A stretch of DNA of 64,000 bases, taken from Parasitella parasitica NRRL 2501 (lineage: Eukaryota; Fungi; Mucoromycota). Made by a program: the position numbers and the translations under genes. The DNA lies in contig MU619397.1 of assembly GCA_025201805.1 (NCBI GenBank), forward strand, positions 236 through 64,235, read 5' to 3'. Positions 1 to 64,000 of the stretch are shown piece after piece (positions within the stretch are counted from its first letter, which is position 1; each line of letters opens with the position of its first letter). The notes below the pieces were generated by a model, which was not told the DNA's origin, did not search any database, and was given only the letters and a program-made list of their open reading frames with translations.

Positions 1-139
1 TGGTCTCATAGTTCATTTACTCTATCAGTATATTGATTATTTATTTAGCAAAAGAAGTTATATTTATGACAGTAAACAGGCACCAAATTTTCAATTACTG
101 CAATTAAAAGAACCCTTAATTAGCTACTTTATCAGGGAT

Positions 140-390
140 AGTGATGTATTACGGTTTTTATCATATATAAACGCTTTAAGGCTCAAACAATTGAGACAAA
201 TATCCATTCCTTTCAATAAATTCATACAGCAAAGTGCTATTGTCCGTTGAGCTAGTCATTTGCTTGTCTGGTCCAGAGTGCAGCTGTTGATTCCGATGTT
301 TTCGCTTTGCTAGTGCTTTACCAGATTGTTGAGGGCTTCTACTTTCTTGAGCTCAATGATTGCTAACTCATTATCACGACCACAACCTTA
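140..390 (-). pseudogene. Decayed fragment of a Mucorales PD-(D/E)XK (REase/Crinkler-like) domain gene
   Basis: Manual minus-strand translation gives DNELAIIELKKVEALNNLVKH*QSENIGINSCTL, then frameshifted LLYEFIERNGYLSQLFE. This resembles the E-x-K ... QQSKNxRxNxCIL ... G-Y pattern of this family (recalled, not searched). Internal stop and frameshift. Confidence 0.35.
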
Positions 391-943
391 GTTATTCAGT
401 TAAGGAGAAGGCCGTACTCCCATCCTTAAAGGCCGGATGAGCAGCACAGCTACTCCGAGATTCCATCCCTCTTTTCATTTAGTACTTGTTTCCAAAATAC
501 CAAAAACTTGAGTCTGAAGTATCCTTCCATTAAAAGGAATGAAGAGAAGAGTGAAGTTATGGAAACGTCAGACGGTATATATCATGCTGGAGTATCAACT
601 AGACAGCGTTAATCGATTACACCTACCGTGTACACATTTAACGTTAATACTTGGTACTACCAAGAACTGACATATATTTATATACTGCAATTAGCACATT
701 TCTCATTCTTTCCTTTTTCTCTTAAAAACAACCACTTTACTTATAACCAACATAGACTAGAATAGACTTTGGTAATAACTAAACGATCATACTTTTCTAC
801 TCATATAATTTGTGGGGCTATGTTTGATTGAAGCTGTTATAAAATAAAAAATCAACTATTTATTAATATTAATAAATGTGAGCGCGGAGAATGCTTTGGG
901 ATTTGAATGTGTAGGAGAAGAATATTTATTGATAATGTACAAT

Positions 944-2404
944 TTAATACAAAAAGAAAGAAGATGTAGTATAACCCTGCTCTTTTAACACCCAGGCTTC
1001 GTTTAACCCAGCTATGTATTTGGAAAACGTTGACCGAGGGGTTGTAAATATGCGTCTTGCATGTGCTGCTACCATAGCATCCACTAGTGGAATTAAAAAC
1101 GATTTTAATGATTTGTTGGGATTGTACAAGCAATGCATTTTGTCTAATGGATCCAATAATTCAGGCGGAATATCGCTCAACGTCAATGTGCAGGGAAAAT
1201 AATCAAACCATTCCAGCAGTCGGCTGTTTTCTCCACGAATGTCTTTGTGATCTGTTGCAATGTAAACGACTGCTCTTGATCCTACATTTTCCATTGATAC
1301 ACTAAAATCCGGCGACACATTTTCACAAACATTTGACCATGGCGGTAGCGATAAGTTATACTGTGGAATCACATCGATAGGTTGTTCTGGTGAGGGAGGA
1401 GGCTTTGGTACACTTGTGAGTACGCCAAATTCATCGTACGGTGGAAGTGGGGGTACGGGGATTCCCGTTGCTATTGACATGTTCCGTTCAAACTGGTGTA
1501 GATTCTCAATGGCGTATTTTTTAAACGGAAGGTCCCCCAAGCGAAAATGAACAGCGTTAAAGCTTGCTTTTCCGCCTAAATGCTGAACTATTCCTGCCAC
1601 TGTCTCTCCTAACGGGGTATCTAATCGATAATGTAATGTGGACGATATCAACTGTTGTAACTGAATATGTTCTGGTTTCACCATGTTCATACGAGTTGAC
1701 CCAAAAATGCCGCCTAAATGCAGCAGACGCTCTGTTCGTTTTTGCCAGTGTAATGGCGTAAAAATCTTGTAAAATTTACGGTCAGTGAAGCTATCAACAA
1801 AGTTTGAACCATTTTGGAGAATAGCTCTTGCTTCCTCAATGTCCTCATAAAGCCTCCAATCGTATAAGTGCTCATCATAATGAACAAAAGTGTCATTGTC
1901 GTAAATATTGAGGGCTTGTTGCAGCTTTGTGAATGACACGGTATCTATAAAGCGCATTTTCACATAAGGCTCGAGCATTGAAAAGTCATGTAATTGAGTC
2001 CATGGAATTGCAGCAAAATGATGGTATGCAGCACATCTGCTTCTTTGAGTGTAACTGTGAAGATCGCCTGGTGTAGGTGGTTGACAAATGAGGTCAAAGT
2101 CCTTGGGTGTGGTGAGCCAACTGAGGTGATCCAGTAGCTGGTCCATCTGCATCCAACCTGCCACATTTCCCAAGAATGCAGGTGGTATAATAAGCGTTCG
2201 TTTTAATAAGGCAGCTAATAGCAGAGCATTTGCTAATTCTATACGTTGATTAGATAACCCAGAATGGGGTAAATATGCTAGAAATTTTTCTTGTTGAAGA
2301 TCAATATGTAATGCATTTTGTGTATATAAAAAATAGAAGGACAGTAATATGCTTATAGTGAATGAAACAGCAATGATAAATGCGGATTTCTTTTGTTTGA
2401 TCAT
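944..2404 (-). CDS. O-fucosyltransferase-like glycosyltransferase (CigA-like), type II membrane protein
   Basis: Single-exon 486-aa ORF. N-terminal TM anchor, YLPHSGLSNQRIELANALLLA.. start motif, AVHFRLGD, YIATD and DAMVAAHA..STFS motifs of the O-FucT/GT-B family. Confidence 0.75.
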   Translation of the reverse strand: MIKQKKSAFIIAVSFTISILLSFYFLYTQNALHIDLQQEKFLAYLPHSGLSNQRIELANALLLAALLKRTLIIPPAFLGNVAGWMQMDQLLDHLSWLTTPKDFDLICQPPTPGDLHSYTQRSRCAAYHHFAAIPWTQLHDFSMLEPYVKMRFIDTVSFTKLQQALNIYDNDTFVHYDEHLYDWRLYEDIEEARAILQNGSNFVDSFTDRKFYKIFTPLHWQKRTERLLHLGGIFGSTRMNMVKPEHIQLQQLISSTLHYRLDTPLGETVAGIVQHLGGKASFNAVHFRLGDLPFKKYAIENLHQFERNMSIATGIPVPPLPPYDEFGVLTSVPKPPPSPEQPIDVIPQYNLSLPPWSNVCENVSPDFSVSMENVGSRAVVYIATDHKDIRGENSRLLEWFDYFPCTLTLSDIPPELLDPLDKMHCLYNPNKSLKSFLIPLVDAMVAAHARRIFTTPRSTFSKYIAGLNEAWVLKEQGYTTSSFFLY

Positions 2405-2540
2405 TGTGTCGTATATTGTAAAAAGAAGAAAGAGGGCGTGAAAAAAAGTTTTTTTTTTGGCCTAAATGTGGGATTACACTAGAGTATAAATATATCATGG
2501 CAAGTTACACAGAGAAGGGAGAAATCAATTTGTGTCATAT

Positions 2541-3135
2541 TTATAGACTCTTGACAACATTTTCTACCAAGCTAACATTCAAACCTGTAGTGTCAGGTTC
2601 GACAAACAGTTTTTTGACTTTGCCATCTTCCAAAATGGCAGCAAATCTCTTGAAACGACGATTGCCCAAAGCCGCAGATGCATCAAAGTCTAATTCCATA
2701 GCTTTTGCTAATTCGCCTTTGGAGTCAGCTAATAGGGTTACTTTATTGTCTGCTTTATGAGCTTTGCCCCATTCGGCCATGACAAACGCGTCATTAACAG
2801 CGACACAAGCGACCAATTCGACGCCTTTCGATTTCAATGCCTCTGCTTCCTTGATATAACCTGGCAAATGTGTTTTGCTGCATCCAGGTGTGAAAGCACC
2901 AGGTACGCCTATACTTTTATTCAGTATAACTGGCGTTTAACCCACCGCTATGCTGCTGCTACTTACCAAACAAGATGGACTTTTTGCCCTTGAATAAGTC
3001 TTGGGTCTTTACTGTCTCGCCAGGCGATTTCAGTTGAACTTCAATGTTGGGGATAGTATCACCTTCAGCAATAAGTAAACGACTGTTATTGGTAAAGCTT
3101 CTTCGTTGAATTTGAGAAAACGTAGTGCGCAACAT
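2541..3135 (-). CDS. Peroxiredoxin, Prx5/Ahp1/PMP20 type, with probable mitochondrial presequence
   Basis: Two exons joined give MLRTTFSQIQRRSF...LFG|VPGAFTPGCSKTHLPGY...AVNDAFVM..W. Intron GTAAGT..TAG at about 2909-2966. Confidence 0.92.
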
Positions 3136-3380
3136 TTTACGAGGAAGAGAAGCAAAAAGTGCGTATTTAGGGCAGGATACGTTTATAGCCAGAATCGCAC
3201 AATCTCCGGCATAACAACTAATTTAGGCATCAGCCCTAAAAGATGTAAATGCAGACCTAAGGAAAATGCGCTAAAGGTCACCTCTGTTCCAACATTTTGC
3301 CATCCTTCTATTTATGCCAATACTGGTATGTTTAAGCACGTACCATAGCGCCTCACTGATTTCGGAACGCCAACAGGGTT

Positions 3381-3411
3381 TATTGCTGACAAGATATTGC
3401 TGACAAGATAT
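3381..3411. repeat. 14-bp tandem duplication (TATTGCTGACAAGA x2)
   Basis: Read directly in the intergenic sequence. Confidence 0.8.
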
Positions 3412-3847
3412 AGATTCTCGGCTTTATCAAATATTCTTGATTTGCACTACAAGATATTTGATCTTTATGTACGAATTTTATGGGGTGTGGATGTTGAGAT
3501 AAATGAAAAAGCTCGTCATTTTCCAATATATAGCGTATAAATCACGCCAAATCTACACGAAATTGAACTTGTGAATGTTTCTATAAGGTATAATAGCAAC
3601 CAATGACAGTAAAAGACTTTTTAACAGAGCTCTAATCACCATTAAAAATGGCAATTATATGCATCTACTCAATGATACACATGTACAATTGCAGCGTGAG
3701 TCAAGAAAAAAAAAAAGCTGGCAGATTGAGCAAGATAAGATATTTTGCTTGATTGTAGTGCGTATAGAAATAAAAGTTAGTAATTTCATCGCTTCCATCA
3801 GCCTTTTTACTCTCTTTTCTTTCCATAATCTTTGAGGCATCCCCGTC

Positions 3848-5165
3848 ATGAGCTCTCAACAAACTTTTCCTATCGACAATGAGCTGTTCCAATTCTATAT
3901 TCATTACCAATTACGCCTAGTCAGGAAAAGCATGTTGTTATGGGGTGATAATAGCGAAAAGGATATTATTGTCAATATCTTGAATAATTGTCAGCATGTC
4001 GAAGGAAGTACGGCAACATATAAAGCAACACACACAGATAACCTAATTTTACTTTAAAAATAGACACGCTGCGTACAATTATTAACGAAATATTCGATAA
4101 TTCAATTCTCAAGCGTACTCATCACAAAGACAAAAGTCAAAAAACTACTGACGACGTAGTCGTATTCAACGGAAGGAACACAAACACCAAACAATCAGCA
4201 GTGTCTACTGATGAAGACGGTGAACCGTTATATCTTGATTCGAGTCATGAAGAGCCTAGAATCAAAAAAGCCAAAACTTCAATTACAAGTACGCAAACGT
4301 CTACCAAATTTAAAATGGAAAATTCAAAAGGTAAAAGAGAAATCTCCAAACTTCTTGAAAGGGTCTTGAACCAAGATGCTTCCAAAGGTTTGTACATCGA
4401 GCCATTAAATCATAAGAAATTTGCCAACTTGACATTTTGAGCCTATTAGAAATAAATTGTATGGTTAAATATAAAGAAAGAAGCAGATATGTATTCCACA
4501 CCAGAATGAAAACCTTGCGCGACAGTTTCAAAATCAATTATACATTTCCTGGAGAAAATTCCTCTCCTAGCACACCCAACTGCACATTTGAGGTGTTCAA
4601 ATTGTTCGACAATAGAAGCATTTTAGGTCAATGTCAACTTAACCTTACGTCGTATCGACTTGGAAAGCTAAGAGAAAAAGAGGAGCAAGTGTTGCCAATT
4701 ACGACAGTTCGAAACAACTATGAAAAGTACCACAGCTCTTTGAGGGGTATGTATCATTTGGAATAAAATCACTATGTCTATTCAATCTTTGTCTATTGAA
4801 GAAAGCTTAGACAATCCGACATTGTCTTACCGCGAATACGCAAGGTATTGTAAAATACTTGTTAAGGTTGTTGAAAGACTTGGAGCGTACCCGCTTTTCT
4901 TCCCAGAGATATTGCCTCCTAGTACCTTCAAAAAGGTAATAATGCAGTGATTAGGGAATGTTTGATATAGTCATTAAAATCTGACTAGGTGGCTCAAGAT
5001 GATTTCAGCAAGATTCAAGACTATTTTGACGAGCTATTTTCAGAATTCAGGGACATTGCAAGATTTGACGACAACGATGATTTGATCTTGACAGAAAGTG
5101 CTGGGTCGAGCAACTACTCTGATGAAAAAGACGCATATCATAGCCGATTCTTGAAAAATGAATGA
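3848..5165 (+). CDS. Hypothetical protein, orphan family copy A (5 exons)
   Basis: Four GT-AG introns join the ORF pieces into one frame (MSSQQTFPIDNELFQFY...SRFLKNE*). Same exon structure as 5931-7240. Confidence 0.75.
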
Positions 5166-5445
5166 AAAAAGAGATGGAAACAATAATATATTGAAGGCAG
5201 AGAGGCGTATCCATTCAGATATTTGTATTAGTATGCAAAACGCATCATTGATTTTACAATTTATCAACAATAAAAACAAAGAGTTATATCGCCTTTATAA
5301 AATGCATAGAGACTACTGAGCACCCAATGACCCTATTAAATACTTGAGTGGATTCTGTATTTTTAACCTATTCGACCAGAAATCGAAATTTGAAGATGTG
5401 CAGTACATCCAAATCCAACATTCCCCTAGCCCCCCCCCTCTTCCT

Positions 5446-5480
<35 letters not shown>

Positions 5481-5490
5481 NNNNNNNNNN
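5481..5490. other. Assembly gap (N run) after poly-T
   Basis: 10 Ns. Confidence 0.99.
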
Positions 5491-5600
5491 CACTAAGCAA
5501 CAACTATAGCGCAAATTATACTTCCCTCAGTAATATAACCAAGAAGTTGGTTATCGTCAATATATTAAATGAAATTAAAGATGCCAATGAAAGCAAGTAC
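5491..5600 (+). pseudogene. Relic of exon 1 of a third orphan-family copy
   Basis: KKLVIVNILNEIKDANES aligns with copy A EKDIIVNILNNCQHVEGS. It is followed by a splice-donor-like sequence, and the 5' part abuts the N gap. Confidence 0.45.
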
Positions 5601-5930
5601 CTCAAATCGTAAATAATCAAAAAATTAAGCTGTATTTAAAGCTAAGAGATCAACGCTTAAGAACTACAAATGAACCTGATTATTCTGTGTCGTTATCACA
5701 CTGGTAACATTTGACTTGACTAATAGTACCAGATAACCGCATTTGATTAATAGCGTGTATTCAATATCATTATTTTACGTATCTTGAAAAGCCTTTCTTA
5801 CAGCTGTATCACATACAGTAAATATAGAACCTTCAGTCATTGTTTATAAACTTGAAATAAGAAACGCGCCCCGTCTCCCAAAATCCCCTTTCTTTTTCTC
5901 TCTTATACCTTTACACACATTATATTCAAA

Positions 5931-7240
5931 ATGGCAATAAATGTCAAGAAAGAGCCTCCTACAGCTATTGACAACGAGCTGTTTCAGTTTTATACTCGAT
6001 ATCAAATGTGCCAAATAAAAAAGAGTACCTCTTTGTGGAATAACAGCAAGGAAAAAGAGGCTATGTTGACTATTCTCACAGAATTTGAAAATGTTGATGG
6101 CAGTAAGTTATATATGAATGTCATTCATACTCGTCTAACATTTTCTTATTAGACACTCTTCGTCTTATTGTAAACCAGATATTTGAGAATTCTATTCAAA
6201 AGTTTAATAATTCAGATAAAGAATCAGAAGGAATGAATGTAGACACTACTGTAATCCATTCAGCACCAACGAACGAAACTGGAGCAACAAAGATGGAAGC
6301 TCTTGAAAGTAAGCAAGATAACTGTGAAGACGAGTTGGAAGAAGCAAGCACAAGCGATAGTCATGCCAAAAATATGATTTCAGTCGTACCATTAGTAGAG
6401 AATGAAGCGCCTATCATTGTTCCCAAGAACATACAAGAGATCTTGTCACTCCCATCAATTGAAGGTTTGTAGATCAAAATTTAGTTTGAATAATGGGCCT
6501 AATATTGCTTCCAGAAATCCAACACATGACAACCCATATTGAGCGAAGCAAATATATACTCTTGAAAAGAATGAGGGTTGTAGATGAAAGCTTCAAGTTC
6601 AAGGCATCAGCTCAAAATGCATCGTATACTGTTCGTGTGTATAACTTGTTAGGCAATTCCCGTAGTCCCTTATACCAAAGCCAATTGAATCTCATTGCTT
6701 ATCGGTTTGGGAAAGTGGTTCAACATGAAACGCTTTATTCAAGTCAAAATGTAAAGGAAGTCGAACGAAAATTATATGGCGATTTAATTCGTATGCACAC
6801 TAGCACTATTTCTTGTACACGTTGCTCAAATTTTGTTCGTAGGAGAAATGAAAAAATTCGGAAGAAAATGGATTGCACCATATGCTAGATTCATCAGATA
6901 TAGCGAGAAAGTAGTAAAAACTGTCGAAAAAATTGGCGTTTACGCTTGTTTTATTCCAGAAGTACTGTCACCCTATGTATTACAAACTGTAAGTTATGCA
7001 AAATTTTCATATATGGCCTGACGCTAAATTTTTTATTGTTTTATGTGTACGTAGATTAGTCGAGAAAGGCTTCCTATTGTTCAGAAATATATTGACATGA
7101 GGTTTAGTCAGTTCAAATCTCTTGCTAAATACGAAACTGATGGAAAAATGATATTGACAAACTTGAAAACTTTGGGTAAAAATGTAAGCAAAAGAAATGA
7201 GGACTACAAGGAAAGTCGATTCTTGAATAGTTGCAACTGA
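5931..7240 (+). CDS. Hypothetical protein, orphan family copy B (5 exons)
   Basis: MAINVKKEPPTAIDNELFQFY...QLNLIAYRFGK...SRFLNSCN*. Four introns at positions equivalent to copy A. Confidence 0.75.
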
Positions 7241-7577
7241 AAAAAAAAAAGAATTCCTTTATGAACAAGTTTTACATAAATTCTCTCTCTCTTGAATTAA
7301 AACAAAAAAAAATCGTGTACAAATATTCTTGATGCTTTACAAATAAATACTCAGATTGTGTAAATGGTTTCTAAATGTACAGCTTAAAAAATATTGCATT
7401 TAACCTGATAATGCAAAATCCATTCACTTAACGTGCGATTGAGTAAAAGCTAAACGAAGAAACGTTTTACAGTATATGGCCAAGTATATGAACCCAGGCA
7501 ACATCATATCAAAAAATTATCGTGGTTATATATGGATCAATTTTTGTTTATTTAAAAATAACAAAAAATCGAAAAAA

Positions 7578-8043
7578 ATGGAGCGACAGCAAGATGCTGT
7601 GAGCAAGAGAGTGGTATTCGGTCCAGACGAGTGGAGCCCGGAGAGTTTTCAATACGAAAACAGCAAGAATGGTGCACGATGGGATTCTGATCAGAGGGTA
7701 ACTGTTTTTTTTTTTTNNNNNNNNNNTTTTTCAATTTTCGTTTTTTTTTTATACTGTTTTTTCAATTTTTTTTCATGTTGATTTTCTTCGATTTTGTAGA
7801 GCGTCGAGGAGCGAGGCAGAGAACGCCACAGCAAAGTTTCCCGAGTGAGAGCCACAAAAAAGCAAGGATGGAGTACTTGCTGATCTGGATCCGCTTTTTT
7901 TTTTTTTATAGAATGAGCAATTTTTTATAGAGGAGATGAGGAGAGCAGCAGCATAAAAAAAGAGACAAAGAGAAAACCGAGTATGTTCAGATGCTACAGG
8001 AAGGAAATGGATGAAATAGACATAAGGGTATTGAAAGAATAAA
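7578..8043 (+). CDS. Small hypothetical charged protein (exon structure uncertain, interrupted by N gap)
   Basis: ATG in A-rich context, MERQQDAVSKRVVFGPDEWSPESF..., donor GTAACT, pyrimidine-rich intron ending TAG. No family recognised. Confidence 0.35.
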
Positions 8044-8403
8044 ATAAAAATGATAATGATGGTGAGAACAGAGCGTTTAGCCTTTTCTTTACAATGCCAC
8101 TGTCAAGAAGAGTTTTCCGGGGTCACCAACTGGGAGGTACACTCAAATGATCCCCATATAATAAATGTCAGGAAGAATGAGAGATAAAGGGCATAATTGT
8201 ATACAAAATTATTGAACTGAAAGAGTGCAGGTATATATACTATAATTTAGTGTGAGAGCAAAATCCTGCTACTCTCATCTGACACCTTATATTTTATGTT
8301 TACATTCCATAAATTGCATAATCGTCATTTCATTAGCAAAACAGGGAGAGCTTATGTAAAAAATCAGGTGTTATTGTTGCTGTTTTGGCGTGTGAATTCG
8401 TTT

Positions 8404-9012
8404 TTATTTCTTTTGCTGGAAAGCTGCTAGTTTATCCTTGAACGTTACGTCGACAAGCAGCTTTGCAAAATCATCAAAGACAGGATCCTGATCTCTTAAT
8501 AAATCCAAATCTTTTTCAGGCTGATTTGAAGCGTCTAATTTGGCAATGATCTCTCTCAATTGAGAATATTCAAGGAACCCATGAACCTGTTTTGAATAAG
8601 CGAGCTTTTCTAAATCTTGAGGCGTTAGCCTGCTCGGGTCTACTTCGTCAGGTGCACTTGTGGGCGTAATCTCCTTTCTCTGTTGCTGCTCTAGATTATC
8701 TGATGAGTTTTCGCCGCAACATTGTAGTCGAATAAACAAAACAAATACCTGTTGATACAGCAGACACTGGAGGTTCGCATGATATTTCTACAAATACGCA
8801 TCAATATGTGTCGACAGTTGTGCATATTGTTGGTAAGTTTCTGTTACCTTTATGTTCTTTATAACAAATCAAGGAGCAGCTGCACGATAATGAGGCATAA
8901 GTGACAAGAAAAGACGAATAATGAAATGCTACTAGATACTTTACTATGGCGCTCTACATTGTGGGCATTTGTATTTGGATTCTTCTTTCTCACACACTTT
9001 GCAAATTACCAT
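8404..9012 (-). CDS. zf-HIT domain protein (Hit1/ZNHIT3-like)
   Basis: MVICKVCEKEESKYKCPQCRAP|YCSLICYKEHK zf-HIT motif split by an intron, plus a C-terminal helical domain (DPVFDDFAKLL). Confidence 0.85.
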
Positions 9013-9374
9013 TTTGTTGTGAGGAGCTGCAATTGATGAAATAGGAAACGGAAGAGTTTTCCCTTGAAAACGAATGCCATGACAAGCCACTTTGGGCGAT
9101 TTGCATTAACAACAAACAATCTGTTTATGCATGGCAGCTTTTGCAAGAGGACTCGCTGGCTTACAAGTAAAACAACAATAAAAAATTAGCCTACTGAGCA
9201 TTGCATAAAGGCGTATCTCGATGAAATAGCAATCATACATGTAATACATTCAAGGTAGGATTATAGACAATAGCTGACTCTTTAAACTCAGTGATGGAAG
9301 AGAAGAGCTTTTCAAAAGAAACCAAGGAGGCTTTTGCTTCTTTTTTTTTTTTACGGAAGCCTACCATCTTGAAT

Positions 9375-10134
9375 ATGAGCTTATTGAGACGATTCAAAGC
9401 GACTGACTTGTTCGAGTTCAACAACATGTAATTAAATAAAACGCACAGCCCAAAAACTTGACTAACTCACAGCGGAATATAGCAATCTTGACCCTTTGAC
9501 CGAGACGGTAAAGTCTAGGCACATGTATGAAAAAGACACGCGCGCTTACATGGTTTCGAATATAGTACAACATCTCATTCTATCTTCAATACCTAGCTCG
9601 TTGGCCTGATTTATTCAGTGTTCAAGTCTCTCCCCACACTAGATTGATGGGCTATGGTAAGTAGGTGTTGTCTGCGTGCAACCATACAGAAATACTGACG
9701 ACAGTGTAGTGATGGGAAAGACTGAAGGCACAGGTAAAAACTGGCATGGTCATGTTACGGCAATCACAGTAGCACCAGAATATCGCAGACTAGGTCTTGC
9801 TGATGGCATGATGAATCTGCTGGAAGAAGTGTCTGACAAAGCGTACAATGGATGGTTTGTAGACCTCTATGTTAGAATGTCCAACTCGGTCGCTATAGAC
9901 ATGTATCGTAAATTTGGATATTCGGTTTATCGACGAGTGCGAAACTATTACGCAGGACATACAAATGAAGATGCTTATGGTATGCGAATATGGCGATTGC
10001 TTGTCACGTGAACTAAACAAACAATTCAATTAGATATGCGAAAGGCTCTACCAAGAGACACGCAGAGGGAAACAATAAGAGAGAATGGCGAAAAGGTCTT
10101 TATTAATCCAGAGGATATAGATTCATGGCGTTAG
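9375..10134 (+). CDS. NAT3: NatB N-terminal acetyltransferase catalytic subunit
   Basis: Five exons: MSLLRRF..NI|NLDPLTET|YNISFYLQYLARWP..|VMGKTEG..WHGHVTAITVAPEYRRLGLA..FVDLYVR..|DMRKALPRD. Confidence 0.93.
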
Positions 10135-10186
10135 ATTTCACATTAAAATAAACAAAAAAAAAAAAAAAAACCCAAAAAACCAGCAA

Positions 10187-12973
<2,787 letters not shown>

Positions 12974-13706
12974 TTAAAACACAAATGAAAAGAACAGAGA
13001 GAGAGAGAGAGAAAGAAAAAAANNNNNNNNNNNNNNNNNNNNAAAAAAAAGGACAAGGGGAAAGGGGTTATATGAGCAGCGAGCAGCGAGCAGCGAGCAA
13101 CGAATGGATTCATCTTATTTCATGTCTTCCGTATATATCTGTGTTATTGTTTACTTGGATCTTTCCAAATTAGGATTTGCTCATGATGGATGAAGAGAAA
13201 CTCTTGTATTGTCTATAGTCTTGTTACATAATGCCGTAATATGATCAAATCAGAATCTTGCTTGATTATTTCGTTGTCCTTTAATATAGCGCCATGAGGC
13301 TGATATTATATGGCTTCTACTGACCACGGCGACTGGATTGCAATGCCAGTTGCAACCAGCTGTCCAAGGCCTTATTTTCGTTGCTCTAATGCAAACATCC
13401 AAACCCCATCTAAAGATGCTTCACTACTACCAATTGCACCAGATTTGCCTCTATGGAAGGTGTAATCCCTTGAGAAATAATGATAAAACATACACAAACC
13501 TGTTTTCAGCCAAACAAGACGGGTGTTCAATCCAGCCACCAGTCTTTTTTGACTGACCTTTTTGTGGCATGAATGGTAAGAGTGCTATAGTTTGCAGGAG
13601 GACAATCAGCTTGCCTCTAGCCGTCTAATACCAAACGCTTTTTCATATCCATATATCACTTTCCATTTAATCTGTAAATATATATATATATACACGAAAA
13701 ACTGAT

Positions 13707-14783
13707 ATGGGAGTCCATGGCACATGGTTATTTCTGGAGGAAAAGGGCATACAAGGGACCAAAGTATGCAGTGCAAAATCCATCAACTTTTTGCTGGACG
13801 ATGCCGGTGTGGAAAATGTAATCCATGTAGATGTCGTAAGCGCATTTTACGATATTATTCGAGACAACTTTTTGAAATACGCCAGCAAAAGGAACGACGA
13901 AACAATGTTACTCACAGCGGCAAATACAGTCATGAAGTATGCGTCTTTAGTGGTCGACAAATCCAACTGCATTCTCTACTTTGATGGTAATCCCACAGCT
14001 GAGCGCACGTATGGATACACGAACAGCACAAAGCGAAGGCTGAAAAACCAGGACCATTTGGAGACTATCATTACAGAATACTTGAAAACTCCCAGCCATC
14101 AACAATACCAGAAAATCGTGAGAGATATAACCAAGCTGTTCTTTATCACAACAGAAATAAAAAGCATTTTACGTCAGGTGGCAATGAGCCAGGGCTGGAA
14201 GGTGTTTACTGCTATCGGTGAGGCAGAAGTAGAAATTGGAATACGAGGCGGTATTGTCATGTCGAATGATTCTGATATGCTTTATTATCCCAAGGTTGAA
14301 ATGGTGATTAGGCCACACATTTTAGGAGAATTTCAAGTGTACCGCAAGTCTGCGATGCTAAAGAAACTTGGTCTGACCAGTGAAGCGTTTACCGCCCTTG
14401 GTATCATACCTACAAACGATTACGACGAGTTCCAGTACCCTTATTCCACGCTTAAACACGATGGACAGACTTACAAACGAGCTTTTCAAGAAATATTCAG
14501 CGACATCAAGCACATCCAGTCAGCTCTGCTGAAGAACCCATATATTCACAATACTCTACCCGTTCATCATACCGTGAAAGATTATCTCGAATGCTACATT
14601 TCTTTAATGAATAGCAAGCATAATATCCAGCAGAGCGAGAAAAATATTAGTATTTATCAAAACTCGTACAACATCTTTGTGCTCCAGCGACAGCAAATAC
14701 TGCCAAGATCCTTTGATTTTCGCGAAGATGCCATCAAACGGCCGTCTTATTTTTTTAATAAAATCCAGGCAGATCGTAGATGA
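13707..14783 (+). CDS. PIN/XPG (FEN1-like) nuclease-domain protein, intronless
   Basis: MGVHG..L start, HVD, YFDG, GEAE, SNDSDML and LG..TNDY acidic motifs in FEN/XPG order. Confidence 0.75.
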   Translation: MGVHGTWLFLEEKGIQGTKVCSAKSINFLLDDAGVENVIHVDVVSAFYDIIRDNFLKYASKRNDETMLLTAANTVMKYASLVVDKSNCILYFDGNPTAERTYGYTNSTKRRLKNQDHLETIITEYLKTPSHQQYQKIVRDITKLFFITTEIKSILRQVAMSQGWKVFTAIGEAEVEIGIRGGIVMSNDSDMLYYPKVEMVIRPHILGEFQVYRKSAMLKKLGLTSEAFTALGIIPTNDYDEFQYPYSTLKHDGQTYKRAFQEIFSDIKHIQSALLKNPYIHNTLPVHHTVKDYLECYISLMNSKHNIQQSEKNISIYQNSYNIFVLQRQQILPRSFDFREDAIKRPSYFFNKIQADRR

Positions 14784-15414
14784 ATTGTCTGCAGTGAATT
14801 AAAACTATCTGTTGATGAACAAGATCTGTGTATATCGTGCTCAACGTCATATTCTTTAGGAACAGAACCGTTCGTGACAAAATAATATGAAAAGCCTCAA
14901 GGCACAGAAATAGAGGCTGTGAGATGACGAGACAAACGGGAGGCAAGTTGTGTAATTTTGCCAGTTGGTGGCCAATACGCCATAAATAGGAGTGCGAGTT
15001 TTCCCATTCATTTGTTTAGTAGGATCAGTAAACTTTTACACCCAAAGCAATCAAAAAGAGCCCACGAGTGGCAGCAAAGATGAGACAAATGAGGATAGAC
15101 CCAACCACATACGGTACACCTCTTCAACAGTCCAAATCAGCAGCTCTTGGTAAAATACCGAGGCTTTCTTCTTTGCTGGTTCTCTCATGTTTTATGTTTG
15201 ATTTTTATCCATAGAACCGGCACTTCTTTCCTGGAAGAATGATTTTTTTTGGAGGAGTAGTTTAGCTAGAAGGCTTTATTATCGTACAATGTCAAGAGGT
15301 TAGGAAAAAAAAAAAAGAGAAATACAGGCATAAAAATGTGGTATATGTAGAGAGGACGATTACGTAAACTTTCGAAATTAGTATGTGTAAATTTGCAAGA
15401 ACTTGTTGGTGCGA

Positions 15415-18400
15415 TTAATCTGTACCCAAGAGCTTGACGACTGTATCATTGACATCCCAACCCAACTTATCAAGCAAGGTGAACGCGTCATTCAAGGTAC
15501 ATCTTTCGTAATCAGCAACGTATCTTGCCTTTTTGTCCCTCACAAATCGATCTAAATGGTCTCGCCATTCTTCATCCACCTTTATCATCAATTGGTCTCG
15601 CTTCTTTGGATCTGTAATCTTGGTTTGGAAACTGAATCCAGCAGCAATAGGGCGATGGTCAGAGCAGCGAGCTTCATAGCGACGATAATAAAGATTCTGA
15701 ATACGGTTTCCTTTAAAGAGTACACGATCACACCATGCTGGTACGCGTTTCTTTTCTGATCGGTCATAAAAGTCAGTTCCTGGATCATATTTGTATGTCG
15801 GATCAAAGTGAATAGGGGCTTCTTCGAATGTCAATAGTTTGAATAACGGATTATTAATTTTCTGGCGTAATAGCTGGTCTTGTTGCTGCAATTTATCCCA
15901 AGACCCAAGCTTATCAGAGCTTGTCAGGGCTTTAAGAACATCGTTGCGGTTCATTTTGATACGATAATTAAGGTCGCCGCTCAGGAAGCAAAATTCATGA
16001 TCGAGTATCATGGAGCCATCGCCGCCATGGCTAAAGACGTCGGCATATTCATGACGGAGAAAACTAGCACTTTGCAGTATTCCCTCAGCATCAGCATTTC
16101 TTTGTTGAACATGAGATTGACCAGCAGCTAAATGACAATTGACAAAACACAGCGAAGAGTGGTCATACACAAATCGAATCGCAATACCACCTTTATTACC
16201 GTGAATGCTCTTGTTCATTACTTTGAGACCAGTCTTGACCGAGGTTGAGTCCACATCGAAAACACGATCAACATCAGTGGTGCGGACAAAAATACAGCTG
16301 AATAACCCTACTAATTGATCTGTTTTGATGACTGTATAGCTGTGCGGCCCGTAATTTTCCCCAATAATTTTAACCAAGTAATCATGCCACAGCTTGTATC
16401 TGTGTGTCAGTACATCCTCTGTTTCGTGAGGGTCTACCTTTTTCTTGAAAAATAGGGATCCTGAAACACAAAGCATCAGCTTGTTTTCTCTCTCTCTGTC
16501 TCTCGCTCTAAATTACCATATTACTTACGAGCAGTTTGTTTTTTTGATTCCAAATCTACAATCTCTTGAATACCAACGACAATGATATCGGGGTCTTCCA
16601 TAGTACCCAGCCATTCACGCACCGCTTTATCGTCCTCACCAAATATCTTTTCCGGCTTATTGGCATCAATATTCCACGAGCAAATCATGACACGAGCGTC
16701 ATCATAAGTACAGTATTCAGAGGCTCTCTTTTGTAAATGATCATCTAAGGCCATCAAGCTTGGGTTATGTATACAGCTCAATCACAATGCACGTCCTCAC
16801 TTACCCTTCCAATGCTCCGTCAATAAACCATCCCAAACACCCACAAACCCATTGGAATCGCTGCTGACAACCTGCAGACGCCCTCTATTTTCATCCAAGA
16901 GTAAGCTTGATTCATCCACCACCAAATGAGTTACAGCGCCCGTGTGCGCCTTCCATATCTTGAGCACCGCCCATTTTTCAGGCCTAGTATCGTAAACGTA
17001 AATCATGCCCGTGTTGTAACCCGCCCAAACATGATATTCGCCGACACTTGCCATTGTACAAATGCCGTACATGGATACTGTGATAACTTGCAATCGCTCC
17101 ACAGTACTGGCATCCCACATGCTGATTTTACCGTCATCATGAGAAGCAAATATGCGATAGGGATGATAGGGAATTGTGATTAGCTTGGTAATATTACCCA
17201 TATCATTTGGAATTCGGATAGGGGACTGTGATTTTGTATCGTTGGATCCAACCTGAGAGCCAGCGACTGGAATAGTGTGAGCTGATAAAGTCCTTCCCGA
17301 GGACATCCATAGTTTTGAACCATAAATTACAGCAGCCACTGCATGTGAAGTGACATGGTATCGTCGTGGCATCGCTGTGAGCAGAGGGTTTTGCTGACTA
17401 TAGTAGTCGGCTGAAACCACATCCCAAACGTTCAAAACGCCGCCATCATCAATAGACCAAATCTCAGAGTTCCCATAGCGTAACAGAAACAAAATCGGCG
17501 CCATGTGTACATCGTTACGCTTACCAAGAACCTTATGACCACCAGCCCTTACATCGACTACCGCCAACATGGTATCTTGCCTTGCAACCCATACATAACG
17601 GCCTTCATCCACAGGGACTCGACACGGCGCAACTACGATTGCCCGAAATCGGTCATTGTTTTCTCCTGCATTATTTTGAGTTGTATTGCTGTTGGTATCC
17701 ATGACGACGGTACTGATAACTGATCCAGTCTGTGCGTCCCACGTACGAAGCAATCCCGAACCAGTAAAGATAAGGCTTCTGCTTGCTGCAAGTGCATTCA
17801 ACGGTGCTTTATGGCCTGTTGAGAAGGGCTTTTCCAATATGATCAAAGGTGCGTTTCGAGTAGCTCTGGAGAAATCAGGATAGATGGAGCTAGTCATTAA
17901 CATTTCGCTTCGAGACATGGCCCGCTTGTTGACTGACACTGTATTGGCTCGCTTCAATCCATTGCGGTTCTCTTCATCGTCATGATCGCTAAACGAGGAG
18001 GGTGGGTCAGAGTAGGTTGAGCTAGGGGACATGCTCTTTAAATGGGGAGAATGTGATGCATTGGCAATTGTATGTGCTCTTGCTAGTGTTGATTGTGAAG
18101 GTCGAGGAGGGAGCTGAGGCATTAAAGGACTAGTTCCTCCTACTGGACGAGGTGGTAGTATGGGTGGCGATACGACAGGGCGGTCACTTGGTGGAGAAAC
18201 ATTCTGCACAGAACGGATGGGTATACTGACTACTGCTGGCGGCGCTGGTGGATGATGGACGATAGGAGCTGCCGTTGCTGGAGCTGCCGTTGTTGACGGA
18301 ATAGTTCCGCGAGCTGCACTGTGATACTTTTTGCTCGGAGGCGGAGGAGGGGGCGGCTTCTTGGTCAAAGATTTCGCAGGAGACACGACTGATGCTACGT

Positions 18401-19103
18401 CTCTGCCCTGATTCATCTCTGCAGCAGAAGGTAGCTCGTGGCTTCGAACACCTGGAGCTCCAATGAACGGCGGTTCTTCTAATTTTGTGTATTTCAGATG
18501 TGCTTTGTGAACTTGCTCGATCAAATTGTTGTCTCCTTCACCGCTGCTCGTCGAGTTTTCGTGGGGTGGCATGTCTATCTGATCCTCCATTTCAGCCTCT
18601 TCTATATCGCTGTCTACATCACTAAATTCATCATCTTGAATATCATGTGAAAATGGATCATTATCAAAACTAGATGCCGAATGAACTATAGGGGATTGAG
18701 ACTCTGCTAAAGCAATTGACGGTGGTGGTAGTGGGGGCGCCTTCTTGAGGATGGGTTTCGGTGCAGCAGTCAGCACTGGTGCGACTAGTGGTGATGCAGA
18801 AGGTGGAGGTGGAGGTGGAGAAGACGCTCTTGACGACGCATTCGAGAAATTTCCGGGTGTCACGTCAAGCTTTTGCTTTTCAAATTGTTGCGTTAATAGT
18901 GACACTTTCCTGGCAGCTTCCTCTGCGGCTTTCACTTGGTCATCTTCGGCATGCGCTTTATGCAATAAAGCTGCAGTCGGTTTAGGTGGAATTGGAGGCG
19001 TTGGTGATACAACTTGGGTAGGGATTTGTGGCTGTTCCTGCTTTACTTGTTGCGCCCACTTGCTTTTCAAAGCTTGAAAAGATTGCTGCTCGTCTTTGTC
19101 CAT
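15415..19103 (-). CDS. Inositol polyphosphate 5-phosphatase with Pro-rich N-terminus and WD40-like region
   Basis: SWNID, VGIQEIVDL, GNKGG, HLAAGQ, GDLNYRI, PTYKYDPG, PAWCDRVL, SDHRPI. Three exons, start MDKDEQ. Confidence 0.93.
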
Positions 19104-19490
19104 TGATGTTGTTGTTGTGTCTAAATCAGGAAAAAAAAAAAAAGAAAAAAAGAAAGCACAAAGTCTAAAGTGGTGTGGATAAAAAAAGTTCACACTAAAA
19201 TTAAGTCAAATGCAAAGTCTATGTCTATGTCATCTCTTTGTCAAAAAAGATGTTGTACAACTCTTCAGTGATAGGCCAAGAGCCTGCAACATTTGATTTT
19301 ACGTTTCGACGACAAACCAGTAGACAAGGATCTTTACAGCAGTGTGGTCTTTTTGGATGACACAACCGAGCAGCTGTCGCAAGGCTCGACATTTACGTGG
19401 AAAAACACAATGAGCACAACGCAGGTGTCCATTTAGGAAAAGGTTTCACAGCGACTGCCGGGTGTGATTGATACAACATATACAGTTATT

Positions 19491-21375
19491 TTATTCAAGC
19501 TTAATCTGATCCATAATGTCTTTTAAAACCAAGGGGTATTTTGTATGGCCATCAACATCCACTTTGATGTTTTCAATTCGCTTACCCAAGCCAGACACAG
19601 CCTCTAGTCCTGCCACATTGGTTGCTAATGAATGCAATCTGTACACAAATGCCAATACCCAGTCATTTGGCGTATAGCAGTTTACAAAGCGCCCTGACAC
19701 CACGTTAGCCGCGTTACGCCATTCCCAAGTCTCTTCAGTCGAAATGGGGGCTCCCATTAACACTACGTTATCAACAAGCCCGTGCTTTCCTCTTTCATTT
19801 AGTTCCTGTAAGCAATTCCAAACAACTAAGCAACCGCAGCTATATGCAACCTATAGAATGCTGGAACTTAGCATGTATAAAATGAGCCATTTCGTATGCA
19901 TTTACAAGATTACATGGTCTGTTTCCCTGCACCCTTTCTTCCAAGACATCAGCAAGCACTACAAGTACATTGAGTCATTTAGTTGTGTAGACCCTGCCCA
20001 CATGGCCTTTTGCAATCCATCTTACCGATGCCCGCTTTCCTTGACCGGTCTACTGCCATTTGCCAAGGGTTGTCAATAACATCAGCGATTTTTAGAATAG
20101 TCGCGGGTAGAGCAACAGCAGCTATATATTGTGTAAGCACATGATATAGTAATCGACCCAAAGCCCACTTACCAAAGAATGCATGGAGTACAGTTGCTTT
20201 GGCGACCTCCATTCCCGCATAATTGACAGCAGTGTCTTTCACAAACCTTCTAAATGCATAACCAAGCTGCAGCAGAGTCTCTGTTTCGTACTCTAAGCAA
20301 AATATGTCTGTATGATTTCGTTTACCCTCAAACGTACGCTCCCAAGGTGTCTACGTTTAACGTGTCAATGTTGTGTTGTGCCATACGCTTGTCACACTAA
20401 TCTTTATTTTACCCTTGCTTCTTCTTTTCCACCCAGCAGGAATCCAGACATGCAAATTGTGCAACGAAGAGCAGGAACAGGAGGCAAATCCGGGTCGTTC
20501 AGTATCTGCTTGAACTCAAATTCCTCAATGCCCTTCATGCGTTTGTGCATCTTCCACCCTGCCAAACCACCGCCTGTCAATCCAAACAAGCTTGTCACCA
20601 AAGCTACGCCTCCTGCTGTTGCAAAGAACGTCGCTCCCGTAACACCTACTAGCAACGGCGCTAATAACGGAGCCGCAAGTCCTCCTGTTAAAGCTATATG
20701 CAGAGTGGTTTAATGCTTGAGAGCGTTTCCACAAGCCATGAGCCTCTTACCAATAACTGCACCGCCACCAATGATACCAGCACCGGTGGCTATCCACCGA
20801 AATGCCTGCTTCTTTTTGTTTGCATCTTGTATGGCTTTTCGCGCCGATAAATCCATGTTTTGCTGCGTATTGGGACCTTGATTTTGCTGCTTATTTTCCT
20901 GCTGCTCCAGCATCCCATAATACATTTGCTGTGCTACACTTTTTTCGACAGATACTAAATCGCCCATGTGAAGATTCAATGCATGTTCCAGCTCCAACAG
21001 AAATCGCCTCGATCGAGCGTCGTAGAGCATAACATGCTTTGCTTTGCTCTTTTTGGCATCTTCCTTCATCGCATTAGGCGTAACATGCAGTGCCAAAGCT
21101 AGCAAATCCACCATAACTTTGATGCGAATGTCTCGTGTCTCACCACTCAGCAGCTCCACAGCTTGTTGGTATGTGATGTAGCGACGTTCAAGTTCCTGCT
21201 GAGTCACGTCAAGGTATTTGATTACATCGTCCCACCATTGACTCGACCAAGGCTCGCCTAACAAGGGTGCGACCTGCGTCAGCGATTGGGCTGCAACGCG
21301 AGCAACTGCAATTCGCTGGTCATGATTCCATTCGACGACTGACAGTTTGATGATTGATTCCTCTGCCATGTCCAT
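19491..21375 (-). CDS. TMCO4 / DUF726 alpha-beta hydrolase-like protein
   Basis: YDARSRRFL, ATGAGIIGGGAVI, LFGLTGGGLAG, IDNPWQMAVDRSRKAG, GNRP, VSGRFVNCY..DWVLAFVYR, GHTKY. Confidence 0.88.
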
Positions 21376-21730
21376 TTCAAAAGAAAGAAAGAGCAAGTTG
21401 TGTCTTTTGGCAGCAGATGGCTTTTTGAGATCCAGATGCTAATCGATCCAGTTCCGGGCGTAAAAGATATCAGTGACAATAATAGGTTTACAAGCTGAAA
21501 CCACTAAAACCACGCTATATGCGGTATATACTATAATCCAGGTGATAATGACAAATGACGATTCCCTGTCTATTCTCTTTTTTTTATAAATAATATATAT
21601 AAATTCCAACACAGAGGTTTTGTAGTAATATAGCCAGAGCACGGAGATGGATTGCACCCTACGAGTAAAAAAAAAAAAAAAAAAAAAAAATTTGTACACA
21701 CGTTATTGTAATTCTCTTCTTTCTGCAAAT

Positions 21731-23134
21731 ATGAATAAAATGACTGTATCAAACAACAACCATGGCCTCCAGCGCCAAGACCAGCTTCCATCTATAGCCA
21801 CAATCCGCCATAGCCATAACAGTGCAACCGACGGCAATGCGACAAAATCAAACCACCATCACCACAGCAGATTACTGTACTTTTTAACCGACCCTTCTTC
21901 TTCTTTCTCAAAGCTCAACTACACACAGTTCCAGCCTTCACAACCACAACTACAGCCCTCGTTACTGCCTATAGCCTCACCTACGTTTATACCTTTCCCC
22001 TCTTCCCCGAGCACAACACCCCGACTTTACAGTATACAAAATGACCCTATTGGCATACATAGGCCCTCCAAGCCAAATGCCATCCTGCCGATTTTACCAC
22101 CTCCACAGCCTACATCTCAACCAATTGCGGTTGCAGCTGTGGACGATTGCTGTAACGAATGCTGTCCTGTTATTGCAGCGGAGGCGAACGCAGGTGTAAA
22201 CGACTTGTCAGATCAAAACCTAACCTTACCATCAATCAAGAAACGTAAACGAGACGACGAGCAATCTAAAGATAATGCGGCAGTGGAGAAAGCAAAGGAG
22301 CGGCCGACACAATGTAGATGGTCCAGCTGCGCAGCTAGTTTTGACACAGTTGAAGATCTGACTCCACATTTATTCAACAGCCATCTAAATAAGCAGCCTT
22401 TAAGGGATTGTTATTGGGGATCCTGCGGGCAGCAATTCCTGGATGGGGACACTAGCATCTTGGACCATCTCAGCAGTCAACACCTACACAGTGCCTTGTT
22501 ATTGCATGCTTGTCGATGGGTCAATTGCCAAGAGCGATTCTCAGCATTTGACACACTCACTGTTCATCTGTCTCGGGTCCATGTAGGTTCTGGCAAAAGC
22601 GAGTACAAATGCCAGTGGACAGCTTGTGAGCGAAACGGCAAGGCTTTTACGCAAAGACAAAAGATAATGCGGCATATTCAAACGCACACAGGAGCTAAAC
22701 CATACCAATGCCATACTTGTAAGCGCAGATTTTCAGAGTCGAATATGGTGGTCCAGCACATGAGAATACACACAGGAGAGAGGCCTTTCAAATGCGATCA
22801 ATGCCCCAAGGAATTTTCGGTTTCCGCAGCCCTGACGATACATAAGAGGGTCCATACAGGCGAAAAGCCATTGGCGTGTAGATATACTGGCTGTTCAAAG
22901 AGGTTCTCAGAAAGCAGCAATTTAACCAAGCATGTAATGTACTTTAAACAGCAGTTGCAAATCATGTTTATTAATTTTTTTCTTGTTTTTTTTTGCGATG
23001 AATGATATATGTAGATGCGGGTTCATACAGGCGAAAGACCCTTCAAATGTACAGTGAAACCATGCGAAAAAGCTTTCTCAAGACCTGATCAAGTTACACG
23101 CCATTTGAAAACCCACGCTAAAGATGTCTGCTAA
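21731..23134 (+). CDS. Multi-C2H2 zinc-finger transcription factor, Zap1/ZafA-like
   Basis: Trp-containing CxWxxC fingers followed by [16 protein letters not shown] and TGEKP-linked fingers. Last exon after intron at about 22934-23014 ends KTHAKDVC*. Confidence 0.85.
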
Positions 23135-24059
23135 GAAGTAGCAGCAGCAGACGATGAACGGGCAATTAATTTGGATAGAATTAGATAGACAAACACTACC
23201 AGCACAAATACCCAACGTTTCCCTTGACTGACAGTGCGAGCAATAGGGTGCTTTTGCTGTGCATGGCCTGTCTGTTGCTGCTGCTGCTGCTGCTGCTGTG
23301 CCTGTAGGTTTTGCTGTTGAAAACGTTGCTCATGTGTATCATCGCTTTTACTCTGTGTTCGTTTTATTAAACCGCTGTTGGCTGCTGATTTAACTTGACT
23401 GCAATTGATTGTGCATAGCTCTGGAAAAACGTCTTTTTTTTTCATACAATGTGTTAGTTTCAGACTGATACATCCATATATTATACCTCGCAATACCTCT
23501 AAACTTTTGATTTTTGATATTCCACAAGTGAGATCTTGCGGCATGCATTTTCTTTTCATGGTCGCTCGTCTTTATACTGCCAGTAGTTGCTTCATCAGCG
23601 ACCATAAAACTCAACAAGCCGTTTAATATAGTAGAAATTGACCAACTTGGATTCCACGAACTAGGGTGAAAATCACTCATACTTAGACAGAGTCGAGTAT
23701 CTGGCTGGAATCGTCCTGAAGGTGTAGTCATACGAATAGCTGGTGGTTTGAAAGGATATTCAGCAGGAAACGTAATTCTGCCGTAGTATTCTCCTCCATC
23801 GTAAGGTGTTTCTGGTGGTCCTGTAATTACATAATGCCTATAGATGTCTGTTAATTTTCGAGCGTCTTGCAGAGACAATAGGTATTACCAGTCTAGAATA
23901 TTGCTCTCCAAAGGTTTGGCAGTAATGTAAGGAGGGGGACTAGTTGATATAATCAAGATTTGTCATGTAATGTTGGTTGATGGCAAAACCAAAAACTTAC
24001 TTTTTCTGTATAGCCATGTATTCTTTAGTTAAACGCTTGTAAGCACCCTTTGTAGCCAT
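23131..24059 (-). CDS. UBC6: ER ubiquitin-conjugating enzyme E2 (Ubc6/UBE2J2), tail-anchored
   Basis: [14 protein letters not shown]..|[17 protein letters not shown]|[40 protein letters not shown], poly-Q linker, C-terminal TM. Confidence 0.93.
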
Positions 24060-24225
24060 CTTGCAATTGCACTTTGTTAAGAAATATAGAATAAGAAGAA
24101 AGAAGAAGATGAAGAAGAAGAAAAAAAAAGGGAGACCCAACTTTTGTTGCTCAATCACGTGCAAAGCGATGGGTTCGGTTCAATTGGCCTGATTCCATTC
24201 GAAAGAAATAGTAGAGTGTTTATTA

Positions 24226-25281
24226 TTAACGTTTAACATTAGGGCAGCGTTTCTTTATCCAAGCAACGTAGTATTCAGCAACCTGCTGTCTTTGAGGCAT
24301 CGTCTCATTGTGCAATTCATGATACAATCCAGTCCAGTTCTTTAATTCTTTATCTTGACTACTGGTGATTTCGAAAGCACTCTTGCAGCCTTTGTATGAA
24401 TTGATCGGATCCGAATCAGCATGCGAATACAAAATGGGCGTGTTGACAGCTTTAGCTTTGGCCAAAAGATCAGTTCCAGCGTCAATGAAGCTTCGCAATG
24501 TAGCTAGTGTAGCAAAATCATGGACCAATGGGTCATCGAGGTACTTTTGCACTTCCTCTTTGTCATGAGACATACCAGCAGAATCCACGCCAGCTTGGAT
24601 AGTCATGCTAGGTACAATAGCAGCTAAAGCGCGGATTGTATAATACTTTACGGCAGGTATTTGCATTGACAATGTGACAAGCGGTGCAGATGCAATAGCG
24701 CCAGTCAACAAATCTACTCCCGTATAGATATCACCTCTAGCAAGGTAGTTGAGAATAAGACCGCCACCCTATTAACTGCGTCAAATGTTGCCTTTCATAC
24801 TTAAAAATTCACAATCAAATGTATTACCATGCTATGGCCCATCAGGAAGAGAGGGATGTCTTGGCGTTTATGCTTTAGCACAGCATTGTCAATGTCTTTT
24901 AGAGCCGTGTCGTAGCTATGCGTGCGCAGCGTCAGCATCTAATTTACAAGTGACAAATCTTTCTTTACCCCTGGTTGTTGCCAAACTGAGAGGTCTTTTT
25001 TCCTGTCTCTCCCCATCCACGTTGGTCGTAGCCATGACATTCAATGCCCTGAGTCGCAAAGAATGAAAATAGCCGGTCGTATCTGCCAATATGTTCTCCA
25101 AAGCCATGAATCATTCTAGGATGCAAGAGCGTGAGTTATGACGACGACAGCAAAGCATTAAACTTGTTTACACTAGATTAGCAATGGGAGCGGCGGTGGT
25201 CTTCCATGTCTTGGTATAGATTTCGTTTTTATCAGCGGTCTGGATCCACTCGTTTACAACTGTAACAACACCACCAGACAT
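24226..25281 (-). CDS. Monoglyceride lipase / lysophospholipase (Yju3/MGLL-like)
   Basis: IHGFGEHIGRY, YDQRGWG, GHSM|GG nucleophile elbow, DPLVH, HADSDPI, GLYHELHNE. Confidence 0.9.
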
Positions 25282-25674
25282 TTTCTTTCTTGTATAAAAA
25301 GGGCGGAAAAGAAAAAAGCAAACAGCATATGATCATACAAAGGTTTGGGTTACACCTTTTTTTTTTTTTTTATTAAACACCAACAAGTGACGACATTGAT
25401 GGGTTATGTACAAACTACACTGATACGACGAGGTATACCGTAGCATTTGACAACATGTAAAATCACTTGAATTGTCTTTTGCGTCTTCCGTGGTTGGCAG
25501 CTTGTGTGCTCAATTCAACCTTTTTGATCCTTGAATTGAGCATTTGGAGGCGGGGGTATGGTATGTTGTTACAATTTTGAATGGTGTCGGATGCTTCAAT
25601 AAAATGCCCTCCATTTTGATCCAACAAAATTAGGGCCATACTATGACAGTTGTCAGGAATATAAAAAACAAAGT

Positions 25675-25722
25675 TTGTATAAAGTATAAAGTATAAAGTA
25701 TATATATATATATATATATATA
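25675..25722. repeat. (GTATAAA)n plus (TA)n microsatellite
   Basis: Read directly. Confidence 0.8.
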
Positions 25723-26753
25723 ATCATGTCTGCTATACACTTCTTTCATGCTATTATGTGCTTCTTCGAACCAGTGACCATTCAAGATGTCAGCAACGAG
25801 TAAAGATTTATACCAGAATGCCATATTTACAAAAGTACCAAATGAAGGCCCAGACAAATAAGAGAGGTAAATGGATTTAGAAAGAAATGAAATGATGTCG
25901 AAAGTCAGTCGTTGGCATATAGTGTAATCAATAGTGCATTTTCATTCAACACTTTGCATGGGAAATGATGGGGTTGCTCAAGATTCAGCAATATGTAGTA
26001 ACCAAGACAACAATACTTTGACAACAGTTGAAATTTCAACATTTACTGGAGGACGTAGGACAAGGACCGAGTGCCTCCACTAGTTTGTCTGCAAGACATG
26101 ATATGAAATCATGTTTTAATAACAACATTGGGATATCATCAAAAGTCCAAAATTGAAAAAAAAGGTCAACAAGCATGATGGGCATTTTGGATGGATCAGT
26201 GCTTTTTTGTTTTTGTTTTGGTGAAAACCGGTAAATTTAGATGTGTTCCAAATACTACCTGACAAGTGACCAACTGATTGTTTTTCAAACATATATGAAT
26301 CATATACTACCTATCATACGAATATGAGAAAAGAGTAGAATTATTCATTCAAAATGAGTTTATTGACTACAATCTACGCTTGGAATAATGTTTGTAATAA
26401 AGATACAGTGCAAATAAGGACAGTTGATCTGTCAACGATACCTCGAGTCGATTTGTTTTGTTTGGTATGTGGTCAATTGTGGTCACTATTGGTACTTGAA
26501 GGCGTTGTGAAGATTTTCAAAAAGAAGTGATTATTCCCAATATTGATGTATATAGTGAATTCCTATTAGAAATGCGTGTATAGTAATATCAAACTTTTCT
26601 GTTTCCTCATCATCCGTCATGTTATCAAGGTAACACAACAACAAACCGAGGCCATGATCCCCTTTTTTATAAAAGCTACTCTTCTGTACATGTAAAAGAA
26701 CCTTTTTCTTTGTAGCTACTCCTTTTTTTTTATTTTTTGCATAAATACAACTC

Positions 26754-29700
26754 ATGCCGGAAGTGCGTGTCCAGCCAAGAAGCGTATATGAGCATCATAT
26801 CAACATCCAAAAGGCAAAGACGACGCTCAGTTGGACATTTTCAACGAGAAAGAACAGTATTTACTTTGGTTTATACTACAGGCCTCGAACAGCCACTACG
26901 ACAAACAACAGTACGCGCGCTTCGATGGAAGACGAGCACCTACAACAAGCAAATGCAAACAGCATCAAAAAGAGAAACCTCTCGCTCCCGAAATTATCGC
27001 ATTTACGCACATCGACCAAATCCAACAGTAGTATTAGTAATAATGCGGATGTTGAGGGACCGACACCTACTACACCGACTGCCATCAACTACTATTCAGA
27101 TAATGAGGACAACCATCATAGAAGGGCGCACAGCATGAAGTCAGCACCTTCGCTAAAAGAGGTGTCTAATGGCATTGCAAACACATCGCCACCTGGGAAT
27201 TCTCGCAACCGAAGAAAATCATCATCTGCCATTTCTGTCATTAATCTATTGGATAATGACTTTGTGGAGCTGATACCTATTGATCAAGTGAACTCTTCAA
27301 AAGAGGTAATTGCAGGCTCCTATCTTGTCGAAGAGCCTGGAAACTACGTGCTGATATTTGGTAATGTTTTTCTCTCAGACTGCGAGATACGATGTGTACT
27401 GACTGTTCAGGTAGACAACATGTTTTCAAGAAACACATCCAAATCTTTGACCTTCACTGTAACAAGCGACGAACCTATTGACGAAGGTTTGGATCTGGAT
27501 AACAATATGCGTGGCTGGCTACTAAAAAAAAGGAGAAAACGAATGCAAGGCAAGTATTATAAACCAAGTTGTTGCTTTTTAAGGAGTGTTATAAAACTGT
27601 TTGAACGCCATAATATTAGGCTGGGCGAAGCGATGGTTTGAATTGTCGTCTACAGGCGTACTGTCTTATTCAGTTCGGGAGGGGGACATCAAACGCGGCT
27701 CACTCCAAATAATGCTAGCAACGATATCAATTGCGCCAAAGCAGCGCACGATCCACATTGATTCAGGCACAACAACGTTTCATTTAAGAGCGCTCACTGC
27801 TGATAGTTTTGACCAATGGCTAAACTGTATCCGAGCAAGACGGTCGGATACCTCGACTGACCATTGGAATGATAACGAAATCGCTGCAGGAACTCAGTCT
27901 GCAATCAGCCTGGTACCAGAGTTAATTTCTACGCAAGACGACACATTTGAGCGCAACCACCGAGCCTTTGCTGCTGCGCTGAATGATCTAGAATGTGAAA
28001 TCAAGACTCTGACGCTCATTGCCAAAGAATTTAGTCACTTGCACAGCGATGCCATGCATGACTCAGTTGTAGCGCAGCAACAAATGTTAGCACCAGCACC
28101 ACCAGCACCACCACTTTACTCAAATAACAGCAATGGAAGCAATAATAGCACAAAGATCATCCGGTTTCCCTTTATACGTGGTTCTTCGTCAAACAGTATA
28201 CCAGAGGTGCACAAGCACACTTCAACCACATCTACGCACCTGGCTTGTCTAGACAAATTGAACATGAGCATCCAAGCATTGATTGAGCAGCGGAACAGAC
28301 TATCAACAGCGTACTACGACAACTACGAGAGCTGCTCCAACCGGCCAGTAAACCCACTCGAGATGCCTAGTAGAACAGGCACAGGCTTCCTATCCCACAG
28401 ATCAGCCAGCTTCTACTCGTATAGTGCTCACTCGGATCAATTCTTTGATGCAGAGGACTTTTTGCTGAACGAAGACAATGAATCCACTTATGGTTCCATA
28501 GTCATTGACTCAGAAGACGAAGAGTATCATGAAAGGGGAGATGAACAGGGCATGACACAGGAATTATCGAGCATTCAGCGCAGAACAAAACTACCGCATC
28601 CCGTTGCAGTTCGAAATATATCAGTGCTAGGGATTTTGCGAAAGAACATTGGCAAGGATTTGTCGACAATATCCATGCCAATCAGCCTCAACGAGCCCAT
28701 CAATCTGTTGCAACATCTGTGCGAGGAGTTGGAGTATACAGAACTACTAGACAAAGCTTCCACTCTTTCATCATCAATGGACCGCCTGATGTATGTTACG
28801 GCATTTGCTATATCAGGCTATGCGGCTACACAGTATCGTATAGGCCGCAAGCCTTTCAATCCTCTGATGAGTGAAACGTACGAATGCATTCGGCCTGATA
28901 GAGGGTTTCGCTTTATAGCTGAAAAAGTATCACATTATCCCAATGTGATGGCTGTGAGTGTCTACATGAGAACAGCTGTATTTGAGCGCTAATCACTTTC
29001 TTTATGTATATCTAGTGCTTTGCAGAATCCAAAACCTTTGCCTTTAGGCAAACATATCTGGGAAAAACGAAATTTTGGGGCAAGTCCATGGAGCTCATTA
29101 CAGAGGGACAGAGCCATATATCAATCAAAGGACATCAAGACGAATATACGTATTCCAAGCCATCAAGCTGGTTGAGAAACCTGGTTACAGGAACAAAGTA
29201 TCTAGAACACATTGGGGAAATGAAGGTGCAAAATCATGCTACTGGCGAGTATGCTGTTGTCACATTCAAAGAGGCCGCTGCTGGATCTACCTCGTTCTTC
29301 TCATCCAATAACAATAATGCCATCCACCGCAACAACGTTGTTGCCAAGTTTTTCGACTGCCAAGGATCTCTTATCAGAGAAGTTGAAGGTAAATGGAGCG
29401 ATACTTTATCCGAGGTAGTGGGTCCTGATCAATACTCGGTCGTCTGGCGTTGCAAGCCTCCTGGAATACCCGATTACGCAGATTACTACGGACTGACGTC
29501 GTTTGCCATGGAGCTCAACGAAATCACATTGCTTGAACAGGGCAAACTACCAATCACTGACACAAGATGTCGACCTGATCAACGGCTGTTTGAAAATGGT
29601 CAAGTGACAGAGGCTGAAGACGAAAAGGTGCGGATCGAGCATTTTCAAAGAGAGCGAAGAAAGCAGTTTGAGTCGATTGGGAAAGCATGGAAACCGCTCT

Positions 29701-29819
29701 GGTTTGACATGTTGCCAGATCAGTATTCACCGACAGGAGAATCATGGCAGTATAAAGGTGGCTATTGGGAGGCAAGAGAAGCAGGCCAGTGGCCAAAAGA
29801 AATGCTGCAATTGTGGTGA
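26754..29819 (+). CDS. OSH3: Oxysterol-binding protein homolog with GOLD, PH and ORD domains (Osh3-like)
   Basis: GOLD (SWTFSTRKNSIYFG..LIF|DNMFSRNTSK), PH (GWLLKKRRKRMQ|GWAKRWF), FFAT-like DQFFDAED, ORD (GKDLSTISMPISLNEP, RKPFNPL, EKVSHYP, RPDQR). Confidence 0.92.
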
Positions 29820-30949
29820 AACGTGTTTTGGGTTTTCTTAGTCCATCGCTGTCTAGCACATGTCGATTTGTTTAATAAAATGCAATTACTGGGTTGTGAA
29901 TAGATATTTGGGTATTTTATTTGTTACACATCGTTCTTCGTTCAGGCTAAATGAGCAATATTTGACAGACCCCTATTTGAAACGAACATGCAAATTGGAA
30001 TAGTTGTAGCCACAGAAAATATTCGATCACGTTAAGTGAATAGTAGAGTAAGGGGTCTGATAACAGCATATTGTAGTTTAAATTGATAGGCAAAGAACAT
30101 TCCAAAGTTACCAAATGAACAAACAGTTTAACACAGTATACTATAAGAACATTGCGTTCAAAATATGCCATGAAGTATATAAAAAGCGATAAGCAGTGTT
30201 GTGAGGGCTCGATAACGGGCTGTAAAATTACCTGTGCTTTAGATATAATACACTTATTCAGTTATCATGGGTTCCTTCACGTCAAGTAGTCATTATAATT
30301 AATACTACTTGTATGGTGAACAGGACAGAGAATAAAACGGAAAAATAAACTCTAGGAGATAAAATTTTTATTGATATTCCATGTGATTTGATACTTATAT
30401 GTCGCTTGCTTTGTTTGCTTGTTTACTTGATCGCTCACAACAGCAGGATACCGTCAAAGTGTGTTGTCTATAGACTTGCATAGTAGAAATCAATATCTAT
30501 TTCAATTATGCCCTATTATTATTGTTAAAATTAAAATGGTTGTTTATTTTATAATTTAAAATTGATACTTCTCAATTATTGTAAGTGGTGCCCAGTAGAT
30601 GCAGGCGCTGTCGAACTCTGGGGGGGGGGGAGATTGCAAGTGAGAAATCAAAAAAAAAGAAGGGGATTGGATTTATAAAAAAGATTGGCAGTGAAAAAAT
30701 CAGACGAACTCATGAGACTACTGCTATACGGACCTTTGCAACCATTTTTTCACTTGAATTTATATAATATGGACCTTATTTACTATCAACCTTTTGTCGA
30801 TAATTATATGTATGATGAGAGCGATGACAATGTCAAAAAGTGCAAATGGTTGATGCCGTAGCAAATCTCACTGAAGAAATGGAATTCGTATCAATAAATC
30901 AATCAAGGGAATACCATCATTTTGCAGTTTCTAAAAAAAAAGTTCCAGC

Positions 30950-32602
30950 AAATGATAAAAGTCATGGTGATTGTAATAATATATATTAGGGTTTCTGGTA
31001 ACAAAGCTGTTATTTCTGATAAAAGCTGAGAAGCTTCTGAGAGAGGAGAAATGTCTCCCTAAGAATATTTCAAGTAGGACTAGAAGTATTAAATGCAATC
31101 ACATTTTTAGTTTAAAAATGCCCAAGAAAACATTTTGTAATGATATGCGAAATTGCGACGCCTTAATTATTTTATTTTTGATCAAACAGCCATTGTGCAG
31201 GAGCAATAGGTATTTTGAAATGAATGACCATTTGGGTTTTTTATCATCCCATTTTTCAATACAATGAGAATTCTTTATCAACACTTTCGACATATACTTC
31301 AGAGCCTGAAACTGAACAATCACCAACGGGCCACAAAACAAAATTGTTTGAATTCCATAATGTTTAAATGTTGATATATTACTTCAGATATAGCCGTTAG
31401 ATATTGGACATCTAAATAAGCTCAAATATTTAGACAAGTCTATAGAACTTCAAAGGTATTTAAACTAAATTGCAAACCCATCAAAGTATCAAAGTATCAA
31501 AGTGCATATACTAGGAAGGCATTAAGTTGTACGTATCCGTCAAATTATGGCATTTACGGTGCTTCCACTCTCAATTTACTGAATTTTTGAAAAGACTGCC
31601 CACTATTTTGAAAAAAATTGCCCACTTGTGCGAGGCTAAATTGCCCATAAAAGTGAGACTAATTTGACCAAGTGTTTGAAGCTAGTTTGACCAGCTTCTT
31701 GACAAATATTTTAACCAAATTTTTGATATTATATTATATGAGCTCTGTAGCAGCTCTTTACCCTTCAATCGATTATTATACGGCTGAGGTTACTTTTTAT
31801 TTGTAAAATGATTTGACAAGCAGTGTCAGTTCATTGCAATCAGAATCATGGAATCACAGGAATCCTTACATTTTTCACTCTCATTTACTCAAATAAACTC
31901 TAGATATCTGATTGAGTTCGTCAATAGAGCCAAAGACTCTTCTTTCGTTTTCAAATACTACGAATTTTGAGCAGACATTAACAAAGATACTTCTAGCACC
32001 TTCAATGTGCAATCTATTAGTGCATGATTATCTATCAGCTAGCCGCAGTTAATAATTATAATGGTATATATAGACGATGATTTAACAGTTAGCAATTCTT
32101 TATTAATATGAGCACACTTTTTAGAAATAAGTAAATCGCTTTTCTTATTTTGCTATTGTAACTGAATTGTGGATTGTTGACGTTGCTGATGTTGTTGTGC
32201 CTGTTGATGCTGTTGTGCTTGTTGTTGTACCTGTCTTTTGAGATAAACTTCTTTCATGAAATCATTTATTTGCTTCGTTGAACGTATTCTTTAGCGTTTT
32301 GTAATTCTTATATCTGGTGAAGTAACCGTCGGCCAACCCATTCTCGTAGCATACTTTCCAGTTCATCTGTTTGTGGGTTTTTAGATATTCAATCTTGAAT
32401 TCTCTGGCATACGTCATGTCATCAAGTGGTTCAGGTGGTATTGTTTGTAAAATGTCAATGTGGTTCCTTTCTTTTGGCGGTTCAACATTCGGTGGCAGAT
32501 CCGATGGCGTTGGCATTTCGTCAGAATCAGTGCTGTATTGCCACCGGTACTTATGTAGACATGTCTCCGTGTACAAAACGCCTGCACTTGCTAGATTTCG
32601 GA
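30950..32602. repeat. Left arm of 1653-bp inverted repeat
   Basis: Reverse complement of 33426-35078. Mirrored ORFs in the track (31099-31341 vs 34687-34929; 32262 vs 33766) all sum to 66028. The only mismatches noticed are at 30969 and 30975. Confidence 0.97.
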
Positions 32603-33766
32603 TTAGTTGGTATGTATAGCTGTAAACTATTGTTGAGTTTCCTACTGATGTTGTTAATTTATATAGGCCAGCATGCAGTTGATAACTACAAAGTCCAAAG
32701 TGGAGAATGGCTGGACGGAAAACGCGTGGATATTCTTCTAATTCCTATCACTACCATCTCTGAATCATTACCGCCTGTCCTAATCGAAATACAAAACATT
32801 GTCGACAAAGCTTATATACACAGATTGAATCAATATTGCAGTAATATTTATGATGAATACTGTAATATAGAGCCGGTTGTTCTCACGATTTGTATCAAAA
32901 ACACGCGGGCAGAACTATGCAAAAGGTTTTCTTGTAGCTCTAAAGCTCCATATTTAAAACGGCTGCCAAGTGACTTTTGGGCAAAGGAACACTTAATCAT
33001 GACCCCTACAACTGTTACAGATTATCTTGATACTCATAGTAATCACAATGGCCCAAATACCAACGACCCAAATACCAACGACCCAAATAGCATTGACCCA
33101 AATAGCATCGATCCAAGTAGCAACGACCCAAATAGCATTGACCCTAGTAGCAACAACAGTAGCATAAATAATGCTGAACCACTTCCTCCTTTGCTCGCGC
33201 TAGGTTATGTATTTATGGAACAAAAATGCTCTTTATTCGGATTGCAGTACAAGGAAGATCCGACCGTGATACTACTTTACAGAATTGCTAAAGAAGCCCT
33301 GGATCATCATCTTCAAGACCATCAATCTACTGTCGATAGCTTGGTGGATGTCACTAAAGAGACTCAAAAGCAGTTCAGAAGAATCCTTGAAGCAACAAAC
33401 GAAAATGAACCAAACTTGAAAAGAGTCCGAAATCTAGCAAGTGCAGGCGTTTTGTACACGGAGACATGTCTACATAAGTACCGGTGGCAATACAGCACTG
33501 ATTCTGACGAAATGCCAACGCCATCGGATCTGCCACCGAATGTTGAACCGCCAAAAGAAAGGAACCACATTGACATTTTACAAACAATACCACCTGAACC
33601 ACTTGATGACATGACGTATGCCAGAGAATTCAAGATTGAATATCTAAAAACCCACAAACAGATGAACTGGAAAGTATGCTACGAGAATGGGTTGGCCGAC
33701 GGTTACTTCACCAGATATAAGAATTACAAAACGCTAAAGAATACGTTCAACGAAGCAAATAAATGA
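32603..33766 (+). CDS. PD-(D/E)XK nuclease-like protein (Rpn/PDDEXK_2-like Mucorales family), native 5' end apparently missing
   Basis: WLDGKRVDILL..PPVLIEIQ..DKAYIHRLNQY motif (D...ExQ...R..Y). A 57-nt GTATGT..TAG intron at 32610-32666 is preceded by only about 7 nt of non-arm sequence. The frame stays open upstream into the left arm (track ORF 32426-33766). Confidence 0.65.
   Translation, partial: LVGMYSCKLLLSFLLMLLIYIGQHAVDNYKVQSGEWLDGKRVDILLIPITTISESLPPVLIEIQNIVDKAYIHRLNQYCSNIYDEYCNIEPVVLTICIKNTRAELCKRFSCSSKAPYLKRLPSDFWAKEHLIMTPTTVTDYLDTHSNHNGPNTNDPNTNDPNSIDPNSIDPSSNDPNSIDPSSNNSSINNAEPLPPLLALGYVFMEQKCSLFGLQYKEDPTVILLYRIAKEALDHHLQDHQSTVDSLVDVTKETQKQFRRILEATNENEPNLKRVRNLASAGVLYTETCLHKYRWQYSTDSDEMPTPSDLPPNVEPPKERNHIDILQTIPPEPLDDMTYAREFKIEYLKTHKQMNWKVCYENGLADGYFTRYKNYKTLKNTFNEANK
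33046..33160 (+). repeat. 15-nt coding tandem repeat (N/I-D-P-N/S-T/S) x ~7
   Basis: NGPNTNDPNTNDPNSIDPNSIDPSSNDPNSIDPSS. Confidence 0.9.
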
Positions 33767-35078
33767 TTTCATGAAAGAAGTTTATCTCAAAAGACAGGTA
33801 CAACAACAAGCACAACAGCATCAACAGGCACAACAACATCAGCAACGTCAACAATCCACAATTCAGTTACAATAGCAAAATAAGAAAAGCGATTTACTTA
33901 TTTCTAAAAAGTGTGCTCATATTAATAAAGAATTGCTAACTGTTAAATCATCGTCTATATATACCATTATAATTATTAACTGCGGCTAGCTGATAGATAA
34001 TCATGCACTAATAGATTGCACATTGAAGGTGCTAGAAGTATCTTTGTTAATGTCTGCTCAAAATTCGTAGTATTTGAAAACGAAAGAAGAGTCTTTGGCT
34101 CTATTGACGAACTCAATCAGATATCTAGAGTTTATTTGAGTAAATGAGAGTGAAAAATGTAAGGATTCCTGTGATTCCATGATTCTGATTGCAATGAACT
34201 GACACTGCTTGTCAAATCATTTTACAAATAAAAAGTAACCTCAGCCGTATAATAATCGATTGAAGGGTAAAGAGCTGCTACAGAGCTCATATAATATAAT
34301 ATCAAAAATTTGGTTAAAATATTTGTCAAGAAGCTGGTCAAACTAGCTTCAAACACTTGGTCAAATTAGTCTCACTTTTATGGGCAATTTAGCCTCGCAC
34401 AAGTGGGCAATTTTTTTCAAAATAGTGGGCAGTCTTTTCAAAAATTCAGTAAATTGAGAGTGGAAGCACCGTAAATGCCATAATTTGACGGATACGTACA
34501 ACTTAATGCCTTCCTAGTATATGCACTTTGATACTTTGATACTTTGATGGGTTTGCAATTTAGTTTAAATACCTTTGAAGTTCTATAGACTTGTCTAAAT
34601 ATTTGAGCTTATTTAGATGTCCAATATCTAACGGCTATATCTGAAGTAATATATCAACATTTAAACATTATGGAATTCAAACAATTTTGTTTTGTGGCCC
34701 GTTGGTGATTGTTCAGTTTCAGGCTCTGAAGTATATGTCGAAAGTGTTGATAAAGAATTCTCATTGTATTGAAAAATGGGATGATAAAAAACCCAAATGG
34801 TCATTCATTTCAAAATACCTATTGCTCCTGCACAATGGCTGTTTGATCAAAAATAAAATAATTAAGGCGTCGCAATTTCGCATATCATTACAAAATGTTT
34901 TCTTGGGCATTTTTAAACTAAAAATGTGATTGCATTTAATACTTCTAGTCCTACTTGAAATATTCTTAGGGAGACATTTCTCCTCTCTCAGAAGCTTCTC
35001 AGCTTTTATCAGAAATAACAGCTTTGTTACCAGAAACCCTAATATATATTATCACAATTACCATGACTTTTATCATTT
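33426..35078. repeat. Right arm of 1653-bp inverted repeat
   Basis: See left arm. Confidence 0.97.
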
Positions 35079-35376
35079 TGTTTGAAGCTTTTTTCAGGGA
35101 TCATAAAAAGACTGTACGTTCAGATAGGGTCTATCAATAATTGTTCATATTTTCTCAATAGACTAATAATTTTTTTCTTATTTAGGAAAAGGCATGGGGA
35201 TGACCGTTTAGGTTAGATAGCTGAACGAAAAAACCGATGTCTTTTATAAATAAATGAGTTTCTCAAAACCCAGAACTATAAAACCAAGACAGTGACAGGA
35301 TTCCTTGCAATGAGCGGAATAATATTGTTTAATCACTGGTTTCCCCACACATATCACACTTTTGTATACTTGGTGA

Positions 35377-36991
35377 ATGACCCCAAAAGAAGAGAAACAG
35401 TTTATAGGAGCAGTAGACCAAGGCACAACTTCATCGAGGTTTTTGATATTTGACCAGCAAGGCAACTTGATAACATTTCATCAGGTTGAGCTGCCACAAT
35501 CACAGCCGCATGCTGGGTATTTCAACGCACAAAATTTTTGTTGTCTTAATTCTTATTGACTTGCCATGAATTAGTTGGCTAGAGCATGATCCCATGGATA
35601 TTCTCAATACAGTTTTAGCATGCATCCACGAAACAATTAAGCGATTCGAGTTGATGGGATACAGCGTAGAGGACATCAAAGGCATTGGTATAACCAACCA
35701 AAGAGAATCCGCTGTATGCTGGAACAAGTCAACTGGAGAACCTTTGAGAAACACCATCGTATGGAGTGATGTGAGAACAGACGATATCGTGCACCAACTA
35801 AAGAAACGTGACAATGCACACATTGTTCTAGAGATTTCAGGTCTTGATATTACATCCTATTTTACAGCCGTCAAATTTCGATGGATGCTGGATCATGACG
35901 AGGGCGTAAAAAAGGCAGTGAGGGAAGGAAATGCTTGCTTTGGCACTGTGGATAGCTGGCTTATTTATAAATTAAGTGGTGGAGAAGCCCACGTTACTGA
36001 TGTGACTAATGCCAGCAGAACGCTGCTCATGAATCTCAAGACGCTCGAGTGGGACCAAGATCTCTTGAAGTTTTTCGATATCCCAAGAGAATTGCTGCCT
36101 ACTGTATGCTCTTCATCTGAAATCTATGGTACCATTGCATTCAAGGGCTCCCCTTTGGCAGGAATTCCCATCTCTGGCTGTCTGGGTGACCAACAGGCTG
36201 CATTATTAGGCCAGAAATGCTTTAGAGAAGGTGAAGCCAAATGCACCTTTGGCACTGGTGCTTTCATGCTTTTTAACACTGGCCAAAAAGCTGTCAAATC
36301 AACGCATGGACTAATCACAACCATAGCTTTTCAGCTTGGAAAGGATGCCAAGGCGACTTATGCTCTAGAAGGATCCATGGCTGTTGCTGGATCTTCGCTT
36401 CGCTGGCTGCGCGACAACCTGAAGCTGATCAATTCAATGGAGCAAGTCAGCGATCTGGCCGAGCATGTCCCTGATACTGGTGGTGTTTATTTTGTCACTG
36501 CATTTTCTGGGCTATTTGCGCCTTACTGGAGAGACGATGCACGAGGCACCATGGTAGGCCTTACTAGTTATACAAACAAGTACCATTTGGCTCGAGCAAC
36601 GCTGGAATCCATGTCGTTTCAAACACGGGCCATTTTGGAAGCCATGAATCAAGACGCAGGCGTCCCGTTAAAGGTTCTTAAAGTAGATGGAGGTGTATCT
36701 AACTCCAACGTTGCTATGCAGATCCAGGCGGATATTTTAGGCCTTGAAGTGGATCGACCCTCTATGCGAGAAACTACCGCATTTGGCACAGCTATTGCAG
36801 CAGGGTTGGCTGTTGGGGTTTGGAATAGCATCCATGATTTGGATCAAGTCAATAACGAAGACATCACATCCTTTACTCCTAATTTGACGTTGCAAGAAAG
36901 AGAAGAAAAGTACAAGATATGGAAAAAAGCGGTTGATAGTTCGCTTCACTGGACAGATGATGTGGATAGTACAAGTAGTGATGAGGAATAA
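35377..36991 (+). CDS. GUT1: Glycerol kinase
   Basis: GAVDQGTTSSRF, GITNQRE, TDVTNASRT, GDQQAAL, AKCTFGTG, FSGLFAPYW, KVDGG. One intron at about 35517-35574. Confidence 0.96.
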
Positions 36992-36996
36992 ACATA

Positions 36997-37412
36997 TTAA
37001 AATGCACGACTTTCTTTTATTGCGTTTCGACGATCTATGGCAAGCCCATTCAACTTAAATTCTTTCCCTTCATCTTCTCCTGGTGTTTCGAGATACTTCC
37101 AGCCTATTTTACTACTGCAAACTGTACAAAAAATCCTGCATAGTTTATAGATTCCACCAAGCAGCTCTCTAGCTTCTTGCTCTTCTCCTATTCTTATATT
37201 AGTGGCCTCCAAAACGAAATAAGTCTGCCAAATCTAAATTGTTTTCAGTTGCATATATCTTGGAATTGAACAATAACACAAAGTCAACTTACTAGGTCCG
37301 TGTAGGATCTACACAAGATGTCTTTACGATAAAACAGTTCAGAATGGCATGTTGAGCATACATAACAAGCATCTTCTTTCTGGGAGTACTCTGGATGTTG
37401 TCTTTTGCTCAT
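36997..37412 (-). CDS. Yippee/Mis18-family zinc-binding protein (divergent)
   Basis: YVCSTCHSEL ... IFCTVCSSKIGWKY ... EFKLNG; two CxxC pairs across one intron. Confidence 0.75.
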
Positions 37413-37652
37413 ATTATTAAAGGAAACGATAAAAAGAAATTAATGAACAACTGTAGTTTATATGTATTTATACACACTTTTGTTCATGCAATTGCCGATC
37501 TGAAATTAAGTTCATTGTTATTATTTTAAAGGCATTCTGTAATGAACGTTCTTTATCATGTCAACTTTGATAGATAGATATTGATTGAATGAGTCCTTTT
37601 ATTATAATTGCCTGATGACTAGTACGTGCACGTTTCATCATCATGTTACTTA

Positions 37653-40600
37653 TCATGGAGTGAAAATAGATTCCATAGCAGTGACCAATTCACTGATATC
37701 CAAAGCATTTGGGTCCCTGTTGATAAAGTTGGTGTACATCATTTCTAGCTGCTCATATTTTACTTGTTCTTGCTTAGTTTGTATTCTTTCGATAAGTTCT
37801 GAGCTTTTGAATTTACGAGAGAGGTAGGCAGCTAAAGAAATATGAGAATAAATGTTTGTTTGTAAACACAAAATCTAAGTTACATACCTCTGTCGAGAGT
37901 ATGGGCTGGTAGGCCTGCAATACTTGCACACCAAATACCATGGGATTGAGTGTCCCCGCCACCGGGAACAATACGATACAGAAACACTACCTGATGCTCT
38001 TTATGAAGAGCAGATGATTCTGAAGACATGTCTTTACTGTTATTGTGAATATTGACACTGGAGTCTCCAGCTTGAATGTCCTGGCTCATGATTTCAGTTT
38101 GAGACAATGTTATGCCGTCTTGAGCTGTAAGAATGTTCTTGCAAACTAAATCTTGACGCAAAAAAGTCAAATTTGATGGAGGTGGGTCATTGCAGCTCTT
38201 TGTGTTGATTTTTACCATGAAAATGGGTGCTAGCTATAATCTTGGGGCATTGGGTCCCTTTGGAGAGAAGATAACCTATAACAGAGCAGAACAAGGCTGA
38301 GCCATCTGAAATATCAGTTCCCTGGAGATTCTATGTAAATAATGTGGCGATGCAAATGTAGTTGCATAATATTATGTACATGCCTTGCCAAATTCATTAA
38401 TGATGACCAAGCTTTGACATGTTGCATTTTGTAAGGCACGATTGATCTGCTGTAGGTCAAACGCAAATGCACTTTGAGGCTAAATCGATAGGTGTCAGAT
38501 ATCATAATCAGATCCAACGAAACAGAGGTGGAGTATACTGAATTCCCACCTTCAGCACTGTTTCTGAAGTCTGGATTCGAGTGAATATTTTGTCTGTGAT
38601 ACCAATGGTGGCCCTTTCCACAGGAACAAAGCTACAAAGACACACGTTGTCATTGTTTGTCTCAATTCAAAAACATGTATACATTTACAACATTCTATAT
38701 ACCTTCCTATATGAGCCATGTAGACAATGAGTCCAACCTGTTTCAAGTAGATACTTTTACCAGAGAAATTGGCTCCCGTAACTATTTGAATGCTATTAGT
38801 GTCACCATTCATTGTATTGTTTCTGAATGATGAGTCGTTTTTAAACGAGACAACCGTATTTCTCAAGCTGTCAAACGCGCTAGAGCGGGTAGTATGTGGG
38901 CGGTGATTGTTAAATCCTTGGCCACCTTTGAGATGTGTATGGTTTGGAATAAAAATGTCAACTGATAACTCTTGCAACGGGTGTCTATTATATAAATCAA
39001 AGTCCATAGGCCCTTTACGTAGTCAATTCAATGCAAATATGTACCTTCCTTTTATAATGTCGAGCGAGTTATCGAGGGTTAGGTTGGGCTTAACATAGTT
39101 GAACCGCATTGCCGCTACAGCCAAAGAAAGTATGCTTGATACAAATTAGTTGTTGCATACAAATGCTGTTCGTACTCTGGAATCATTATACCAGTCAAGC
39201 TCTGACAAGGCATCGGATATATCTAGAAACTGCGTATTGTATTTTAACACTGAAACTGCCAATTCTTGTACAATCTCTATTTCTCTATCAGCAATCATAG
39301 CATGTAAATCACCCAAAGTCGCGTCAAGTTCTAAGGGTGGGTGAGCGTATACCCAATGATGATTGCACATTTGTCCAATATTTGTACCTTTTGTTTGGTC
39401 ATTTTTGTAATACAGGTTATCTGCGGTAGAGAACTATGTGTTACAAGTTGAATGTGAATAGCGGTTAAGGAAAAAAGTCGAAGCAGAAAGATATAAATGT
39501 GTTAACCTGTAGTTCAAATCCAGGCAGGTTGCGTTGATAATACTCGGTGATGTTGCTATTGCCACAATAACTACTGCCAGCACTGCTCTTGCCAGAGTTG
39601 CGCTGCAAATGGTATTGAGGCAAGGTAACCAGATAGCCTAGTTGAGGAAAATACACTACATTCAACGCAGCACTTAAACCGACAGGCAATACAGACCCGA
39701 TTTCTTGCGCTACTTGCAACTGCATTTACAGGATCATGAGTAGGGGCAGAGAATATTTAACTAGGTTTTTTTTTACCAAGGTATCATTTAGCTTGTCGTA
39801 TTTTTCTCGCAGGACATCCAATTCACTGTCGACTCCCTGCTTGACTACAACTTGGGCTCCCGCTTTGCTAGCTCCAAAATCAATCTAATTGCTTTAAATC
39901 TCGGTTCCATACGACATGTAACATCAATACATACGACATTATCAACTATGGACCCTACTTGTTGCATTTTGTTTGCAACTGGTGCCAATTTCTTGAACTT
40001 TTGGATCAAAGAAATCGTAGCGTGTGAGCTGCTGATGGTCGGCCTAAGCGCACTAAAGATGCAAATGGTGTAATATGCAAACTATATACGGAAATATAGA
40101 CATCAGTCTTGTATTTCATTCGTTTATATCGCACAGAAACTGCAGAGATACTTTTAGAATGTACTGCCAGTCATTAACTTTTGCTTTACTCTCTTGCACT
40201 CTTCCTAGAAGCCGATTGATATTCTTGATATGGGAAAGGTGCGCCCTCAAAGCAACGCAGGTATCATGCATGTCAGATGTCATGAATAAGCTGATAGACA
40301 AGTACCGATCTTCTAATGTCTGTCTATCCCGAAGCGGACGAGATACCCACTCTCTCAGTAGCTGTTTTCCTGGTGCACTTGTCGTTTTATCTAAAAGGCC
40401 TAGGCAGTCAATATTAGCGTAAGCGAATGATGATCACTGACAGTGTGTTGTGGTACCAAACAATGACAGACTTTCTTTTTCTCGTTTTTGATGCATGTTG
40501 GGATGCCTTTCCAAATCAAAGATACAAAGCGATCTAGTCATATACGGTTTTTTAGTTTGTTTTTTGAGGATCAGAGTCGAGGCATATACTCACTGCATGG

Positions 40601-41413
40601 TGTCTGAATTGACCTGGACATATCTATCACTGCGTATATTATATAAGACACCAGTTCAGAACTTGCACAATTTAGATACATGTACCAAGAAAAAACGTTT
40701 ACAACAGTTGGCTGAATTATATCTGGAGCTATACCAGCCTCTTGTCCTTGCATATCATGCTCTTGCTGCATTTTTTTCAGATACTTTAGAAGTACCCCAG
40801 CACATCCAAGCTTGAGCGCGTCAGAGGTGGTATTATGTTCCGCTGTTTATGACAGGTTTGGTAGTTTTACTTACAGTTAATTGACACTGACCCAATTCAA
40901 TGAGTCCCTCCATTTGTAAATAAGCATGTGTTTTAATCCCTTCTTCCTGATCTCTAAAGTAAATATGTTGGTTTGCTCTTTGGTCATCCTCATCCCCATC
41001 CTCATCATTAAAAGTAGCAATATCTTGTTGCTGATTGACACGATCGATATACCAATTTAGCAATGTAATGCGGCCTTTGTCAAACAGAAAATCATTCCTT
41101 GCTATTTTGACCAATGTAACAGATATCCCATGTTCATTTGTCAAAAATTCAATTAGTTTTTCATTTGAATGATCTGGTATGATAATGATTTGGGGAGAGA
41201 TTTGCGCAAGTACTACGTATGTTATTGTGCCGCGTTAAAGCATTGATGCATACACGGGATAAAAGACATACTCGTGGCAGTGTATTCAAAACTATCAGAT
41301 TCAATTGCGTCCTCCATCAAGTGTAACTTTAGGCTTGAGCCTGAATAATAAGAACACCCCAATCTACAAAGCTGCAGGCTCTGCTTCCATTGAAGACAAA
41401 CGATAGCTTCCAT
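37653..41413 (-). CDS. MSH5: Meiotic MutS homolog 5
   Basis: SLSLFG..DKTTSAPGKQLLREWVSRP, VYFPQLGYL, LDATLGDLHAMIADREIEI, HPLQEL..FIPN, TGANFSGKSIYLKQV, FLYRIVPG..SHGIWCASIAGLP. Many short introns; start approximate. Confidence 0.88.
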
Positions 41414-41827
41414 ATACAGTTTAACAAAGAAAGATGAAAAAGGCGTGTCATTTGAAAACATGCCATTGTATACCAGTTTTCAGAGCTTATGCGGTCATAG
41501 GGCCTTACAAATAATTGTCCAAGTGCCGAGGTTGGCCAATTGTGCATTTACTCGGACGCTGCTTAAACGCTTCAAAATACAACTTGGACATTCAAGGAGA
41601 TGTTGACAATTTCGAAATGAGTATGCTCCATCAATAAAATAGCAACAGTAAAGAAGTAGGATCTTTATTAGATGCAAAAGAATCTACTGTACCTGTCAGT
41701 ATCACACACAATATAGTCAAACTGTTGCATGCATAAGCAGCGTGCGACAAAACACGGCAGCTCCGCCAGCGCCATTAAAAGCTCGAATCGTTTCGTTTTG
41801 TAATTTTTCATCCTTTCTTCCTTAAAT

Positions 41828-44144
41828 ATGGATTATTCTCGTTATGGTGGCCGCTATCGTGATGATGAAAAGGAAAACTTGAGCACATTTCAAGTAACTC
41901 AGTGCCCCTCTGATAGTGATGCCTTGACAAATCTTGTTTATGTCTCTCGTGGTGTGATTAACTCCAAAATTCATCATGTTAAATTACAAGGGAAATACGT
42001 TTTCTCTGTGTGGTAAAAAGTTAGAATATAACAATGATACTACATAACTGAATTAATCCAAATCATACAGCGAAGATGAACGTATCCCAAAATCTCAAAT
42101 TGGTATTAATGGCCCTTCACGCCGTTGGGCTCAATTCTCTCTGGGTCAATCTGTCACGATAGAGCCTTATGATATTCACTCTGAAGGGAACAGCATTTAC
42201 TTGAGCGACTTGAAAATGGAAATCGACTTTTTTCAAAAAAGTCGCAGCGTTCCTACAGAGTTTGCCGAAGAGGATATTAAAAAGACATTTCTCAACAATT
42301 TTGGTGGGCACATATTCAGCAAGGGACAACAACTAGCCTTTGAGTTTTGTGGTGTTAAATTTAAAGTTACCATAACAGATTTGGATGTTGTTGACTATGT
42401 ATCAGAAAGGGGAGAAGTGGATGCACATCAAGACAAAAATTCTAGTGCTCAACTTGGTCTTTTGATCCAAGGAACCAATGTTGTATTTGACAAGGCCGAA
42501 AACTCAATTGTAAACTTGAAACAATCCAAAAAAAGAGCCATGACCGCCAAGGCATTGATCAAGCCTGATTTCCAGTTTGAGGATCTCGGCATTGGTGGTT
42601 TAGACGATGAGTTCAGTGCCATTTTCCGTCGTGCATTTGCTTCGCGTATCTTTCCGCCTGCGCTGGTAGAGAAATTAGGCGTGCAACATGTCAAAGGCAT
42701 TTTATTGTATGGTCCTCCAGGCACTGGCAAGACTTTAATGGCTCGACAAATTGGTAAAATGCTGCAGGCCAAGGAACCCAAGATTGTCAGTGGCCCTGAG
42801 GTGCTGTCTAAATTTGTTGGCCAGTCCGAAGAGAATGTGCGCAAGCTATTTGCTGATGCCGAGGAAGAATATCGTACCAAAGGCGAAGACTCTGGTCTTC
42901 ATATTATCATTTTTGATGAATTAGATGCTATCTGCAAGTCTCGTGGTAGCCGCAGTGGAGACACTGGTGTTGGCGATTCTGTCGTGAATCAGCTCCTGGC
43001 TAAAATGGACGGTGTTGAGCAATTGAATAACATCTTGATCATCGGTATGACCAACAGAAAAGATATGATCGACGAAGCCTTGCTGCGTCCTGGCCGTCTT
43101 GAAGTGCACATGGAGATTGGTTTGCCTGATGAAAAGGGGCGTCTTCAAATCCTAAAGATCCATACTGGCAAGATGAGGACAAACAACGTTTTGGAGAGCG
43201 ATGTCAATTTGGATGACTTGGCTGAATTGACCAAGAACTACAGTGGTGCAGAGATTTCTGGCGTTGTTAAGGCTGCTTCGTCGTATGCGTTCAATAGACA
43301 TATCAAAGTAGGTACTATGGCTGGTATTGCCACTGACGTGGAAAACATGAAGGTGAGCATGGATGACTTTTTGAATGCACTCAAGGAGGTGCAGCCTGCG
43401 TTTGGCGTATCTGAAGCCGAGTTGCAGCAATGTGTTCAAAACCATATTATACCATTCAGTCCCTCTGTTCAGCAAATTTTGACTGATGGTCACCTATATG
43501 TTGATCAAGTTCGGCAATCGTCTCGCACACCCTTGGTCAGCGTGCTCTTGAATGGCCCTGCTGGTAGTGGTAAAACTGCTCTTGCTGCTACAATTGGGAT
43601 GGAAAGCCAGTTTCCCTTTATCAAATTAATTTCTCCTGAAACTATGGTGGGCATGTCTGAGGCTGCAAAAGTGACCGAGATCAACAAGATCTTCAACGAC
43701 TCTTACAAATCACCCCTCAGTGTTATTGTCATTGACGCTATTGAGCGTCTGTTGGACTATGTCCCAATAGGCCCTCGCTTCTCTAATTCAGTTTTACAAG
43801 CGCTCATGGTCCTCTTGAAGAAGAAACCACCAAAGAATCGCCGCCTACTGATTTTGGCTACCACTACACAGCGCCAAATCCTGGAGCAAATGGACATGAC
43901 TGATGAATTCTCGGCTGAAATCTACGTGCCTACCATTACAAGCTTGGATGGTGTAGACGCTGTATTGCAGCAATTGGAATTATTCAGCGATGCGGAGAGA
44001 GAAAGAGCTTTCTCAATTTTGAAACAGGCTAATATGGACCAAAAACTCACTATTGGTGTCAAAAAGCTATTGATGATTATTGAAATGGCTAGACAAGATC
44101 AAGACAAGATTGAAAAATTTGTTAATGCGATGCTAGCCTTGTAG
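41828..44144 (+). CDS. SEC18: Vesicle-fusing AAA ATPase NSF/Sec18
   Basis: GIGGLDDEFSAIFRRAFASR, GPPGTGKT, FDELDAIC, ALLRPGRLEV, second Walker A GPAGSGKT. One intron at about 42013-42071. Confidence 0.97.
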
Positions 44145-44808
44145 GAGTAGGAGTAAATAATAAAGGCGTTGCGATTAAACCACAAAGTTACTCAATGGAT
44201 AATCTCATGCTTATCGCATGTATTCAGTGTTACAAGAACATCTAATTTTATTATCGAAAGATCAAACCTCAGACCCGATGCGCAACAGTGATTCCCAAAG
44301 CAGTGACAATAGATTTTGTTTCTTCACCTATATAAGCCAAACTATTGTTCAGTTACTTGGCTTGGGACGAGTTCAAGATATATAGAGAATATTTAGTTTA
44401 TCTCGAAGATTGTGTCTGCACGTTGAAGCTTGCTCAACCTTTAGGCAAACATATCTTGTGTAGATGTACTGAAAAACCATGCAGACATTCCGTTATTTGA
44501 AATTCTTATTTGATGTATCACTTGTCCACACACCCACATCATATTCAGTTGTAAAATATTTTCAAAATACACGATTCCCGAGTCCACAACTTGAAGTTTA
44601 ATGATTTTGACCTGAATACCTATACAAGATTTTTTTTTTTTTTTTTTTTTTTTTGCCCTTGGGAAGTGGTGGTGGGGGGGTTGTTGTTGATGGAAATTCA
44701 ACATCATCGTGCTTTTAATGTGACTCTTGGAATAGCTCAAGCGATTAGACCGTAAAAATGATGTGCACTCACAGTAGCAGCGTATAATTTGCGTGTTAAA
44801 ACATAAAA

Positions 44809-46753
44809 ATGTCTAAAATTGACTCTGCAGTATCGACTTTAACCGAATGGGATCGTCTTTGGCAAACAGTTTGCGATACGCCTGATGATTTTACCACTTG
44901 GGAGCAGCTCATTCGAGTCACCGAGGAACAAGGCGGCGGATTCTCCAAAGCATCTTCTCCTGAAAGTATCACTCGCCTGGAAACTGTATATGATCACTTT
45001 TTGCAAAAGTTCCCACTTTGCTTTGGATACTGGAAAAAGTATGCCGATTTGCAGCTCGCAATACATGGTGAGAAAGGTGCCGAAAAGGTGATTACTAGCA
45101 AAGATGCGAAAAGCGAGAAAACTATGCACTGACTACTCTCCAACAGACATTTGAACGAGGCGTGGTTGCCATCCACAATTCAATCGACCTGTGGAACCAT
45201 TACATTGATTTTAAAATGAATCATTCAGCCTCCAACCAAGAAATCGAAAGGTATCTTCATATAGCATCTCTACTGCATATACTGACCAACTTGTCGCAGC
45301 TTACTCGAACGTGCTGCAGTTTGTGTGGGGCTCGACTTTCTCGCTCATCCATTTTGGGATAAATACATTGACTTTTTAGAGAATCGCATCTCTGCAGAAC
45401 TTGGGCAAGTGCTTGCACTGTTGGATCGGATCGTTCTAATCCCAATGCATCAATACGCTCGCTACTATGAAAAATGGCGCGGCATTCGCAACAGCTTGAA
45501 CCCCTCAGACGCATTGGATCCGGTAACTTTGGACGCCTTTTCAAGAGAAATCCGCCAGGTTAAAGGCGATATCCCTGCCGCCGAATTTGTGGCCTCGCTG
45601 AAAGAAAGGTTGGATGCGCAAACAAATTCAGCGTACAGGACTACGCAGGAAGGAACGACCGTGAGATGGGTCTACGAGGCAGAAATAAAGCGCTCCTATT
45701 TCCATGTAAAGCCTTTGGATAAACCACAATTGACAAATTGGAGCAAATACCTGGATTTCGAAGAGTCCCAAAATAACCCTGATCGTATCCGAGCTCTTTA
45801 CGAAAGATGTTTGGTGCCTTGCGTAACTAGATAATTTGATTGTGTGATGTGCCATGTTTTGATTGTGTACTATAAAATAGGCTCAATATGAAGAGTTTTG
45901 GTTGCGATATGGACGATGGCTGAGCGATAACGATCGACTAGAGGATGCCAAGCATGCATACGAGAGAGCAGCTTTTACATTTTTACCTGCCGATCGACCT
46001 AGCATCAAGATTGCACTTGCACTGGTTTTAGAGGAATTGGGTGACATTGATCAAGCAAGGGAAGCATTCACGAAAGTATTGGAAGCAAGTGAGTGCATTT
46101 AGGCTGATATCTGTAACACGAAAAAACTAACTGTGTAAAAGCACCTAATCATATTGAGACTATATTGAACTACATCCATTTTGAAAAAAGACAAGACCCG
46201 TCATCATTTGATTCTTTGGTCAACACATATATACAGTCGAATCAATTGGATGAGAACGCCAAGGCGTTCTTTACTGTCCAACGCATTAAACATTTACAGC
46301 AGGTACCTTGCAGACAAGTGCACAGTATAAACGTGCGCATGCTAACGACCCTGTACAGCAAAATAATCCTATAGAGAGCACAAGAGAAATATATGCTACT
46401 TTAGCAAAGCTGTCTCCTTCGAGCAAATTCTTTTGGATGAATTACATCAATTTTGAGCTTGGTTTCTATGGTAGGGAATGTATGCACAGTCAGATTTGAA
46501 TCACCACTCATAACAAGCAGATCATCTGTCAAAGGACCGTATTTTGCAAGTCTTTGACAAAGCCCGTACAAGCTTACCAGAAGAATCTTTGGCCACAATC
46601 AATACACTTTATAAAGATTACATTTTGGAGCGAGGCGACTCCGTGGCAGCATTAAATAGAAAGACGCCGTCAGCAAAGAACACACTAAAACGAGCTGCTG
46701 CTGTCGAGGCTGGCAATCATGACTCAACAAAACAGGCTCGCTTGGAAGCATAA
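44809..46753 (+). CDS. PRP39: Pre-mRNA processing factor 39 (HAT repeats)
   Basis: FLQKFPLCFGYWKKYAD, FERGV, GLDFLAHPFWDKYIDF, IKRSYFHVKPL, LYERCLVPC|AQYEEFW. Confidence 0.9.
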
Positions 46754-46818
46754 CAGTAATAATCTACAAGGCCAGTTTTTTGGTTTAAATTTATTGATTC
46801 ATGCATATTATACATATG

Positions 46819-48585
46819 CTACTTTTTATACAATTTGCTCTCCTTCTCATAAGCATTGGCATCTGGCATGATGTGCTCATTCAAGACCATATGCGCCCTT
46901 AATGCTGCTTTTCTGGGCTTTATTTCCTCAATAAATCCTACGTCGTATTCTTCATACACAACTTGAGGCTCTTCTTCATACAAGTCGTCCTTCCACTTGT
47001 CTATAATATCTGGAATCAAATGCGCTTTTGCTATCGTGTCTTCTAATAATGCATTATCTGTTGGTATATACGTGTATCTGCGGTCTGAATGAATATCTAT
47101 GAACCTCCACTGGGCATAACAATCCTCTAGCCAAAGATGATTCACTAATTCAACACTAGGATGTTCGTGCAGTTTTGCGTATTTGTCTCCGGAACCACCA
47201 CCGCAGATCAAATGGGTGGTGTCTTTTGCGAGTTCAGCCGAATACTTTGCTCCACAAGCAGCAATAAGTATGTTGACGTAAGAGCGATATTGAGCTTTGA
47301 ATCCTGTCAATGCAATAACACACTTTTGCATACTTGACATGCCTACTTTTGGCACGGGATAGTCAAACAGAGTATCCAAAGGTGAACACCAGTACCCTCT
47401 ACAATAGGTATTTGATATCCACCAGAAACTTGCAATGCATTTTTTATCCTGCACTGCCTGCTTGTATTCTATCGAGGATCTATATTTTAGAATGACAACA
47501 GTTACTTGATGAGGATTGTAGTCTTCTAAGATTCTTGCACCCATCTCTTGGATGTACCACTCTATTTTGGGTATAATTTTCTCCTTTTCTTTATCTGATC
47601 GCACGTCTTTGCCCAGATATACAACTTGATTATGCAATGGTTTGTTTATAGCAATATCTTGGTTTGGTGCCAATACTAACGGAGCCTTTGGATATGGATA
47701 GATAGCTGCTGGATCAGGCATATTTTGATAATATATAAAAGGCGATGGAAGTCTATAAGAATCGTATGGAAACTGATGGTGATATCGAAGACAATCGTCT
47801 AGCCATTGGGGAAGTACAACAGGTATGCTCCTTTCCATACATTCATTGTAATGTACCTATGATTCTATCAGTTTTTGTTTTGTCTTTTTATGTCTGTCAC
47901 ATATTTACCCCTCTGGGCTCGATGCAAATCAAACATGTAACATCTTCACTGAAATCATCTCGGCACTGCCCGCCAAACTTTAAAACCTGGTCATGTATTT
48001 CTTTGCATTCCTCAGGTAACTGCAATTTGGCATGGTTAACACAGTAAATTCGCATTTCATCTATTCTACATTTACGTCAAGTAATAACAGCACTTGGCCT
48101 GACAAAAATTGATGCTTTCCAGGCTCATAGTATGACATACTATCGTATCCCTAGTTAAACACATGTCCCAATAGGCTTGTTTTTCACCTACTCGTGTACA
48201 AATCCGTTCATAATAGCCTTTTCGACCCATAGTGGCTGTTCATCGTTGTCAAAAAAGAAGTGTCAATTTAGTTACCATGGAAATATATCAAACATATACG
48301 TTACTGTAACAGACTGTATACTTGGCATTTTCCTGACATCAGACACAAACAGGTTTGGCAGTTGCTGGTTTGCAGAAACGCCTCCATTGTTAAATAAAAT
48401 GTTGTTTAGCTATGCAATCACGATCAGATAGAGTCTATGTTTTTGTGGAATAGATATCTCACCCTTTGTGTTTGCTCTTTGGGAAGTCTATCGTCAATAG
48501 AATAGACAACATGTTCAAATAAATTTATGCTCTTTTTGTCATTGATGTGTCTGCCTAGTTTGAGTGTTTCATAAAATCCGAGCAT
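46819..48585 (-). CDS. Multi-BRCT protein, Brc1/Rtt107-like
   Basis: Tandem BRCT repeats (VTHLIC..VVLPQWLDDC; TTHLIC..VNHLWLEDCY..W; LFDYPVP), ending in RKAALRA..L...MPD..AYEKE. Confidence 0.75.
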
Positions 48586-49047
48586 AGACTATTCACAAAA
48601 TGAGACGAATATAGAGAAAAGGCGTCAAATGTCAAATCACGTTCCAGAAAGGAACGTGCTTTTTTTTAGGCGACAGGGTGCCATACTTGATCTACCTTTG
48701 AGCGACATGAAACATGCATTTTTCATTCGAATGTTCCGTAGCTCATCATTCGAATATAAACTGCTGACAATTTAGAATAGTGACTTATGCAAACAAAGTA
48801 TAGTTCTATGAAAAATGCATGCATTGTTTAATATAGAAGGATGAGAATTGGATAAAATAGATTCATGTAAATGGGATTTCAAAATGCAACATCGTGCCTT
48901 ATAGTACAATTTTTGGATGCAAATAGATTCCTATTTAAGGCTGCATTGTACAACTTTTTTTTCTCTCTCTATCTCTCTCTTTTTTTTTTATCATTATTGA
49001 TATTATTATTCCTTGGTGCTTCTTTTACCTTCATTACGTTTAGAGAA

Positions 49048-50474
49048 ATGTCTGCTCAGTCACCATCTCGTGCATCAAATAACATTGTTGGCATCCATTT
49101 CAAAGTCGGTAAAAAGATCGGTCAAGGTAGTTTTGGCATCATATACCAAGGTAACATCAACTACTTGTACATCACTCGTAAAATATAACAACAACTAAAA
49201 AGGCACAAATCTACTGAACAATGAGCAAGTGGCAATAAAATTTGAGCCGAGAAACAGCGATGCGCCTCAACTAAGGGATGAATACAGAGCATATAAAATA
49301 ATGGCTGGATCATGTATGTGGTAGTAAGAAATTCATGCATATGGTTTACCTTAACAAATGATAGTAGCTGGTATCCCCAAGGCCTATTATTTCGGTCAAG
49401 AAAGCTTACATAACATTCTAGTGATTGACCTGTTAGGCCCAAGCTTGGAGGATTTGTTTGATTTATGTGGCAGGACCTTTAGTGTTAAAACTGTCGCGAT
49501 GTTGGCTATTCAGATGATTTCAAGAGTAGAATCTATACATGAAAAAGACATGATTTATCGTGATATAAAGCCAGATAATTTCTTAATCGGCAGACCAGGA
49601 TCAACGCAAGAGAATGACATATTCGTTGTCGACTTTGGTATGGCAAAATTATTTCGCGATAAAAGAACAAAGCAGCATATACCTTACAAAGAAAGAGAAA
49701 GCTTATCTGGCACAGCAAGATACATGAGCATCAATACACATCTAGGAAGAGGTTCGTAGTTGTATTATTTGTATTGCAACAATAACCCTTTTAATATTCA
49801 TGCAATTAAACGTAGAGCAATCTCGTCGTGATGATCTCGAGGCACTAGGTCATGTGTTTTTGTACTTTCTAAGAGGCTCTTTGCCGTGGCAGGGCATAAG
49901 GGTTCGAACGAACAAGCAAAAATATGAAAAAATTGGCGAAAAAAAGCAAACAATTGGCATCAGATCATTGTGCGGAGGTTACCCTAGTAAGTATACACGT
50001 TTCGCATTCAAATGGGTAGAATTATTCATATCAAAGGCAGATCAATTCGTCAAGTACTTGCAGTACTGTAGAAAACTAAGCTTTGACGAAACCCCAGACT
50101 ACATATGGCTCAAAAAGTTATTTGCAGACTTGATTAAAGAATTAGGTGTTCGAGACGACGGTATTTATGACTGGACTCTTTTGAACGATGGAAAAGGCTG
50201 GAAAACTGTAAAAAAAGAAAAACCACCATCTCCTAAACTGATAATGCCACCACCTCTTCTGCTTCCTTTGCATTACGATAGCAAAATACAAGGACACTCT
50301 AAAGCTTCATCAAAGGCACAATTGAAAAAAAACCATCAAACATTTAAAGACTTCTCGCCAGGGCAGCCATCTTCTCACAATGATAGCGAACTTAGCTCCC
50401 AAGATAAAACAATCTGTTCAAACCTATTGCCAATCAATTGGAAAAAAATCGGAGCGTTTTTAATATGTAGATAA
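49048..50474 (+). CDS. Casein kinase I (Yck/CK1-gamma-like)
   Basis: [73 protein letters not shown]. Confidence 0.95.
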
Positions 50475-50763
50475 CATGCAAATTCAGACTTATAAACAAA
50501 ATACAAAAGCCACAATGCTGATATGTCTAATGATTTCCATCTTTTTTATTTGATAGCTTTATAGGATACGAGCTCAACGATAACATTTGGTCTTTTTTTG
50601 AGCACTTGAAAAGTCAAGAGATCTTTTGTTTCTCTTACCAAAAAACCTGTGATGTATCCAAACTGTGCTCAAGCATTTGCTAATTTATACCAATAAAAGC
50701 GGAATCTCATGAATATAAAAATAGGGGGTGGTGTACATGTAAATGTCTAAATTGAGTGAGTTT

Positions 50764-51894
50764 AGTGCACTTAATACGGATGTTTGAAAACACTGCTCAC
50801 TTTTTTGATGAAGCTAATTTGCTCAACATTTCGAGAATAAATTGCCCGTATTTCATGTTCAAGTGCTATTCTGGAGATGTCATACAACATCTGCACTATT
50901 GGATCATCCCTGTATTCCAAACTAAGCAGTGAGACTTCTTGTTTTGTTAATACATGTATCCGAGTGCAACCATTTCTGATAGCGGCGTGATTAAGAAATC
51001 CGAGATGAAGGACCGTTGAAGTATTGTTGAACGTCTGTGAAAATAACTAGGATCAATATAAAAGAATAATAGAGGCAATTGAAGAGGATGGAAATGATTC
51101 AAAACCAAATGATGGCTTGATCTACAATGAAACATGTATACGAAAATACACAAAGCAGCTTTCTAATTCATCCATGCCAAAGCCTTTAGCGTTATCACCA
51201 ACAGTTCAGGCAAGTAGCAGTAGAAAATCCAATCATAAAAGTCCATTGAGAACCACTGCTCCAAACCCAAAAATAGACAGATATGGAATGGGTAAAAGAG
51301 TTTGTTGAAGAATATAGGACTACAAAAAAGAGAATGAATTGGAAAACGTGCTTTGACGAGGGACGTAATGCTGGTTATCTGGGAACATATTCAAATCCTC
51401 AAAGTCTTAAAAACACCTTTAACAAGCTTAATCCAAAACATTAATTATGTTTTATATCATTTGAGTTTATTCATACCAACATTCTATCCCCATCCATTTA
51501 TAATTACAATAGTAGTTGATATACATGTACCAGTTTTTTTTTATTCCTTATTTCTTTTAATATGTATAGTAAATAAGATATCTGTAAGAATCTTTATAGG
51601 ATCTGGAGTTTTGAACGCATATAACTGTATACCTTTCACCTTATTCGTCTGAACTTAACCCTATCGAGATGGATTGAAAATGTTCAAGAACCGAGTCCGA
51701 AGAAGTAAATTGGCAAATGCAGAAACACTTTCTTCAAGACTATTTCTGTTGAACACATACAAGATTTCATCCAGCACTTGATCGACGTATCCCTCAAATG
51801 CTTGAATAAAAAGTGGGCAATTTATTATCGAAATTAGTTTCAAAAAAGTGAGCGGTGTTTTCAAACATTCGGTAAATTGAGGGTGAAAGCATAT
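50764..51894 (+). mobile_element. Decayed, internally deleted Tc1/mariner (IS630-Tc1) DNA transposon
   Basis: Imperfect TIRs at about 50775-50850 and 51810-51894 (ATGTTTGAAAACACYGCTCACTTTTTTGA..AATAAATTGCCC). Transposase C-terminal remnants PYSSELNPIE (51639-51668), KNRVRRSKLANAETLSSR and EHIQDFIQHLIDVSLKCLNK with frameshifts. Confidence 0.8.
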
Positions 51895-52322
51895 AACAGT
51901 ATCAAGATCTACTACACTAAAGAATCTCGGAGTCGTGGTATGAATAGATCTGGATCAGTTTTTTTTATGGAATTATTGCCAATTACTACAACAGCCGCCT
52001 ACATTCAGGGAAATTGCTTTAATCATTGCCTAAAAGAGACTAACCGCTAGTAGACTATGAAATCTAAATACATTCTCATATCTTGTAATGCATCTTGGAG
52101 TCAATAATTACGTCGAGTTTGTCGACAACTTGAAATTTCCGGCAAATCAATTGGATTGTTTCTCTAATTTTGATGGATTTGCTGGTGGAACTATTACATC
52201 TGAATCCTCAAGGTATTCTCAGAAAACGCGGGACCTTAACCAATTTGAGTCAAGTTCTTTATAAAAGGTTCTTTTCTCGCCTATCATTGCTGATCTTTCT
52301 TTCGCTTTTTGTGTTGCTCGGA

Positions 52323-53852
52323 ATGGCTGAAAATAACATCAAGGGCATTTTATCTGAGTATGATAACGAATCTGTTGTTACCAGGCAAGCAATTCACCGT
52401 GGTGGTCGAAAATCCATCTACATGGCCGGTGTTGTTGCTGCTGGAGGTGGATTTGTCGTTGGCTTTGATACAGGCGCTGTATCCGGTACCATGGTATTGC
52501 AGCCATTTATCGACAAATTCCTAAATGTGGATGCCACTTATCGCTCTGCTCTTTTGGTTGCCATGATGTTATTAACTGCCACTATTGGTGGTTTAGCTTC
52601 CGGCAATGTATGTGGTAAGTATTTTGTGTAGCACACATCATATGTATATCAAACTAAGCTTGCTATAGATTACATGGGTCGTAAAAATACAATTCTTCTT
52701 GGTACGAGTGTGTTTGGCATCGGCGCTCTTTTTGAAACAATCGGTTATAACTTTGGTTTACTCATGGCCGGCCGTCTTTTTGTTGGTCTTGGTGAAGGTT
52801 TTTTGACCAATGCTATCCCACTTTACCACACCGAGATCGCTCCTCCCGACATTCGTGGTCGACTGATCACTCTATTCAGTGCCATGTCATCTGTGGGCAC
52901 TATTGTTGGTTATTTCGTCAACTTTGGCACTTCTTACCTTGGCAATGACTGGGCTTGGCGTACTCCATTTTTGGTTCAACTACTCGTTTGCATCTTTTTG
53001 CTGTCTGCGTATTTCTTGCCCTATTCTCCTCGTTGGCTCATCGATAAAGGCCGTAAAGAAGAAGCTTTGTTGGTCCTTGCTAAGCTCCATGAATCGACAG
53101 TTGAAGATCCCGAAGTTCGTAACGAATACCAATGTATTTGTGAAGAGATCCGAGTTGAACGTTCTTTTGGTACTCGTACCTACGTCGAGTGTTTCCGCGG
53201 CACTAATTTGAAGCGTACACTTTTTGCCTTATTCACTGGTAACGGTGCTGCGTTTACTGGTACTTATTCCATCACTTACTATGCTCCTTCTATTTTTCAG
53301 CAAGCCGGGGTGGGGAGCACTTCCATTTCACTAGCTACGAGCGGCGCGAGCAACATTCTTGTCTTGATTGTCACCTTGTTGACAGTATTATTCATCGACC
53401 GTTTGGGTCGGCGTGGAATTTTTGCTTCTGGTGCTATTGTTATGGGTCTCTCCATGTACATTGTTGGCGGCCTCTTTCAAGGCTACAGTTTCATTGACGA
53501 CGAAGGCAATGTTGGGCTATCAAACAAGCATGCTCAAGCTTGCGTTATCGCCTTTGTGTTTATTTTCCAAGCAGCTTATGCTTACAGTTGGGGGCCTGTT
53601 GCCTACATTTATCCTGCTGAAATCTCCAATATGCGTACTCGTGCTAAAGTTATTGCTCTTGCATATGGCTTGAACTGGGCGATCGGTATCTTTATGACGT
53701 TTGTCATGCCAATCTTTATGAACAACACCATCTATGGCGGCTATTACTTTTTCGGTGCCTGCTGTAGCATCCTCTCTATCGGCAGTTTCTGGCTCCCAGA
53801 AACTAAAGGAAAAACTTTGGAGGAAATTGATCGCATGTTTAATCCTCTCTAG
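52323..53852 (+). CDS. MFS sugar porter family transporter
   Basis: GFDTGAVSG, D.MGRK, EIAPPDIRG, PYSPRWL, IDRLGRR, PAEI, PETKGKTLEEID. One intron at about 52615-52668. Confidence 0.95.
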
Positions 53853-54485
53853 CGTTGAAACGGGTATATTTCTTTTATCTCAATCAATCATACTAACCAA
53901 ACTATCTTTAAAATAAACATTCGCCATAGTTGTCCTGCCCCCCGCCTCTGGTCCTCACCGGGTCTCTGGTCATTTAGCTGTGGACTACTGCTTACTCTTT
54001 TCGGTCTTATGGTGGGGATCCATGCGTTGGGATGGTAACTTGCTATTCTTTCAATTGTACTAAAAAAAAGGACAATCGAGGGGTGCTAGACCTAACGGTC
54101 GGCTGAGATTATACCCTTAAGAGCGGACCATGTTAATGCATGCGACGGCCACGAGTTCCCATTTGTACAATTGCTTTTTTTCTCATTTTTATGCCAGGTA
54201 ACGTATCATCTTGCTACACATTCTCTCTGCGCTTCCACATATAGTTGGTGGTCTTTGTTTGCTTGACCATTGTTTTTGAATTTGGCATTTGGCATTTGAC
54301 AATTGACATTTGGGCTTGTCCTAATCTCATGCTCTTATGGTATCTCTCGTTGGGATCCTTGTTTATAGTTGCTGTTGGTCGTATCAGCATGTGTGTTTGT
54401 GTGTGTTTCTCAATAAAAGTTGTGATTTTCCAGTGGTTTTTTTATTATAAATAGTGGTTTATTAAATGACGAATAAGTTACTATT

Positions 54486-56215
54486 CTAATTGTTTTTGAT
54501 GGACGGACAAGAGTTTGTTCGTAAATTGACATTCTTTGGTGCAAAACCTTGCTCCCAAGCCAGTAAATAATCCCAATGAGGGTTGACATGATCTTCAGTC
54601 TTGTAAGTCCAATAAAACCATCCTATACCAGCTTCATAGGCATCCATTTGCTTCTCCATGAATTGCAACAAGAAATTTTTGTATTCAGGTGTAAACGCTG
54701 TCCAGTCGTCGACACCAACACATGAGCATGTTGGACACACAGGCGCTGTTGGTGCTCCTTCTTGCTCAAGAGTCCCGTCAAATCGAGCGCCCAATCCTAC
54801 GCCATTCAGATATTTGGCACAATCATTTGTAGCGACAGAAAATTCGCCCACCATCGTAGGACCCACATGGATAGACGCTTCCCCAATGTCTTTTTTCCAT
54901 GCTGTACAGGGAAACTCTGATTGCTGGGTTCTGGGCATCGATACAAGGCCATTATTAAAGATCATGTATAAATGAGTTTCCAAAATAACGCGTTCGTATT
55001 GCTTTCCAAAAAAGCCATTCCATGCACTAAGAGGGAAGAAACCATCGTGGTAAGTTAACAGGGGGCCACGACCAGGACCGAGCAATTTGCGGATAGCATT
55101 GTAGCTTTTTTGATACCAATTTTTAACCTTGACAGCAGGGATTTTCATCATCGCAGGTTCATTCAAGACGCCAAATAAAGGGACAACGTTAGACCACTCG
55201 GGTTTATCAAAGAATCTTATCATTTCAGTTGCAATTTGAAGAGTTCTATCGCCATTGGACTCGCCCTCGGTACCGTTCAAGAAGCCGACCATGCCTGATT
55301 TACCAGAGTGATTCCAGCCATTTTGTGACCCAGGAGCAGTATGCAATTCTACCATGACACGGAGCCCATACTTTCTAGCCCACTGAATACCTTGTAGCAA
55401 GTATTGCCAGGAGATAAATGGAACATACGGCTCATCAGATAAAACTTGAACTGCCCAATGTCCTGTAGGGATACGAACATGATTGAATCCCATTTCGGCG
55501 ATCCTCTTGAAATCGGCTTCCGTTACAAACGTATCATAATGATTTTGTAATTGCCTCTTGGCTTCCTCGGGTCCCAGTTTCTCGCATAGACTCCATTCGT
55601 CGACTACTGTTTGATTTGGACCAAATTGTTCGAATATTTTTGGCGTAATAAAGGGCTCAAGTACAAGCCATCCGCCTAAATTAATGCCACGGATACGATC
55701 CTCGGCGTTGTACCGAAAAGGCTTGTTGAGGGCAGGAGTGAAATTATGGGCTTGAACTGAATCATCAAAAGGATCTTTGTAGTCTGGCGATCCAGGTGTA
55801 ATAAGGTGAGGATTGCTGCCTGGATTGTTACGGGATGATCTTTGCTGATGCTCATCTTTTGCACTAATGCCAAAGACGACCAGTGGGATGACAATTGCAG
55901 CCAAAACGAGCAATGTTATAGACGTTACAAGTAATGCCACTCTAGTTTTGTTTGACTTGAATTTTCCCCATAATGTGGTGGGAGCAGAAGGAGGATTAAC
56001 ACCGCCAGGAACACTAGAATGTGTTTGATGTGTCGAAGTATTCGCCTTGATTTTCTCATCAATGTCAATGTGATTGATGCTTGGCTCTCTTGATAAAGCC
56101 CAACTCACTGGATCTGCTTGTTGCTTGTAATAGCTCTCTTGTGAGTTTATATCTATGGTGGTAGTATTAATGTTTATATTCAGTCCACATATATAAAACT
56201 ATGCATACTTTGCAT
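54486..56215 (-). CDS. GH5 exo-beta-1,3-glucanase, type II membrane-anchored
   Basis: RGINLGGWLVLEPFITP, NHVRIP, HTAPGSQNGWNHSG, NEP acid/base, VGEFS nucleophile. A 7-nt first exon (ATGCAAA) and intron 56153-56208 give the start. Confidence 0.92.
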
Positions 56216-56459
56216 TGCAAACTGAATAATTCTGGAGAAACAAGAGAGAGAGAAACAAGGTAAGGAATTGAAGATATTGTCTAATTTTCATTTCGACGCC
56301 GAAAGAACAGACAGTTTGTTTGTTTTTCATTTTAGAACAGTATAAAATTTTATGTATACAATAGCAAACAAACTTGATGTCTGTGCACTGTATATTGCGA
56401 ATGGTGAATTTAGGTGTATTTGTTTATTGAAATTAAAAATTAAGAAAATTAGGCGAAAT

Positions 56460-57244
56460 TTAACAACATCCACCAGATTGTTTGGGTTCGAGAGAGGCAC
56501 CTTGGCCAACCCTGACAGTGGGTTTAGCCTGAGATTGCTGCATAGTTGAACCCATTCTATCCTTGATTTGCTTAGCCATAGTCAAGAAAGCTTGTTCAAC
56601 ATTGGTAGCGTCCTTGGCTGAGGTCTCCAAAAGAGATATGTTGATTTGTTCAGCAAAATCTTTTGCTTCTTCAGAATCAACCATCTTTTTATCAACTAAA
56701 TCACTTTTGTTACCAACCAATAACTTGTTGACTCCTTCAGCTGCATATCTATCAATCTCTTGCAACCATTGCTTCACATTATCGAACGAATCTTTATCAG
56801 TAACATCATAAACAACAATGATACCATGTGCTCCTCTATAATAAGATGAAGTGATTGTGCGGAAACGTTCTTGCCCAGCAGTATCCCACTAAGAAAAAAT
56901 TAGATTCTTTCATTTTCATCATTGTTGAAACAAGTAACACTTACAATCTGTAGTTTTACAGTTTTCCCTTCCAATTCTATAGTTCTGATTTTCTATATTT
57001 TTCAAACCTTTTAACAACATAGCACATAAATCCAAATATATAAAAATATTACAAAATCGACACCAATAGTAGAAATATAGCTCTCGGTGTATGTATCGTC
57101 AGCAAAACGAAGCAAAAGACAGGATTTTCCAACTCCAGAGTCGCCAATGAGCAAAAGTTTAAACAAATAATCGCTATTTATCATGTCAATACACACAGTT
57201 TTTTAACTTTTTTGCTTCTATAATACTTACTACTCGGGGTTCAT
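56460..57244 (-). CDS. YPT1: Rab1/Ypt1 GTPase
   Basis: [65 protein letters not shown]-terminal GGCC. Four exons. Confidence 0.98.
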
Positions 57245-58554
57245 TTCTTTCTTTTATATTGTTTTGGTATTTTACAAGAAAAGAAAGACTATTTGTATAT
57301 TATAAAGAACTCGCTCTTTGATAAACGCCTTTGCTTGTGCTTGCACCGGCTACTCAAAAATTTAGGGCAAAGAGTCACGATACACCCTTTCAAACCAATC
57401 ATACAAGTGCATGACATGGTTTGTGTTACATTTTTGTTGGATAATATTGCATAGCAGCAAAGAAGGAAAAGAGATTAGCACACACATTATGTTGCTTTGG
57501 AAACAACACTTTGATATAGGGTAGTCATGGAAACAAAAATAGCGGATTCCAGACCTCACTGATTAATCAAAGAGATTGTTTAAACGACATGAATATGAAA
57601 CTAGTCATTTCATTTGGATGTAGACACACAAAATAACCGCTTTTTTTTTCTTTCATAACCTCCCTCTTCCTCGACTATATTTAGGCTTGGCATCACTGCC
57701 ATAAAATTCAGATTACAACCAAACTTTTTTCCTATGATCTTAGAGTTTATTTGATAAGAGATAATGAAATATACCTCGCTTTTTTTCTAGAATTAAAATT
57801 TGATTTGTATCTTGTTTTATGAGGTATGTAAATGATGTATATAATAATATAAACAGAGTTCTGGCAATATTGCAAATTGGCAAGAGGCAAATTTGTACTA
57901 CATGTCAACAGGTCGAGGGCCAAAATTTACAACCCTTTTCAACATTTCATCATCATCAACGTTTTTGTATGAATTACTGTCTCTAATTGCATCGTATGGC
58001 ACTAATACGAAGCAACACTGTTAGTTATCTTTACGCTAATGCAACAAAAGAAACACATGATAGACAAATAATCACGCGTTCACACTCTGACATGAGTAAC
58101 TTTATTCTATAACAAATTATGAACATGAACACCAGTTCCTCCTTGATTAACCCTAAACACATTCAAAATGAATTAACGGAGCAAGTACCTAGGCATTTTC
58201 AACTACTTGAAGAAACACGTCCCTACGAGATGTAGAGAAGACATGCGCTTTAGCTACAATCTCATACTATGATATAAATACACTTGTACTAAGCAATTTC
58301 TTCAAATATCTTATACCACTAAATTAAATTTTCATTAAAAATCCCACTTTTATGCCTTTACTTATTTAGATGGGCTCTAAGTCAAACAAATCTGTATGTA
58401 AACATATCACATTTTGATTCACTGATATAGTGGAGTATCACATGTCTATTGCTATAAGACAGAATTAGATACAGTTGACTGATTAATTTTGTCAGTTTAA
58501 AAAAGATGAATGTCGTTTGGCAAAAAACAAATGTCACTAGCCTAAGAAAAAATA

Positions 58555-58628
58555 TCTGTTGGCTCATCAATTAGTTTCAAAAGTACGTACCTGCATTAAA
58601 TAACCAGGGCGTTAACCTTGGTGGAAAG
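58555..58628 (-). ncRNA. Candidate Fanzor omega-RNA scaffold
   Basis: Overlaps the Fanzor 3' end and lies before the TIR. Stem-loop ACCAAGG-TTAACG-CCCTGGT (58622-58603, one mismatch) followed by TTAATGCAGGTA. Confidence 0.5.
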
Positions 58629-60184
58629 TTTCTGTTTTTGTTGTCTTGAGAAAATTGTCGGTCGTCTGCCTGTTTCCCTCAAGAATATTAAAATCCTTCT
58701 GAAGTTTAATACAGCTGCAAGATCTCGATTCCATAGTCGGTTTTCATTGCTTGAACACATACTGCTTCGACATCTTGAAGAAGGTCATTTTTCATAATCC
58801 AATGTTACGTGAGTTTATATATACTTTTTTGACCTTTTTAGGCCATGACACTTTACAGTGAGCATTTCGTGGTGTTGATTTGGCTCTAGGGTTTTGGATT
58901 GTTTAAAGCTTGCCGCCACAGCCTGGGCAGTACAAAGATGTCTTGTATTCGCCAATGGGATAAACTTTATAACCATTCTTTTGCAGCATCTTGACTGGGG
59001 GCTCTTTTCAGGAGGTATCGCAGCTCTGTTTAATGATACTGGCACCAACTCCATCAGTTTCAAGAGTACCTTTGAAGCTTAAAGATCCTTGACTATAGAT
59101 CCCCAGTTCTCGAGTTGACTCCTTGGCATCAAAGATTTCCTGCTTTGAATAATATGGTGGTGGATAATCTTGTTGTCTAACGTCATGTAGCAAGGAATAA
59201 ACGTTGTTCTTGACGGGAAACAGAAAAATTGCTTTAGCTGCACCGATTCAAACAATTCAGCAAGTTTAAGAAAGGCTTTGAAGTGGTTTTCTGGATTAGC
59301 CTTTACATCGTAGAAGATTGAGCCCATTTTAAACTTGTAATTTTCTGGGTATGCCGACAAGAAAGTTTGTACTTTTGATTTTGATGATTCATTCAAAATA
59401 TCAACGTTGGGCATGCCTTTTTTGGTTACAGCTTGTATAACTTGGGTTACAGGGACTGTAAGCCTTTTGTCGTATCGCTTCTTTAATAGCTTCTTCACTA
59501 AACGCATTGGACGCCATTTCTTTACGGATGGTATCCGCTCTTTCTTTTTTTTCACAGAGCTTATTTAGTAGAGTTCGCAATCTATTTCCAAAATGGGTCT
59601 TTATGTTGTTAAGATAGGCAGTTTGGATCTTGGTGCACTCATATAGTGCTATTTGTTGAGCATTCACCAGTTTGATTGGAGTATAATTCGCGTCTTCCAA
59701 GTAAGATTGTTGATATTTTGCTATGAACTTCCTTTACTCTGCAGTCGTGTCTTTAAGCTTAACAGACCTGCGGGTAGTATTTTGGATCAGAGACAAGAAC
59801 ACTTCCACAAAGAATTCTTTTCGTGGCCAGTTCTTCCAAGAACATGTATTTTGAAAAAGCAAATGTGTGAGTGATGACTGTATAAGTAGTATTCACTAGA
59901 TTATACAATGGCTGCAAACATTCTGGTTTCCTCACCTTTTTTCTTGTTTTATCATCAAAGCTTTTCGTTGTAGAACCAGGTTTGGTAGCAGTAGAGTCAG
60001 ACTTGGAAGCATTAACATTGGGTACATTCATGAAACTATCTGGTTGTGTAGTCTTGCTTGATTCACCTATCATTAAACCTTGAGCATAGGTGTTACCAAT
60101 TTCGTCTTTGGCCCTCTTTCTTGCAGAATTGTCGCTTTGTTTACCTATGTAATGGGTGTTTAAAATGCTTTGACTCTTCAACAC
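58596..60184 (-). pseudogene. Fanzor1 (eukaryotic TnpB-like RNA-guided nuclease), disrupted
   Basis: Fragments in order: LVN..ITHTFAFSKYMFLEEL, NAQQIALYECTKIQTAYLNNIK.HFGNRLR, FP..TTFIPCYMTLD, FKGTLETDGVGASIIKQ, MLQKNGYKVYPIGEYKTSLYCPGC (58989-58918), CHGLKR|C..C, WNRDLAAVLNF (58733-58701), RPTIFSR. Several frameshifts and stops. Confidence 0.85.
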
Positions 60185-62038
60185 TTATGAATATAATGTG
60201 ATAATACATACTTCTTTTTCTAAAGGTTACTGATAGCTGAAAATCATCGCCTGAATTGTCGGTTATAATTTTTTCATATGTGTCTACCATCATAGCTTAA
60301 ATTAGTAACGTTTTGATCCGCTTCTGTTCTTAAAAGACTTCTCTTCAGAGCAAGGAGTAGAAGTATCCTTCCGACTTTACTTCATCTGTACTTTTCTGAA
60401 GGGAATAGTTATTTATACATTATGTCTTCAGAAAACTAGTTTAAAAAAGAAACGAATGTGTAGAAAAAAAACAAGACAAAAAATATTTATGGCGGATGCA
60501 TTGTAGGTTCTAGTAACGACAATATGTGCTTTTGAATATGACAATTATTTTTGTCGAAATCGACATCTAATTTTGAGGAAACACCATTTATTTTTTTCCA
60601 ATAGACGTTTATATTCCAATAAACGCCATTTGTTTTTTCAAAATGGACAAAATTTACTGGTTGCACTGTATACAAAGAGTCCATCAGATGGGCATTTAAG
60701 TCATCCCAGCAGAATATTTATGCTGTAGTGGTACAATCGACACATAGGGTAACATCACTAGTAAAAAAAAAAGGGTAGTGGAGTTACTGGATTTTGGGTA
60801 ACTTGCGACTACACATAACTCTAAAGGACGAAATTATCAATTTTATGGTGGTTCTAGATTGTAGGTATATCAATTCAGTTTAGTGTATGATAGATGAGGG
60901 AGATTGAATCCATTATTTTTTTCACACTGGATATTCAGTGATTGACATGGCGGAAGGTTTTAAAAAATCAAAGGTTGATGCCGTCGATGATTTTAGCCTG
61001 CTTCCCACAAATTAACAAATGAAGCTAAGTTAAACTATACAATACCACAATGTAAGCGAATTAACAATTCGAGCCAAGCACCGAGAGTCTGATAAAATAA
61101 AGCTGCCAAAGAGTTTCACTTTTACTTGTAACACATCAAAGGATGTATTACACACATTTTTTGCATTAGGGTTCTGCTGTCTAAGTGCATAACGTAAATT
61201 ATGACTATCCATGATAAACCGTAAGACCCTTGGACTGAGACTCTGATGTGAGACCTTGCCATTTTATTGATATAACACCACCTCACACCAATATGAGCAG
61301 TATGTGATGGAAGTAAAAGCCGTACCCAAAGCTGTAGATCGCTGTAGTAGTAGTTGTGTATAATTGTGGTAGGTTGACATAACAAAACAAGAACAAAAGG
61401 CATGAATTTACCCAAGAGAATTGCAACTTGTTGCTGACCTTGCTTCTTCATACAATAGATAAATTGCTCTGGTATACATGCAGTTAGTTCGACATGAGCA
61501 GTATATTTCGAAGGTAACCATTAAAAACCTCTAGAAATCCTGAAAAACCAGTTTAAAAAGGGATACCAAACATTCACAATTCATTTTGTGTTAATGCTCT
61601 AGCTCGTTTACGCTTGTTCTTGGACTTCGATTTCTCGCGAGGCAATCTTTCTTGTGCTGTGATCGCAATAAGATCGTGTAATGATTGACCACTTAATTTG
61701 GCAAATGTCATAAAACAACGGCTATGTTCACAATCAGGATCAGAAAATAAAGTGTGAAGTTGGAGAATTAGTTTGAAACTCAAATACAAGGCAGGTTTTT
61801 ACGATCAATGTGATTATTATTCAAGGATTGCATGTCAATTAGAAAAATTGCTGTAGATCTTGACCCACAAATATCACAATTAGGTTTTTTCTGTTCTGAT
61901 TGATTCTCGGAGCTGGCCTTGGGCTTTTTTTTAGTAGATAAATGCAGTTAGCAATTCGATTTATCAGGAAAATACAAACTATTTCAGAAAGAGATTGGAA
62001 AGTGGATATTTCATAGCATTAAGCAGTGTACCGGTACA

Positions 62039-63069
62039 ATGGATAAAGGAGAATAAAAAATCCGCTTCGAAACGCAAGGATTTTTTGTTTCAATATTATC
62101 TTCTTTTGCCATAGCATTGTCATCAATTATCTTACAACGAATGGAAAAAACGATTGCCACTGAATCAATGTCAATGTTATTTACAACAAATATCGCCCAA
62201 TCTCTCGTTTTGGCACCACCATCACCGTAAATTGATTGCATTATCCATCCCAACGAGCAGGGACCACCTACGCAAGTATAAATTGATATTGTGAGGTATA
62301 CATGGGAACATGTATCTGAGATACTTTTAGATACGGGTGATCCAGCAATATCTGCTCCGTATGCTTTTTTTTTTTTTTAGCTTTTTACGATGCATTATTT
62401 AAATTGGATCCTTCATTAAAACCACTGTTGACAAATATATTTCAACAAGCAAGAGCATTAGCTGGTATGCTTTCTTATATAGCAAGAGCACCAAGCGTCA
62501 CAGGGCCAAAGAAAGCTCGATTAAAAACGTTAAAAACTGAAAACTATACCAGTGAATCGGAAAGACTGCCAACCATTCGAGAAATTAATGCCAAAAAACG
62601 AAAAGAGACCAATGCAACCGCTTTTCCATAGTTAGTTTGTAGTGTAACTACCAATAATGATTCAGAAGAAAAGAACGATAAAGAAGGAGATCCAGAGAGG
62701 CTGGTAAACAAACTTTGAGAATTAGGTGCAATGCATTATTTTTACATTATGGAGCCTAAATATTTGACATTGATGGGGCAAGCTCTACTCTCGGCTTTGA
62801 AACTTAGACTGGGAAAGGAATTTATACCAGAAGTGGCAGAAGCTTGGACAAAAGTAAGTCGCTGATTTGAAAATAGACACGTTTAGATTTCGACAGCAGT
62901 TTTGAATCGTTGAGGCACATGCTTATGCTGCTAACCAAATAAAAATTGGCTTGAAATCACAAGCAGTTTCGAAAAAGGAAAACGGAAATCGGCTACAGTA
63001 AAGACGAATTTTCCTTCAAAAGATGCTCATCACAAAATTAGTTCGAGATCAAATTGGTTAATTCAATAA
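62039..63069 (+). pseudogene. Single-domain globin pseudogene (unprocessed)
   Basis: IDIVRYTWEHV, AFYDALFKLDPSLKPL, QARALAGML, ELGAMHYFY (proximal His), MGQALLSALKLRLGKEFIPEVAEAWTK. Stops at 62279, 62629 and 62716, a frameshift in poly-T near 62370, and a retained intron near 62854-62914. Confidence 0.8.
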
Positions 63070-63670
63070 ATTGTTGTGCCAGTGTCAAAGGGCGCAACAA
63101 AATGTTATGTAAATGTTATTTTATAAGAAGTAATAAAGTCTTTTTTGAATAAAACCAAATGCAAAACTGAAGACTGATGTATACGCACTGCTACATCTTC
63201 ACTATATCAATTCCTACAAGTACTACGTTTGCTGGTTTACTGCGAATATATTATATGATTGTATCAGATACGAATAAGTATAATAAATAAGACTTATCTG
63301 ACCCCATTAAGCCGAGGACATGCCCGAGGACTCCTGCTTAAAAGTGTCCCGATGACAATAAATAACTCCTACAAATAAGGCTATTTAATTGGCCATGATC
63401 CATCTTTACTGTCCTGAGTGTGTTTGTTGTGAGTGTTTGTTTAATTTTTGGCATTTTGTGATTCAAAGTATACATTTCACATTCAAGCTATTAGATATAA
63501 GACAAACCTTTGAGTAAGACATCCTTGGCACATTTTTTTTACTGTAATACGCCGGTTTTGACTTAAAAACATACTCAAGTTCCATCTTCGAATATAAATA
63601 CTGCTGAATTACACATACAAGTTTAAATATATAGTACCTAAAATTTTAATTATCTCAGTAACAAGCAAAA

Positions 63671-64000
63671 ATGTATGATCCCAAAAACGCGATTCCCCAA
63701 TTCCATCCTTCCGGAAATGCTGAAATGGATTTAAGAATGAGAGCATCTCAACAACGAATCCATCAAGCAAGACGAGATCATAGACCCAAGAATACCGCAA
63801 ACACTTATGAGGGTATGCAACAAGAATTTCTAGCTTTTTGTGATCGAAATTTTGGGTTAGAAGATCCCACAAGGCATACTGTTACTGGATCCAAGGTTGC
63901 GTTTTACATCGAAAAAGAGGTATTAACAAAACTATAAGCATTTGTTCAATGTCTAATGGTTTTCTTTCACCACAGCTTTCTCAACGCAAGAAATTAAGAC
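63671..64000 (+). mobile_element. N-terminus of Crypton/Ndc10-like tyrosine-recombinase gene (runs off window)
   Basis: RDHRPKNTANTYEGMQQEFLAFCD..HTVTGSKVAFYIEKEV fits the RPKNT..Y..Q.EF..C..VT..K..F..EV pattern of fungal Crypton/Ndc10-GCR1-like proteins. The catalytic part is not in the window. Confidence 0.65.

Follow-up and report, generated by a model that had tools for sequence, protein, structure and literature searches.

Several known processes create inverted copies of DNA. In inverted-repeat-mediated duplications, which include DUP-TRP/INV-DUP rearrangements and the foldback inversions that follow double-strand breaks, a homologous junction within a pre-existing pair of inverted repeats is combined with a blunt or microhomologous junction, and adjacent DNA ends up copied in inverted form (PMC11293582, PMC10622511, PMC3907307). 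Described examples include rearrangements in which one of the two junctions lies in inverted repeats and the other is non-homologous (PMC11293582), as well as break-induced inverted duplications (PMC10622511). The bacterial nuclease RpnA promotes RecA-independent recombination, for which its authors propose primer-template switching (PMC5350276).

The locus described here shares the two kinds of junction and the inverted product with these rearrangements. It lies in a window of 64,000 nucleotides, the whole stretch of DNA analysed, from the pin mould Parasitella parasitica NRRL 2501 (Mucorales). A mirror-image stretch of about 4.2 kb in this window is confirmed to be real, and it is probably a repair or replication scar inside nested cut-and-paste transposons.

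Structure of the palindrome

A repeat search finds a single inverted repeat, 30912-32602 against 33426-35116, with 99% complementarity and 823 nt between the arms. Base-by-base pairing at a coordinate sum of 66028 shows that the arms proper, 30950-32602 and 33426-35078, contain no indels and are mismatched only at 30969 and 30975, leaving zero differences over the inner 1627 bp in the reference. This confirms the near-perfect palindrome of the original prediction, with 1653-bp arms around an 823-bp spacer and both mismatches in the outermost part of the arms. Pairing between the arms ends abruptly at 32603, and the 38 nt beyond 30950 have partial complementarity only.

The spacer (32603..33425, plus strand) starts with the last 7 nt of an exon 1 (32603-32609) and a 57-nt intron (32610-32666), followed by a predicted PD-(D/E)XK domain. 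It includes a 15-nt tandem repeat (33026-33160) that codes for a low-complexity linker. Exon 2 of this Rpn/YhgA-like nuclease gene (32667..33766, plus strand) comprises 366 codons and a stop. As originally noted, and as the ORF coordinates confirm, the core of the ORF is in the spacer and its C-terminal 113 codons are present in each arm, a geometry in which either orientation of the spacer rebuilds the same ORF.

The right arm (33426..35078, plus strand) is taken as the original. It carries the final 113 codons with the stop (to 33766), then the gene's 3' flank, the right terminal repeat of a mariner-type element, E1b (34305-34475), and then, reversed, the left 630 bp of an outer element, E2. 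The left arm (30950..32602, minus strand) is the derived copy, an inverted duplicate of 33426-35078, which contains left-part sequence of E2 (30950-31554; the outer ~630 bp belong to a dispersed family), a copy of the mariner-type terminal repeat of E1b (31553-31723), the 3' flank and, as reverse complement, the final 113 codons (32262-32602). The right arm is collinear with a single copy in a Mucor circinelloides assembly as far as the E1b terminus, and a related assembly has one non-palindromic copy only, which matches the spacer and the right arm. Beyond the palindrome itself, the P. parasitica genome holds no further copy of the spacer or the inner arm.

Reads were judged as Logan contigs and unitigs of four public DNA runs, compared over a stretch of 5,201 letters. 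In each run, the spacer with 30 nt of arm on either side (32573-33455) forms a single unitig at single-copy depth (39, 163, 26 and 31, against 29, 160, 28 and 33 in the flanks), and a single 1158-nt arm unitig is found at about twice the single-copy depth (68, 324, 54 and 70). All four runs contain the two inner junctions as well as the join from flank to arm on either side, and k-mers cross both inner junctions, giving short-read support to the join at 32602/32603. Two of the data sets, X4 and X5, have all their variants in common and therefore represent one lineage, so that only two lineages are compared. Compared with the reference, they have three substitutions in the arms (33509, 33540 and 34408, with their mirror sites), in a single arm unitig at double depth and with no difference between the inner 1627 bp of the arms within each strain, and a 15-nt deletion at 33052, which shows that the number of tandem repeats in the spacer varies between strains. 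The structure persists in at least two strain lineages. The shared arm differences suggest arm-to-arm gene conversion, in contigs that may hide one-arm variants through bubble popping.

Nested transposons and two junctions

Judged by its ends, 30912-35116 appears to be one Tc1/mariner-like element, E2, that has kept its two unlike natural termini. Its outermost 38 nt on the left (30912..30949, plus strand), outside the perfect palindrome, consist of a TA followed by a right-type terminus that matches the right end of another copy, L032, at 33 of 38 positions and the left end of that copy at 23 of 38. The outermost 38 nt on the right (35079..35116, minus strand) align as a left-type terminus followed by a TA, so that TA flanks the element at both 30912 and 35116. 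A degenerate pattern for the right-type terminus has 70 sites in the genome, the 30912 end among them, and a pattern for the left-type terminus has 58; neither has any in the control. Pairs of left and right termini 1.5-3 kb apart occur at least 14 times in the genome and never in the controls, and the element in the window, with a right-type terminus on its left and a left-type terminus on its right, resembles these ordinary copies. The outer 630 bp of each arm represent the left part of this 1.9-2.9-kb family. Other copies run on past the position equivalent to 31557, are non-palindromic and have terminal repeats of only 106-167 bp; the one 2.9-kb copy that was examined for ORFs has short ORFs only.

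E1b (31553..34475) is a mariner-type element with TA flanks and terminal repeats of ~170 bp that are ~80% identical to those of a transposase-encoding family, E1. Its terminal repeat begins at a TA exactly where the E2 sequence breaks off, and E1b thus sits at a TA in E2, which it interrupts. TA and the same conserved terminal motif are found at both ends of five E1 copies and of the copy in the window. An ORF of E1 (L024:1448-2401) matches the Pfam family DDE_3 (3.2e-13). E1b has no transposase, carries the Rpn-like nuclease gene in its place and would be non-autonomous. It is single-copy here, and its counterpart in a Mucor assembly matches it at 96-97% identity, against just 71-77% for the syntenic genes. 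The nuclease family rides in mariner-type elements and seems to move between mould species.

The palindrome has two junctions of different kinds. One is a homologous crossover zone in the E2 terminal inverted repeat (30950..30976), where both arm mismatches are found. Outside 30950 and 35078 the ends are of unlike terminus type, and inside them the zone is identical except at 30969 and 30975; because the termini are unlike outside, as in ordinary copies, this junction is placed inside the terminal repeat. The other is a novel, non-homologous junction (32602..32603) with 0-1 nt of microhomology that cuts exon 1. The stretch homologous to intact, non-palindromic copies from three other assemblies begins either at 32603 or 13 bp ahead of it, and upstream of that breakpoint the other copies encode the native start and exon 1, unlike the arm sequence. 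This signature reads as repeat-mediated template switching followed by end joining.

The nested sequences show that E2 lay here in reverse and that E1b was inserted at a TA 630 bp from the left end of E2. A break or a collapsed fork would then have deleted the segment between the right terminal repeat of E2 and the 5' end of the cargo gene, leaving an exposed 3' end within that repeat. This end could have annealed to the left terminal repeat, its inverted homologue at the far end of the same element or of its sister copy, and primed inward synthesis over 1.65 kb, copying the left part of E2, the E1b terminal repeat, the 3' flank and the last 113 codons. The new strand would have left its template and been bluntly joined at 32603 to the far side of the break. 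The result would be mirror-symmetric inside while retaining the unlike natural termini of E2, and the arms were afterwards apparently held identical by arm-to-arm gene conversion. By geometry alone, arm-arm recombination could flip the spacer without altering the ORF. The recent fold-back or template-switch duplication that had been suggested for this locus is thus supported, with both of its junctions resolved; the steps after nesting are inferred, as are their order and the lesion that set them off, because neither an intermediate nor an allele from before the rearrangement was seen.

Another example that follows this logic is on C44, where a mariner element together with 863 bp of one flank forms a 99% inverted repeat, with its inner edge in the element's terminal repeats.

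The cargo nuclease and alternative explanations

Exon 2 is an open frame with residues D22, E41 and Q43 intact and the native start absent, the junction at 32602/32603 having taken away the promoter and, with the start codon, the greater part of exon 1. Damage is also seen in the sister copies of two Mucor assemblies. The gene here is a beheaded, decaying piece of transposon cargo.

The cargo is predicted to belong to a Mucoromycota-specific family of Rpn/YhgA-like PD-(D/E)XK nucleases, with roughly 35 loci per genome. The label "nuclease-like", originally given to the gene, is supported by predicted-fold and profile evidence. An AlphaFold model built from 42 sequences has an overall pLDDT of 84, rising above 90 for residues 10-125, and it supersedes an earlier model from 11 sequences (pLDDT 52) for which the fold matches were helical bundles only. 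Together with a fold search, the later model predicts a restriction-endonuclease-like fold for the N-terminal domain. The top Foldseek matches, all PD-(D/E)XK nucleases, are DdmD, NucC, NucS/EndoMS, McrC and R2 (E 6e-3 to 0.3, with probabilities reaching 0.97), and VIA-align scores McrC at Z 7.2 and NucS at Z 6.6, modest values in both searches; the VIA-align list for the whole model consists mostly of matches to a helical hairpin (212-277), and few rows touch the nuclease domain. In the ESM Atlas, the structure neighbours are DUF2887, PDDEXK_2 and Transposase_31 (TM 0.33-0.47), and the nearest predicted structures beyond the fungal family itself are thus Rpn/YhgA-like families.

D22, E41, Q43 and R53 are invariant across seven orthologues and align in register with D63, E82, Q84 and R94 of RpnA, which were targets of mutagenesis (PMC5350276). 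An hhalign comparison with an RpnA-family alignment yields P 3e-4 at a probability of 39.5% (142 columns). Pfam searches of the ORF, of three orthologues and of 42 family members returned no family above threshold, and profile searches of PDB sequences returned nothing relevant.

For the gene family as a whole, homologous ORFs were indeed found inside similar palindromes. In this genome, inverted repeats of 99% identity are centred on paralogues on contigs C45 (arms of about 1.65-1.8 kb) and C62 (487 nt), and long, near-identical inverted repeats centred on homologues are found in Pilaira (arms of about 1.75 kb), Hesseltinella (about 1.3 kb) and Circinella (about 0.5 kb). C45 and C68 are 97-99% identical, yet just one of this pair is palindromic. 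None was found around the paralogues at C7, C136 and C10 or at the Mucor circinelloides, Mucor mucedo and Fennellomyces loci, and the enrichment at the family rests on about 229 kb of loci that were chosen for other reasons. The geometries of the repeats differ, and the events are therefore regarded as independent. All 11 adjacent pairs of family members in this genome are inverted, and none is in tandem. The recurrence goes beyond what a one-off accident would lead one to expect, and its cause may be tied to the family. The undescribed class of element that had been proposed is not supported at this locus, which consists of nested elements of known types instead.

Could the palindrome be one instance of a process tied to the nuclease genes? 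We consider this unlikely, but the idea is retained because long inverted repeats centre on the C45 and C62 paralogues and on homologues in three genera. In one version, the Rpn-like nuclease cuts near its own gene; in another, template switching starts from the family's built-in inverted layout, where a full-length gene faces a short N-domain paralogue; in a third, inverted copies are retained because they yield hairpin RNA, with which the strong RNAi of the Mucorales silences a selfish family. The inverted arrangement of all adjacent pairs fits such a process, as do two rearrangement breakpoints separated by 13 bp where exon 1 ends and the recombination promoted by RpnA, with its proposed template switching (PMC5350276). 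However, the cargo nuclease is unlikely to act on itself, because this copy is beheaded and the two Mucor sister copies are damaged, and C44 has a palindrome with no family member. That the family in Mucoromycota is palindrome-prone, through its own cuts or the layout of a gene with a facing mini-paralogue, with arms kept alike by conversion and perhaps retained for a silencing hairpin RNA, is a tentative and rather doubtful proposal. If it were true, this locus would be one of several independent examples, together with C45, C62, Pilaira, Hesseltinella and Circinella.

The other explanations concern the structure itself. A functional invertible cassette, in which the arms recombine to invert the core and its direction sets expression from an external promoter, would profit from perfect 1.65-kb arms, good substrates for homologous recombination, and from an ORF that is rebuilt either way. 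It is nevertheless very improbable, since the copy is decaying cargo that lacks its native start, no recombinase gene or site was seen within 30.9-35.1 kb, and the contig graph, identical for both orientations, lends no support to switching. A foldback-type mobile element moving as a 4.2-kb unit, also raised in the original prediction, would account for the long inverted arms and the TA at 30912 and 35116, yet hardly any weight can be given to it: the spacer and inner arms have no further long-arm copies in the genome, the termini are those of a common, non-palindromic Tc1/mariner-like family, and the related copy elsewhere is non-palindromic. An assembly artefact, from a collapsed or mis-walked repeat, might be feared in a draft of 450 contigs with short N gaps, where terminal inverted repeats can mislead assemblers. 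Misassembly is rejected, and its probability is close to nil, because the arms have about twice and the spacer once the single-copy depth and both inner junctions are crossed in the contigs of all four runs; the second strain lineage, with its own SNPs and 15-nt indel, also shows the same structure. A scar of template switching inside nested transposons is the reading that we prefer.

Comparison with known systems

As such a scar, the locus would be a base-resolved natural example of short transposon terminal repeats seeding a perfect palindrome of kilobase length, and it shows the cost of the event, a gene without its front end. The cargo family would be a large eukaryotic relative of the bacterial recombination-promoting nucleases, unrecognised by Pfam family models. 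If its association with palindromes is causal, it would tie a nuclease family in early-diverging fungi to the birth of palindromes or to hairpin-RNA silencing.

With the bacterial Rpn/YhgA-like nucleases (PF04754, PDDEXK_2, DUF2887), the fungal protein has in common the predicted PD-(D/E)XK fold and the D-19-E-x-Q motif with the arginine that follows it. Unlike them, the fungal gene is eukaryotic and intron-bearing, encodes a different helical C-terminal half and is often paired with a facing short paralogue. E1b resembles other Tc1/mariner elements, including non-autonomous carriers of cargo, in the TA flanks and conserved terminal motif that it shares with E1, but unlike the E1 sister copies with their DDE_3 transposase, it carries the Rpn-like nuclease gene.

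Foldback elements such as FB and Galileo likewise have kilobase inverted arms around a short middle. Here, in contrast, there is no family of copies, the arms are without subrepeats and the termini belong to an ordinary short-repeat family. The locus is also similar to hairpin-RNA loci that arise by inverted duplication of selfish genes: an antisense fragment lies upstream of the gene, and a read-through transcript would therefore be expected to fold on itself as a long hairpin RNA.

Like the sex-chromosome palindromes (PMC6790999, PMC8327919), the locus has near-identical arms that include part of a gene and diverge only at the outer edge; they also seem to vary from lineage to lineage while matching each other inside a genome. 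It is a thousand times smaller, consists of transposon DNA with a truncated gene, and its gene conversion is deduced from the contigs of two strain lineages only. From the DUP-TRP/INV-DUP rearrangements, this event differs in that the seeding repeats are the ~110-165-bp terminal repeats of a single transposon, the scale is that of kilobases within one element, and sequence is replaced with no triplicated segment added.

Structure and reality of the palindrome

A repeat search of the window returned an inverted repeat, 30912-32602 paired with 33426-35116, that is 99% complementary with 823 nt between the arms. In a base-by-base check of the 30950-32602 arm, the coordinate sum is constant at 66028, there are no indels and the only mismatches are at 30969 and 30975; pairing breaks off sharply at 32603. 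Of the 446 codons in the open reading frame at 32426-33766, the spacer contains the core and the right arm the last 113, which recur in the left arm on the opposite strand. The original prediction of a near-perfect palindrome centred on a nuclease-like gene was therefore accurate in its geometry, in placing two mismatches within the outer 26 bp and in the layout of the reading frame.

A repeat-collapse misassembly had been raised as one explanation. The locus is on contig C161 of a 32.8-Mb assembly of 450 contigs, and 20 public sequencing runs contain all or part of the stretch. Contigs of four runs were aligned to 30400-35600: X1 and X2, from which the assembly may derive; X4, a different sample and study under the same species label; and X5, which is labelled as another species, yet has all its variants in common with X4. 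All four runs have a single unitig at 32573-33455, made up of the spacer and exactly 30 nt of arm on either side, as expected from a k=31 graph in which one unique segment is flanked twice by the same repeat in opposite orientations. Its depth in the four runs (39, 163, 26 and 31) is that of the unique flanks (29, 160, 28 and 33), and the arm is represented by one unitig of 1158 nt (33426-34583, the same as 31445-32602) whose depth is roughly double that of the flanks (68, 324, 54 and 70). The flank contigs reach into both arms, the left one covering 30400-31005 and the right one starting at 35049. Misassembly is rejected because these depths and junctions permit only one path through the contig graph: flank, arm, spacer, reversed arm, flank. 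This path is the same for either orientation of the spacer. The palindrome is real and well resolved, and by its mechanism it belongs to a known kind.

The nuclease-like gene and its nested carrier elements

The ten close homologues found first are all from Mucorales and all without a name. A profile search extended the family to 764 clusters at E ≤ 0.001, with 75 matches at about 35 loci in the same genome, and a Pfam search gave no family model above threshold. An AlphaFold model built from a 42-sequence alignment has a pLDDT of 84, rising above 90 in the N-terminal domain. The best solved-structure matches of this domain are PD-(D/E)XK nucleases, namely DdmD, NucC, NucS/EndoMS, McrC and the R2 endonuclease domain, with modest scores (E 6e-3 to 0.3, probability up to 0.97, Z 6-7). 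The closest predicted structures beyond the fungal family are DUF2887, PDDEXK_2 and Transposase_31/Rpn proteins, and a language-model feature search found the same families. Profile-profile comparison with the RpnA-family alignment (P 3e-4) aligns D22, E41, Q43 and R53 with RpnA D63, E82, Q84 and R94, residues whose mutation abolishes RpnA function (PMC5350276). From these alignments and models, we read the gene as a putative eukaryotic relative, with an intron, of the bacterial recombination-promoting nucleases; it may or may not belong to PF04754 itself.

Each arm's outer ~630 bp is a member of a dispersed family, for which at least 40 matches were scored (73-90% identity). Longer fetches identified it as the left part of E2, a Tc1/mariner-like element of 1.9-2.9 kb with imperfect terminal inverted repeats of 106-167 bp. 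The E2 termini are unlike, left and right differing across the first ~20 nt; left-type termini occur at 58 sites in the genome and right-type at 70, with none in reversed controls, and at least 14 pairs, spaced 1.5-3 kb, combine a left type on one strand with a right type on the opposite strand. Other E2 copies run on beyond the equivalent of 31557, near which, at a TA, the window's E2 sequence gives way to a terminal repeat of the E1 type. E1 is a mariner-type family of ~1.7 kb that encodes a DDE_3 transposase (Pfam 3.2e-13) and has terminal repeats of 120-190 bp beginning with TA and one common conserved motif. E1b (31553-34475), its copy in the window, is ~80% identical to E1 over the terminal repeats and carries the nuclease-like gene in place of a transposase. 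The gene is thus cargo of a mariner-type element inserted into another Tc1/mariner-like element.

The Mucor circinelloides assembly has one non-palindromic copy of 32603-34408 (96% identity) that continues to the E1b terminus. E1b and its cargo (32603-34475) are 96-97% identical to the M. circinelloides (L017:9605-11450) and Mucor mucedo (L034) copies, at non-syntenic sites. The genes flanking the M. circinelloides copy are syntenic on contig C164 of the window genome at only 71-77% identity, and C164 has ~150 bp at the site occupied by the element in Mucor. It follows that E1b and the gene it carries are much younger than the split between the species, and the element was probably transferred horizontally between Mucorales. 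Parasitella parasitica, a fusion parasite, serves in the laboratory as a model for the transfer of genes to other Mucorales (PMC4807231). Comparison of the window and M. circinelloides copies gives a pS of 0.062 and a pN/pS of 0.37, with 96.9% identity in the 3' non-coding part. The window gene retains an open frame and intact catalytic residues and has lost its native start; in the M. circinelloides copy a premature stop interrupts the frame at codon 326 of 366; and the M. mucedo copy, which begins 13 bp upstream of the window's inner junction, is split by insertions. The cargo gene truncated by the palindrome is decaying. A decayed family fragment also lies at 50837-51435, with a piece at profile positions 152-191 inverted relative to the rest (207-330).

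Inverted repeats around the Rpn-like nuclease family

The original prediction looked to further palindromic copies as a sign of an undescribed element class. Its refuting condition, an absence of other palindromic copies, was not borne out, though in an unforeseen manner: the palindrome itself exists in a single copy, yet the nuclease family is repeatedly centred in long inverted repeats. Pilaira has two complete gene copies head to head, with 1.75-kb arms at 98-99% identity around a 51-bp repeat array (in Pilaira anomala, L035:3528-5822, ~40 copies of the 51-bp unit, some of them inverted, fill the 2.8-kb spacer). Hesseltinella has two complete copies tail to tail at 98-99% identity, and in Circinella the 5' part of the gene and its upstream region recur inverted downstream of it at 91-94%. 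In the window genome, C45:30658-35781 has arms of ~1.65-1.8 kb (L062:1159-2945 and 4400-6282; 99%) around another paralogue and a fragment of a facing mini-paralogue, while its 97-99% identical sister on C68 (L054) is not palindromic, having only 104- and 67-nt inverted repeats. A 487-nt palindrome on C62 (L056:1181-1667 and 1765-2251; 99%, 97-nt spacer) consists of two N-terminal gene halves and upstream DNA. These cases favour the main rival reading, that the palindrome has a cause linked to the nuclease family, which we consider unlikely. In ~229 kb of loci fetched for varied reasons, a biased sample, inverted repeats of 200 bp or more numbered six, and four of these are centred on family genes. 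Inverted duplication seems common in the transposon landscape of this genome. The idea of an undescribed element class was not supported. The palindrome lies inside nested mariner-type elements and truncates a decaying cargo gene. What merits further work is that long inverted repeats recur around an Rpn-like nuclease family that lacks annotation.

All 11 adjacent family pairs in the window genome are inverted and none is tandem; most have a full-length gene facing an N-domain-only paralogue of 160-220 codons, and the catalytic Glu is lost in four of seven such short paralogues. This two-gene module, the full-length gene converging on the short one, is seen on C60 (L047), C39 (L046), C153 (L053), C68 (L054), C54 (L055), C4 (L058), C10 (L061) and C1 (L063), in some cases flanked by inverted arrays of short tandem motifs. 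It could be a toxin/antidote-like or regulator pair.

Junctions, probable template switching and possible arm maintenance

The left end of the structure (30912-30949) is a right-type E2 terminus, matching a right end at 33/38 positions and a left end at 23/38; the opposite end, 35116-35079 in reverse, has the left type. A single E2 in reverse orientation thus bounds the structure with both of its natural termini. Inward from 30950, the "right" side of E2 duplicates the left side in mirror image. The switch point is between 30950 and 30976, inside the E2 terminal repeat where both ends are homologous, and both arm mismatches fall within this interval. At the novel junction, 32602/32603, the arm and the ancestral-type sequence overlap by 0-1 nt; position 32603 is 7 nt before a 57-nt intron (32610-32666; GTATGT donor, TAG acceptor). 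Upstream of its equivalent, the M. circinelloides copy has ~20 further codons including a start codon, and the Pilaira and C7 homologues have this N-terminal stretch too. The left arm is therefore the derived copy. In the event that formed the palindrome, the gene lost its promoter and start codon as well as most of its exon 1.

Two such junctions, one in pre-existing inverted repeats and one blunt, are the mark of repeat-mediated template switching, or else of break-induced synthesis that copies an inverted template and finishes with end joining. In an order of steps that we infer, a break or fork collapse would lead to loss of the E2 right part, the E1b left end and the gene's 5' end; the 3' end remaining in the E2 right terminal repeat would pair with the inverted left terminal repeat and copy 1.65 kb inward; and end joining at 32603 would then connect the new strand with the far side of the break. 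A second locus of the same logic is on C44 (217264-218306 and 219667-220709; L027, L049, L050): an inverted repeat of 1.05 kb (99%), made up of an E1 copy plus 863 bp from one of its flanks, has the E1 terminal repeat as its inner boundary. Its right arm is the original, because homology to a paralogous C35 segment extends 50 bp beyond that arm only.

Relative to the reference, the flanks and spacer of X4 and X5 diverge by ~0.2-0.3%, a figure that includes a 15-nt repeat-unit deletion at 33052. The 15-nt tandem repeat at 33026-33160 encodes an Asn/Asp/Pro/Ser-rich linker, and its copy number varies by strain (15 nt fewer in X4 and X5) and by species. The arm unitig of X4 and X5 has variants at three sites, 33509, 33540 and 34408 (mirror sites 32519, 32488 and 31620), and despite these it remains single and at double depth; the palindrome is therefore older than the split between the X4/X5 and reference lineages. 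Both arms seem to have changed together in the X4/X5 lineage, although contig building may hide one-arm variants. Together with the absence of differences across the inner 1627 bp of the reference arms, these apparently joint changes point to arm-to-arm gene conversion as what keeps the arms alike, in a comparison of two lineages whose contigs can mask single-arm variants.

Both aspects have counterparts in known systems. The two-junction signature has been described in human DUP-TRP/INV-DUP rearrangements and yeast break-induced inverted duplications (PMC11293582, PMC10622511, PMC3907307), which likewise combine a repeat-seeded junction with a non-homologous one. Arm-to-arm gene conversion has been described in sex-chromosome palindromes (PMC6790999), and the same process may keep the arms alike here.
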